The notes beneath the pieces were generated by a model, which saw only the letters and a program-made list of their open reading frames with translations, was not told where the DNA came from and did not search any database. The position numbers were made by a program, and so were the translations under genes. A DNA stretch of 41,312 nucleotides from an uncultured Muribaculaceae bacterium (GTDB taxonomy: Bacteria > Bacillota_I > Bacilli_A > RF39 > UBA660). The stretch's first letter is position 1, and the number at the start of each line of letters is the position of its first letter. Positions 1-41,312 of the stretch are shown here, piece by piece. The stretch spans positions 1 to 41,312 of the forward strand of contig CAZBKY010000003.1 in the NCBI GenBank assembly GCA_964492595.1, given 5' to 3'.

Positions 1-479
1 AAAAAACCGAACAGCAAGGAACCTCATACACAACAAGTTCATTAGATACATCAGGAATATACAATATGTGGAAACTGGTTACAGCTTCTGAAAATGCATC
101 AGGAAAATACACAGACGGAAACACATTGGTAACTTACATTTATGAAAAAGTAATGGGTAAATTAATTATTAATTACGTAGATGAAAATGGTAAAGAATTG
201 CTAGAAAGCAAAGTAACTTCACAGCAGGTTGGAACATCATACGAATCTAAGCCTGAAGATATAGATGAGTACATATTAAAATCTGTAGAAGGATCAGAAT
301 CTGGAAACTATATTGAAGGAGAAATTATAATCACTTATATATATGAATTAGCTGGTACTGGTGGAGATGAACCAACAGACACTGGAATTGAGAATTCCAT
401 CCTTCCGGAAGTTATGTATATAGTAAGTTCAATATCATTAATAGGAAGCCTTATAATAAAGAAAAAATTCAGCAATTAA
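1..479 (+). CDS. C-terminal part of a MucBP-repeat cell-surface protein (5' end outside window)
   Basis: The frame is open from nt 3. Two repeats of about 65 aa carry a MucBP-like signature (GTSYTTS...GNTLVTYIYEK; YVDENGKELL...GTSYESK...GEIIITYIYEL). They are followed by a Gly/Thr/Asp linker, a 16-aa hydrophobic segment and a KKKFSN tail. This is a sorting-signal-like architecture without a canonical LPXTG. Confidence 0.7.
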   Translation, partial: KTEQQGTSYTTSSLDTSGIYNMWKLVTASENASGKYTDGNTLVTYIYEKVMGKLIINYVDENGKELLESKVTSQQVGTSYESKPEDIDEYILKSVEGSESGNYIEGEIIITYIYELAGTGGDEPTDTGIENSILPEVMYIVSSISLIGSLIIKKKFSN

Positions 480-496
480 ACTGAATTTTTTTATAT

Positions 497-1234
497 TTAA
501 TTAAATTGTTTAGCTACTATTAATAATAGTTTATTTCTATTATTTCCAAATAAACATGTCTGAATAATTAATATATTATCATATTCATTTAAATCAATAT
601 CACTTTTATATATTGATTTTTCTTTCATTTTATTGATATGTTTTAGCCAGGAAGTATCATTATCATATTTATACTTATAATGTTCTGCATTATCACTTTT
701 TTTATCTAAATATATATAACTAATTATGTACTTATAAGTTTTATCTATTGTTTTAAGTTCTATAATATCATTATTCTTAGTATAATCATTGTTTAAATAA
801 TTTTCTAACTTTTTAAATGGTAAATCGTATCTTGTAGAGTTGTGTCCATATATATTAATCTGTTTATCTCCTATGCTAGTTCTATAATCTATAAATGGAG
901 CTCCACCTGGTATTTTTATTTTATTTAATCCATATTTCATATAGTATTTATTATCACTGCCCTGAACCAGCGGAATCTCTATAATGTCTGATATTTTTAA
1001 TATAGCAATTATGTCCGAGTTGTTAAATTCATTTTTAAAATTATTAATAAGTTCAAAGTTACTTAATTCTTCATTTACAACAGTTTTTATCACATTATTT
1101 TCTTCTTTTATATTATCTTCAATATTTTTCTTATATAAAATAAGTATAAATGAAGTAATAAAAAGTATTATAGATATAATAATTACAGCATCAATTAATT
1201 TAAATTTCTTCTTTTTCATGAGTTGATAATACAA
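497..1234 (-). CDS. srtB: Class B sortase
   Basis: 245 aa with an N-terminal TM anchor. SrtB-type landmarks recalled from S. aureus SrtB: PLVQGSDNKYYMKY, GAPFIDYR, INIYGHN (His), IIQTC (Cys), NNRNKLLLIVAK (Arg). Confidence 0.8.
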   Translation of the reverse strand: MYYQLMKKKKFKLIDAVIIISIILFITSFILILYKKNIEDNIKEENNVIKTVVNEELSNFELINNFKNEFNNSDIIAILKISDIIEIPLVQGSDNKYYMKYGLNKIKIPGGAPFIDYRTSIGDKQINIYGHNSTRYDLPFKKLENYLNNDYTKNNDIIELKTIDKTYKYIISYIYLDKKSDNAEHYKYKYDNDTSWLKHINKMKEKSIYKSDIDLNEYDNILIIQTCLFGNNRNKLLLIVAKQFN

Positions 1235-1321
1235 TTAAAATTATATTTTGTCAATAATTTGACTTAATAGCTTATTTTTGGTATAATAAACAGCATTAAT
1301 ATTTAGAAGTGGGGTGTTATC

Positions 1322-1987
1322 ATGGAAGAGGTTATTATGTTATTACTTAATTTATATATATTATCAACTTTATATACTAATACAATGGGTTTAATAATAA
1401 TAGCCAAATGTAAGCCTTTTGTTAAACAGATGATTGAGTCAAATGGATACATAGTGAAAGAAAAAGATGATACAGAGTTTGTTATTGATATAATGTTGAA
1501 TATATTAAAGTTTTTAGTTTTAGCTCTTTATTTATATGAAGCATTAAAATTTAATAGCAAAGATTTTAATGTGCAAAAAATAATTCAAGAAAAAGAGCGT
1601 AAAGGAGAAATAGAAAAAAATCCTTCACAATCTGCAATACTTGATGAAAGCATATTTAGAGATGAAAGAAAACCTATCTCATTATCCATGGGTAGATATG
1701 AAAAACCAACTTTTTATAAGGCTCATAGTGGAATGTATACAAAAGACAGATACCCTAATACAGATGATATTGACATGGACTTTTGGGAAGAAGAAATGGA
1801 CATATCTTCAGATTTAAAAGAAAAAGTCGAAATGCCAAATACTTATGTAAAATCCGATCCTTTAAACGAATACTTAGCTTCAATGAGTCCTGAAGACATA
1901 GAAGATATGCAAAGGAAATTATCAGAAATAGAAAAGATGAAAAAAGAACATACCAGATTATTAAATATAGATGATTCAAACAGATAA
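1322..1987 (+). CDS. Hypothetical membrane protein
   Basis: 221-aa ORF with N-terminal hydrophobic segments and an acidic/Lys-rich C-terminal half. SD-like GGGGTG lies upstream. No family recognised. Confidence 0.5.
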   Translation: MEEVIMLLLNLYILSTLYTNTMGLIIIAKCKPFVKQMIESNGYIVKEKDDTEFVIDIMLNILKFLVLALYLYEALKFNSKDFNVQKIIQEKERKGEIEKNPSQSAILDESIFRDERKPISLSMGRYEKPTFYKAHSGMYTKDRYPNTDDIDMDFWEEEMDISSDLKEKVEMPNTYVKSDPLNEYLASMSPEDIEDMQRKLSEIEKMKKEHTRLLNIDDSNR

Positions 1988-2018
1988 ATTATATAAACTG
2001 GATAATGATTTAAATTTA

Positions 2019-2047
2019 TTGATATTCATATAATATCGTGGTAAAAT
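2019..2047 (+). promoter_or_regulatory. Sigma-A-type promoter of the T-box/thrS operon
   Basis: TTGATA (2019-2024), 17-nt spacer, TAAAAT (2042-2047). Confidence 0.6.
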
Positions 2048-2053
2048 ATATTT

Positions 2054-2256
2054 GTAAATTGATGAAGAGGACAAGATTGTTAATAGTAATTTATAGAGAG
2101 TTAGTGGTAGGTGAAAACTAATAATGATATTAATGATTACTCCCTTGGAAAGAGGTTAATAGCCTACGGAAGTTAAGCCGTTATACTTAAATAAAGTTAA
2201 ATCTTAGGATGGTACCGTGTTTATAAGCACTCCTTTTGGAGTGTTTTTATTTATAT
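2054..2256 (+). promoter_or_regulatory. T-box riboswitch leader (Thr)
   Basis: Stem I AG-bulge AGAGAG (2095-2100) and a distal loop GGTAGGTGAAA. T-box element AGGATGGTACCGTG (2206-2219). Intrinsic terminator AAGCACTCC-TTTT-GGAGTGTTT plus a T-run (2225-2252), competing with an antiterminator formed with the T-box element. ACU codons at 2117-2119 and 2139-2141 are candidate specifiers. Confidence 0.85.
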
Positions 2257-2270
2257 AAAAGGAGAGTGTT

Positions 2271-2477
2271 ATGAAACAAAAAGAGTTAGATGATGCGATT
2301 AGTGAGGTTAGAACTGAAAAATTAATGCTAATTAAAACTAAAGCAAAACTCACGGATGACAGTAAAATAAAAGCTATTGAAAAAAGAATCGTAGCGGTTA
2401 ATAAAGAAATGAAAAATTTAAGAGATAAATTTAAAAAAGAAAAGGAGAAAGAAAATGAAAGAAATAAAAAACAATGA
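2271..2477 (+). CDS. Small Lys/Glu-rich coiled-coil-like protein, first cistron of the T-box operon
   Basis: 68 aa with a strong SD (AAGGAGAG) just upstream. It overlaps the thrS start by 23 nt in another frame. No family recognised. Confidence 0.5.
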   Translation: MKQKELDDAISEVRTEKLMLIKTKAKLTDDSKIKAIEKRIVAVNKEMKNLRDKFKKEKEKENERNKKQ

Positions 2478-4194
2478 AAAATTAAATATTTTAAATCATA
2501 GTTGTGCTCATTTAATGGCACAGGCGATTAAACATTTATATCCAGAAGCAAAATTTTGGGTAGGCCCTGTAATAGATGAAGGGTTTTATTATGATGTTGA
2601 TTTAAAGGGTATTTATATTACTGAAGAAGATTTACCATTAATAGAAAGGGAAATGAAAAAAATAAGTAAAGATGGTAAAAGAATAGTAAGAAGTGAACTC
2701 TCAAAAAAAGAAGCACTTGATATGTTTAAAGATGATGAATATAAATTAGATTTAATTAGTAATATGGAAGATGGCTCAGTAATAAGCTGTTACACTCAGG
2801 GAGATTTCACTGATTTATGTAGAGGGCCTCACACTGAAACTGTTAAAGAATTAAAATATTTTAAATTATTAAAAGTTAGTGGTGCATACTGGAAAGGCGA
2901 TGCTAAAAATAAAATGCTCCAAAGAATATATGGAATATGTTTTGATACAGAAGAGGATTTAAATATTCATTTGAATTTCTTGGAAGAAGCTAAAAAAAGA
3001 GATCATAGAAAATTGGGGCGCGAATTAGAATTGTTTATGATAAGTGAATATGGGCCAGGATTTCCTTTCTGGCTGCCGAATGGTATTATTTTAAGAAAAG
3101 AACTGGAAGACTTCTGGTATGAAGAACATAAAAAAGAAGGCTATAAATTTATTACTACTCCAATTATGCTTGGGAAAGAACTTTGGGAAGTAAGCGGTCA
3201 CTGGTTTAATTATAAAGATAATATGTATACTTCATCTATAGATGATAAGGAATTTGCCATTAAACCTATGAATTGTCCTGGTGGATTACTTGTGTATAAA
3301 AATAGTTTGCACTCTTATAAAGAATTCCCACTAAAAGTTGGGGAACTTGGTTTAGTACACAGACATGAGGCAAGCGGAGCATTGAGTGGTTTATTTAGAG
3401 TTAGAATGTTTACTCAAGATGATGCTCATATATATATGATAGATAGTCAAATTGAAAATGAAACTATAAATTTAATTAAATTTTTTGATAAAATTTATAA
3501 AACATTTAATTTAGAGTATTCTATTGAACTATCTACAAGACCTGAAGAAAAGTATATAGGTGAAGTTGAAGTTTGGGATAAATCAGAAGAAGCATTGGAA
3601 AATGCCTGTAAAAAGGCTAATATTAAATATAATTTAAATCCAGGAGATGGAGCATTTTATGGTCCAAAATTAGATTTTCATATAAAAGACTCACTTGGTA
3701 GAACATGGCAATGTGGAACAATTCAACTTGATATGAATCTTCCAGAAAGATTTGATTTGACTTATATTGACAGAAACGGTGAAAAAAAGAGACCTGTTAT
3801 GCTCCATAGAGCAATATTTGGCTCTATAGAAAGATTTATAGGCATACTGATTGAACATTATGTCGGAGCCTTCCCTTTATGGTTAAGTCCACTACAAGTG
3901 AATATAATACCTGTTAATAATGAGTATCACTTAGAATATTCAAGCTGTATAAAAAATGAATTATTACAACATAATGTTAGAGTAGAAGTGGATGAAAGAG
4001 ATGAAAAGCTTGGATATAAAATGAGAGAAAGTGTGCTAAAGAAAATTCCTTATACTCTGATTATAGGAGATAAGGAAAAGAACACTGATACTATAAGTTA
4101 TAGGATAAGGGGAAGTGAAGAAACATTAAATATTGGCTTAAAAGATTTTATTGAAAAGTTAAATAAGGAGATAATAGAAAAGACAATATTTTAA
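2455..4194 (+). CDS. thrS: Threonine--tRNA ligase lacking the N-terminal TGS domain
   Basis: 579 aa. It starts directly at the editing/SAD region (HSCAHLMAQAIKHLYPEAKFWVGPVIDEGFYYD). Class II catalytic core (FRVRMFTQDDAHIY, GAFYGPKLDF) and a C-terminal anticodon-binding domain are present. SD AAGGAGAAAG. Located downstream of a Thr T-box. Confidence 0.95.
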   Translation: MKEIKNNEKLNILNHSCAHLMAQAIKHLYPEAKFWVGPVIDEGFYYDVDLKGIYITEEDLPLIEREMKKISKDGKRIVRSELSKKEALDMFKDDEYKLDLISNMEDGSVISCYTQGDFTDLCRGPHTETVKELKYFKLLKVSGAYWKGDAKNKMLQRIYGICFDTEEDLNIHLNFLEEAKKRDHRKLGRELELFMISEYGPGFPFWLPNGIILRKELEDFWYEEHKKEGYKFITTPIMLGKELWEVSGHWFNYKDNMYTSSIDDKEFAIKPMNCPGGLLVYKNSLHSYKEFPLKVGELGLVHRHEASGALSGLFRVRMFTQDDAHIYMIDSQIENETINLIKFFDKIYKTFNLEYSIELSTRPEEKYIGEVEVWDKSEEALENACKKANIKYNLNPGDGAFYGPKLDFHIKDSLGRTWQCGTIQLDMNLPERFDLTYIDRNGEKKRPVMLHRAIFGSIERFIGILIEHYVGAFPLWLSPLQVNIIPVNNEYHLEYSSCIKNELLQHNVRVEVDERDEKLGYKMRESVLKKIPYTLIIGDKEKNTDTISYRIRGSEETLNIGLKDFIEKLNKEIIEKTIF

Positions 4195-4210
4195 AGGAGG
4201 ACCTAAAAAC

Positions 4211-4239
4211 TTGACAATATTCCTTAATTGTTGTATAAT
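4211..4239 (+). promoter_or_regulatory. Consensus sigma-A promoter
   Basis: TTGACA (4211-4216), 17 nt, TATAAT (4234-4239). Confidence 0.7.
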
Positions 4240-4271
4240 TATATCACTAATTTTAGAGGGGGTTTGTTAAG

Positions 4272-4697
4272 ATGAAAGGGAGATTTTTACTTGACTATCT
4301 TGATGAAAATTATTACAAAAAATTAGAGAGAAGTTTAAAGAAATATAACATGATGGCTTATAAGAAACTAGTATTTGATTTCTATCCAAAATTAAGAACT
4401 GGAGAGTTTGTTGGAGAATTAGTTTCTATAAATAAACATGAGCAAAAAGAAACATATGAATTAAAACTTCCTACAGATAATTTATTTGTAAAAGTATATG
4501 GAGAAGTAAAATTGAATTATACAGTTTATAGAAGTGAAAATACAGTTATGTTAAATTCATTAGAACCAAAAGATATTTTAATGGATGGGCACAAAACTGA
4601 GCTAACAGCATATAAAGGAATAATGATTTCTAAAGCTCATGCACAAAAAGAAATGTTCAAAATAGACTTGATAAGTAGATTAGAAGGAAGTAAATAA
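4272..4697 (+). CDS. Hypothetical protein
   Basis: 141-aa ORF with SD GAGGGGG, its own consensus promoter and a terminator. No family recognised. Confidence 0.6.
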   Translation: MKGRFLLDYLDENYYKKLERSLKKYNMMAYKKLVFDFYPKLRTGEFVGELVSINKHEQKETYELKLPTDNLFVKVYGEVKLNYTVYRSENTVMLNSLEPKDILMDGHKTELTAYKGIMISKAHAQKEMFKIDLISRLEGSK

Positions 4698-4713
4698 CTT
4701 TCTTCTTTTTTTT
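4683..4713 (+). terminator. Intrinsic terminator
   Basis: GAAGGAAG-TAAATAA-CTTTCTTC (one G-U pair) followed by T8. It overlaps the stop codon of the 141-aa ORF. Confidence 0.65.
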
Positions 4714-4726
4714 GTGAAAAAAATAA

Positions 4727-4755
4727 TTGAATTCTTTAAACAATTATGATATATT
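4727..4755 (+). promoter_or_regulatory. Promoter of the tRNA(CAU) gene
   Basis: TTGAAT, 17 nt, TATATT with a TG extended -10 (TGATATATT). It ends 12 nt before the tRNA 5' end. Confidence 0.6.
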
Positions 4756-4767
4756 ATATAAACGAAT

Positions 4768-4844
4768 GGACCTTTAGCTCAGTTGGTTAGAGCATCCGGC
4801 TCATAACCGGGCGGTCGTAGGTTCGAGTCCTACAAGGTCCACCA
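4768..4844 (+). tRNA. tRNA with CAT anticodon, probably tRNA-Ile2 (lysidine) rather than elongator Met
   Basis: 77-nt cloverleaf GGACCTT...AAGGTCCACCA with encoded CCA and anticodon loop CTCATAA. The acceptor stem has C4 and C5, and overall it resembles ileX-type tRNAs as I recall them. Confidence 0.9.
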
Positions 4845-4856
4845 CTGAAAATACTA

Positions 4857-4882
4857 AAGACTACAGGAATGTAGTTTTTTTC
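4857..4882 (+). terminator. Weak intrinsic terminator after the tRNA
   Basis: Stem AAAGACTAC / GTAGTTTT around loop AGGAAT, running into a T-run. Confidence 0.5.
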
Positions 4883-5135
4883 TTTAATATTAAATAGTCT
4901 ATTTTTAGTCTATAACATCTAAAAAACATAAAAATATAGTATAAAGATAAAACCATTACAAAATGCCTTAATTGTTTAAATGGTTTATAATGTATTATAG
5001 AATAAACAACTCTTGATTTAACCATTATTAAACCAAATTAAAGCACTATATAAATAAGTGCTTAATCTAATATATTTAAAACTATAGGATATAATAACAT
5101 ATAAAACGAAAAAATGTGGTATAATTAATTATAAC

Positions 5136-5180
5136 GAGTAGCTATTCAATGGCGTAAATCCTGTTGAATAGCTACTTTTT
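5136..5180 (+). promoter_or_regulatory. Terminator-like hairpin in the leader of the CarD-like gene
   Basis: 12-bp perfect stem GTAGCTATTCAA / TTGAATAGCTAC with a 14-nt loop, followed by T5. It is preceded by an extended -10 TGGTATAAT (5117-5125). A 20-nt palindrome TTTCAATTTTAAAATTGAAA (5190-5209) and the SD follow. Confidence 0.5.
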
Positions 5181-5225
5181 AAATAAAACTTTCAATTTTA
5201 AAATTGAAAATAGGAGGCAAATACT

Positions 5226-5708
5226 ATGTTTAAAGTAGGAAATCATGTAGTTTATAAAAAAGAAATTTGTAGAATAATTGAAATTAAAAAAAATAGGGCT
5301 AATAACAGTAATTATTATATATTAGTACCTATATCTAATGATTCCTTAAAAATAGAGGTACCTGTTGCTAATCTTTGGGGAAGTTTAAGACCGTTGATTA
5401 GTAAAAAAGAAATTGAAAAAATTATTAATGAAATTCCCAATATTGAAATATTAGTTATGGATGGTCATTTAATTGAAAAGGAATATAAATTATTAATTAA
5501 TTCTGGTAAACCAGAAGATTTTATAAAAATTATTAAAACAGCTTATTTTAAAGATAAAGAAAAAAGTAATAAAATAACAACAAGCAGAGATACTAATTAT
5601 TTTAATCTTGCAGAAAAATATTTATATGAAGAATTCTCAATTGTTTTGGGTATGAACTATGAAGATACTAAAAATTTTATTATAAAATGTATAGAGCAAA
5701 ATAAATAA
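5226..5708 (+). CDS. CarD/CdnL family RNA-polymerase-binding transcription factor
   Basis: 160 aa. N-terminal MFKVGNHVVYKK...IIEI...YYILVP...IEVPV matches the CarD_CdnL_TRCF (RID) domain pattern. A helical C-terminal domain follows. Confidence 0.7.
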   Translation: MFKVGNHVVYKKEICRIIEIKKNRANNSNYYILVPISNDSLKIEVPVANLWGSLRPLISKKEIEKIINEIPNIEILVMDGHLIEKEYKLLINSGKPEDFIKIIKTAYFKDKEKSNKITTSRDTNYFNLAEKYLYEEFSIVLGMNYEDTKNFIIKCIEQNK

Positions 5709-5725
5709 GTAGAAAGCAGAATATT

Positions 5726-5950
5726 ATGTCAAATTTATTACTTAATAATCATATTGATAAATTAAATGTTGATTGTGAAACTTTATTAATATTAAAAAAC
5801 AATCAAATTTATACAATAAAAGATTTATGGAAACTAAAAAAACGAGACTTGAAAAAGTTTAATTTAACTCATAATCAAATTAATCATATAATTATAAAAA
5901 TGCAATTATATGGAATTGATTTAAATAGACGGATATATAACAAAAATTAA
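5726..5950 (+). CDS. Stand-alone helix-hairpin-helix protein resembling the RNA polymerase alpha C-terminal domain
   Basis: 74 aa. LNVDCETLLILKNNQIYTIKDLWKLKKRDLKKFNLTHNQINHIIIKMQLYGIDL resembles the alpha-CTD pattern (LxLSVRSxNCLKxxxIxTVGDLxxxSExDLxKxxNFGKKSxxEIxxKLxxxGLxL). The match is divergent. Confidence 0.4.
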   Translation: MSNLLLNNHIDKLNVDCETLLILKNNQIYTIKDLWKLKKRDLKKFNLTHNQINHIIIKMQLYGIDLNRRIYNKN

Positions 5951-6030
5951 AAAATATAAATTATAGAACGTAATTATTTACAATCAATAATAAAAAGTAT
6001 AAAATTAAATAGTATTTATATGGAGGAAAT

Positions 6031-6846
6031 ATGAATTTTATTATTATAATCAAAACAATAATTTTTGGTGTAGTTCAAGGTATTACAGAATGGTTACCAA
6101 TCAGTAGTACAGGACATCTTATTATTTTAAACGACTTTTTAGATTTAAATATGTCTAAAAAATTTATGGATATGTTTATGGTGGTTATCCAGTTTGGATC
6201 AATATTAGCTGTTATATTATTATTTTTTAATAAGTTAAATCCTATCAAAAAAAATAAATTAGAAAGAAAAAATACTTTTTATTTATGGTTAAAAATCATA
6301 ATAGCATCAATTCCTGTTGGAATAATAGGGTTTTTATTTGATGATTATATAGATTCATTATTATATAATTCAATTGTTGTAGCTTTAGCACTTATCATAT
6401 ATGGAATTATATTTATAATTATTGAAAATAAAAAAAGAATGCCAAAAATCAATAATTTAGAAGATATAGGCTATAAAAAATCATTTAAAATAGGTTTATA
6501 CCAAATGTTAGCATTAATTCCTGGAACATCTAGGTCTGGCTCTACAATTATAGGATCCATGCTGCTTGGAACCTCGAGATATATTGCAGCAGAGTTTTCA
6601 TTTTTCCTTGCAATTCCAGCAATTGTTGGAGCTAGTGGATATAAGATATTAAAATATGGATTTAATTTCACATCTCAAGAGTGTATAATTCTTATAGTAG
6701 GAACTTTTACCGCATTTGTAGTATCTTTAATTGCCATTAAATTCCTATTGAATTATATTAAAAAATCTGATTTTAAAATATTTGGATATTACAGGATAGC
6801 TTTAGGAATAATTATATTAATATATATTGGATCAAAATTTTTATAA
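6031..6846 (+). CDS. uppP: Undecaprenyl-diphosphate phosphatase
   Basis: 271 aa, polytopic. BacA motifs VVQGITEWLPISSTGHL and PGTSRSGSTI. Confidence 0.95.
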   Translation: MNFIIIIKTIIFGVVQGITEWLPISSTGHLIILNDFLDLNMSKKFMDMFMVVIQFGSILAVILLFFNKLNPIKKNKLERKNTFYLWLKIIIASIPVGIIGFLFDDYIDSLLYNSIVVALALIIYGIIFIIIENKKRMPKINNLEDIGYKKSFKIGLYQMLALIPGTSRSGSTIIGSMLLGTSRYIAAEFSFFLAIPAIVGASGYKILKYGFNFTSQECIILIVGTFTAFVVSLIAIKFLLNYIKKSDFKIFGYYRIALGIIILIYIGSKFL

Positions 6847-7273
6847 ATTTATTTAATCCCCAAAAAAATAGTTTTGTAACTGATTGAGAAGAAAATGATG
6901 AAAAGTTAAGATTATTTATTTTAAATCGTTTCAAGAAAATTAAAATAATATAAAAAAATTTAATAAACTATATCTATATATCATACTCTCACATTTCCTT
7001 TGTTTTTTTAATTAGATATTTATAATTTTTATCCCAACAAAATTTTCTTTGTTGATTATTTAATATTTTTCAAAAAAAATACATAGGGTTTTTCACTAGT
7101 CAATACTTCATCGAATCCTGATGAATAATATCTTGTACTATAATATGTTATTTACAGATATTTAATTTATCTTGTATTGTTATTCTAATTTAAAAAGCTC
7201 CCTTCAGTTTGTGAAGTTGTATCTTTATTATACAACTCACATTCCAACTTTTGGAAGCCATTTCACTCATATC

Positions 7274-7358
7274 TGGTGCAGGTGAAGGGACTTGAACCCC
7301 CATGAGTTGCCTCGCTAGATCCTAAGTCTAGTGCGTCTGCCAGTTTCGCCACACCTGC
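7274..7358 (-). tRNA. tRNA-Leu (TAG anticodon)
   Basis: The reverse complement GCAGGTGTGGCGAAACTGGCAGACGCACTAGACTTAGGATCTAGCGAGGCAACTCATGGGGGTTCAAGTCCCTTCACCTGCACCA folds as a class II tRNA with a long variable arm. Anticodon loop CTTAGGA; CCA encoded. Confidence 0.9.
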
Positions 7359-7376
7359 AATAACAATGCATAACAA

Positions 7377-7405
7377 ATTATACACGTTACTTGTGAAATT
7401 TTCAA
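7377..7405 (-). promoter_or_regulatory. Consensus-like promoter of tRNA-Leu
   Basis: On the - strand: TTGAAA, 17 nt, TATAAT. It ends about 18 nt upstream of the tRNA 5' end. Confidence 0.7.
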
Positions 7406-7528
7406 GCATTTTGAATTAAAAAGTCAAAAAATATGACTGAAATTACCGAAATTTAATAAAATATTAAAATATTAAAGTTTTAAATTTTTATAAATATAAA
7501 AAAGAATAAATTATTTTTAAATGTCTGC

Positions 7529-7588
7529 TTGACATTTTTTATTTTGTTGATATATAATGTTTATAATTGAATTGTTAGAATACTAACA
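7529..7588 (+). promoter_or_regulatory. marR/ABC operon promoter plus palindromic operator candidate
   Basis: TTGACA (7529-7534), 18 nt, TATAAT (7553-7558). The inverted repeat TGTTAG-AATA-CTAACA (7573-7588) lies between the -10 and the SD, which is typical for MarR autoregulation. Confidence 0.6.
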
Positions 7589-7609
7589 TTATTAAAGGGG
7601 ATATTATTT

Positions 7610-8056
7610 ATGAATGGAGAATTAAAAGTTATAGTTGAAATGAAAAAAATATTTAATATGCTCAAAAGATATGCAGATAATAATATTGAACAATTGCATC
7701 ATAGTGATTTAACTCCAGTTCAAACGATTGTGTTGGGATATATTAGTGAAAATTCAAACAGAGATTTGTTTCAACGAGATATAGAAATGGCATTTAATAT
7801 TAGAAGATCAACAGTTACTAATATTATACAAACGATTGAAAGAAAAGGCTTTATTAAAAGAGAATCTGTTAAAAATGATGCAAGGTTAAAAAAAATAATA
7901 TTGACAGATAAATCAATTAAATTAAGTGAAACTTTTAAAAAAGTTATGGATTCATTAGAAGAAAAAATAAAAGAAGGTATTACAGAGGAAGAATTTAAAT
8001 CATTTTTTTATGTAATGGAAAAGATAATTAAAAATTTAGAAGACAATAATAAATAA
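7610..8056 (+). CDS. MarR family transcriptional regulator
   Basis: 148 aa. Winged-helix region LTPVQTIVLGYI...QRDIEMAFNIRRSTVTNIIQTIERKGFIKRE...DARLKKI. Confidence 0.85.
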   Translation: MNGELKVIVEMKKIFNMLKRYADNNIEQLHHSDLTPVQTIVLGYISENSNRDLFQRDIEMAFNIRRSTVTNIIQTIERKGFIKRESVKNDARLKKIILTDKSIKLSETFKKVMDSLEEKIKEGITEEEFKSFFYVMEKIIKNLEDNNK

Positions 8057-8187
8057 GTAAGTAAAAGTATATTATAATATGATAGCTGACATTTGATTGG
8101 GAAATAGAACTGAATCAAATATATTAATAACAAACCTAACAAATATAATTATTAATAATTTAGTTAACAAAATACTAGGAGAAAAAT

Positions 8188-9948
8188 ATGATTAAAATTT
8201 TAAGATATTTAAAAACAAAAGAATGGCTACAAGCATTGATTTGCTTAATATTAATAATTATACAGGTTTGGCTTGATTTAAAATTGCCTGAATATATGTC
8301 AGAAATAACTAGGCTTGTTCAAACCCCAGGAAGCATAATGAAAAATATATGGATCTCGGGTGGATACATGCTTCTTTGTGCATTAGGAAGTTTCATAAGT
8401 GCAATTATAGTTGGATACTTTTCAGCCCGTATTGCATCTTCTTTTTCACAAAGACTTCGCAGTCAAATATTCACTAAAGTAGATTCTTTTTCAATGGAAG
8501 AAATAAGACGTTTTTCTACTGCAAGTTTAATAACACGCTCTACAAATGATATTACTCAAGTTCAAATGTTTATTACAATGGGATTACAATTAATTATCAA
8601 AGCACCTATTATGGCAATTTGGGCAATAACTAAAATAGCGGGGAAAGGTTTTGAATGGAGTCTTGCAACAGGCGGGGCTCTTGGAATTGTATTATTAACA
8701 GTTATATTTATAATGATATTTGTAGTACCAAAATTCAAAAAAATGCAAATTCTTACTGATAATATAACTAGTATAGCTAGAGAAAACCTGACCGGTGTAC
8801 GTGTGGTTCGCGCTTATAATGCTGAAAAGTATCAAGAAGAAAAGTTTGAAAAAGCAAATGATGAACTTACAAGCACAACTCTATTTACAAATAAATCTAT
8901 GTCTATAATGATGCCTGTAATGACAATAGTTATGAGTGGACTTTCACTTGTAATCTATTGGATAGGTGCATATCTAATAGACTCTGCTCAGGTAATGGAT
9001 AAATTAATAATATTTTCAGACATGGTAGTATTTAGTCAATATGCAATGCAAGTTATAATGAGTTTTATGATGCTTATTATGATATTTATTATGTTACCAA
9101 GAGCAAGCGTTTCTGTAAAACGTATTAATGAGGTTCTTGATACTGAACCAAAAATTTTAGATGGGAGTGAAACAGAAGGTAAATCTGGAATCGTTGGTGA
9201 AGTGGAATTTAGAAATGTTAGTTTCAGATATCCTGATGCTTCAGAATTTGTTTTAGAAAATATTAGTTTTATTGCTAAAAAGGGGGAAACCCTGGCTTTT
9301 ATAGGTTCAACTGGTAGTGGCAAATCTACACTTATAAATCTTGTGCCTCGTTTCTTCGATGTAACAGAAGGTGAGATACTTATAGATGGTATTAATGTTA
9401 AAGATTATAAACTTGAAGCACTTCTTAATAAAATAGGTTATGTTCCACAAAAAGCAGTAATATTTAAAGGAACCGTAGAATCTAATGTGACCTATGGTGA
9501 TAATGGTGAAAAGAATAGGGAAATTGATGAAGTAAAAAAAGCCGTTAAAATCGCTCAGGCAAAAAATTTTGTAGAAAAAATGAAGAAAAATTATAAATCT
9601 GACATTGCTCAGGAAGGAACAAATATATCTGGCGGACAAAAACAAAGATTAGCAATTGCACGTGCAATTTATAGAAATCCAGAAATCTATATTTTTGATG
9701 ATTCGTTTTCTGCACTTGATTATAAAACAGATCGCATTTTACGTAATGAGTTAAAAAAAGAAACTAGAGGAATCACAACCTTAATAGTTGCACAAAGAAT
9801 AGGTACTATTATGAGTGCAGATAAAATAATTGTACTTGATGAAGGAAAGATTGTTGGTACTGGAACACATAAAGAATTATTAGAAAAATGTAAAATATAT
9901 AAAGAAATCGCTATGTCACAATTAAGTGAAGAGGAGTTAAAGTCATGA
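8188..9948 (+). CDS. ABC exporter half-transporter (TMD-NBD) with a degenerate ATPase site
   Basis: 586 aa with 6 TM plus an NBD. Walker A GSTGSGKST, signature ISGGQKQRLAIARA. Walker B is IYIFDDSFSALD (Asp in place of the catalytic Glu) and the H-loop is VAQRIGT (Gln in place of His). Confidence 0.9.
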   Translation: MIKILRYLKTKEWLQALICLILIIIQVWLDLKLPEYMSEITRLVQTPGSIMKNIWISGGYMLLCALGSFISAIIVGYFSARIASSFSQRLRSQIFTKVDSFSMEEIRRFSTASLITRSTNDITQVQMFITMGLQLIIKAPIMAIWAITKIAGKGFEWSLATGGALGIVLLTVIFIMIFVVPKFKKMQILTDNITSIARENLTGVRVVRAYNAEKYQEEKFEKANDELTSTTLFTNKSMSIMMPVMTIVMSGLSLVIYWIGAYLIDSAQVMDKLIIFSDMVVFSQYAMQVIMSFMMLIMIFIMLPRASVSVKRINEVLDTEPKILDGSETEGKSGIVGEVEFRNVSFRYPDASEFVLENISFIAKKGETLAFIGSTGSGKSTLINLVPRFFDVTEGEILIDGINVKDYKLEALLNKIGYVPQKAVIFKGTVESNVTYGDNGEKNREIDEVKKAVKIAQAKNFVEKMKKNYKSDIAQEGTNISGGQKQRLAIARAIYRNPEIYIFDDSFSALDYKTDRILRNELKKETRGITTLIVAQRIGTIMSADKIIVLDEGKIVGTGTHKELLEKCKIYKEIAMSQLSEEELKS

Positions 9949-11807
9949 AAGAAAAAGAAAACATTAAAAAAAGCAGTGGCTTCGGTAGACCTTTCTCACC
10001 ATTAGGTGCTAATAGTGGCGAAAAAGCTAAAGAATTTAAAAAAACCTGGATTAAACTAATAAGATACTGTAAAGATTATATGCCTATTATCATAATTGGA
10101 CTTGTTATTTGTGCGATAGCAACAGTATTTCAGTTTTTAGGGCCAGATAAATTAAAAGATATGACAAATGAGATTATAAAAGGACTGCCAGCACTAATAA
10201 ATAATAAACCTGTACTTGGAGTAATGGATATGGAAGTGATAGTTAATATTGCATGGATACTTGTATTCTTTTATGCCTCTTCTGGAATTCTAGGATTTAT
10301 AGAAAATTTTATAATGGCTATAGTATCAGCGAAAGTATCAAAAAAACTAAGAACAGGTATTTCTCAAAAAATTAATAAAATACCACTTAAATATTATGAT
10401 AAAACTAGTTACGGGAACATTATAAGTCGTATAACAAATGATGTAGATACTATTGGTCAAACATTAAATCAAAGTCTTGATTCTCTAGTTAGGGCAGTTA
10501 TAATGTTTTTAGGTTCGTTATTTATGATGTTTCATACTAACTGGATTATGGCATTAACTGCTATTATTTCAACTATTATTGGATTTGCATTAATGATGAT
10601 TATCATATCAAAGTCTCAAAAGTATTTTAACGCACAACAAAAAGAACTTGGCGATATTAATGGACATATTGAAGAAATTTATTCGAATCATAATGTTGTT
10701 AAAGCATACAATGGTGGAAAAGATGCAAAAAAGATATTTGAAGTTATTAATAAATCTCTTTTTGAAAGTGGATGGAAATCACAATTCATGTCTGGATTGA
10801 TGATGCCTATTATGAGTTTTATTGGAAATTTCGGATATGTAGCAGTTTGCGTGGTGGGCGCTGCACTTACTATGAATGGAACTATTTCATTTGGAGTGAT
10901 AGTTGCATTTATGTTATATATACGTTTATTTACTCAACCTTTATCCCAATTGGCCCAAGCTGCACAATCTTTACAAAGAACAGCCGCGGCAAGTGAACGT
11001 GTATTTGAATTCTTTGATGAAGAAGAATTATCAGATGAAAGGGAAAAAATAATTAAATTAGAAAAAGTCAAAGGAGATGTGGAGTTTAAAAATGTTCGTT
11101 TTGGCTATGAAAAAGACAAAATAATTATTAATGATTTTTCTGCTAAAGTAGAGTCAGGACAAAAAATTGCAATTGTCGGTCCAACAGGCGCTGGAAAAAC
11201 AACTATGGTAAATTTACTGATGCGTTTTTATGAGATTGATAAGGGGGATATACTTTTAGATGGCATATCTACAAAAGCAGTTACAAGAGAAAATGTACAT
11301 AATCAATTCTGCATGGTATTACAAGATACTTGGTTATTTGATGGAACAATTAAAGAAAATATTATATACAGTAAAGCAAATGTAACGGAGGAAGAGGTAA
11401 TAAATGCCTGCAAGGCCGTAGGCATTCATCACTTTATTAAAACATTACCAAAAGGGTATGATACAATTTTAAATGATAGTGTCAGTTTATCAGCAGGACA
11501 AAAACAACTTATTACCATTGCAAGAGCAATGATTCAAAATGCACCATTATTAATACTTGATGAAGCCACAAGTTCAGTTGATACCCGTACAGAAAGAATT
11601 GTTCAGGAAGCTATGAATAAATTGACTCAAGGTAGAACTTCATTTGTAATTGCACATAGACTTTCCACTATAAAAAATTCAGATTTAATTATTGTAATGA
11701 AAGATGGAGATATTGTTGAAAGTGGAAGCCATAAAAAGCTCCTTGATAAAAAGGGTTTCTATGCTGAACTTTATAATAGTCAATTTGAGCAAGCGGATAA
11801 TTTTTAA
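9945..11807 (+). CDS. ABC exporter half-transporter (TMD-NBD) with a consensus ATPase site, partner of the upstream gene
   Basis: 620 aa with a 4-nt start/stop overlap with the upstream gene. Walker A GPTGAGKTT, Walker B LLILDEATSSVD, H-loop IAHRLST. The signature is deviant: LSAGQKQLITIARA. Confidence 0.9.
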   Translation: MKEKENIKKSSGFGRPFSPLGANSGEKAKEFKKTWIKLIRYCKDYMPIIIIGLVICAIATVFQFLGPDKLKDMTNEIIKGLPALINNKPVLGVMDMEVIVNIAWILVFFYASSGILGFIENFIMAIVSAKVSKKLRTGISQKINKIPLKYYDKTSYGNIISRITNDVDTIGQTLNQSLDSLVRAVIMFLGSLFMMFHTNWIMALTAIISTIIGFALMMIIISKSQKYFNAQQKELGDINGHIEEIYSNHNVVKAYNGGKDAKKIFEVINKSLFESGWKSQFMSGLMMPIMSFIGNFGYVAVCVVGAALTMNGTISFGVIVAFMLYIRLFTQPLSQLAQAAQSLQRTAAASERVFEFFDEEELSDEREKIIKLEKVKGDVEFKNVRFGYEKDKIIINDFSAKVESGQKIAIVGPTGAGKTTMVNLLMRFYEIDKGDILLDGISTKAVTRENVHNQFCMVLQDTWLFDGTIKENIIYSKANVTEEEVINACKAVGIHHFIKTLPKGYDTILNDSVSLSAGQKQLITIARAMIQNAPLLILDEATSSVDTRTERIVQEAMNKLTQGRTSFVIAHRLSTIKNSDLIIVMKDGDIVESGSHKKLLDKKGFYAELYNSQFEQADNF

Positions 11808-11947
11808 TTAATTTAGTAATAAAAAATTGTAAATACTGAAAAAATTAACCCGTAAAAACGGCTATGAACTTAGTGATGAAAAATATATAAAGAAAGATTC
11901 TTAATTCAAAAGAGTTAAAAATATTAAATATAATAGGAGATTTTCAA

Positions 11948-12480
11948 ATGATACACATAACTTATTACAGTTCACCAATTGGTAAGTTGTTATTGGCAAG
12001 TAAAAATAATAAATTAACTGGGATTTGGATAGAGGGACAAAAATATTATCTGCAAAACTTAAAAAGCGAAACTAAAGAAAATAATGATGAAGAAATATTT
12101 ATAAAAACAAAGAAATGGTTAGATAAATATTTTAATGGCGAAAATCCTAAAATATCAGATTTAGAATTACAACCTATGGGAAGCAAGTTCAGACAAAATG
12201 TATGGAGATTATTATGTGAAATTCCTTATGGAAAAGTAACAACTTACGGATATCTTGCTAAGAAAATAACTCAAGAAATGAAAATAAAAAACATGTCATC
12301 ACAAGCAGTAGGAGGGGCAGCGGGGCACAATCCAATATCTATTATTATTCCATGTCATAGAGTTGTAGGAAAAAGTGGCAATTTAACTGTTATGCTGGTG
12401 GAATAGATAAAAAAATAAAATTACTTGAATTGGAAAATGTAGATATGTCTAATTTCTATATGCCTGTAAATAAGAAATAA
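11948..12480 (+). pseudogene. ogt: Methylated-DNA--protein-cysteine methyltransferase, disrupted by a 1-nt frameshift
   Basis: The active-site motif IPCHRVVGKSGNLT is intact. After 12388 the expected GYAGG motif continues in the +1 frame (YAGGIDKKIKLLELENVDMSNFYMPVNKK, stop at 12478-12480). The annotated frame stops at 12406. One G appears to be missing (ACTGTTAT instead of ACTGGTTAT). Confidence 0.8.
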
Positions 12481-12544
12481 TAAAAATTTCAAACTTTACA
12501 GCATATTATGTTTATGTTATAGTTTAAAAGAAAGTGAGTTTATT

Positions 12545-13447
12545 ATGAATTTACCCAAATTAATAGTTATTTTAGGAACAAATGCTTCTGGTAAAAGTTC
12601 AATTGCAATAGAACTTGCTAAAAAGTACAATGGTGAAATAATATCGTCTGATTCTCGTCAAGTATATCGTGGACTTAACTTAGGATCTGGGAAAATCACT
12701 TTAGAAGAGATGAATGAAGTACCTCATTATATGTTAGATATTATTAATCCAAATGACCCGTTTTCAGTGGCTGATTTTCAAAAGCAGGCATACACAATTA
12801 TTGATGATATAATAAAAAGAGGAAAACAACCTTTTTTAGTAGGTGGAACAGGTTTGTATATTAAAGCAGTAGTGGATGGATATGTATTTTCTGATATGAA
12901 ACGCAATTTAAATTTAATAAAAGAATTGGAAGACAAAGACATAAGTGAACTAACAGAAATGTTATCAAAGCAAGTAAGAACTGATAAAATATCAATCGAT
13001 TTAAAAAACAAAAGACGCATTATAAGGGCCTTGGAAAAAATTTCTTATGGTATTGATATTTATAAAGAGCCAAAATGCATGCCGAAATATGAAACACTGC
13101 AGTTAGGTATAACCTGGCCTAAAGAAATCCTGCATAAAAGAATCGATCAAAGATTAACTGATCGTATAGATCAAGGAATGATCGAAGAAGTTGAACAACT
13201 TATAAAAAATGGTGCAACCTATGAATTTTTATATAATCTAGGTTTGGAATATAGATATATTCAGTGGTATTTAACCGGGAAATTTAATTCTTTGGATGAA
13301 TTTTACTGTGAAATGAGTAAAGCAATAAAGCGCTTTTCCAAAAGACAAATGACATGGTTCAAAAAAGATAAAAGAATTGTGTGGTTGTCTATGGAAAATG
13401 ATTATATAAATCAAGCGATTAAAAAAATTGATGATTTTATACCATAA
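12545..13447 (+). CDS. miaA: tRNA dimethylallyltransferase
   Basis: 300 aa. P-loop GTNASGKSS, SSDSRQVYRGLNLGSGK, RQMTWFK. Confidence 0.95.
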   Translation: MNLPKLIVILGTNASGKSSIAIELAKKYNGEIISSDSRQVYRGLNLGSGKITLEEMNEVPHYMLDIINPNDPFSVADFQKQAYTIIDDIIKRGKQPFLVGGTGLYIKAVVDGYVFSDMKRNLNLIKELEDKDISELTEMLSKQVRTDKISIDLKNKRRIIRALEKISYGIDIYKEPKCMPKYETLQLGITWPKEILHKRIDQRLTDRIDQGMIEEVEQLIKNGATYEFLYNLGLEYRYIQWYLTGKFNSLDEFYCEMSKAIKRFSKRQMTWFKKDKRIVWLSMENDYINQAIKKIDDFIP

Positions 13448-13580
13448 TTCATTTGATATGAATATATTAATGCAAAATAAATACATTTTTTTTTATTCTC
13501 ATTAATTTATAAATATATTAAAAAAGTTTGTTTTTAAATCATTTTTTATTCAACAGTTTAAAAATATTTTTAAACAATTA

Positions 13581-13609
13581 TTGAAATATAAGTGACTTTT
13601 TGATATATT
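13581..13609 (+). promoter_or_regulatory. Promoter of the three-gene envelope cluster
   Basis: TTGAAA, 17 nt, TATATT with a TG extended -10. A perfect 20-bp palindrome GTTTAAAAATATTTTTAAAC (13556-13575) lies just upstream. Confidence 0.55.
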
Positions 13610-13629
13610 TATTATGGTAGGTAAAGATA

Positions 13630-13914
13630 ATGAAAAATAACACTGATTCCAAATTTATAAAATATTGTATATCACTCATAATAATTGCCTGGGGATTTTT
13701 GGTAATTATAGATTATTATATGACTAAGCACGATAAAGACCCTTTGTTTTGTGTATCAAATGTAGTTATAGAAGAGGAAGATGGTTATGTTACTGTATGC
13801 AAAGGATTAGGTTATAAATATTATTTATATAAAAAAGATTCTTATAGTTTAAAAAAATTTGTACCATTTTGGATAAAAGATAGTGGGGAAGATCAATATG
13901 AAAACAATGATTAA
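13630..13914 (+). CDS. Small membrane-anchored protein (paralogous N-terminus with 14339..15019)
   Basis: 94 aa with one TM, then the motifs DYYMTKHDKDPLF and GLGYKYY. These are shared with the 226-aa protein downstream. Confidence 0.55.
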   Translation: MKNNTDSKFIKYCISLIIIAWGFLVIIDYYMTKHDKDPLFCVSNVVIEEEDGYVTVCKGLGYKYYLYKKDSYSLKKFVPFWIKDSGEDQYENND

Positions 13915-14311
13915 AATATTTTTGGCGGCTTTATTTGTTTTTTTATTATCCGGATGCAAAGAAAAAACAAATGATGATAATAAAATAATATATCCCGACA
14001 TAGAAAAATTTGATTATTCCACTTTAGAAAGCATGAATGCTTATACTATAATTGATAATTTAAAATATGAATATACGTTTTATTTTGAAGATGATGTTTG
14101 TATTAATGCTTTAGTAAAAATAGAGTTTAAAACAAATGAAGAAGCCTTAAGCTTTTATAACGGTATTAAAGATAGTGTGAATTATTATGAAGTAAATATA
14201 AATGATAATATTATACAATATTACCATGATATTGAAAATTTTTCATATGCAATGTATCCAAAAAATACATTGATTGAACTGATACAAAAAGAAGATTTTG
14301 TTGTAGAATAA
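13898..14311 (+). CDS. Lipoprotein, unknown function
   Basis: Start moved to MKTMIKIFLAALFVFLLSGC (lipobox LSGC), with SD GGGGAAG upstream. The track ORF begins at 13883. Confidence 0.6.
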   Translation: MKTMIKIFLAALFVFLLSGCKEKTNDDNKIIYPDIEKFDYSTLESMNAYTIIDNLKYEYTFYFEDDVCINALVKIEFKTNEEALSFYNGIKDSVNYYEVNINDNIIQYYHDIENFSYAMYPKNTLIELIQKEDFVVE

Positions 14312-14338
14312 ATTTTTATAGTAGGAGTGGTATATTAA

Positions 14339-15019
14339 ATGAATAATATTATAAGAAAAAAGAAAAATATTTTGAAAGTATTAATTGCTATGGGTTTTAT
14401 TGGGGTGTTGGGAATTGTTCTTTATATAATTGGAACATTAGATTATATTAGGGCTATGAATGATAAAAAACCTATATTTACTTATCATACAGTAAATGTT
14501 TCAAACTTAGATATAACTAGAGTAGGATTTGAAGATACTTTATTACCTAATGTAGAAGGCACTATATACTATGGGATTGGTTATAATATTTCAATTTGTG
14601 ATAATGATACAGGAAATTATATTTTTGGGCTAGGTCATAAGCAAAAAGAATCTTGTTTTACCAGTTTGACTTGCACTCAAATAGATGATTTAAATATTAA
14701 AAAATCTTTTGAATATTCATTTTTTGATGGTAAATTATATCTCATAAATCAAACTCATATAGTACCTATCGAAAACACAGATCAAACAGAAGAAGAATTT
14801 GAATTAGGGATTATGAAACTTAATGATATAAAAGGTTGCTCGGCATCTTTCAAAAAAATAAATGATACATATGAAGTAGTAGAAATATGCAATTTATTTA
14901 ATATGTCAGACGGTGATATTTATGAGGTTTACCAAACATACCATTCATCTTTAGAACAAACAAAAACAACAAAAGATGAAATTATTGATTATTATGATAA
15001 ATGGATGGTATGTAAATAA
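14339..15019 (+). CDS. Membrane-anchored extracytoplasmic protein, unknown function
   Basis: 226 aa with an N-terminal TM. Motifs DYIRAMNDKKPIF and YGIGYNISIC are paralogous to the 94-aa protein. Six Cys residues in the predicted extracytoplasmic part (after the N-terminal TM). SD AGGAGTGG. Confidence 0.6.
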   Translation: MNNIIRKKKNILKVLIAMGFIGVLGIVLYIIGTLDYIRAMNDKKPIFTYHTVNVSNLDITRVGFEDTLLPNVEGTIYYGIGYNISICDNDTGNYIFGLGHKQKESCFTSLTCTQIDDLNIKKSFEYSFFDGKLYLINQTHIVPIENTDQTEEEFELGIMKLNDIKGCSASFKKINDTYEVVEICNLFNMSDGDIYEVYQTYHSSLEQTKTTKDEIIDYYDKWMVCK

Positions 15020-15039
15020 ATAATTTATTTGGATAATAT

Positions 15040-15069
15040 TTGATACAAAAGGATTATATATGTTATAAT
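15040..15069 (+). promoter_or_regulatory. Promoter of the candidate sRNA
   Basis: TTGATA (15040-15045), 18 nt, TATAAT (15064-15069) with an extended -10 (TGTTATAAT). Confidence 0.55.
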
Positions 15070-15075
15070 TAAATT

Positions 15076-15254
15076 AACCTAGGAATAATGATAGCTAAAA
15101 TATAATAAACCAACATATTAGTAATGGGAATCTAATTAGATACTGGTGTTGAATACTAAGAAATATCTTAGGATCCTAAAAGTGTTTATGTGATGCCCCC
15201 CTCGTACGTGTACGAGTTTAATAACTTTTAGCGCCGTATTCTTGGGTATTTTTT
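15076..15254 (+). ncRNA. ssrS: Candidate 6S-like structured sRNA
   Basis: About 180 nt with no ORF and its own promoter. A long-range closing stem pairs CCUAGGAAUA (15078-15087) with UAUUCUUGGG (15237-15246). It contains two G-U pairs that exist only on the + strand. The stem is extended by GCUAAAA (15094-15100) pairing with UUUUAGC (15226-15232). An apical hairpin CUAAGA-AAUA-UCUUAG lies near the midpoint, and a small hairpin CUCGUA-CGUG-UACGAG lies on the 3' side of the central region. A U-run ends the element. It lies next to rarA. Confidence 0.4.
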
Positions 15255-15288
15255 ATGAAAATAAGTATTTTAAAAACAAAAAAGAAAA

Positions 15289-16491
15289 TTATTGTTTATT
15301 TTCTTTTTTAATTTCATTAAATTTTTTTAATTCAGTCTCATATTTATTATTTTTAGGTCTATAATATATATCTGTTCTTATTTTTTCTGGTAAATATGGC
15401 TGTTTTACATAATAATAAGGTGGATAATCATGAGGATATAAATAAGCTGTTGTATGATTTGTTATATTATTTGGAATATTGCCTATATTCCCTTGTTTTA
15501 ATCTATTTAGAGCGCTATTTATAGCTAAATAGGCAGAATTGCTCTTAGGACTAAGAGCCATATCTATAACAGCGTTAGAAAGCGGTAAAATCATCTCAGG
15601 ATAGCCAAGTCTTTCTGCAGCTTCAATAGCGGCAACCACTTTAGGTCCCATAGAAGGATTGGCAAGTCCAATATCTTCATAACACATTGCAAGCATTCTT
15701 CTATATATAATATCATAATCTCCTCCTTCAATTAATCTTGAAAGATAATGCAAGGCGGCATCTGCGTCAGACCCTCTAACACTTTTTTGAAATGCACTTA
15801 TTGTATCATAATAATCAGTATTGTTTTTATCTATATTGATATTAGTTTTAGTATTAATTTCTTTAATAGTTTCTATATCAAATGAAGGCCCAAAGCTGTA
15901 ATAACAAAATTCTACTAAATTATATGCATATCTTAAATCTCCATTAGATAAGGATACTATATAATTAATTGTTTCTTTATTTAATGTAAGATCTTTATAT
16001 ATTTTTTTAATATTTTTTACAGCCTTCATTATATCTTCATTTGATATTGGTTTTAATTCAAGTATTTGACACCTGCTTCTAATAGAGGGATTTATGCTAT
16101 GATAGGGATTAGATGAAGTTAAACCAATTAAAGTTATTAATCCACTTTCCAAATATGAAAGCAGAAAATCCTGCTTATCTTTATTCATCCTATGTATTTC
16201 ATCAATTACCAAAACTAAATTGCCATACATTTTAGCTTCTTCAAAAACAATATCAAAATCTTTTTTACTATTTATTGTTGCATTCAGCACTCTATAATTC
16301 ATATTAAGCTCACCGATTAGGGCGAGTGCTATAGTGGTTTTACCAATGCCACTTTTCCCATATAAAATCATATTAAAAAGTTTTTTATTCTTAACGTGAT
16401 TTGTTAATATTTTATTTTCTCCAATCAAATGACTTTGTCCTATAACATCTTTTAATCTATTTGGTCTTAATTGATTTTGAAGCAATTCCAT
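15289..16491 (-). CDS. rarA: Replication-associated recombination protein A (MgsA/RarA AAA+ ATPase)
   Basis: 400 aa. Walker A GKSGIGKTT, Walker B LVLVIDEIHR, and an MgsA C-terminal domain (ISAFQKSVRGSDADAALHYL). Confidence 0.9.
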   Translation of the reverse strand: MELLQNQLRPNRLKDVIGQSHLIGENKILTNHVKNKKLFNMILYGKSGIGKTTIALALIGELNMNYRVLNATINSKKDFDIVFEEAKMYGNLVLVIDEIHRMNKDKQDFLLSYLESGLITLIGLTSSNPYHSINPSIRSRCQILELKPISNEDIMKAVKNIKKIYKDLTLNKETINYIVSLSNGDLRYAYNLVEFCYYSFGPSFDIETIKEINTKTNINIDKNNTDYYDTISAFQKSVRGSDADAALHYLSRLIEGGDYDIIYRRMLAMCYEDIGLANPSMGPKVVAAIEAAERLGYPEMILPLSNAVIDMALSPKSNSAYLAINSALNRLKQGNIGNIPNNITNHTTAYLYPHDYPPYYYVKQPYLPEKIRTDIYYRPKNNKYETELKKFNEIKKENKQ

Positions 16492-16583
16492 AATAAACTC
16501 CTTATATATTATTTTACCATTTTAATGTATATATTGAAATAAGTGAAAAAATAATTTATAACATATATGAAGGAGGTTTAGGT

Positions 16584-16754
16584 ATGAGTGAAGAAGAAAA
16601 AATTGGATGTTTTTCTTTGTTTATTACAATTATATTGTCTACAGGTGTTTATGTTCTTTTAATATTTGGGTTAAATGGAAAAGCCAAAAAAGAAAAACCT
16701 AATATTGAAGAATTTGAAAAATTAACAAGATATCCTAAGAAAATATTTCAATAA
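16584..16754 (+). CDS. Small membrane protein (56 aa), possibly the surviving 5' part of a decayed gene
   Basis: Below the track cutoff. Strong SD GAAGGAGG 6 nt upstream, and promoter TTGAAA-17-TATAAC upstream. One TM (FSLFITIILSTGVYVLLIFGL). It ends in tandem stops TAA TGA. Confidence 0.5.
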   Translation: MSEEEKIGCFSLFITIILSTGVYVLLIFGLNGKAKKEKPNIEEFEKLTRYPKKIFQ

Positions 16755-17042
16755 TGAAAGATATACCCAGTGGATCAGAATATTTTTATTTACAAAAACA
16801 TTGCGGGAAGCTATTATTATTATTCACCTGTATATGAAAAATGGTATGCTATAAATAAAGAATCGGTTTTTACAAATAATGATATTAATAAAGGTGGGTA
16901 TCAGCTCAAACAGTATTTTCCCCCTTGATTTTTACTTAACTGAAGAAGAAAAGGAAAAAGACTACTAGCTCTTAGAAGAGTTGGAAATAATAAAACAAAG
17001 AATTGCAGAAAAAGATGCAAGTTTAACCAGAACATTAAGTTA
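16755..17042 (+). pseudogene. Decayed continuation of the upstream ORF
   Basis: The same frame stays protein-like after TAA-TGA (KIYPVDQNIFIYKNIAGSYYYYSPVYEKWYAINKESVFTNNDINKGGYQLKQYFPP). It then shifts frame at a C5 run (DFYLTEEEKEKDY, in-frame TAG, LLEELEIIKQRIAEKDASLTRTLS) and ends at a terminator. Confidence 0.45.
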
Positions 17043-17054
17043 ATCTGGTTTTTT
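17025..17054 (+). terminator. Intrinsic terminator
   Basis: AACCAGA, 12-nt loop, TCTGGTT, followed by T4. Confidence 0.6.
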
Positions 17055-17103
17055 ATGTAAATTCTTTTATATATTATTGTTATAAAAAATATTTTATGAG
17101 ATA

Positions 17104-18009
17104 ATGAAAAGGGTAGTAGTTATGAACAATAATTTAATAGAAGAGTATAAAACATATATTTTGTTAACTAAAAAACTATCTGGAAACACTATTAAAAGTT
17201 ATTGTATTTCTTTATATAAATTTTTAAAATATATAAAGAAAGATTTAACATTAGTGAATGAAAAAGATATAACTAAATATTTATTTTATTTAAATAATAT
17301 CCTATCAGATAATTCTATAAATAATAAAATAGTTTCATTAAGAGAGTTTTATAAGTACTCATCTAGAAAGCATAACTTTGAAAACCCAATGATTAATTTT
17401 AATACGAGAAAAAGTTCAAAAAAACTACCTGTTTATTTAACAATTGAAGAAATTAATAAATTACTCTCTATTGATTTAAAAAACAAATTTGATTATAGAA
17501 ACAAGGCAATGCTTGAGTTGATGTATGCAACAGGTGTAAGAGTCAGTGAATTATTAAATTTAAAGTTAAATAGTATAGATATTACAAACTGTCTTATAAA
17601 AGTTGAGGGGAAGGGTAATAAAGAAAGAATATTACCTATAGGAGACACAGCTATTAAATATTTAACTATATATATAAATGAATACAGAAACAAGCTATTT
17701 CCTAAAAATAAACCATACAATAATTATTTATTTTTAAATAATCATGGAGATGAGTTAAGTAGAGTAACATTTTATAAAATTATAAAAAAAGAAGCAGTAA
17801 ATAAAGGCATAAGAAAGAATATAAGCCCTCATATATTAAGGCATAGTTTCGCGACACATATGCTGGAGGGTGGAGCAGATTTACGAAGTGTACAGTTATT
17901 GCTGGGTCATGAAAATATAACAACTACTGAAATATACACACATTTAAGTAATGATTTTGTTAAAAAAAGTTATTTTGAATCAAATCCAAGAGCAAAAAAG
18001 GAGGAGTAA
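17104..18009 (+). CDS. xerD: Tyrosine recombinase XerD/XerC family
   Basis: 301 aa. Catalytic motifs ATGVRVSEL, HILRHSFATHML, LLGHENITTTEIYTH. xerD-deoB linkage as in Bacilli. A dif site lies 2.2 kb downstream. Confidence 0.8.
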   Translation: MKRVVVMNNNLIEEYKTYILLTKKLSGNTIKSYCISLYKFLKYIKKDLTLVNEKDITKYLFYLNNILSDNSINNKIVSLREFYKYSSRKHNFENPMINFNTRKSSKKLPVYLTIEEINKLLSIDLKNKFDYRNKAMLELMYATGVRVSELLNLKLNSIDITNCLIKVEGKGNKERILPIGDTAIKYLTIYINEYRNKLFPKNKPYNNYLFLNNHGDELSRVTFYKIIKKEAVNKGIRKNISPHILRHSFATHMLEGGADLRSVQLLLGHENITTTEIYTHLSNDFVKKSYFESNPRAKKEE

Positions 18010-18012
18010 TTT

Positions 18013-19179
18013 ATGTTTAAAAGGATTTTTTTAATAGTATTAGACAGTGTAGGGGTGGGAGCCTCAGAAGATGCTGGTGAATATGGGGATGATGGTGCTA
18101 ATACATTAGGTCATATAGTTGAAGGAAAAAATTATAATCTCAATATAATGGAAAAACTTGGATTTTTAAATTTAGTCGGAAAAAATGAAAGTACAAAATA
18201 TAGTATCTACTGTAAAATGAGACCCAATAATGCAGGAAAAGACACATTAAATGGCCATTATGAAATTGTGGGAATAAAAAATGATTCTCCCTTTGCAACT
18301 TATCCAAACGGATTTCCCTTAGAGTTAATCTCTAAAATAAAAGAATTAAGTGGTAGAGATGTAATTGGAAATATAGTCGCATCAGGAACTGAAATTATCG
18401 ACAAATTGGGAGAAATGCAAATGAAAACAGGAGCTCTGATAATTTACACTTCAGCTGATTCAGTTTTACAAGTTGCTGCTCATGAAAATATAATACCATT
18501 GGAAGAATTATATGATATATGTCAGAAAATAAGAAATATAACTATAGGGGAACCATATAATATTGGAAGAATTATTGCCAGACCTTACATCGGAACTTTA
18601 AATAATTTTACTAGAACTTCAAATAGAAAAGATTTTGCCATAGATCCTCCACTTAATTTGCTTGATTTATTATATAAAAATAATCTTCAAACAATCTCAA
18701 TTGGTAAAATCTCAGATATATTTAATAATAAATCAATAAGTACTAAGTTAAAAATCAAAAATAATTTAGATGGCCTTATGAAAATGATTGATTTTTCAAA
18801 AGCAGATTTTAGCGGGTTGTGTTTTGTTAATTTAAATGATTTTGACTCCTTGTATGGTCATAGGAGAGATAAGGATAATTATTTAAAAGCTTTGGAAGAA
18901 TTCAATTATTATTTACCAATATTTTTAAAAAATATCAAAAAAACCGATTTGGTAATATTTACCGCCGATCATGGAAATGATCCTACATTTAAAGGAACAG
19001 ATCATACAAGAGAAAATGTGCCTCTTATCTTATTTAGTCCATACATAAAAAATTCAAGAAGAATAGGGGATAGATCAACATTTTCTGATATAAGCGCTAC
19101 AATTTTAGATAATTTTAATATAGAAAACCCCCTTACTATAGGAAATTCTATTATGAACGAAATAAAAAAAGAAGAATAA
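18013..19179 (+). CDS. deoB: Phosphopentomutase
   Basis: 388 aa. LDSVGVG, DFDSLYGHRRD, TADHGNDPT motifs. Confidence 0.95.
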   Translation: MFKRIFLIVLDSVGVGASEDAGEYGDDGANTLGHIVEGKNYNLNIMEKLGFLNLVGKNESTKYSIYCKMRPNNAGKDTLNGHYEIVGIKNDSPFATYPNGFPLELISKIKELSGRDVIGNIVASGTEIIDKLGEMQMKTGALIIYTSADSVLQVAAHENIIPLEELYDICQKIRNITIGEPYNIGRIIARPYIGTLNNFTRTSNRKDFAIDPPLNLLDLLYKNNLQTISIGKISDIFNNKSISTKLKIKNNLDGLMKMIDFSKADFSGLCFVNLNDFDSLYGHRRDKDNYLKALEEFNYYLPIFLKNIKKTDLVIFTADHGNDPTFKGTDHTRENVPLILFSPYIKNSRRIGDRSTFSDISATILDNFNIENPLTIGNSIMNEIKKEE

Positions 19180-19191
19180 ATCTTCTTTTTT
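19164..19191. terminator. Bidirectional intrinsic terminator
   Basis: AAAAAAGAAGA-ATAAA-TCTTCTTTTTT. It serves deoB (+) and the convergent small ORF (-). Confidence 0.65.
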
Positions 19192-19208
19192 AGGCTGTTA
19201 AATAACAA

Positions 19209-19331
19209 TTATTTTCTAGCTCTACTTCTACTTCTACTTTTTGAATTTGAAGTATTTCTTGCATTATTAGTTCTAGCTCTACTTCTACTTCTTGAATTTG
19301 TAGAATTTGCTCTAGCTCTTGTATTAGCCAT
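19209..19331 (-). CDS. Unannotated 40-aa Arg/Ser-rich basic peptide
   Basis: MANTRARANSTNSRSRSRARTNNARNTSNSKSRSRSRARK. SD GGTGGTGA lies 7 nt upstream of the ATG, and a terminator lies downstream. The gene is built from two 57-nt tandem units (19214-19270 and 19271-19327). Confidence 0.5.
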   Translation of the reverse strand: MANTRARANSTNSRSRSRARTNNARNTSNSKSRSRSRARK

Positions 19332-19391
19332 TTTTATATCACCACCTACAATTATTATGGAAAAAATTTAATTATAAATGCATATAGTTAA

Positions 19392-20168
19392 GTGATTCTT
19401 ATGGAAATATTTGGACCTTTGCTAATATCCACTATATCTGGGCTTTCTACAGTTATCGGTGGACTGATAGTATATTTAAAAATTAAAAAAAGAGATGAAT
19501 TTATCACCACTTGTCTTAGTTTTTCATTAAGTGTTATGATTATGGTATCTATTATTGAACTAATACCAGACTCTTCTTATATAATAATACAAAAATACGG
19601 ATATTTTTATGGTTTTATAATATTTATATTAGTTTTTTTAATTGGAATGATTTTAGTTAATTATATAAATAAAAAAATAGATAAAATATCAAATAGTTAC
19701 TGCTATGACTCTTCAAGTAAAAATTTGTATAGAGTAGGGTTATTAAGTATGTTTGCCCTTATGCTTCATAATTTTCCAGAAGGAATCGCTACGTTTATGA
19801 GTGCTTATAAAGATTTAACTTTAGGAATTAGCCTTGGACTCGCTATAATGATGCATAATATTCCAGAAGGAATATCTATTGCTGTACCTATTTACTACTC
19901 TACAGGCTCAAGAATAAGAGGAGTAGTGTACTCTCTTATATCTGGTATTGCAGAACCTATTGGTGCATTACTTACATATATAATATTTAAGAATTATATA
20001 ACTGATATATCATTAAGTATAGTATTAATATTAGTTGCAGGAATTATGATAACATTATCAATAAATAAATTATTTCCAGAAGTTTTAAAATATAACAAAA
20101 AAAAGAATATGATAATTGGTATGGCATTAGGTGTAGTAGTGGTTCTTATTAATCATTTCTTATTGTGA
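19392..20168 (+). CDS. zupT: ZIP family zinc transporter
   Basis: Polytopic membrane protein with HNFPEGIATF and HNIPEGISIA motifs. The start is either GTG at 19392 or, more likely, ATG at 19401. Confidence 0.9.
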   Translation: MILMEIFGPLLISTISGLSTVIGGLIVYLKIKKRDEFITTCLSFSLSVMIMVSIIELIPDSSYIIIQKYGYFYGFIIFILVFLIGMILVNYINKKIDKISNSYCYDSSSKNLYRVGLLSMFALMLHNFPEGIATFMSAYKDLTLGISLGLAIMMHNIPEGISIAVPIYYSTGSRIRGVVYSLISGIAEPIGALLTYIIFKNYITDISLSIVLILVAGIMITLSINKLFPEVLKYNKKKNMIIGMALGVVVVLINHFLL

Positions 20169-20177
20169 ATATATAGA

Positions 20178-20205
20178 AGTTAACATAATATATATTATAC
20201 GAAGT
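20178..20205 (-). other. dif: dif chromosome-dimer resolution site (XerC/XerD target)
   Basis: The - strand reads ACTTCGTATAA-TATATA-TTATGTTAACT. The B. subtilis dif as I recall it is ACTTCCTAGAA-TATATA-TTATGTAAACT, giving 25 of 28 identical positions. It lies in the convergent intergenic gap where gene orientation switches. Confidence 0.75.
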
Positions 20206-20295
20206 ACACCATATAAGTAAAAATACTTAATCAACAATTTTCTATCTATCCAACATATTAAATATAACACATTTATAAAAGTGTCTACTTATTTT

Positions 20296-20601
20296 CTAAA
20301 AATATATAATAATAATTGCCAAAAACAATAAAATAATTAAAGGTATCACAGAAAACAATATAAAATTAGAATGCTTTTCTTCTTGTTTTTTATATTCTCC
20401 TATACTATCAATCTTATTAAGATTAATAGTTTTAAATTTAATATAAACAAAAATTATCAAAAAAATTAATAACAACAAAATAATAATATTTATTGTATAC
20501 AAAGTTTTGAAATTATTTATCATAAATAAATAATTTTCATAATAATCTCCTACTGAATTATATATAGAATTTAATTGATTATTAAAATCCAAAATATTCA
20601 C
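20296..20601 (-). CDS. Small membrane protein (2 TM)
   Basis: 101-aa ORF with two strongly hydrophobic segments. It lies 35 nt downstream of the HTH gene on the same strand. Confidence 0.5.
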   Translation of the reverse strand: MNILDFNNQLNSIYNSVGDYYENYLFMINNFKTLYTINIIILLLLIFLIIFVYIKFKTINLNKIDSIGEYKKQEEKHSNFILFSVIPLIILLFLAIIIIYF

Positions 20602-20635
20602 TTTCCCTACTCTCTTTAAAAATAATTACAATAGT

Positions 20636-21412
20636 TTAAGCCTTTCTAGATTGTATTTCTGCAATTTTATTAAATACTTCTGTGGCATTATCCTTGGTTA
20701 TTTCTTTCAATCCCAATTCTTTTAATGCCTGCACTTTTAAATAATTTAATTGTTGAGTTCTAGATAGTGTTTCTTCTTTTTCTGCATTAATTTCCTGTAC
20801 AAATCTATTGTGTGAATCAACTAATTTACTTTTAGTCGCACCACCATTATTATATAGAGTAAATGCAGTAAAAATAATACTTTCTAAAATAAATTGCTTA
20901 GATTCATTAAATTTAAATTCCATCGGGTCTGTAAAACCAGTTTTTTTTGATAAATATGCAAACAAATATTTGATTTCAGGCACGTTTTCCATTGACTGTA
21001 AAATATGGTATAAATATAAGAAAGAATAATATGTATCCTCTTCTTTTTTATCATCTGTAAATTTTTCTTTTATAATAAATACTATATCATTTAATAAAGT
21101 TTTTTCTTCTTTAGATAGTTCTTTTAAATCAAAAAACTGTTCATTTCCCATATCATCTTTAATATTTTGATATAGTCTAGTTTCAACCTGTTCCAAATAT
21201 TCCGCATTAATTTTAATTGCCCTTAAAGTCTCTTCATTTCCATCTTGTATATCAAATAATTTAAAAAGTAAAATTTTCTTTTCTTTAGGCCATTTATTTA
21301 GATTTTCAAGTTCTAAATAATTATATATCATTTGCCTAGATACATTTAAATACTTCGCTAATTTTACCTTTGATATTCCCAATTCCTGCAATAAATCATT
21401 TAAATAAGTCAT
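20636..21412 (-). CDS. XRE-type HTH domain protein with a large uncharacterised C-terminal domain
   Basis: 258 aa. N-terminal LGISKVKLAKYLNVSRQMIYNYLE. SD GGGAGGTAAG. Promoter TTGACA-16-TATACA upstream. Confidence 0.65.
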   Translation of the reverse strand: MTYLNDLLQELGISKVKLAKYLNVSRQMIYNYLELENLNKWPKEKKILLFKLFDIQDGNEETLRAIKINAEYLEQVETRLYQNIKDDMGNEQFFDLKELSKEEKTLLNDIVFIIKEKFTDDKKEEDTYYSFLYLYHILQSMENVPEIKYLFAYLSKKTGFTDPMEFKFNESKQFILESIIFTAFTLYNNGGATKSKLVDSHNRFVQEINAEKEETLSRTQQLNYLKVQALKELGLKEITKDNATEVFNKIAEIQSRKA

Positions 21413-21685
21413 TATAAACTTACCTCCCTACTCTACACTATAATTGTATAATCTTTACATATATTATGTCAAGTAAAAAGTAAATTAAAATTTATAAAAA
21501 ACACTTGATTTTATTATTTATATAATATTCAAAGGAGAATATAATTTTTATAAATTTTAATGAAAAATGGAAATTCTACACAACTAAAGCTTATGTTATT
21601 AATCGTTTCTTTACTGATTTTATAAAAGGATTATTTTGCAAAGCACATATTTGCAAGTAGCTATGAACCTAAACTTCTAAATAGA

Positions 21686-21715
21686 CAAAAACTCGATAAT
21701 AATAATCGAGTTTTT
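21686..21715 (-). terminator. Intrinsic (bidirectional) terminator after the 71-aa gene
   Basis: A-run, CTCGAT, 7-nt loop, ATCGAG, T5. Confidence 0.6.
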
Positions 21716-21721
21716 AAATTT

Positions 21722-21937
21722 TTAATTTATACTACGCATTCTTGAAATAGGCTTTACGTAATCAATATGTGAACCTTTATTAAGACGACTTGATATTTTC
21801 AAAAAAATTTGTCTTCTTGTTTCTTCATAAATTTGAAGTTTTGTTCCTGTTGAAACGAATCCATCTAATTCAGCTACTTTTTTACGAGCTAAATCGTTTG
21901 CATAATCTAATATTTTAACAGTTATACTTGTTTCCAT
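21722..21937 (-). CDS. Small hypothetical protein
   Basis: 71 aa. Strong SD AAAGGGGGT and an extended -10 TGATATAAT in the 48-nt gap after mnmA. No family recognised. Confidence 0.55.
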   Translation of the reverse strand: METSITVKILDYANDLARKKVAELDGFVSTGTKLQIYEETRRQIFLKISSRLNKGSHIDYVKPISRMRSIN

Positions 21938-21985
21938 TTTTTAGTACCCCCTTTTTAAATTTCAATTGATTATATCACAGAAGTT

Positions 21986-23077
21986 TTATAAATACCACAA
22001 CTTTTTACCGCTTTTTCTAACTTCTTTAATAATTCCTCCGATAATCATTTCATTATTATAGTATATTGCACTTGCTTGACCTGGTGTAACTGAAGTGGCT
22101 TCATCATATTTTAATAATATTTCTGTTTCACTTAAATATTCTATCTTTACATTAATATATTCAGATCTGTATCTGAATTTACATTTAGCTTTCTCTGGTC
22201 TTATATCACTTATAAAATTAACTTTTTCAATTAAAGCTTCATCAGATATTAAATATTTATTGTCATTACCGAAAGCTATATACAAAATATTTTTCGAAAC
22301 ATCTTTCCCACAAACATAATGCCTTTTTTCATTTCCTGAAACGCCTACATTTCTTCTTTGACCTATTGTATAATTCATTAGACCTTTATGTTTACCAATT
22401 ATATTAAGTGAGTCAATATCTATAATATCTCCTTCAATTCCTTTTAAATAGTTAGATATAAATTTTTGATAATTTCTTTCTCCTATAAAACATATACCTG
22501 TAGAATCTTTTTTATCATGTATATTTAAATTATTTTCTTTAGCTAATTTCCTGACTTCATCTTTAGTATAATCTCCAAGCGGAAATAATATATTTTTAAA
22601 TTGTTTCCTGCTTACTTGAGATAAAAAATATGTTTGATCTTTATTTCTATCTTTAGCAGTATAAACTTTTCCATCTTTTATTTTAGCATAATGTCCAGTC
22701 GCAACTTTATCAGCTCCCAAAGACATAGCCTCTTTAATAAATAAATCAAATTTAATATATTTATTGCACATAACATCAGGGTTTGGGGTTCTTCCTTTTT
22801 TTAATTCATCCAAAAAATACTTAAATACATAATCCCAATATTCTTTGATAAAATCAATTCTATAAAGAGGTATTGATAACTCTTCACAAACATTCTTAGC
22901 ATCTATGTAATCTAGCTCCTGGGGACAAATACTTTCTGTAATGCCTTCTTTGTCATTATTGATATTACTATCCCAGTTTTTCATAAACAAGCCGATTACT
23001 TCATGACCTTCTTTTTTTAGCAAGAAAGCCGCAACAGCACTATCAACCCCACCACTCATACCAACAATTACTTTCAT
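21986..23077 (-). CDS. mnmA: tRNA 2-thiouridine(34) synthase
   Basis: PP-loop MKVIVGMSGGVDSAV, then TPNPDVMCNKYIKF and GICFIG. Start moved from the track (23113) to M13. Confidence 0.95.
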   Translation of the reverse strand: MKVIVGMSGGVDSAVAAFLLKKEGHEVIGLFMKNWDSNINNDKEGITESICPQELDYIDAKNVCEELSIPLYRIDFIKEYWDYVFKYFLDELKKGRTPNPDVMCNKYIKFDLFIKEAMSLGADKVATGHYAKIKDGKVYTAKDRNKDQTYFLSQVSRKQFKNILFPLGDYTKDEVRKLAKENNLNIHDKKDSTGICFIGERNYQKFISNYLKGIEGDIIDIDSLNIIGKHKGLMNYTIGQRRNVGVSGNEKRHYVCGKDVSKNILYIAFGNDNKYLISDEALIEKVNFISDIRPEKAKCKFRYRSEYINVKIEYLSETEILLKYDEATSVTPGQASAIYYNNEMIIGGIIKEVRKSGKKLWYL

Positions 23078-23102
23078 ATGTGCCTCACTTAATCTGGTAT
23101 GA

Positions 23103-23693
23103 TTATACCACAAGTTTTATTAAAATAGTATTAAAAAATACCTCTAAAAGACTACTTATAATACCTAATATTATAAATATAAAATAAGTTGTTATATATT
23201 TTTTACTAAGTATTTTCAAACTTATTTTCTCATCATTTTTTATTTTATAATACAAACTTTTACTAAATTTTAATACTATTACAGATAAAGTAATGATAAG
23301 AGCGATATTTATAAATTCATGAGGAAACATAAATATTACCGAATATATAAGTCCTTTCAACTTATATACATATATAAATGAAGAAATAGAAAACCCAAAT
23401 AAAAAACCCTTATAAAATATTAAAAAATAAATTAAAGGAAAGAATATAAATAATATTCCAACTGCCCAGATAATAGTAATGTATAAAAGATTAATCTTGA
23501 TACTATTTATAAAAGCACTAAAATATTGATAGTTGTTTGAATTGATAAGAGAAATATATTCTTCAAGTTCTTTTTTCAAAATAGATTTATCTAAATCAGT
23601 AATAAAAAATATAAAAGTTAACCCAAAAGCTAGTCCAATTGCAAATATAATTAATAAAGATAATAAATTTTTTCTATTTTTAAATTTTTTCAT
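23103..23693 (-). CDS. spoIIM: SpoIIM/DUF95 family integral membrane protein
   Basis: 196 aa, polytopic. FPHEFINIALII resembles the PHGxxExP motif of stage II sporulation protein M. B. subtilis has spoIIM near xerD. Confidence 0.55.
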   Translation of the reverse strand: MKKFKNRKNLLSLLIIFAIGLAFGLTFIFFITDLDKSILKKELEEYISLINSNNYQYFSAFINSIKINLLYITIIWAVGILFIFFPLIYFLIFYKGFLFGFSISSFIYVYKLKGLIYSVIFMFPHEFINIALIITLSVIVLKFSKSLYYKIKNDEKISLKILSKKYITTYFIFIILGIISSLLEVFFNTILIKLVV

Positions 23694-23742
23694 ATTTAAT
23701 TATATTTAATATATTTTATTTTATGAAAAAACATAATTATTA

Positions 23743-24336
23743 TTATTTTATCTTTTTAAGAACAATATTCAGCCAAACATTATCCCTTTGCAAAGCATCA
23801 CTCGTTATTATATATTCCAATAATTTTAAATTTTTTATTTGCTTTAAAATATCATTGAATTTATCTTCAGTCATGTCATTAAAATGGCGATCATTAATAA
23901 CATCTTCCCTTTCTTCAAACCCATATTTAAAACACATATAAAAATATCCATTTAATTTTAAAGATTTAGAGAGTATTTTTATAACTTCCAATAATTCTTC
24001 ATTTGTTAGGTGAACTAGTGAAGCACAGGCCCATATAGCATCGTAAAGATTTATGTCGTTTATTTGGTAATAGTTTTTACAAATTACTTCTTGTTCGATT
24101 AATTGAGTAGCCAATGTACAAAGTTCTTTTGACCCATCTAAAGCTCTAACTTTATATCCCAAATTGATAAAAGCTTTACTGTCTCTTCCTGAGCCACAGC
24201 CTACATCAAAAATATAATTTCCTGCTTTTAAATACTTTAATAATATTTGTCTATTGAAATCAAAATCTAAATCTTTAGTAGAATTGAAATATTTGAGAGC
24301 ATTTTCTTCATAATAATGAATATCATCTTTTTTCAT
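23743..24336 (-). CDS. Class I SAM-dependent methyltransferase
   Basis: 197 aa. Motif I is DVGCGSGRD, with an acidic residue at the end of beta-2 (RALDGS). Confidence 0.8.
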   Translation of the reverse strand: MKKDDIHYYEENALKYFNSTKDLDFDFNRQILLKYLKAGNYIFDVGCGSGRDSKAFINLGYKVRALDGSKELCTLATQLIEQEVICKNYYQINDINLYDAIWACASLVHLTNEELLEVIKILSKSLKLNGYFYMCFKYGFEEREDVINDRHFNDMTEDKFNDILKQIKNLKLLEYIITSDALQRDNVWLNIVLKKIK

Positions 24337-24562
24337 AAATTTAAAACCTCTATTTTATTATACATTATTCCATTTCTATTAGTTGCTTATTTGAAATATT
24401 TTCAAATTTTTGAATTCGATTATCCATCGTTAATAATTTCATTTGATGTATAGCTATATTATTAAGTTTAATTAATCTATCACTTTGATTTAAACCTTCA
24501 AATATTATTTGCTAAATTTTTTATTTTAATTTTTTAATTTGATTCATTATTTACTCTCTTTC

Positions 24563-25414
24563 TTATTTATTCAAATATATTTTATTACTTTCATTTTTAT
24601 ATCCCTCCACTAAGTTTTTCATCAGCATAACCACAGTCATTGGCCCCACTCCACCAGGGACTGGCGTTATAAAAGATACATTATCCTTTACAGAATCAAA
24701 ATCAACATCTCCATATATTTTACCATTTTCTCTTGAAATACCTACATCAATTATCACACTTCTTTTTTTTATCATATATTCTGTTATTAAATGTTTTACT
24801 CCTGTAGCCGATATTAAAATATCTGCATTTTTAGTATACATTTCTAGATTTTCTGTTTTTGAATGACATATACTAACAGTTGCGTCCATATTTAATAATA
24901 AATGAAATAATGGAATAGATACTAAATTACTTCTTCCTATTATAACTATATTTTTACCTGATGGATTTATATTATAATAGCTTAATAATTTTATTATACC
25001 AAGAGGAGTACATGGGATAAATCCAGGTTCCTTCTTAATTAACTTAGTTATATTATAATCAGTGAGTCCATCTATATCTTTTGATGGATTTATTAAATTT
25101 ACAAGATAGTTAGTATCCATTCCCGAAGGAAGAGGCAGCTGAATAATAATCCCATTTATATTTTCATCATTGTTTAACTCTGATAATTTATTTTTAATTG
25201 CATCTAACTCTTCATTTTCATTAAATTTTATATGAATAAATTTTATACCAAGATAATCAGCTAGCTTTTGTTTTTGATTTATATAAATATTACTTGCTTC
25301 ATTATTACCAACTTGTATAACTGCAAGCCCTAACTTATAGTTGTTTTTAATAATTTCTGATTTCAAGTCTTCCTTGATTTCATCAGATACTTTTTTACCA
25401 GCAATAAAATTCAT
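24563..25414 (-). CDS. folD: Bifunctional methylenetetrahydrofolate dehydrogenase/cyclohydrolase
   Basis: 283 aa. IIGRSNLVSIPL, PVPGGVGPMTV. Confidence 0.95.
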   Translation of the reverse strand: MNFIAGKKVSDEIKEDLKSEIIKNNYKLGLAVIQVGNNEASNIYINQKQKLADYLGIKFIHIKFNENEELDAIKNKLSELNNDENINGIIIQLPLPSGMDTNYLVNLINPSKDIDGLTDYNITKLIKKEPGFIPCTPLGIIKLLSYYNINPSGKNIVIIGRSNLVSIPLFHLLLNMDATVSICHSKTENLEMYTKNADILISATGVKHLITEYMIKKRSVIIDVGISRENGKIYGDVDFDSVKDNVSFITPVPGGVGPMTVVMLMKNLVEGYKNESNKIYLNK

Positions 25415-25416
25415 TA

Positions 25417-26652
25417 CTATCTTTTCCTTTTCAATAGCATTTCTACATCTTTTTTTAATGGCATAACATCTTCGTTATGAACAAATCTATTGAAAGCCTC
25501 TATAATGATATGGGCTGTTTCTTCAAAATCTTTTTCTTTAAAGCCTTTTGTTGTCATTGCAGGACTTCCAAGTCTAATTCCGCTCGTTACCATTTTAGAT
25601 AAAGTGTCATAGGGAATTGAGTTTCTGTTAATTACTATGTTTATCTCTTCAAGCAGGTTTTGAGCCTCCAACCCTGTTATACCAAGAGTATGATTTATGT
25701 CAATAAGCAGTAAATGATTATCAGTTCCTCCAGATATTAAACGATAGCCGGCTTCTTTAAATACCGCCTCCATTGCTTTAATATTTTTTAGAGTTTGTTT
25801 CTGGTAATCTATAAATTCTTTTCTTTGAGCTTCAGTAAAACACTGTGCCTTTGCGGCGATTACATGCATTAAAGGACCACCCTGCATTCCGGGGAAATTA
25901 GCTTTATTTATCTTTTTAATTATCTCTTCAGAATTTGTTAAAATTATTCCACCTCTTGGTCCTCTTAAAGTCTTATGAGTGGTGCTTGTAACTATATCTG
26001 AATAAGGAAACGGGCTTGGATGAACACCAGAGGCGACAAGCCCTGATATGTGTGCGATATCAGCCATTAAATATGCTCCGCAGCTATCGGCAATTTCTCT
26101 GAATTTTGAGAAATCTATTATTCTTGGATATGCGGAAGCTCCAGCAATTATAAGTTTTGGTTTTTCCGCTTCAGCAATTTGTTTTAAATTATCATAATCA
26201 ATTAGCTCGGTTTCGGGATCTACTTTATAATCTATAATATTATATAATATACCGCTGGCATTTACTGGATGACCATGAGATAAATGACCTCCATGAGACA
26301 AGTTCATGCTTAAAATCTTATCTCCAGGAGAAAGAAGTGCCAGATATACAATTAGATTTGCAGAAGCCCCTGAATGAGGCTGAACATTTGCATATTTACA
26401 ATTAAAAAGTGCTGTGGCTCCTACAATTGCTTCATTTTCAACCATATCAACAAATTCACATCCACCATAATATCTTTTCCCTGGGTATCCCTCTGCATAT
26501 TTATTTGTTAAGACACTTCCCTGAATCCTCATTATATCATCCGATACAAAATTTTCTGAAGCAATTAAATTTATAGTATCCCCCTCTCTTTCTTCTTCTT
26601 TTCTTATTGCCTTTTCAATTATTTTATTTAACATATTCTTCACCTGATACAA
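25417..26652 (-). CDS. glyA: Serine hydroxymethyltransferase
   Basis: 411 aa. SHGGHLSHG; [12 protein letters not shown] (PLP lysine). Confidence 0.97.
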
Positions 26653-26688
26653 TTATATATCATAATTATCCAAACAAAAAGGAGAAAT

Positions 26689-27663
26689 TTATTTTTCTCC
26701 TTCTTCCAGCATTGTTCTTATAAAAATTGCATATCCCTCAATTGGTGAAGAAACTACAACATGTGTCACCGCTCCTATTATTTTATTGTTTTGAATAATT
26801 GGGCTACCGCTCATTCCTTGAACTACACCTCCAGTTATATTTATTAATTCTTCATCTACTATTTTAAAACTCAATGATTTAGAAGTTTTTATTTTAGATT
26901 TATCAATATTAACAATATTTATTTCATAAGCTTTTGTAGTACTTCCTGCAATATTGGTATAAATATATGCCTGGCCTAAAGCAATCTCATCAAAACTTGA
27001 AACACTTACTAATTCTCTTTTGGGAATGGTCTCAGTATATTTTCCAAACAAACCTACATTTGTATTTTTATAAATGCTCCCGAGTACTTTATTGTAGTGT
27101 ATTGAAGCATTTTTACTTCCTACAGACCCTGATGAACTTCTATCAATACTGTTTACAAAACTTTCAAATATACTACCGTTTTTTACCTCTACTCCTCTTT
27201 CTGTTTCATTCATTATAATTTCGTGCCCCAGTGAGCCATACATTTTACTTATAGGGTCTATATATGTTAAAGTACCTATGCCAATTACTTTCTCTTTTAC
27301 ATATAAACCTGTTTTATATACATTATCCTCTTTAATAAGATTTAATTTTGTAGCAATTTCGTTTTTGTTTCTTTTTATTTTAATATTAACCTTGCCATCT
27401 GTGACTTTTTCTTCAATTAATGAGCTCATTTCTTTAATGCTTTCAACACTGGATCCTTCAATTTCCAATATATAGTCACCAATTTTAAGAGTCTCTTTAC
27501 CTATAAACTCTCCATCAACCTTATAAAAACCAACTACAACAAGGCCATCAGTATTTAAACTAAGCCCAATATTTTCTCCGCCAGGAATAATATTCTCTGA
27601 ATAGGCAATAATATTTATAGGAAAAATAAACAAAATCATAAAAATTGATAAGACTCTCTTCAT
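26689..27663 (-). CDS. spoIVB: SpoIVB peptidase (S55) with PDZ domain
   Basis: 324 aa with a signal anchor and a PDZ domain (GDYILEIEG). S55 motifs GTLTYIDPISKMYGSLGHEI and GMSGSPII...GAVTHV. Confidence 0.85.
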   Translation of the reverse strand: MKRVLSIFMILFIFPINIIAYSENIIPGGENIGLSLNTDGLVVVGFYKVDGEFIGKETLKIGDYILEIEGSSVESIKEMSSLIEEKVTDGKVNIKIKRNKNEIATKLNLIKEDNVYKTGLYVKEKVIGIGTLTYIDPISKMYGSLGHEIIMNETERGVEVKNGSIFESFVNSIDRSSSGSVGSKNASIHYNKVLGSIYKNTNVGLFGKYTETIPKRELVSVSSFDEIALGQAYIYTNIAGSTTKAYEINIVNIDKSKIKTSKSLSFKIVDEELINITGGVVQGMSGSPIIQNNKIIGAVTHVVVSSPIEGYAIFIRTMLEEGEK

Positions 27664-27702
27664 CTTTTTTCACCTCTAAATTTAGTATGCCCTTTATATG
27701 GG

Positions 27703-27733
27703 AAAAAAAATTACCAATAAAAGTATTGGTAAT
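27703..27733 (-). terminator. Strong intrinsic terminator after xseB
   Basis: The - strand reads ATTACCAATA-CTTT-TATTGGTAAT followed by T8. Confidence 0.8.
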
Positions 27734-27739
27734 TTATGG

Positions 27740-27958
27740 CTAATCTTCTATATTTAATTCTTCAAATTCATTATTATCATTTAAGACTTTATTTATAGTT
27801 TTAGTAGCATTTTTCAGTTTATCATCGCAAAACTTCAGTAATTCAGTAGCTTTTTTATACTTTTCAATGGATTTATCTAAATCAATTTCTCCATTTTCTA
27901 ATTCTTTTACTATTACCTCAAGCTTTAATAAAGCACTTTCAAATGTTTCTTTTTCCAT
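27740..27958 (-). CDS. xseB: Exodeoxyribonuclease VII small subunit
   Basis: 72 aa. FESALLKLEVIVKELENGEIDLDKSIEKYKKA. Confidence 0.9.
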   Translation of the reverse strand: MEKETFESALLKLEVIVKELENGEIDLDKSIEKYKKATELLKFCDDKLKNATKTINKVLNDNNEFEELNIED

Positions 27959-27959
27959 G

Positions 27960-29156
27960 TTAATTCTTTCCTTTCACTTCCGCCTCTAAGAATCCTTTAT
28001 AAAGTAGGACTTCTATATTATCTCCAATATTGGCAGACTCACTGTTTTTTAATATATCACCATTGTATTTTACAATGCTATATCCTTTTTCTAATAAATT
28101 TTCCGGATTTAAAAGCTCCAGTTTCATTTTTAGGGATTCAAATCTATTATTATCTTTTATAATTTTATTATTTATTACGTTATTTAACTTAACTTTTATA
28201 TTTTCTATTTCCTTATATTTTATATCATACATTTTTAAAGGATTATTTAACAAATAATTACTTTTATATTTATTTATTTTTTCATTATAATAATTTATTT
28301 TACCTAATAAGGCAGTATTTAATCTATTTACTGCATCACTTAAATATCCTTCAATATCTTCTTTATTTTTAACTACTAACTCTGCAGCGGCAGTTGGAGT
28401 TGGGGCTCTTAAGTCTGCCACAAAATCCGCGATTGTATAGTCAATTTCATGCCCTACAGCACTTATTATAGGAACACTACTATTATATATAGCTCTAGCA
28501 ACTATTTCTTCATTAAAAACCCATAAATCTTCTATAGAACCTCCGCCTCTTCCCACAATTAATACATCTATATCAGTTTCATTTGCTTTATCTATCATTT
28601 TAACAATTCCCTCTTTAGCACCTTCTCCCTGAACTAAACTAGGAAATAAATATATTTCACATAATGGATATCTTCTATTGATTGTAGATATAATATCTTT
28701 TACTGCAGCGCCCTCTTTAGCTGTTATTACCCCAATTTTTTGTGGAAATCTTGGTATCTTTTTTTTATGTGAGGAGTCAAATAGTCCTTCGGTTGATAAT
28801 TTCTTTTTTAACTCTTCAAATAAAACATATAAATTTCCTACTCCATCTTGTTTTATTTCTGATACTGATATCTGATAACTCCCACTAACTGTATAAACAT
28901 TTATTTTACCTCTAATTAAGACAGAATCTCCATCTTTCGGTGTAAATAATAATTTATTTTGAGCGTTAAAGAATACTGCATTTATTTTACTGTTTTCATC
29001 TTTTAGAGAAAAATATAAATGTCCTCTTGAATGATATTTCAGATTACTTATTTCACCTTTAACATATATTTCAGATAAAAAATCATTGCCCTCAAGAATA
29101 GTTTTTATTATTTCATTAATCTCTGTGATACTTCTATAATTCATTTTTAACCTCAT
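27960..29156 (-). CDS. xseA: Exodeoxyribonuclease VII large subunit
   Basis: 398 aa with an OB-fold N-terminus (VKGEISNLKYHSRGHLYFSLKD) and a catalytic core (RGGGSIEDLWVFN). The start could be M5 (29144). Confidence 0.95.
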   Translation of the reverse strand: MRLKMNYRSITEINEIIKTILEGNDFLSEIYVKGEISNLKYHSRGHLYFSLKDENSKINAVFFNAQNKLLFTPKDGDSVLIRGKINVYTVSGSYQISVSEIKQDGVGNLYVLFEELKKKLSTEGLFDSSHKKKIPRFPQKIGVITAKEGAAVKDIISTINRRYPLCEIYLFPSLVQGEGAKEGIVKMIDKANETDIDVLIVGRGGGSIEDLWVFNEEIVARAIYNSSVPIISAVGHEIDYTIADFVADLRAPTPTAAAELVVKNKEDIEGYLSDAVNRLNTALLGKINYYNEKINKYKSNYLLNNPLKMYDIKYKEIENIKVKLNNVINNKIIKDNNRFESLKMKLELLNPENLLEKGYSIVKYNGDILKNSESANIGDNIEVLLYKGFLEAEVKGKN

Positions 29157-29547
29157 TATCTAAAATATTATCTAACACTCCATTTATTAATGGCACTACT
29201 TTTTCATCTGAATATTTTTTAGCCAGCTCTATAGCTTCATTTATAACGACTGCTTTAGGTGTAGAAGTATATAATAATTCAAATACACTTAATTTCAAAA
29301 TAGCCTGATCAGTATTTCCAAGTCTTTTAAAACTCCAGTTTTTTAAATATTTTTCAATAAGATTTATCAAATCTTTTTCTTTTTCTATAACACCATACAC
29401 TAAAAGATTGACAAATTCATTTTCTATATCGAGTTGCTCTTTAATGATGTCTTTTATCTCATAATCAAGATTTTCTTTTTTATAAAAATCAACTTGATAT
29501 AAAATAATCATAACTTTTTCTCTTAGTTCACTTCTAGTGTGTCTCAT
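29134..29547 (-). CDS. nusB: Transcription antitermination factor NusB
   Basis: Start moved to MRHTRSELREKVM, with SD AAAGGAGA. Typical NusB helices (AILKLSVFELLY, VVINEAIELAKKY). Confidence 0.9.
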   Translation of the reverse strand: MRHTRSELREKVMIILYQVDFYKKENLDYEIKDIIKEQLDIENEFVNLLVYGVIEKEKDLINLIEKYLKNWSFKRLGNTDQAILKLSVFELLYTSTPKAVVINEAIELAKKYSDEKVVPLINGVLDNILDNEVKNEL

Positions 29548-29578
29548 ATATTCTCCTTTTATTATATAAATTTTATTA

Positions 29579-32290
29579 TTAATTACAATCTGAAACATAT
29601 GTGTTTCCTAAAGTCCCAGAATTACATGTGAATGAAGTCCCTTTTATACAAGTGCTTGAAGACTGTTGTGAACTATTAAATCCATAAGTAACATTTTGTG
29701 TACAAGTGTCAGTTTGTTGTCTTCCTTCAGTCCAATTACTTGAATTGCAGGCAAACGAATTTATTGTACAACTACTTACAACATCATTTTGAGAAGAGCT
29801 AAAATTATAACTGTAATTTGTATCACATGAAACATAGTAAGTGTTGTATGTCGAACTTGAACATGAAATTAAATTATCAGAACAGGAACTTTCAGTAGTA
29901 ATTGATGGAACACCAAAATAATATGAATAATTTTTAACACTACAAGAAGATACATAATTTTGATAATAATGGCTTGAGTTACATGTAAACCCTGGAGTTT
30001 TTGAACAACTTGGTACAGTTGAAGTGGAATCTGAAAAACCATATATAGGAGGTGTTGTTGTACCATCAATTACTACACATGTTCTTGTTGTTTGATTCCA
30101 ATTATATACATCTCTATCACATTTTTTAGAATTTTTAGTATAGTTTGCAATCGTTCTAACACATTCTTTATATGTCCTACTATAAGATACTAGATTTGAT
30201 ATACAAGTTTTTGTTACTTTTGTCCATTCTATTCTATTAAATACCGCATTTATTATGACAGGTTCAATTCCCATTGTAAGAATATTTCCATTTATAGAAC
30301 TTCCTGCTCCAGATACTAAATCCCATCTTACAAATTGATATTTACTTTTTGATGGCGTAGGAAGAGTTACAGTAGTGTTATATTTCATAGTTGTTGGTAA
30401 ACCAGTACTTAAAGCTCCACTGGTTTCATCATCAGCACAACTATAAGTTGTTGATAATTGGTACTCATCAGTGTATATTGCTTTTGCATAAGTATAAGTG
30501 CTTCCCATTATTATATTATTACCATTAGAAAAACCATCTCCTCCTGTAACTTCCCATCTTACAAATGTTTCTCCGATGTTTCTAACAGGAGGAATTACAT
30601 TAATAATATCTTCTGGATAATAATATTTAGGAGAAGTGTTAGTTTCTGAAAATCCCCCATCTAAATCTATAATTAATAAATTCATAGGATTTTCATAAAT
30701 AATGTTGCGCATAAAATTATAAGAAATTCTGGCATGACCATTTCCTGATTTTGCATAATTCTCTATAGGGTTTGAACTATACTGTGTGGTTGTTATTGTT
30801 TTAGTGTTTTCATCATCAGAAATAGTACAATTAAAACAACACATATATTTGTTTATTAAATTTTCATTGCCTATATAACCAGAACCACCACCACCACCAG
30901 TGCCATAGCCTTGAGCTCCACCATAATAACCTCCACCTCCACCTCCACCCGCTGCACCCACGGTAGATTGAAGAGCCATTCCATATAACCCATTTTTTAA
31001 ACTGTTATAAGCATTAACTCCACCAGAGGTTTGAGTCCCTCCATTTGCATAATAAGCAGGTGTGGAGTAAGTACCGCTAGAAGCAGTACCGAGTCCTCCA
31101 ATATATCCACCTCCATGTCCCGGAATGTAATTAGAAGTACTTGTGATTCCACCTCCACCTCCTGCAATTATTATTCTTGAATTTAATCCTAGGGTTGAAT
31201 TCCATAACAAATCAGAGGATTCTGGTGGTGTTTCCCCGAAAAGTCTTATATCTGTAGACCCTCCTCCGCCTTGAGAATAAGCACCAGAATTATTTCCCCC
31301 TGTTCCTCCACCATTATATCCACCCGCAGCATAATAAGTGGTGCCAGAAGTAACTGTTAAACCACTTCCTCCTACATACGTGTATAGATTTTCACCTCTG
31401 GTTAAAAACATATCTCCTTTAGAGTAAGCACCATATCCTCCTATCAGGGAACCAGAATAACTTCCTCCTTGAGCTCCCCATACTTCTAATGTGTATAAGC
31501 CATTTGCCATTACTGGATATATTTGAGCTGTAGGAGTATATGAAAAATCAGCTTGTTTAGGTATTAAATATACTTCACAAAAAGTACTGTTAGTTCTATT
31601 TATTAATTCAAACTCATTTCCCACTATTGAAATTGAAGCTCCATCAGTACAATAAGTTAAAAATGTATCAATGGTATAATTTGACAATGTCAAATCTTCA
31701 GTTACTAATTCATCCACAACATAGGTAGTAATAATATCATTTTGAACATATTCTTTAATTCCTATCCAAACATCTCCCACAAAATATTTATCTTGATTAT
31801 GTATTTGATTGTTTACTGGATCTGATACATATGTAATTGTTAATGTGTAATTTCTTTCTTCTTGAGGTAGTATGACTACATCGTATAATATAGGGCCATC
31901 TATTGAAGGAAGATATCTTGCAGAAACCAACTGTCCGACCACATCATCTTCTAAGGTATACATTAAATAGTTCTTATTTACAAAAGTATTCTCTACAATA
32001 GTCCATATCAAACTGAATGTAGCAGAATTTGTTGCACTATTATTTATAATACTGAAAGTTTTTATTATGCTTTCTCCAGGTGCCAAATCTGTTTGAACAT
32101 TATCGGATGTTCCTCTGTATGTTATTGCAATATAAGCTGAAGTAATATTCATAGAAGCGGCATCGCCTAGGACAGCATAAGCAACCCATGCATATGCTGT
32201 ACCAATTAAAGCAACCAAAAAACAAATAACACTAACTATCATTAATTTTTGTTTTCCACTTAATTTTAATTTTGATTTTTCTATTTCCAT
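29579..32290 (-). CDS. Large secreted/anchored multidomain protein: TasA-like N-terminus, ALK-type glycine-rich domain, 2 Listeria-Bacteroides repeats, Cys-rich C-terminal repeats
   Basis: 903 aa with an N-terminal TM/signal (aa 15-40). DLAPGESIIKTFSIINNS resembles TasA NLKPGDKLTKDFQFENNGS. The glycine-rich domain spans aa ~248-525 (LEVWGAQGG, GGYGAYSKG, LYTYVGGSG, GGYNGGGTGG, GGGGSTDIRL, RIIIAGGGGG, GGGGGGGYYGG, GGGGGSGYIG, GNGHARISY). PF09479-like repeats span aa ~535-686 (DLDGG...GETFVRWEV; YQFVRWDL). There are 16 Cys in aa 696-902. Confidence 0.85.
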   Translation of the reverse strand: MEIEKSKLKLSGKQKLMIVSVICFLVALIGTAYAWVAYAVLGDAASMNITSAYIAITYRGTSDNVQTDLAPGESIIKTFSIINNSATNSATFSLIWTIVENTFVNKNYLMYTLEDDVVGQLVSARYLPSIDGPILYDVVILPQEERNYTLTITYVSDPVNNQIHNQDKYFVGDVWIGIKEYVQNDIITTYVVDELVTEDLTLSNYTIDTFLTYCTDGASISIVGNEFELINRTNSTFCEVYLIPKQADFSYTPTAQIYPVMANGLYTLEVWGAQGGSYSGSLIGGYGAYSKGDMFLTRGENLYTYVGGSGLTVTSGTTYYAAGGYNGGGTGGNNSGAYSQGGGGSTDIRLFGETPPESSDLLWNSTLGLNSRIIIAGGGGGITSTSNYIPGHGGGYIGGLGTASSGTYSTPAYYANGGTQTSGGVNAYNSLKNGLYGMALQSTVGAAGGGGGGGYYGGAQGYGTGGGGGSGYIGNENLINKYMCCFNCTISDDENTKTITTTQYSSNPIENYAKSGNGHARISYNFMRNIIYENPMNLLIIDLDGGFSETNTSPKYYYPEDIINVIPPVRNIGETFVRWEVTGGDGFSNGNNIIMGSTYTYAKAIYTDEYQLSTTYSCADDETSGALSTGLPTTMKYNTTVTLPTPSKSKYQFVRWDLVSGAGSSINGNILTMGIEPVIINAVFNRIEWTKVTKTCISNLVSYSRTYKECVRTIANYTKNSKKCDRDVYNWNQTTRTCVVIDGTTTPPIYGFSDSTSTVPSCSKTPGFTCNSSHYYQNYVSSCSVKNYSYYFGVPSITTESSCSDNLISCSSSTYNTYYVSCDTNYSYNFSSSQNDVVSSCTINSFACNSSNWTEGRQQTDTCTQNVTYGFNSSQQSSSTCIKGTSFTCNSGTLGNTYVSDCN
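29582..30046 (-). repeat. Four tandem coding repeats of a ~36-42-aa three-cysteine module
   Basis: aa 749-903. Each unit is (Y/T)(S/G)(Y/F)xF, then a Ser-rich stretch, then C-x6-7-C-NSS-x11-14-C. Examples: SCSKTPGFTCNSS...SSC; SCSDNLISCSSS...SC; SCTINSFACNSS...TC; TCIKGTSFTCNSG...DC. Confidence 0.7.
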
Positions 32291-32324
32291 ATCAACCTTA
32301 AAAATTATCTTAATTTACTTTTTA

Positions 32325-32353
32325 ATTATATAAAAAAAAGAATATTATGTCAA
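32325..32353 (-). promoter_or_regulatory. Perfect consensus sigma-A promoter for the 903-aa gene
   Basis: The - strand reads TTGACA (32353-32348), 17 nt, TATAAT (32330-32325). The -35 abuts the dtd stop codon. Confidence 0.7.
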
Positions 32354-32354
32354 T

Positions 32355-32801
32355 TTAACACACTACACTATCTAGCAAAATTGTTACAGGTCCATCATTT
32401 GTTATCTTAACTTTCATATCAGCACCAAAAACACCTTTTTCTATTTTTATTCCGAACAAAGTTAAATTTTTATTAAAATATTCATAAAGCTCATTAGCAT
32501 CTTCCTGTCTCATTGCAGTAGAAAAAGATGGTCTTCGCCCCTTTGCGGTATTGGCATATAAGGTAAATTGACTTATACTAAGTATTTCTCCTTTTATATC
32601 TAATAAACTTAAATTCATCAGTCCGTTATTATCACTGAAAACTCGCAGGTTTATAAGTTTATCAATCATTTTATCCACTGTTTTTTCATCATCTGTAGAA
32701 GTAAAACCAACAAAAACCACTAAACCTTTATTTATTTTTCCAGTTATGTGACTTCTCACAGAAACATTACTTTCTAAACTCCTTTGAATTAATAATTTCA
32801 T
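32355..32801 (-). CDS. dtd: D-aminoacyl-tRNA deacylase
   Basis: 148 aa. GLVVFVGF, SQFTLYA, KGRRPSF motifs. Confidence 0.95.
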   Translation of the reverse strand: MKLLIQRSLESNVSVRSHITGKINKGLVVFVGFTSTDDEKTVDKMIDKLINLRVFSDNNGLMNLSLLDIKGEILSISQFTLYANTAKGRRPSFSTAMRQEDANELYEYFNKNLTLFGIKIEKGVFGADMKVKITNDGPVTILLDSVVC

Positions 32802-32858
32802 ATCAAATTTGCCTTTCTATTTTTACTAATTGACAGTATATATATTTCAGTTTATTTT

Positions 32859-34754
32859 CTATTTTTTATTATGTTTTTCATTCCATCTTATATCAATAAT
32901 TCTTTTATCATTTAAATTTATATTTTGGCAGTTCTTTGAATGGACCATTATCCCGCTGCTTTTTGTAACATAACCCACTATTTCCTCTCCATGGGTGGGA
33001 TTACAACAAGAAGCAATAGAAGAAGGTATGTTTGATTTTCCATTTACAAGAATGTTGTTTGAAGGAGAACTTTTTGTATCTTTTAATACTTTAGTTTTTT
33101 CTTTCTTTGGAATGATTTTGTTTAAAATAGTTGAAGGAAAATATTTTAAAACTGAAATATTAAAATATAAGTCATCAATATTTTCTAACTTTAATTCTTT
33201 TAATAATTCATTTATGTTTTTATCTTTTAAAATAACCTCTATATTAAGATTTCTTTTTTTAATCTCATTTTCAAGCATACATTTGCCTGAAGCAATCATT
33301 TTATCTTTTTCTTTTTTATAAAAATATGATCTTATTCTTCCTCTTGCCTGTTCTGTTTTAACAAATTTCAACCAATTTTTACTTGGAGAGGCTCCTTTTT
33401 TAGTATTTATTTTTACTATATCCCCATCTTCAAGCTTATAATCTAGTTTAACTATTTTATTATTAACTAAAACACTTGCAACACTATTACCAACCTCTGA
33501 ATGTATTTTGTAGGCAAAATCTATTGGAGTTGAGCCTGAAGGCAGTTCAATAACATCACCAAGAGGAGTAAATACATAAATCTCTCCTGCTTTTAATTCG
33601 TTATTTATATTTTTAAAAAAATCTACACTGTCATTTATATCTTTAGATTCAATTAAAGCTCTAAAAGACTCGAGTCTCATTTCCATATTATTTTTTACTT
33701 TTCCATCTGATTTTTCTTTATATGACCAGTGCGATGCTACTCCAGTTTCTGCGATTGCATTCATATCATAAGTTCTTACTTGAAATTCATATATTCTACT
33801 ATTTATGCCAAAAACAGTAGTATGCAAACTCTGATACATATTTGATTTCGGATTAGCAATAAAATCTTTAAATCTTTTGGGAATAAAACGATATTTTGAA
33901 TGAATCAGTCCAATAACCAGATAACACTCTTCTATTTTATTAACAAGTATTCTTATTCCAAGTAAATCATAAATGTCTTCCCATTTTTTTCCTGCATGAA
34001 TTTTATTAAATATTCCTCTAACACTTTTTACTCTACTTGTTATATCAAATTTTATATTATGTGAATTTAATATTTCTATAAATTCCATCTTCATAGAATT
34101 TAAATCTTTTTCGAGCTCATTTTTTGAAGTATTAATTTTGTTTAATATTTCTGCATATTCTTCTGGATATGTGTATTTTAAGCAAAAATCCTCTAGTTCA
34201 CTCATTATTTTTTTGACACCTAGTCTATGAGCAATAGGTACTAAAATATTCATTGTTTCATCAATTATTTCTTTTTGATGCTCACTACTATGAACATAAA
34301 TTGTTTTTATATTATGAAGACGATTTGCAAATGTTATAAAAAGTGCTTTGGGATTTTCTGATAAACCCACAATAATCCTTCTATACCTTTGTGCATTATT
34401 GCCTTTATTAAATGTTCTTTTTAAACTGCTTATTTTTGAATAGCTCTGTAAAATTACAGCAATTTCTTCTCCAAAACAATTTTCTATTTCTTCAAATGTC
34501 ATTTTTTCAAGTATAATCGCTTCATGAAGTAATGCAGAGCCAATAGTTGCAGGATCCATTTTTAATTCTGATAAAATGTAAGCTACTGTGATAGGATGAT
34601 GAATATAATCCTCCCCTGTTTCTCTTTTCATATTTTCATAAATCTTAAGAGAGGATTTATAATATTTATCAATTAAATTTAAAGCCCCTTCATCCATGTA
34701 TGTTTTTAATGAGTTTACTAAGTCATTATATGAAATTATGTTTGAATTTTTCAA
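32859..34754 (-). CDS. rel: RelA/SpoT homologue with degenerate hydrolase motifs and no C-terminal ACT/RRM domain
   Basis: 631 aa. The synthetase domain is intact (YQSLHTTV, EFQVRTYDMN, GVASHWSYKE). The TGS domain and Cys-rich ZFD (CCNPTHGEEIVGYV) are present. The HD region reads LLHEAIILEKM and FANRLHN instead of LHDVVEDT and LADRLHN. The protein ends right after IDIRWNEK. Confidence 0.9.
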   Translation of the reverse strand: MKNSNIISYNDLVNSLKTYMDEGALNLIDKYYKSSLKIYENMKRETGEDYIHHPITVAYILSELKMDPATIGSALLHEAIILEKMTFEEIENCFGEEIAVILQSYSKISSLKRTFNKGNNAQRYRRIIVGLSENPKALFITFANRLHNIKTIYVHSSEHQKEIIDETMNILVPIAHRLGVKKIMSELEDFCLKYTYPEEYAEILNKINTSKNELEKDLNSMKMEFIEILNSHNIKFDITSRVKSVRGIFNKIHAGKKWEDIYDLLGIRILVNKIEECYLVIGLIHSKYRFIPKRFKDFIANPKSNMYQSLHTTVFGINSRIYEFQVRTYDMNAIAETGVASHWSYKEKSDGKVKNNMEMRLESFRALIESKDINDSVDFFKNINNELKAGEIYVFTPLGDVIELPSGSTPIDFAYKIHSEVGNSVASVLVNNKIVKLDYKLEDGDIVKINTKKGASPSKNWLKFVKTEQARGRIRSYFYKKEKDKMIASGKCMLENEIKKRNLNIEVILKDKNINELLKELKLENIDDLYFNISVLKYFPSTILNKIIPKKEKTKVLKDTKSSPSNNILVNGKSNIPSSIASCCNPTHGEEIVGYVTKSSGIMVHSKNCQNINLNDKRIIDIRWNEKHNKK

Positions 34755-34768
34755 AGAAAACCACTCCT

Positions 34769-36991
34769 TTATGAATTTATTCCCTTAATATTTAATTCTT
34801 CCAATTCTTTACTTCCCTTTTTATCTTCTTTCTTCTTTCCAATATTTTTAATTTCTAATATTCTCCATAGATTAGGTGCGAAAATGATTGTAGAAATACA
34901 CCCTCCAATTAATCCTATTAAAATGGCAATATTAAATGTATATATCCCATTAACTCCCATGAAAATTAATGTGAGTACTGATATTATAGTAGTAATTGTA
35001 GTAAATATATTTCTTGATAGTACATCATTCATACTTTCATTCATCAAAATTTTTAAATCTTCTTCATCTTTTATTTTATTATTAAACATCAGTTTTTTAT
35101 TTTCTCTTATTCTATCAAATACAACTATAGTGTCATTTATAGAGTATCCAATAATTGTAAGCAAAGCCGCGACTACTATAAAATTAAATTCTATTTTGAA
35201 TATTATAAATATTATCATAATCATTAAAACATCATGAAATAAAGCTGCGATACCAGATATTCCAAAATTAAAGTTAAACCTAATTGCAACATAAATGATT
35301 ATTGCAATAAATGATAATAAAAGGCTGTAAATGGCATTTTTAGTTAAATTTTTAACTACCATAGTACTTATTTCATTTATTGAAGTATTTATTCCTAAAT
35401 TATTAAATTCCTGAGTTATAATCTCGGTATCTTTTTCAGTTAATATTTTGTTTAATTTAATATATCCTTCTTTAGTACTTCCCGCATAATTAGAATACTC
35501 TTCTATATCATAATTTTCCAAAATAGGTAATATTTTCTCATATTCTATTTTTTTATCACTTATCATATTTATACTTGTCCCACCAGTAAAATCCACTCCA
35601 AAGTTAATTTTATTTATAAATGTAAAAGCAAGTCCTGTTAATAGTATTAATATAAATGCTCCTAGGGCATATTTGTTTATTTTTACATAATCATAATTTG
35701 GTTTTTTTATCATTCTACCAAAAAATGATGATGGCTTATCTTTAAATATACCAGATGATGCGGCTTTTTTAATTAAAGATGCATTAATTATAACCATTGA
35801 TATAACAGTTACGATAATTGATACTATAAGCATAGTTGCAAAACCTCTAATTGTGCTTTCTCCAAATATATATAAAATTAATGCAACTATAAATGTAGTA
35901 ATATTAGCATCTATTATTGCAGATAAACTCATCTTGCTTCCTTTTTTTACAGCTTCTTTCAAATCTTTATTATAAACATCCTTTATTCTCTCAATTGATA
36001 TAATTGATGAATCGATTGCCATACCAATACCAAGAATTAATGCAGCTATACCAGGGAGTGTAAGCACACCACCTATTCCATTAAATATAAGGAACGTTAA
36101 AAGAGAATATATAATCAGTGATACACTGGTTATTAAACCGCAAAACCTGTATTTATATATCAAGATAAGAGATATAATACCAATTGTAATTAAACCTGCG
36201 ATACCGCATTTTTCAATAGTTTTATGCCCAAAAGATGCAGATACTGAATGTGGGGTTGAATATTCACTAAGTCTAGTGGGCAGGCTTCCTGAATTTATTA
36301 AATCCACTAGTCTTTCTACTTTTTCTTTAGTAAAGTTTCCTTGAATTATAACCTCTGAACTGTTTAATCCTTCTTCTACATAAGCGGCTGATAAACATTT
36401 GCTATTACTTTCATTACCGCAAGTTGAAGCCTCGTTTGTAAAACTGTTCTCGCTTTCATCAAAATCCAGCCATATTACTATTCTATTATCTGATGTTTTA
36501 CTTATAGATTTAGTTACTTTATAAAATTGTGAAGTATCTTTGATATTCAATTTTACAATCGGTTTTAAAGTCTGTGGATTTGTATCAACAGATGCTCCAT
36601 TTTTACCAAGTATTTCTGAAGTCATTAAAAGATTATCGTTTGTATCTCTAAATGACAACAGTCCAATAGTGCTAATCATTTCCTTTGCTTCAGTGGCATC
36701 TTTAACTCCGGGGAGTTGTATTCTAAGAGTGTTTTTACCCTCAATAGTAATAACGGGTTCACTAACTCCCAAAGTATCTATTCTATTTACAATTGCTTTA
36801 TAAGTGTTGTTTAAATCCTCTTCAGTAAGAATTTTATCATCAGTGTTTAATGGGAAGATTTTATAAAGTATTTCAAAACCTCCCTGAAGATCAAGACCAA
36901 ATTTAATACTTTTAATTGTAGGAATAAAAAGTATTACAGTAGATATTAATAATACTGATAGAACAATTATAAATTTAACACTTTTTCTCAT
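34769..36991 (-). CDS. secDF: Fused protein translocase subunit SecDF
   Basis: 740 aa, SecD and SecF halves with 12 TM, as in B. subtilis. Confidence 0.9.
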   Translation of the reverse strand: MRKSVKFIIVLSVLLISTVILFIPTIKSIKFGLDLQGGFEILYKIFPLNTDDKILTEEDLNNTYKAIVNRIDTLGVSEPVITIEGKNTLRIQLPGVKDATEAKEMISTIGLLSFRDTNDNLLMTSEILGKNGASVDTNPQTLKPIVKLNIKDTSQFYKVTKSISKTSDNRIVIWLDFDESENSFTNEASTCGNESNSKCLSAAYVEEGLNSSEVIIQGNFTKEKVERLVDLINSGSLPTRLSEYSTPHSVSASFGHKTIEKCGIAGLITIGIISLILIYKYRFCGLITSVSLIIYSLLTFLIFNGIGGVLTLPGIAALILGIGMAIDSSIISIERIKDVYNKDLKEAVKKGSKMSLSAIIDANITTFIVALILYIFGESTIRGFATMLIVSIIVTVISMVIINASLIKKAASSGIFKDKPSSFFGRMIKKPNYDYVKINKYALGAFILILLTGLAFTFINKINFGVDFTGGTSINMISDKKIEYEKILPILENYDIEEYSNYAGSTKEGYIKLNKILTEKDTEIITQEFNNLGINTSINEISTMVVKNLTKNAIYSLLLSFIAIIIYVAIRFNFNFGISGIAALFHDVLMIMIIFIIFKIEFNFIVVAALLTIIGYSINDTIVVFDRIRENKKLMFNNKIKDEEDLKILMNESMNDVLSRNIFTTITTIISVLTLIFMGVNGIYTFNIAILIGLIGGCISTIIFAPNLWRILEIKNIGKKKEDKKGSKELEELNIKGINS

Positions 36992-37296
36992 AATAAATCA
37001 TCATCCTTAATCTGTACTTCCCTTTGTGTAGTTTTTAAGATATTCATAACATATGATGTAATCAAATTATCTTCTAAATTTAATATATCACTTGTCATTT
37101 CTGCTAAAGAAAGATTTTTTTTAGTATTCCAGGTGTTTTCAAGCAAATAATTCCATATATCTTCTTCTTTTATATAGTCTTTTCCTCTTCTTTTAAGCTC
37201 AATTTTTTTAGAATATAAAGCGGGTTTTAATCTTTTATATAATTCTTCTAATGTTTTAAATTCAATATCTTTATTCACTATATTCACCATATTCAC
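36988..37296 (-). CDS. ComN-like post-transcriptional regulator (YrzD family)
   Basis: About 100 aa, directly upstream of secDF as yrzD/comN is in B. subtilis. The pattern LKPALYSK...IWNYLLENTW...MTSDILNL fits my recollection of the family. Confidence 0.6.
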   Translation of the reverse strand: MNMVNIVNKDIEFKTLEELYKRLKPALYSKKIELKRRGKDYIKEEDIWNYLLENTWNTKKNLSLAEMTSDILNLEDNLITSYVMNILKTTQREVQIKDDDLL

Positions 37297-38980
37297 TAGA
37301 TTTTTCTTTTATTTTTTCTATACATTCACTTACAGTTAAATTATAGGATTCATTGCTGTTTCTATTTTTATATTCAACTATGCCTTCATTTATTTTACTT
37401 CCAATAATTATTCTAATTGGAAGCCCTATTAAGTCCATATCATTAAATTTTATTCCGGCTCTTTCATCTCTGTCATCAATTAATGCTTCAATACCAAGAG
37501 CATTAAGTTTATCATAAAGTTCATATCCAATATTCAGCTCTTCTTCATTCTTAGAATTAATAACTACAATGCCCACTTTATAAGGTGCGATCTCATAAGG
37601 CCAGATTATGCCTTTTTCATCATGGTGCTCCTCAACGATTGCTGCGATACATCTGCCAAGTCCTATTCCATAGCAGCCCATATATACAGGGTTTAATTTT
37701 CCTGTCTCATCGGTGTATTTCAAATTTAGTTTTTCGCTATATTTAGTTCCTAGTTTAAATATATTTCCTACTTCAATACCTTTTTCAAATGATAATTCTT
37801 CTCCACATATCGGACATTTATCTCCTTCTTTAACAAAAACTAAATCAGCAAATTTAGCTACATTAAAATCTTTTAAATTAATATTTTTCAAATGAAAGTT
37901 ATCTTTATTTGCGCCAGCAACACCATTTTTTATATATTTTATTTTATTATCTGCATATATTTTAAGTTTGGATGAAACCGGGCCTATAAAACCTTTAATA
38001 AGTCCCAACTTTTTTATATCATCTTCATTTGCAATTTCAACTGTATTACATTTAACAACTTTTTTTAACTTTATTTCGTTTAATTCATCATTTCCTAAAA
38101 TTAATGCTAGGATGAAATCATTGTCTGCTTTATACACCAAAGTTTTTATAAATTTATCGGGGTATGTATTCATAAAAGATGATACTTCATTAATCTTTTT
38201 CATATCGGGAGTATAAACTTCTTCAATATTTTCCTCTTTTTCAACACTTTCTTTTATGTCACTTTTAGAATAAGCAATATCAATATTTGATGTGTATGAG
38301 CATTTGGTACAAAATACAAGTTTATCTTCACCAATAGGCGTTATGGCTTGAAATTCCTCTGATAATAAGCCTCCCATCGCCCCTGTATCTGATTCAACTA
38401 CTATATATCTGATTTTCATTCTTTTTAGAATATTTTTATAGGCTTCATACATATTTTTATAGCTTAAATCTAAACCAAGTTCATCTCTGTCAAAAGAATA
38501 AGCATCTTTCATTATAAATTCTCTTGCCCTAATCAACCCGCCCCTGGGTCTTGGTTCATCTCTGAATTTATCTCCAAATTGATAAATATTAAAATGTAAA
38601 TCCTTATAACTTTTTATATGAAAAGAAGCTGCTTGAGTAAATAATTCTTCATGAGTTGGGCCTAAACAGTAATTTTTATCAAATCTATCTTTAAAGGAAA
38701 ACATATCTTTTCCAAATTTTTCTCTTCTTCCACTTTGAATATAAACATCCTCCTGGATTAAAGAGGGCATCAGTAATTCTTTCGCACCTTTGGCATTCAT
38801 CTCTTCTCTTATTATTTTTTTAATATTTTCCAAGACTTTGTATCCTAAAGGTAAAAACATGTAAACTCCTGAGGAGGTTTTTCTTATCATTGCACTTCTG
38901 GTAAGCAAATTTCCACTTATGCTGTCTTCATCTTTTATACTCTCTTTTATTGTATAAAAATAATTATTTTTCAATTTCAT
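37271..38980 (-). CDS. proS: Proline--tRNA ligase (bacterial type with INS editing domain)
   Basis: Start moved to MKLKNNYFYT (the track starts at 39004). Class II motifs are present (FRDEPRPRGGLIRAREF; GCYGIGLGR). Its length is consistent with a bacterial-type ProRS carrying the INS editing insertion. Confidence 0.95.
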   Translation of the reverse strand: MKLKNNYFYTIKESIKDEDSISGNLLTRSAMIRKTSSGVYMFLPLGYKVLENIKKIIREEMNAKGAKELLMPSLIQEDVYIQSGRREKFGKDMFSFKDRFDKNYCLGPTHEELFTQAASFHIKSYKDLHFNIYQFGDKFRDEPRPRGGLIRAREFIMKDAYSFDRDELGLDLSYKNMYEAYKNILKRMKIRYIVVESDTGAMGGLLSEEFQAITPIGEDKLVFCTKCSYTSNIDIAYSKSDIKESVEKEENIEEVYTPDMKKINEVSSFMNTYPDKFIKTLVYKADNDFILALILGNDELNEIKLKKVVKCNTVEIANEDDIKKLGLIKGFIGPVSSKLKIYADNKIKYIKNGVAGANKDNFHLKNINLKDFNVAKFADLVFVKEGDKCPICGEELSFEKGIEVGNIFKLGTKYSEKLNLKYTDETGKLNPVYMGCYGIGLGRCIAAIVEEHHDEKGIIWPYEIAPYKVGIVVINSKNEEELNIGYELYDKLNALGIEALIDDRDERAGIKFNDMDLIGLPIRIIIGSKINEGIVEYKNRNSNESYNLTVSECIEKIKEKSSEYGEYSE

Positions 38981-38988
38981 ATTATCCT

Positions 38989-39405
38989 CTATTCTTCTGA
39001 GCAAGTACTGCCTTTATATGCTGTATTTACCCCTGCATTAAACACTCCTGAACTCTCATACGAAATAATTTCTGAAATATATTTAACACATATGTAATTA
39101 TTATCGAGTTGTGTATTATCCAGAGGATTTTCCAAAGAATTTCTATTATTTTTATCGCCAGTAATATATCCCTCTTCAATTAAAAAACTAACTCTAATAC
39201 ATTTGCAAGTATTTTCATTTAGTAGATTCAGATTATCATTTCCCCATTCTTTAGCCCCCTCTTCAATATATACGATTTTATTTTCATAAAGCTTCTCAAG
39301 CATGTTAGCTCTTATTTTCATAATTGAAATAACTGTTAAAGCAAGGAGTGCTCCGATTAATGTGATAGTTATAAGGATTTCAATTAATGTAAAACCTTTT
39401 TTCAT
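38989..39405 (-). CDS. Type IV pilin / competence pseudopilin-like protein
   Basis: 138 aa. Class III signal MKKG-FTLIEILITITLIGALLAL (prepilin peptidase site G/F, Glu5). The stop lies 8 nt before the proS start. Confidence 0.85.
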   Translation of the reverse strand: MKKGFTLIEILITITLIGALLALTVISIMKIRANMLEKLYENKIVYIEEGAKEWGNDNLNLLNENTCKCIRVSFLIEEGYITGDKNNRNSLENPLDNTQLDNNYICVKYISEIISYESSGVFNAGVNTAYKGSTCSEE

Positions 39406-39465
39406 CTTTTCACCAACCTTTTTTCAATAAAATTATATCATGATTAAAAGTAAAACGAAAGCATA

Positions 39466-39494
39466 TTGAAATAATATTTATAATAATATATAAT
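39466..39494 (+). promoter_or_regulatory. Consensus sigma-A promoter of the ATPase gene
   Basis: TTGAAA, 17 nt, TATAAT. Confidence 0.6.
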
Positions 39495-39525
39495 AATATA
39501 TAGAATAAGAAGGGACAATTTAAGT

Positions 39526-40848
39526 ATGAAGCAATTTGATTTTGAAAAGATTCCTATTGTTGAAATTGCAAATGAAATAATAATGGATGCGGTTAATAAA
39601 AATGCTTCAGATATTCATTTTGATCCCACAAAGGAAAACTTACGTTTAAGAATAAGAGTTGATGGTGAATTATTTGACTATGGTATTATACAAAAAAAAT
39701 ATCAAAAAAATATGATAAGTCGTTTAAAAATGATAGCTGGCATGAATATTATGGAAACAAGACTTCCTCAGGATGGAGCTATTAAGGGGAAAATTGGAGA
39801 GAATATGCTGGATCTTCGTGTTTCTGCATTACCAACTAATAATGGAGAAAAAATAGTTGTTCGTATACTTGATTATTCTCAAAGTTTAAAAGGATTGGAA
39901 ACTCTTGGATTCAGCGAAAAAAGTTTAGAAAAAATAAATAAAATGATAAAAGTCCCAAATGGAATTATACTGGTTACTGGTGCGACAGGTACTGGAAAAA
40001 GTACAACAGTCTATTCAATACTTCAAAAATTAAATACTGAAAATGTAAATATTATAACTGTTGAAGATCCTATTGAAATGGATATTAAAGGTATAAATCA
40101 AGTACAGGTTATGTCTGAGATTGGTCTTACATTCGAACAAGTTTTAAGAAGTGTTTTAAGACAAGATCCTAATATTATAATGATTGGGGAAATTCGTGAT
40201 GCAGAAACCGCAAGAATGGCTGTAAGGGCAAGTATTACCGGGCATTTAGTTTTGTCTACTATTCATACTAACAATTCTTTAAACACAATTGAAAGATTAA
40301 CCGATATGGATATAGAAAGATATTTATTGGGTAGTGCCTTAACGGGTATTATATCTCAAAGACTTGCAAGAAAAATATGTCCGAAATGTTCTATAAAATC
40401 TATGACTACTCCTTATGAAAAGGAGGTTTTTATGAAGGTTTTAGGGACTAGCATAAATGAAATTTATCATCCAAATCCAGCGGGATGTCCTTTATGTTCT
40501 CATGGATATAGAGGAAGACTTGCTATACTTGAAGTGCTTAGAATAAGTGACCAGATTAAAGATGCTATAATTAATTCTTTGCCTAAAACTGAATTAAGAA
40601 AATTAGTCTATACTGGTGATGTTATTACTTTATTGCAAGATGGTTTAGAGAAAGTTGTTGAGGGTAAAACTTCATTTGAAGAGATATTAAAAATAATAGA
40701 TCTTGAAAATGATTTAACAAATTATAGTGAATTTAATTTAAAAGCAAATTTAGCTTTGTCTAATTTAAATAATAAAAAGGATGAAGACACACTTGAAAAA
40801 GAAATTACTATTGATGCTCCGGAAGTAATAGAAATATTAGATTTTTAA
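39526..40848 (+). CDS. GspE/PilB/ComGA family secretion ATPase
   Basis: 440 aa. ASDIHFDP, Walker A GATGTGKST, Asp box, Walker B IIMIGEIRD, His box LVLSTIHTN, tetra-Cys CPKC...CPLC. There is no N1E domain. An acidic C-terminal extension of about 60 aa is present. Confidence 0.9.
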   Translation: MKQFDFEKIPIVEIANEIIMDAVNKNASDIHFDPTKENLRLRIRVDGELFDYGIIQKKYQKNMISRLKMIAGMNIMETRLPQDGAIKGKIGENMLDLRVSALPTNNGEKIVVRILDYSQSLKGLETLGFSEKSLEKINKMIKVPNGIILVTGATGTGKSTTVYSILQKLNTENVNIITVEDPIEMDIKGINQVQVMSEIGLTFEQVLRSVLRQDPNIIMIGEIRDAETARMAVRASITGHLVLSTIHTNNSLNTIERLTDMDIERYLLGSALTGIISQRLARKICPKCSIKSMTTPYEKEVFMKVLGTSINEIYHPNPAGCPLCSHGYRGRLAILEVLRISDQIKDAIINSLPKTELRKLVYTGDVITLLQDGLEKVVEGKTSFEEILKIIDLENDLTNYSEFNLKANLALSNLNNKKDEDTLEKEITIDAPEVIEILDF

Positions 40849-40888
40849 AAAGTGTAAACAGCCATTATGTTTTTTTATGGATTAAATA

Positions 40889-41312
40889 TTAGAATTTATC
40901 ATTCAAATAATTAAGTAAATTATTTAATATATCACTATCTCCAATTAAATTTATTGCAAAACATCTCTTACCTAAATCTTTGAAAGAAGAACCCGAGTGA
41001 TATAAGGTTTTTCTATCAAGAATTATAAATCTGTCATGAAAAGAGTCACTTTTGATTACTTCTATATTACTGTATTGCTTATTATATTTATTAACTGCTT
41101 CTTTATCAATTTCTTTACTGTATATTTTTATATTTACTTTTATATCTTTTATTAAATCAAATAATTTTTTTCCAACTTAATTGTCAATAATTATTATCTC
41201 TTCTTTTGCTTTAATTAATATATCTATCATAAGTGAATAAGCATCATATATCGCTCTTTCAAAAAATATATGATTATTAACAGATTTATCTAACTTAGAA
41301 AATACTTCATCA
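40889..41312 (-). pseudogene. ORF6N-family protein C-terminal region interrupted by an in-frame TAA (5' end outside window)
   Basis: The - strand reads ...HIFFERAIYDAYSLMIDILIKAKEEIIIIDN-stop-VGKKLFDLIKD...SDSFHDRFIILDRKTLYHSGSSFKDLGKRCFAI. The stop lies at 41177-41179, where family members have Tyr (IDNY). The downstream part has no start codon. Confidence 0.6.

Follow-up and report, generated by a model that had tools for sequence, protein, structure and literature searches.

A putatively exported modular protein with an ALK/LTK-type glycine-rich domain from an uncultured gut bacterium

Introduction

What is a domain known from animal receptors doing in the middle of a bacterial protein that is encoded among housekeeping genes? 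The question is raised by a 903-residue protein, called Q below, whose gene lies in a 41,312-nucleotide stretch of DNA (the window) from an uncultured, low-GC bacterium of gut type and for which a preliminary description proposed a glycine-rich domain (GRD) of the kind found in the receptors ALK and LTK. Natural polyglycine-II (PGII) folds are very few in number, and the GRD belongs to them. In functional terms, the ALK/LTK GRD is known only as a cytokine-binding domain of animals; its relatives in bacteria and phages, of which there are thousands, are functionally uncharacterised. Here, we consider what Q is made of, where its modules have relatives, and what type of function this combination of modules may suggest.

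The gene and its surroundings

The open reading frame starts with ATG and spans 29579..32290 on the minus strand, as originally described; it encodes 903 amino acids plus a stop codon and is preceded by a weak ribosome-binding site, AAGG. Further upstream, a candidate promoter of the form TTGACA-17 nt-TATAAT (32325..32353, minus strand) agrees with the consensus at 12 of 12 positions, falls within the 64-bp gap that follows the dtd stop codon, and is the sole 12/12 match between positions 29000 and 33000. As a sign that the gene is expressed, this match is suggestive only, because promoter-like sites in the same interval are not enriched overall (22 found versus 25 expected). On the other side of the gene, the true start of nusB is the ATG at 29546, and no terminator was found between the Q coding sequence and nusB.

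All neighbours of the gene are housekeeping genes, phage genes are absent among them and, as the preliminary description had it, the neighbourhood gives no hint of a role. The organism's housekeeping proteins are singletons at 90% identity, and the nearest loci retrieved are only 50–68% identical. The locus downstream of dtd is common to Q and two relatives. A recent horizontal gain of the GRD segment finds no support in GC3, which is 0.18 for this segment and 0.12–0.16 for the other modules.

Module layout of the protein

Three modules beside the GRD had been reported, and all are present; they can now be identified as a TasA-like N-terminal domain, two InlB-B-repeat-like domains, and Cys-rich repeats with homologues. 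All are encoded on the minus strand. Between the N-terminal domain and the GRD, residues 178–247 (31550..31759) form a small second β-domain or linker for which no Pfam match was found and which is conserved in the closest subfamily only (P0002, P0121–P0129). Behind the GRD come two Listeria-Bacteroides or InlB-B-repeat-like domains. The first, residues 533–606 (30473..30694), is assigned by homology and has no Pfam hit of its own; the second, residues 607–685 (30236..30472), scores just below the cutoffs of both PF09479 (26.6 and 25.5 bits versus 27) and PF18998 (20.5 versus 23.6). The family PF09479, named for Q in the preliminary description, thus narrowly misses as a direct hit and stands as homology, since residues 531–690 align with two adjacent certified repeats of P0016 (PF09479 plus PF18998) at E=1e-12, with further copies at 3e-10 to 9e-7.

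The remaining 218 residues (686–903; 29582..30235) are rich in Ser, Thr, Asn, and Cys, match nothing in Pfam, and are defined by their cysteine spacing and repeats: Cys 696, 710, 724, and 738 are spaced exactly 14 residues apart, and four repeats of ∼40 residues follow, each with three Cys and the motif SSC-x5-F-x-C-[NS]-S...C...Y-x-F. No DNA-level tandem repeats of note lie beneath them. This region has homologues in 7 of 150 representatives of the N-domain family and shares 49% identity with the C-terminus of P0121; a word-index homologue search with the same 218 residues returned nothing, which is a false negative, since P0121–P0128 share the region.

How might such a protein be held at the cell surface? 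The chain contains a single hydrophobic segment, at the N-terminus (residues 14–40), with ∼15 cytoplasmic residues before it. Neither an LPxTG-like motif nor a C-terminal hydrophobic segment is present, and the chain ends in ...YVSDCN, so a sortase anchor is not indicated. The prepilin motif G-F-[TS]-L-[IV]-E and PF07963 (N_methyl) are both absent from Q, and neither a kinase nor an EGF-like domain was found in it.

A glycine-rich domain of the ALK/LTK type

The GRD occupies residues 248–532 (30695..31549) and includes the conserved pair C485-x-x-C488 and a closing GNGHARISY strand. All 12 glycine motifs that had been quoted for it are present in the given order, within residues 249–524. In Pfam, PF12810 (ALK_LTK_GRD) matches residues 261–524 with 124.5 bits (cutoff 24.5; E=9.3e-36) over profile positions 5–242 of 243. 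Searching the sequences of the PDB required a profile, because a single-sequence phmmer search with the whole of Q yielded only spurious matches to glycine linkers, with ALK absent; a profile of bacterial GRDs matched ALK alone (E 9e-11 to 5e-9), aligned motif by motif. The PGII helices of ALK have been defined experimentally, and the first five of them, residues 740–747, 751–757, 776–782, 816–824, and 841–848 (helix list in PMC13243192), map onto residues 272–279, 282–288, 307–313, 340–345, and 376–383 of Q; the later ALK helices are collinear with Q in an ambiguous register.

Structure prediction leads to the same family. The AlphaFold model of the GRD is compact (pLDDT 89.5, pTM 0.89), with 64% of its residues in neither helix nor strand, and a Foldseek search of the PDB with this model gave 21 matches at E<=0.001, all of which are ALK/LTK GRD chains (probability 1.00, E about 5e-9). 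The superpositions reach a TM score of only 0.34–0.46 with an rmsd of 9–14 Å. The fold thus resembles that of the solved ALK structures only moderately, and the polyglycine-II lattice of Q is putative. In a set of 120 bacterial GRD copies, conservation reaches at least 80% at 83 positions, of which 47 are Gly; among the others are Tyr, Ile, Leu, Trp, Gln, and two Cys. The glycine scaffold is conserved in bacterial GRDs, and the loops between the motifs vary. We conclude that the middle region of Q is a true relative of the ALK/LTK GRD and neither a chance resemblance nor plain low complexity. The original assignment to PF12810 is supported by Pfam, profile, helix mapping, and model, and in the PDB the only significant matches of this compact model are ALK/LTK GRDs.

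Should the glycine-rich stretch nevertheless be read as disordered low-complexity sequence, or Q as a metalloprotease of the camelysin type? Composition invites the first thought (Gly makes up 24% of residues 248–530 versus 5.5% of the rest of Q), and the peptidase name borne by PF12389, a family that we return to below, invites the second. Against disorder stand the confident compact model and the ordered conservation of non-glycine positions, and against a camelysin-type protease the absence of an HExxH motif from a chain that has only four His among its 903 residues. Both ideas can be considered essentially refuted.

Relatives in bacteria and phages

The rarity of the GRD was overstated in the preliminary description: the database yields at least 1869 hits, and reference genomes contain at least 349 stretches with the domain, a single genome often having several. 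In metagenome-assembled genomes of uncultured gut Bacilli, GRD proteins abound in multiple copies, frequently in tandem, and many of the paralogues carry two to seven GRDs in series. Multi-copy tandem arrays of this kind are typical of variable surface proteins. Some paralogues have their GRD on a TasA-like N-terminus; P0005, P0017, P0047, and several genome loci instead have a type IV prepilin N-terminus (GFTL[IV]E). The pairing of a GRD with a Listeria-Bacteroides repeat recurs in 17 of the top 119 GRD hits. Scans with Q as a single protein against reference genomes and JGI metagenomes found no close relative.

Comparison within the closest family is informative about how the protein is assembled. 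P0121, the orthologue at the same locus downstream of dtd, has every module of Q except the GRD, from which, judging by sequence, the GRD appears to be a swappable cargo module on a shared scaffold. Where the GRD of Q begins with DFSYTPTAQIYPV, P0121 reads SFTPTYTDQERF, which might be the remnant of a GRD deleted from P0121. However, among the 11 closest family members, 9 are without a GRD, and it may instead have been inserted in Q. P0002 has the scaffold with a C-terminus different from that of Q.

Phages also carry GRDs. The GRD of Q matches the protein families phrog_1589, phrog_5811, and phrog_7388 at E=1e-31 to 1e-34, all of which are labelled 'unknown function'; a search for literature on the function of bacterial GRDs found none, in keeping with the earlier statement that GRD function in bacteria and phages is essentially unknown. 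On phage contigs, GRD genes come after genes for tail fibre, baseplate, or tape measure and before those for lysis, within distal-tail modules; annotation succeeded for six neighbours, all of them tail genes, and one GRD gene comes after a gene for a 'long tail fiber distal subunit'. Matches of the GRD model in BFVD include a 'putative short tail fibre' and a 'virion structural protein'. A tblastn search of 50,697 GenBank phages with the GRD of Q returned nothing at 1e-5, whereas BFVD and IMG/VR do contain relatives.

The strength of these phage matches is what would commend the gene as a prophage remnant, that is, a domesticated tail-fibre or receptor-binding protein. We disfavour this origin and rate it very improbable: the neighbours are housekeeping genes rather than phage genes, the position downstream of dtd is common to two relatives, Q begins with a bacterial signal and TasA-like N-terminus, the GRD differs little in GC3 from the other modules, and the tblastn search came back empty.

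A probable, remotely TasA-like N-terminus

The N-terminal 177 residues of Q are probably a remote TasA/BsaA-like β-sandwich behind a SipW-type signal motif at which the chain may be cleaved. The putative signal peptide, or else uncleaved membrane anchor, comprises residues 1–34 (32189..32290), with a Lys-rich N-region, a hydrophobic core, and the junction G30-T-A-Y-A34|W35; the predicted β-sandwich comprises residues 35–177 (31760..32188), to which a family profile, sub-threshold NCBIfam scores, and AlphaFold/Foldseek all point. The family has at least 550 cluster representatives, is always N-terminal, and often occurs as a standalone protein of ∼180 residues. Its profile matches TasA (5OF1/8AUR) over the first strands at E=6e-4 to 8e-4. 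One member, P0140, passes PF12389 (28.7 bits versus 22.5). Other members stay below threshold with PF12389 (17–20 bits), TIGR04090 (up to 27 versus 60), NF046066 (up to 23 versus 450), and the SipW-signal model TIGR04088, which reaches 16.2 bits in relatives (cutoff 19); Q itself has no hit to PF12389, TIGR04090, or NF046066. The AlphaFold model of the N-terminal region (pLDDT 86) has the TasA fibre 8AUR as its top Foldseek match (E=3e-4, probability 1.00, TM only 0.36–0.38), and other donor-strand fibre subunits come next.

In TasA, the donor strand directly follows the SipW cut (PMC9674648), and BsaA is reported to work in the same way (PMC11580942). Is the junction of Q a site of this kind, or is Q a type II membrane protein whose N-terminal anchor stays uncleaved, a monomer projecting from the cell outside any fibre whose TasA-like domain serves as a membrane-proximal Ig-like stalk? 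AlphaFold draws residues 12–41 as one continuous helix with high confidence, neither the window nor the surroundings of the family members examined yielded a sipW or a standalone TasA-like gene, and BsaA oligomers are themselves reported to be membrane-anchored (PMC11580942), all of which would suit an anchor. A simple anchor would hardly explain why the motif G-x-[ST]-[YF]-A-[YWF]-[FY] is kept in 53–76 of 76 family members, standalone ∼180-residue proteins included, a conservation far stronger than that of an ordinary Sec signal, nor why junction and PG motif lie as far apart as they do in TasA. We therefore consider the type II arrangement decidedly unlikely, and continue with a SipW-type junction as the preferred reading.

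Proposed function

Taken as a whole, Q is probably, and we say so with modest confidence, an exported modular adhesin-like binding protein that resides at the cell surface or in the extracellular matrix and may be fixed to a fibre. How would such a protein work? A SipW-type signal peptidase would cut at the G-x-[ST]-[YF]-A|[YWF] junction, and the TasA-like domain would then keep Q at the surface by donor-strand complementation with TasA-like fibre subunits whose genes lie elsewhere in the genome, an arrangement modelled on TasA/TapA and BsaA; alternatively, Q may stay membrane-associated. In the GRD, glycine helices would form a rigid lattice against a β-sandwich, and the variable loops of the domain, carried on the conserved glycine scaffold, could bind a ligand on the surface of the host, mucus, a food particle, or a neighbouring cell. 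The B-repeats and Cys-rich repeats may act as a spacer, a second binding region, or both. At the orthologous locus, relatives encode the same scaffold without the GRD or with another C-terminus, as befits a cargo. We read the GRD as a binding module because it is homologous to a ligand-bound domain (ALK/LTK GRDs were crystallised with ALKAL/AUG ligands, according to PDB entry titles), because its phage relatives are encoded in tail modules, and because its loops vary; a tail-module position may suggest receptor binding and is no proof of it. Points against this reading are that the search for sipW and standalone TasA-like genes in the window and beside the family members examined came back empty, that Q itself has no above-threshold TasA-family hit and only weak TM scores with TasA, that a single helix is drawn through the junction, and that a recognised wall anchor is absent. 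Extracellular Cys-rich repeats, too, would be unexpected if the organism is an anaerobe.

Perhaps, then, binding is beside the point, and Q is a structural protein of the matrix or envelope in which the GRD has no specific ligand and serves a biofilm scaffold of the TasA type only as a spacer or cross-linking block, rigid and resistant to proteases. TasA (PMC9674648) and BsaA (PMC11580942) are matrix scaffolds, the scaffold glycines are the most conserved positions of the GRD, and the many paralogues with serial GRDs have a bead-like look. Yet the only characterised GRDs, those of ALK/LTK, bind ligands, the phage GRD genes occupy the positions of receptor-binding proteins, and variable loops within large, diverse paralogue families suit recognition better than bulk structure. 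On balance, we find a purely structural role unlikely, if deserving of attention, and return to the adhesin-like protein with a bolder thought. Bacterial GRDs in general might be fibre-displayed receptor-binding modules, carried on type IV pilins, TasA-like subunits, and phage tail fibres; Q might be the tip or decorating adhesin of a TasA-like fibre, a Gram-positive counterpart of FimH; and the animal ALK/LTK domain might go back to an adhesin module of microbes or phages, or have a common ancestor with one. We offer this as a speculation with a real but minor chance of being right.

The stakes are readily stated. Fusions to fibre-forming N-domains, the cargo-like presence or absence of the GRD, tandem arrays in gut Bacilli, and the phage tail position converge on a surface-recognition module displayed on filaments, which is testable. 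If true, a large 'hypothetical' family of under-studied, uncultured gut bacteria would gain a role, the TasA/BsaA fibre model would be extended to modular subunits, and there would be a hint as to the origin of an animal receptor domain. If false, the gene encodes yet another variable surface protein, of ordinary interest.

Comparison with known systems

The GRDs of human ALK/LTK and C. elegans SCD-2 (PDB 7LRZ, 7N00, 7NX1, 7LIR) resemble that of Q in the order of glycine motifs, in the mapping of the first five PGII helices, and, judging by the predicted structure of Q, in combining a β-sandwich with an ordered lattice that is neither helix nor strand, at a sequence identity of 15–20% and the TM scores given above. 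Bacterial GRDs differ in having an extra conserved M-x-C-x-x-C segment and a closing GNGYA-I strand. In Q, the domain is embedded in a putatively secreted multi-module protein that lacks the EGF-like domain, the transmembrane-kinase context, and an ALKAL-type ligand; the domain alone is shared, and Q is not a bacterial version of the whole receptor. The two tandem repeats behind the GRD are homologous to the Listeria-Bacteroides or InlB B-repeat (PF09479, PF18998, TIGR02543), with the just sub-cutoff Pfam scores noted earlier.

Structurally, the closest relatives are the GRD proteins of phages (phrog_1589, phrog_5811, phrog_7388, and BFVD entries from gut viromes such as A0A8S5SE10), with TMq up to 0.66 and 31% identity; virion or tail proteins of cyanophages and of a Caulobacter phage are also among the relatives. 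They are as uncharacterised as Q and often tandemly duplicated. Unlike Q, whose gene is chromosomal and set among housekeeping genes, they belong to tail morphogenesis modules and lack a signal and TasA-like N-terminus. A conceptual analogue rather than a recognisable homologue is the other known polyglycine-II binding domain, the tail-fibre adhesin gp38 of Salmonella phage S16 (PDB 6F45), in which, according to a paper citing that work, conserved glycine-rich motifs build a PGII sandwich with variable receptor-recognition loops (PMC13243192). Among the PDB matches of the GRD model, 6F45 is absent from the best 50 of 166 (E up to 10). In the S16 genome, gp38 follows gp37. The phage GRD gene that follows a gene for a 'long tail fiber distal subunit' is comparable in its placement.

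At the N-terminus, the junction of Q resembles the SipW-type junction of TasA (B. subtilis), BsaA (C. perfringens), and camelysin (PF12389, TIGR04090, NF046066, TIGR04088), and the first strands and the PG-x4-K-x-F-x-[VI]-x-N motif of TasA align with the Q family. Q differs from these proteins in lacking an above-cutoff hit and an adjacent sipW, and fibre formation by Q is putative; moreover, TasA and BsaA are single-domain subunits, whereas Q carries ∼725 residues of passenger modules after its N-domain. For this architecture, a parallel is offered by modular type IV pilins with adhesin modules, e.g. PilB/PilC of Streptococcus sanguinis. Q has no prepilin motif, and the principle is alike: the N-domain of a filament subunit onto which a binding module has been grafted.

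Identity of the glycine-rich domain

The minus-strand gene at window positions 29579-32290 starts with ATG and encodes a protein of 903 aa, the length given in the preliminary description, and every glycine motif quoted there is found, in the same order, within residues 249-524. The glycine content is 24% across residues 248-530 and 5.5% in the remaining protein. The proposed assignment to PF12810 (ALK_LTK_GRD) is borne out by a match over residues 261-524 that spans nearly the entire profile (E=9.3e-36, 124.5 bits versus a cutoff of 24.5). A single-sequence search did not recover ALK from PDB sequences; ALK is the sole PDB-sequence match of a profile built from 91 bacterial glycine-rich domain (GRD) proteins. 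With this bacterial profile the E-value lies between 9e-11 and 5e-9 for human ALK and at 2e-9 for C. elegans SCD-2, and the conserved motifs of the bacterial GRDs and ALK align in succession. When the protein and ALK 722-945 are co-aligned via a GRD-only profile and the ALK polyglycine-II helices (listed in PMC13243192) are overlaid, helices 1-5 map cleanly to residues 272-279, 282-288, 307-313, 340-345 and 376-383; the later helices are collinear, with a register that is ambiguous because glycine runs repeat. Among 120 bacterial GRD copies, conservation reaches 80% or more at 83 positions, of which 47 are glycine; the glycine motifs are separated by variable stretches. At the level of the domain, the protein truly belongs to PF12810, without being a receptor of the ALK family.

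Structural comparison points the same way. An AlphaFold2 model of residues 235-535 has a mean pLDDT of 89.5 and a pTM of 0.89, with helix or strand assigned to just 36% of residues, a low share that is compatible with, and short of proof of, an ordered lattice neither α nor β in nature. In the PDB, the 21 Foldseek matches at E<=0.001 all belong to GRD entries of ALK or LTK (probability 1.00, E from 5e-9 to 4e-6), and the next match, a cyanophage fibre, follows at E=8e-3. TM-scores of the model against the solved structures are modest (0.34-0.46), and therefore fold identity with ALK/LTK is supported by the model, yet not tight. A reading as disordered low-complexity sequence seems to us barely credible beside these model confidences and matches, and one as a protease equally so.

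The bacterial GRDs also carry a cysteine motif, M-x-C-[YF]-x-C, which reads MCCFNC here. Both cysteines (residues 485-488 in this protein; window 30827-30838, minus strand) are kept in at least 90% of bacterial copies, a figure that concerns the bacterial copies only, as the profile alignment to ALK stops upstream of this segment. The pair may form a short disulfide or a metal site.

Flanking modules

Searched exhaustively with HMMER, residues 1-247 gave 550 cluster representatives, 46 of them at E<=1e-10, and the match lies at the N-terminus of every matched protein; 47 of the 150 listed members of this N-terminal-domain family are standalone proteins of at most 220 aa. A junction motif, G-x-[ST]-[YF]-A-[YWF]-[FY], closes the hydrophobic segment, each of its positions being kept in 53-76 of 76 sequences, and a strand motif, PG-x4-K-x-F-x-[VI]-x-N, is common to the family. 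One member, P0140, passes PF12389 (camelysin/TasA) at 28.7 bits versus a cutoff of 22.5, with others at 17-20 bits. Sub-threshold NCBIfam matches are consistent, namely 'BsaA family SipW-dependent biofilm matrix protein', 'biofilm matrix protein TasA' and 'SipW-dependent-type signal peptide', and the family profile matches TasA itself (5OF1 and the 8AUR fibre; E=6e-4 to 8e-4). The predicted structure (pLDDT 86) comprises a helix (12-41), a β-sandwich (54-177) and a small β-domain (187-244), for which the TasA fibre is the best PDB match (E=3e-4, TM 0.36-0.38), followed by other donor-strand fibre subunits. We therefore take the N-domain to belong, probably as a distant member, to the TasA/BsaA superfamily; by curated cutoffs it lies outside the TasA and BsaA families.

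Residues 531-690 form two InlB-B-repeat-like domains. The segment scores just under the Pfam cutoffs and is clearly homologous to certified repeats (E=1e-12). Beyond them, the Cys-rich region (residues 686-903; window 29582-30235, minus strand) matches no Pfam family. It contains four cysteines spaced exactly 14 residues apart (696, 710, 724 and 738), followed by four repeats of ~40 aa with three cysteines each, SSC-x5-F-x-C-[NS]-S ... C ... Y-x-F, and may represent an undescribed disulfide-rich or metal-binding repeat. The region is common to P0121-P0128, homologous proteins of the N-terminal-domain family; a tail like this one occurs in 6 of the 149 other listed family members, and Cys-rich tails are also present in others. 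A word-index search with the C-terminal region gave no match, missing even the query's own protein. Orphan status is ruled out by homology to the C-terminus of P0121 at 49% identity, and because such homologues exist despite the empty result, word-index negatives on S/T/N/C-rich queries are untrustworthy.

A conserved locus with exchangeable cargo

The gene sits between dtd and nusB within a co-directional housekeeping run (proS, secDF, relA, dtd, the gene, nusB, xseA, xseB, spoIVB, glyA, folD). The 64-bp gap past dtd holds a perfect TTGACA-17-TATAAT candidate promoter, and no terminator was found before nusB. Its two closest relatives, P0002 and P0121, likewise lie directly downstream of dtd. 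P0002 has the TasA-like domain, GRD and repeats, with a Gly_rich_2 C-terminus in place of the Cys-rich one; in P0121 the TasA-like domain is accompanied by both repeats and the Cys-rich tail, and the GRD is missing. Residues 1-243 and 533-903 are ~50% identical to P0121, and residues 248-532 have no counterpart there. Since P0121 keeps the scaffold without the GRD at the conserved locus, and the C-terminus of P0002 differs, the GRD behaves like exchangeable cargo that a conserved scaffold carries. Among the 150 listed family proteins, just six carry a GRD, this one included. P0121 reads 'SFTPTYTDQERF' at residues ~244-256, where the GRD of the window protein starts with 'DFSYTPTAQIYPV' (residues 248-260); the former may be what is left of a GRD since deleted, so that the domain may have been either gained or lost at this locus.

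Distribution in bacteria and phages

The preliminary description sensed a rare gene, which overstates the case, since the domain family was catalogued long ago and proteins of this kind are plentiful. A first homologue search gave at least 1869 matches, nearly all PF12810; among the best 119, PF09479 is also found in 17 and the type IV pilin motif PF07963 in 7. A reference-genome scan gave at least 349 relatives, and most of the 80 best are from MAGs of uncultured gut 'Bacilli' or 'Tenericutes' (human, rabbit, rumen, mouse), besides Bacteroidota and a small number of cultured Firmicutes; no close relative of the window's organism was found in the sequence collection searched. On these 80 loci there are 110 GRD ORFs, in tandem arrays of up to seven. 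Such arrays occur at L032 (seven within 12.8 kb), L030 (a Prevotellaceae locus with five lipoprotein-type copies), L008, L015 and L052. N-terminal classes include true prepilin signals (GFTL[IV]E), TasA-like signals, Bacteroidota lipoboxes and others; 'MKKTTILIIVVLFMVIGYAAYN-T-NIYG' is a very common third class. Fusion of a TasA-like domain to a GRD is recurrent, being present in several genomes (L013, L014, L027, L062, L081). In a mouse-gut Bacilli MAG (CAJUPN010000012.1, 1-9511), xseA-xseB-spoIVB directly follow a gene for a 437-aa GRD protein, a downstream neighbourhood shared with the window gene. Just downstream of that GRD gene is what looks by eye like a Tad/CpaF-type pilus assembly set (two CpaB-like genes, a GETGSGKTE ATPase and two TadB/C-like membrane proteins).

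Phages carry related domains as well. Among predicted viral structures, Foldseek gives 92 matches to the GRD at E<=0.001, the best being gut-virome proteins (TMq 0.66, 31% identity), with further matches to cyanophage and Caulobacter phage 'virion structural' or 'short tail fibre' proteins. Three PHROGs match at E=1e-31 to 1e-34 (phrog_1589, phrog_5811 and phrog_7388), all labelled 'unknown function', and IMG/VR holds 113 related stretches. At one phage locus (L112) the order is tail protein, baseplate wedge, tail/baseplate protein, tail fibre, GRD protein, endolysin; at ten further non-redundant loci the adjoining upstream gene encodes a tape-measure protein (three) or a tail-fibre or long-tail-fibre distal subunit (two) or is unannotated (five), and at none of the ten does it fall in a non-tail category. 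On large gut phage contigs of 85-175 kb, at L089 (762-10624) and similar loci in IMG/VR, a pair of adjacent GRD genes precedes a radical SAM gene and an endolysin. That the window gene is itself a phage remnant, as such kinship might suggest, is very improbable: it lies among housekeeping genes, and its GC3 gives no hint of recent foreign origin.

Other features of the window

Near 19000-20300 the GC skew changes sign and genes on the plus strand give way to genes on the minus strand, the two sets converging. With a XerD-like recombinase encoded at 17104-18009, replication may terminate in this region. A 6S RNA lies at 15073-15252 (plus strand; Rfam RF00013, 47.7 bits, just over the gathering score of 46.4), and tRNAs at 4768-4841 (plus) and 7277-7358 (minus). 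At the window edge, a 137-aa ORF (66-479, plus) with a mucin-binding MucBP domain (E=2e-17) may represent the last part of a larger surface protein; the domain is compatible with a gut or mucosal habitat.

A possible mode of action

How might such a protein work? Its layout runs from a single hydrophobic segment at the N-terminus through a TasA-like domain and the ALK-homologous GRD to spacer-like repeats. A SipW-type cut would fall after A34, and the protein would be kept at the surface, either by its new N-terminal strand (W35-M47) inserting into a TasA-like subunit or by staying membrane-associated. Strand insertion into a fibre subunit is described for TasA/TapA (PMC9674648) and for BsaA (PMC11580942); for the window protein we hold this fibre-attachment step to be somewhat less likely than not. 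A membrane-anchored monomer with an uncleaved anchor is a rather doubtful alternative given how well the junction motif is conserved in the family. Variable loops on the rigid glycine scaffold (311-322, 330-340, 382-389, 402-414 and 425-449) would bind a ligand, by analogy with ALK/LTK GRDs, which PDB entry titles record as crystallised with ligands, and from the tail-module position of phage GRDs. A purely structural role in the matrix is in our estimation unlikely. Overall, we lean slightly towards an adhesin-like protein.

The literature searched appears to contain no description of GRDs joined to TasA-like (and pilin) carriers, of such domains behaving like cargo where the locus is orthologous, or of their consistent tail-module position in phages. 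The protein may be likened in its working principle to modular pilus or fibre adhesins, though the curated cutoffs place it outside the TasA family.
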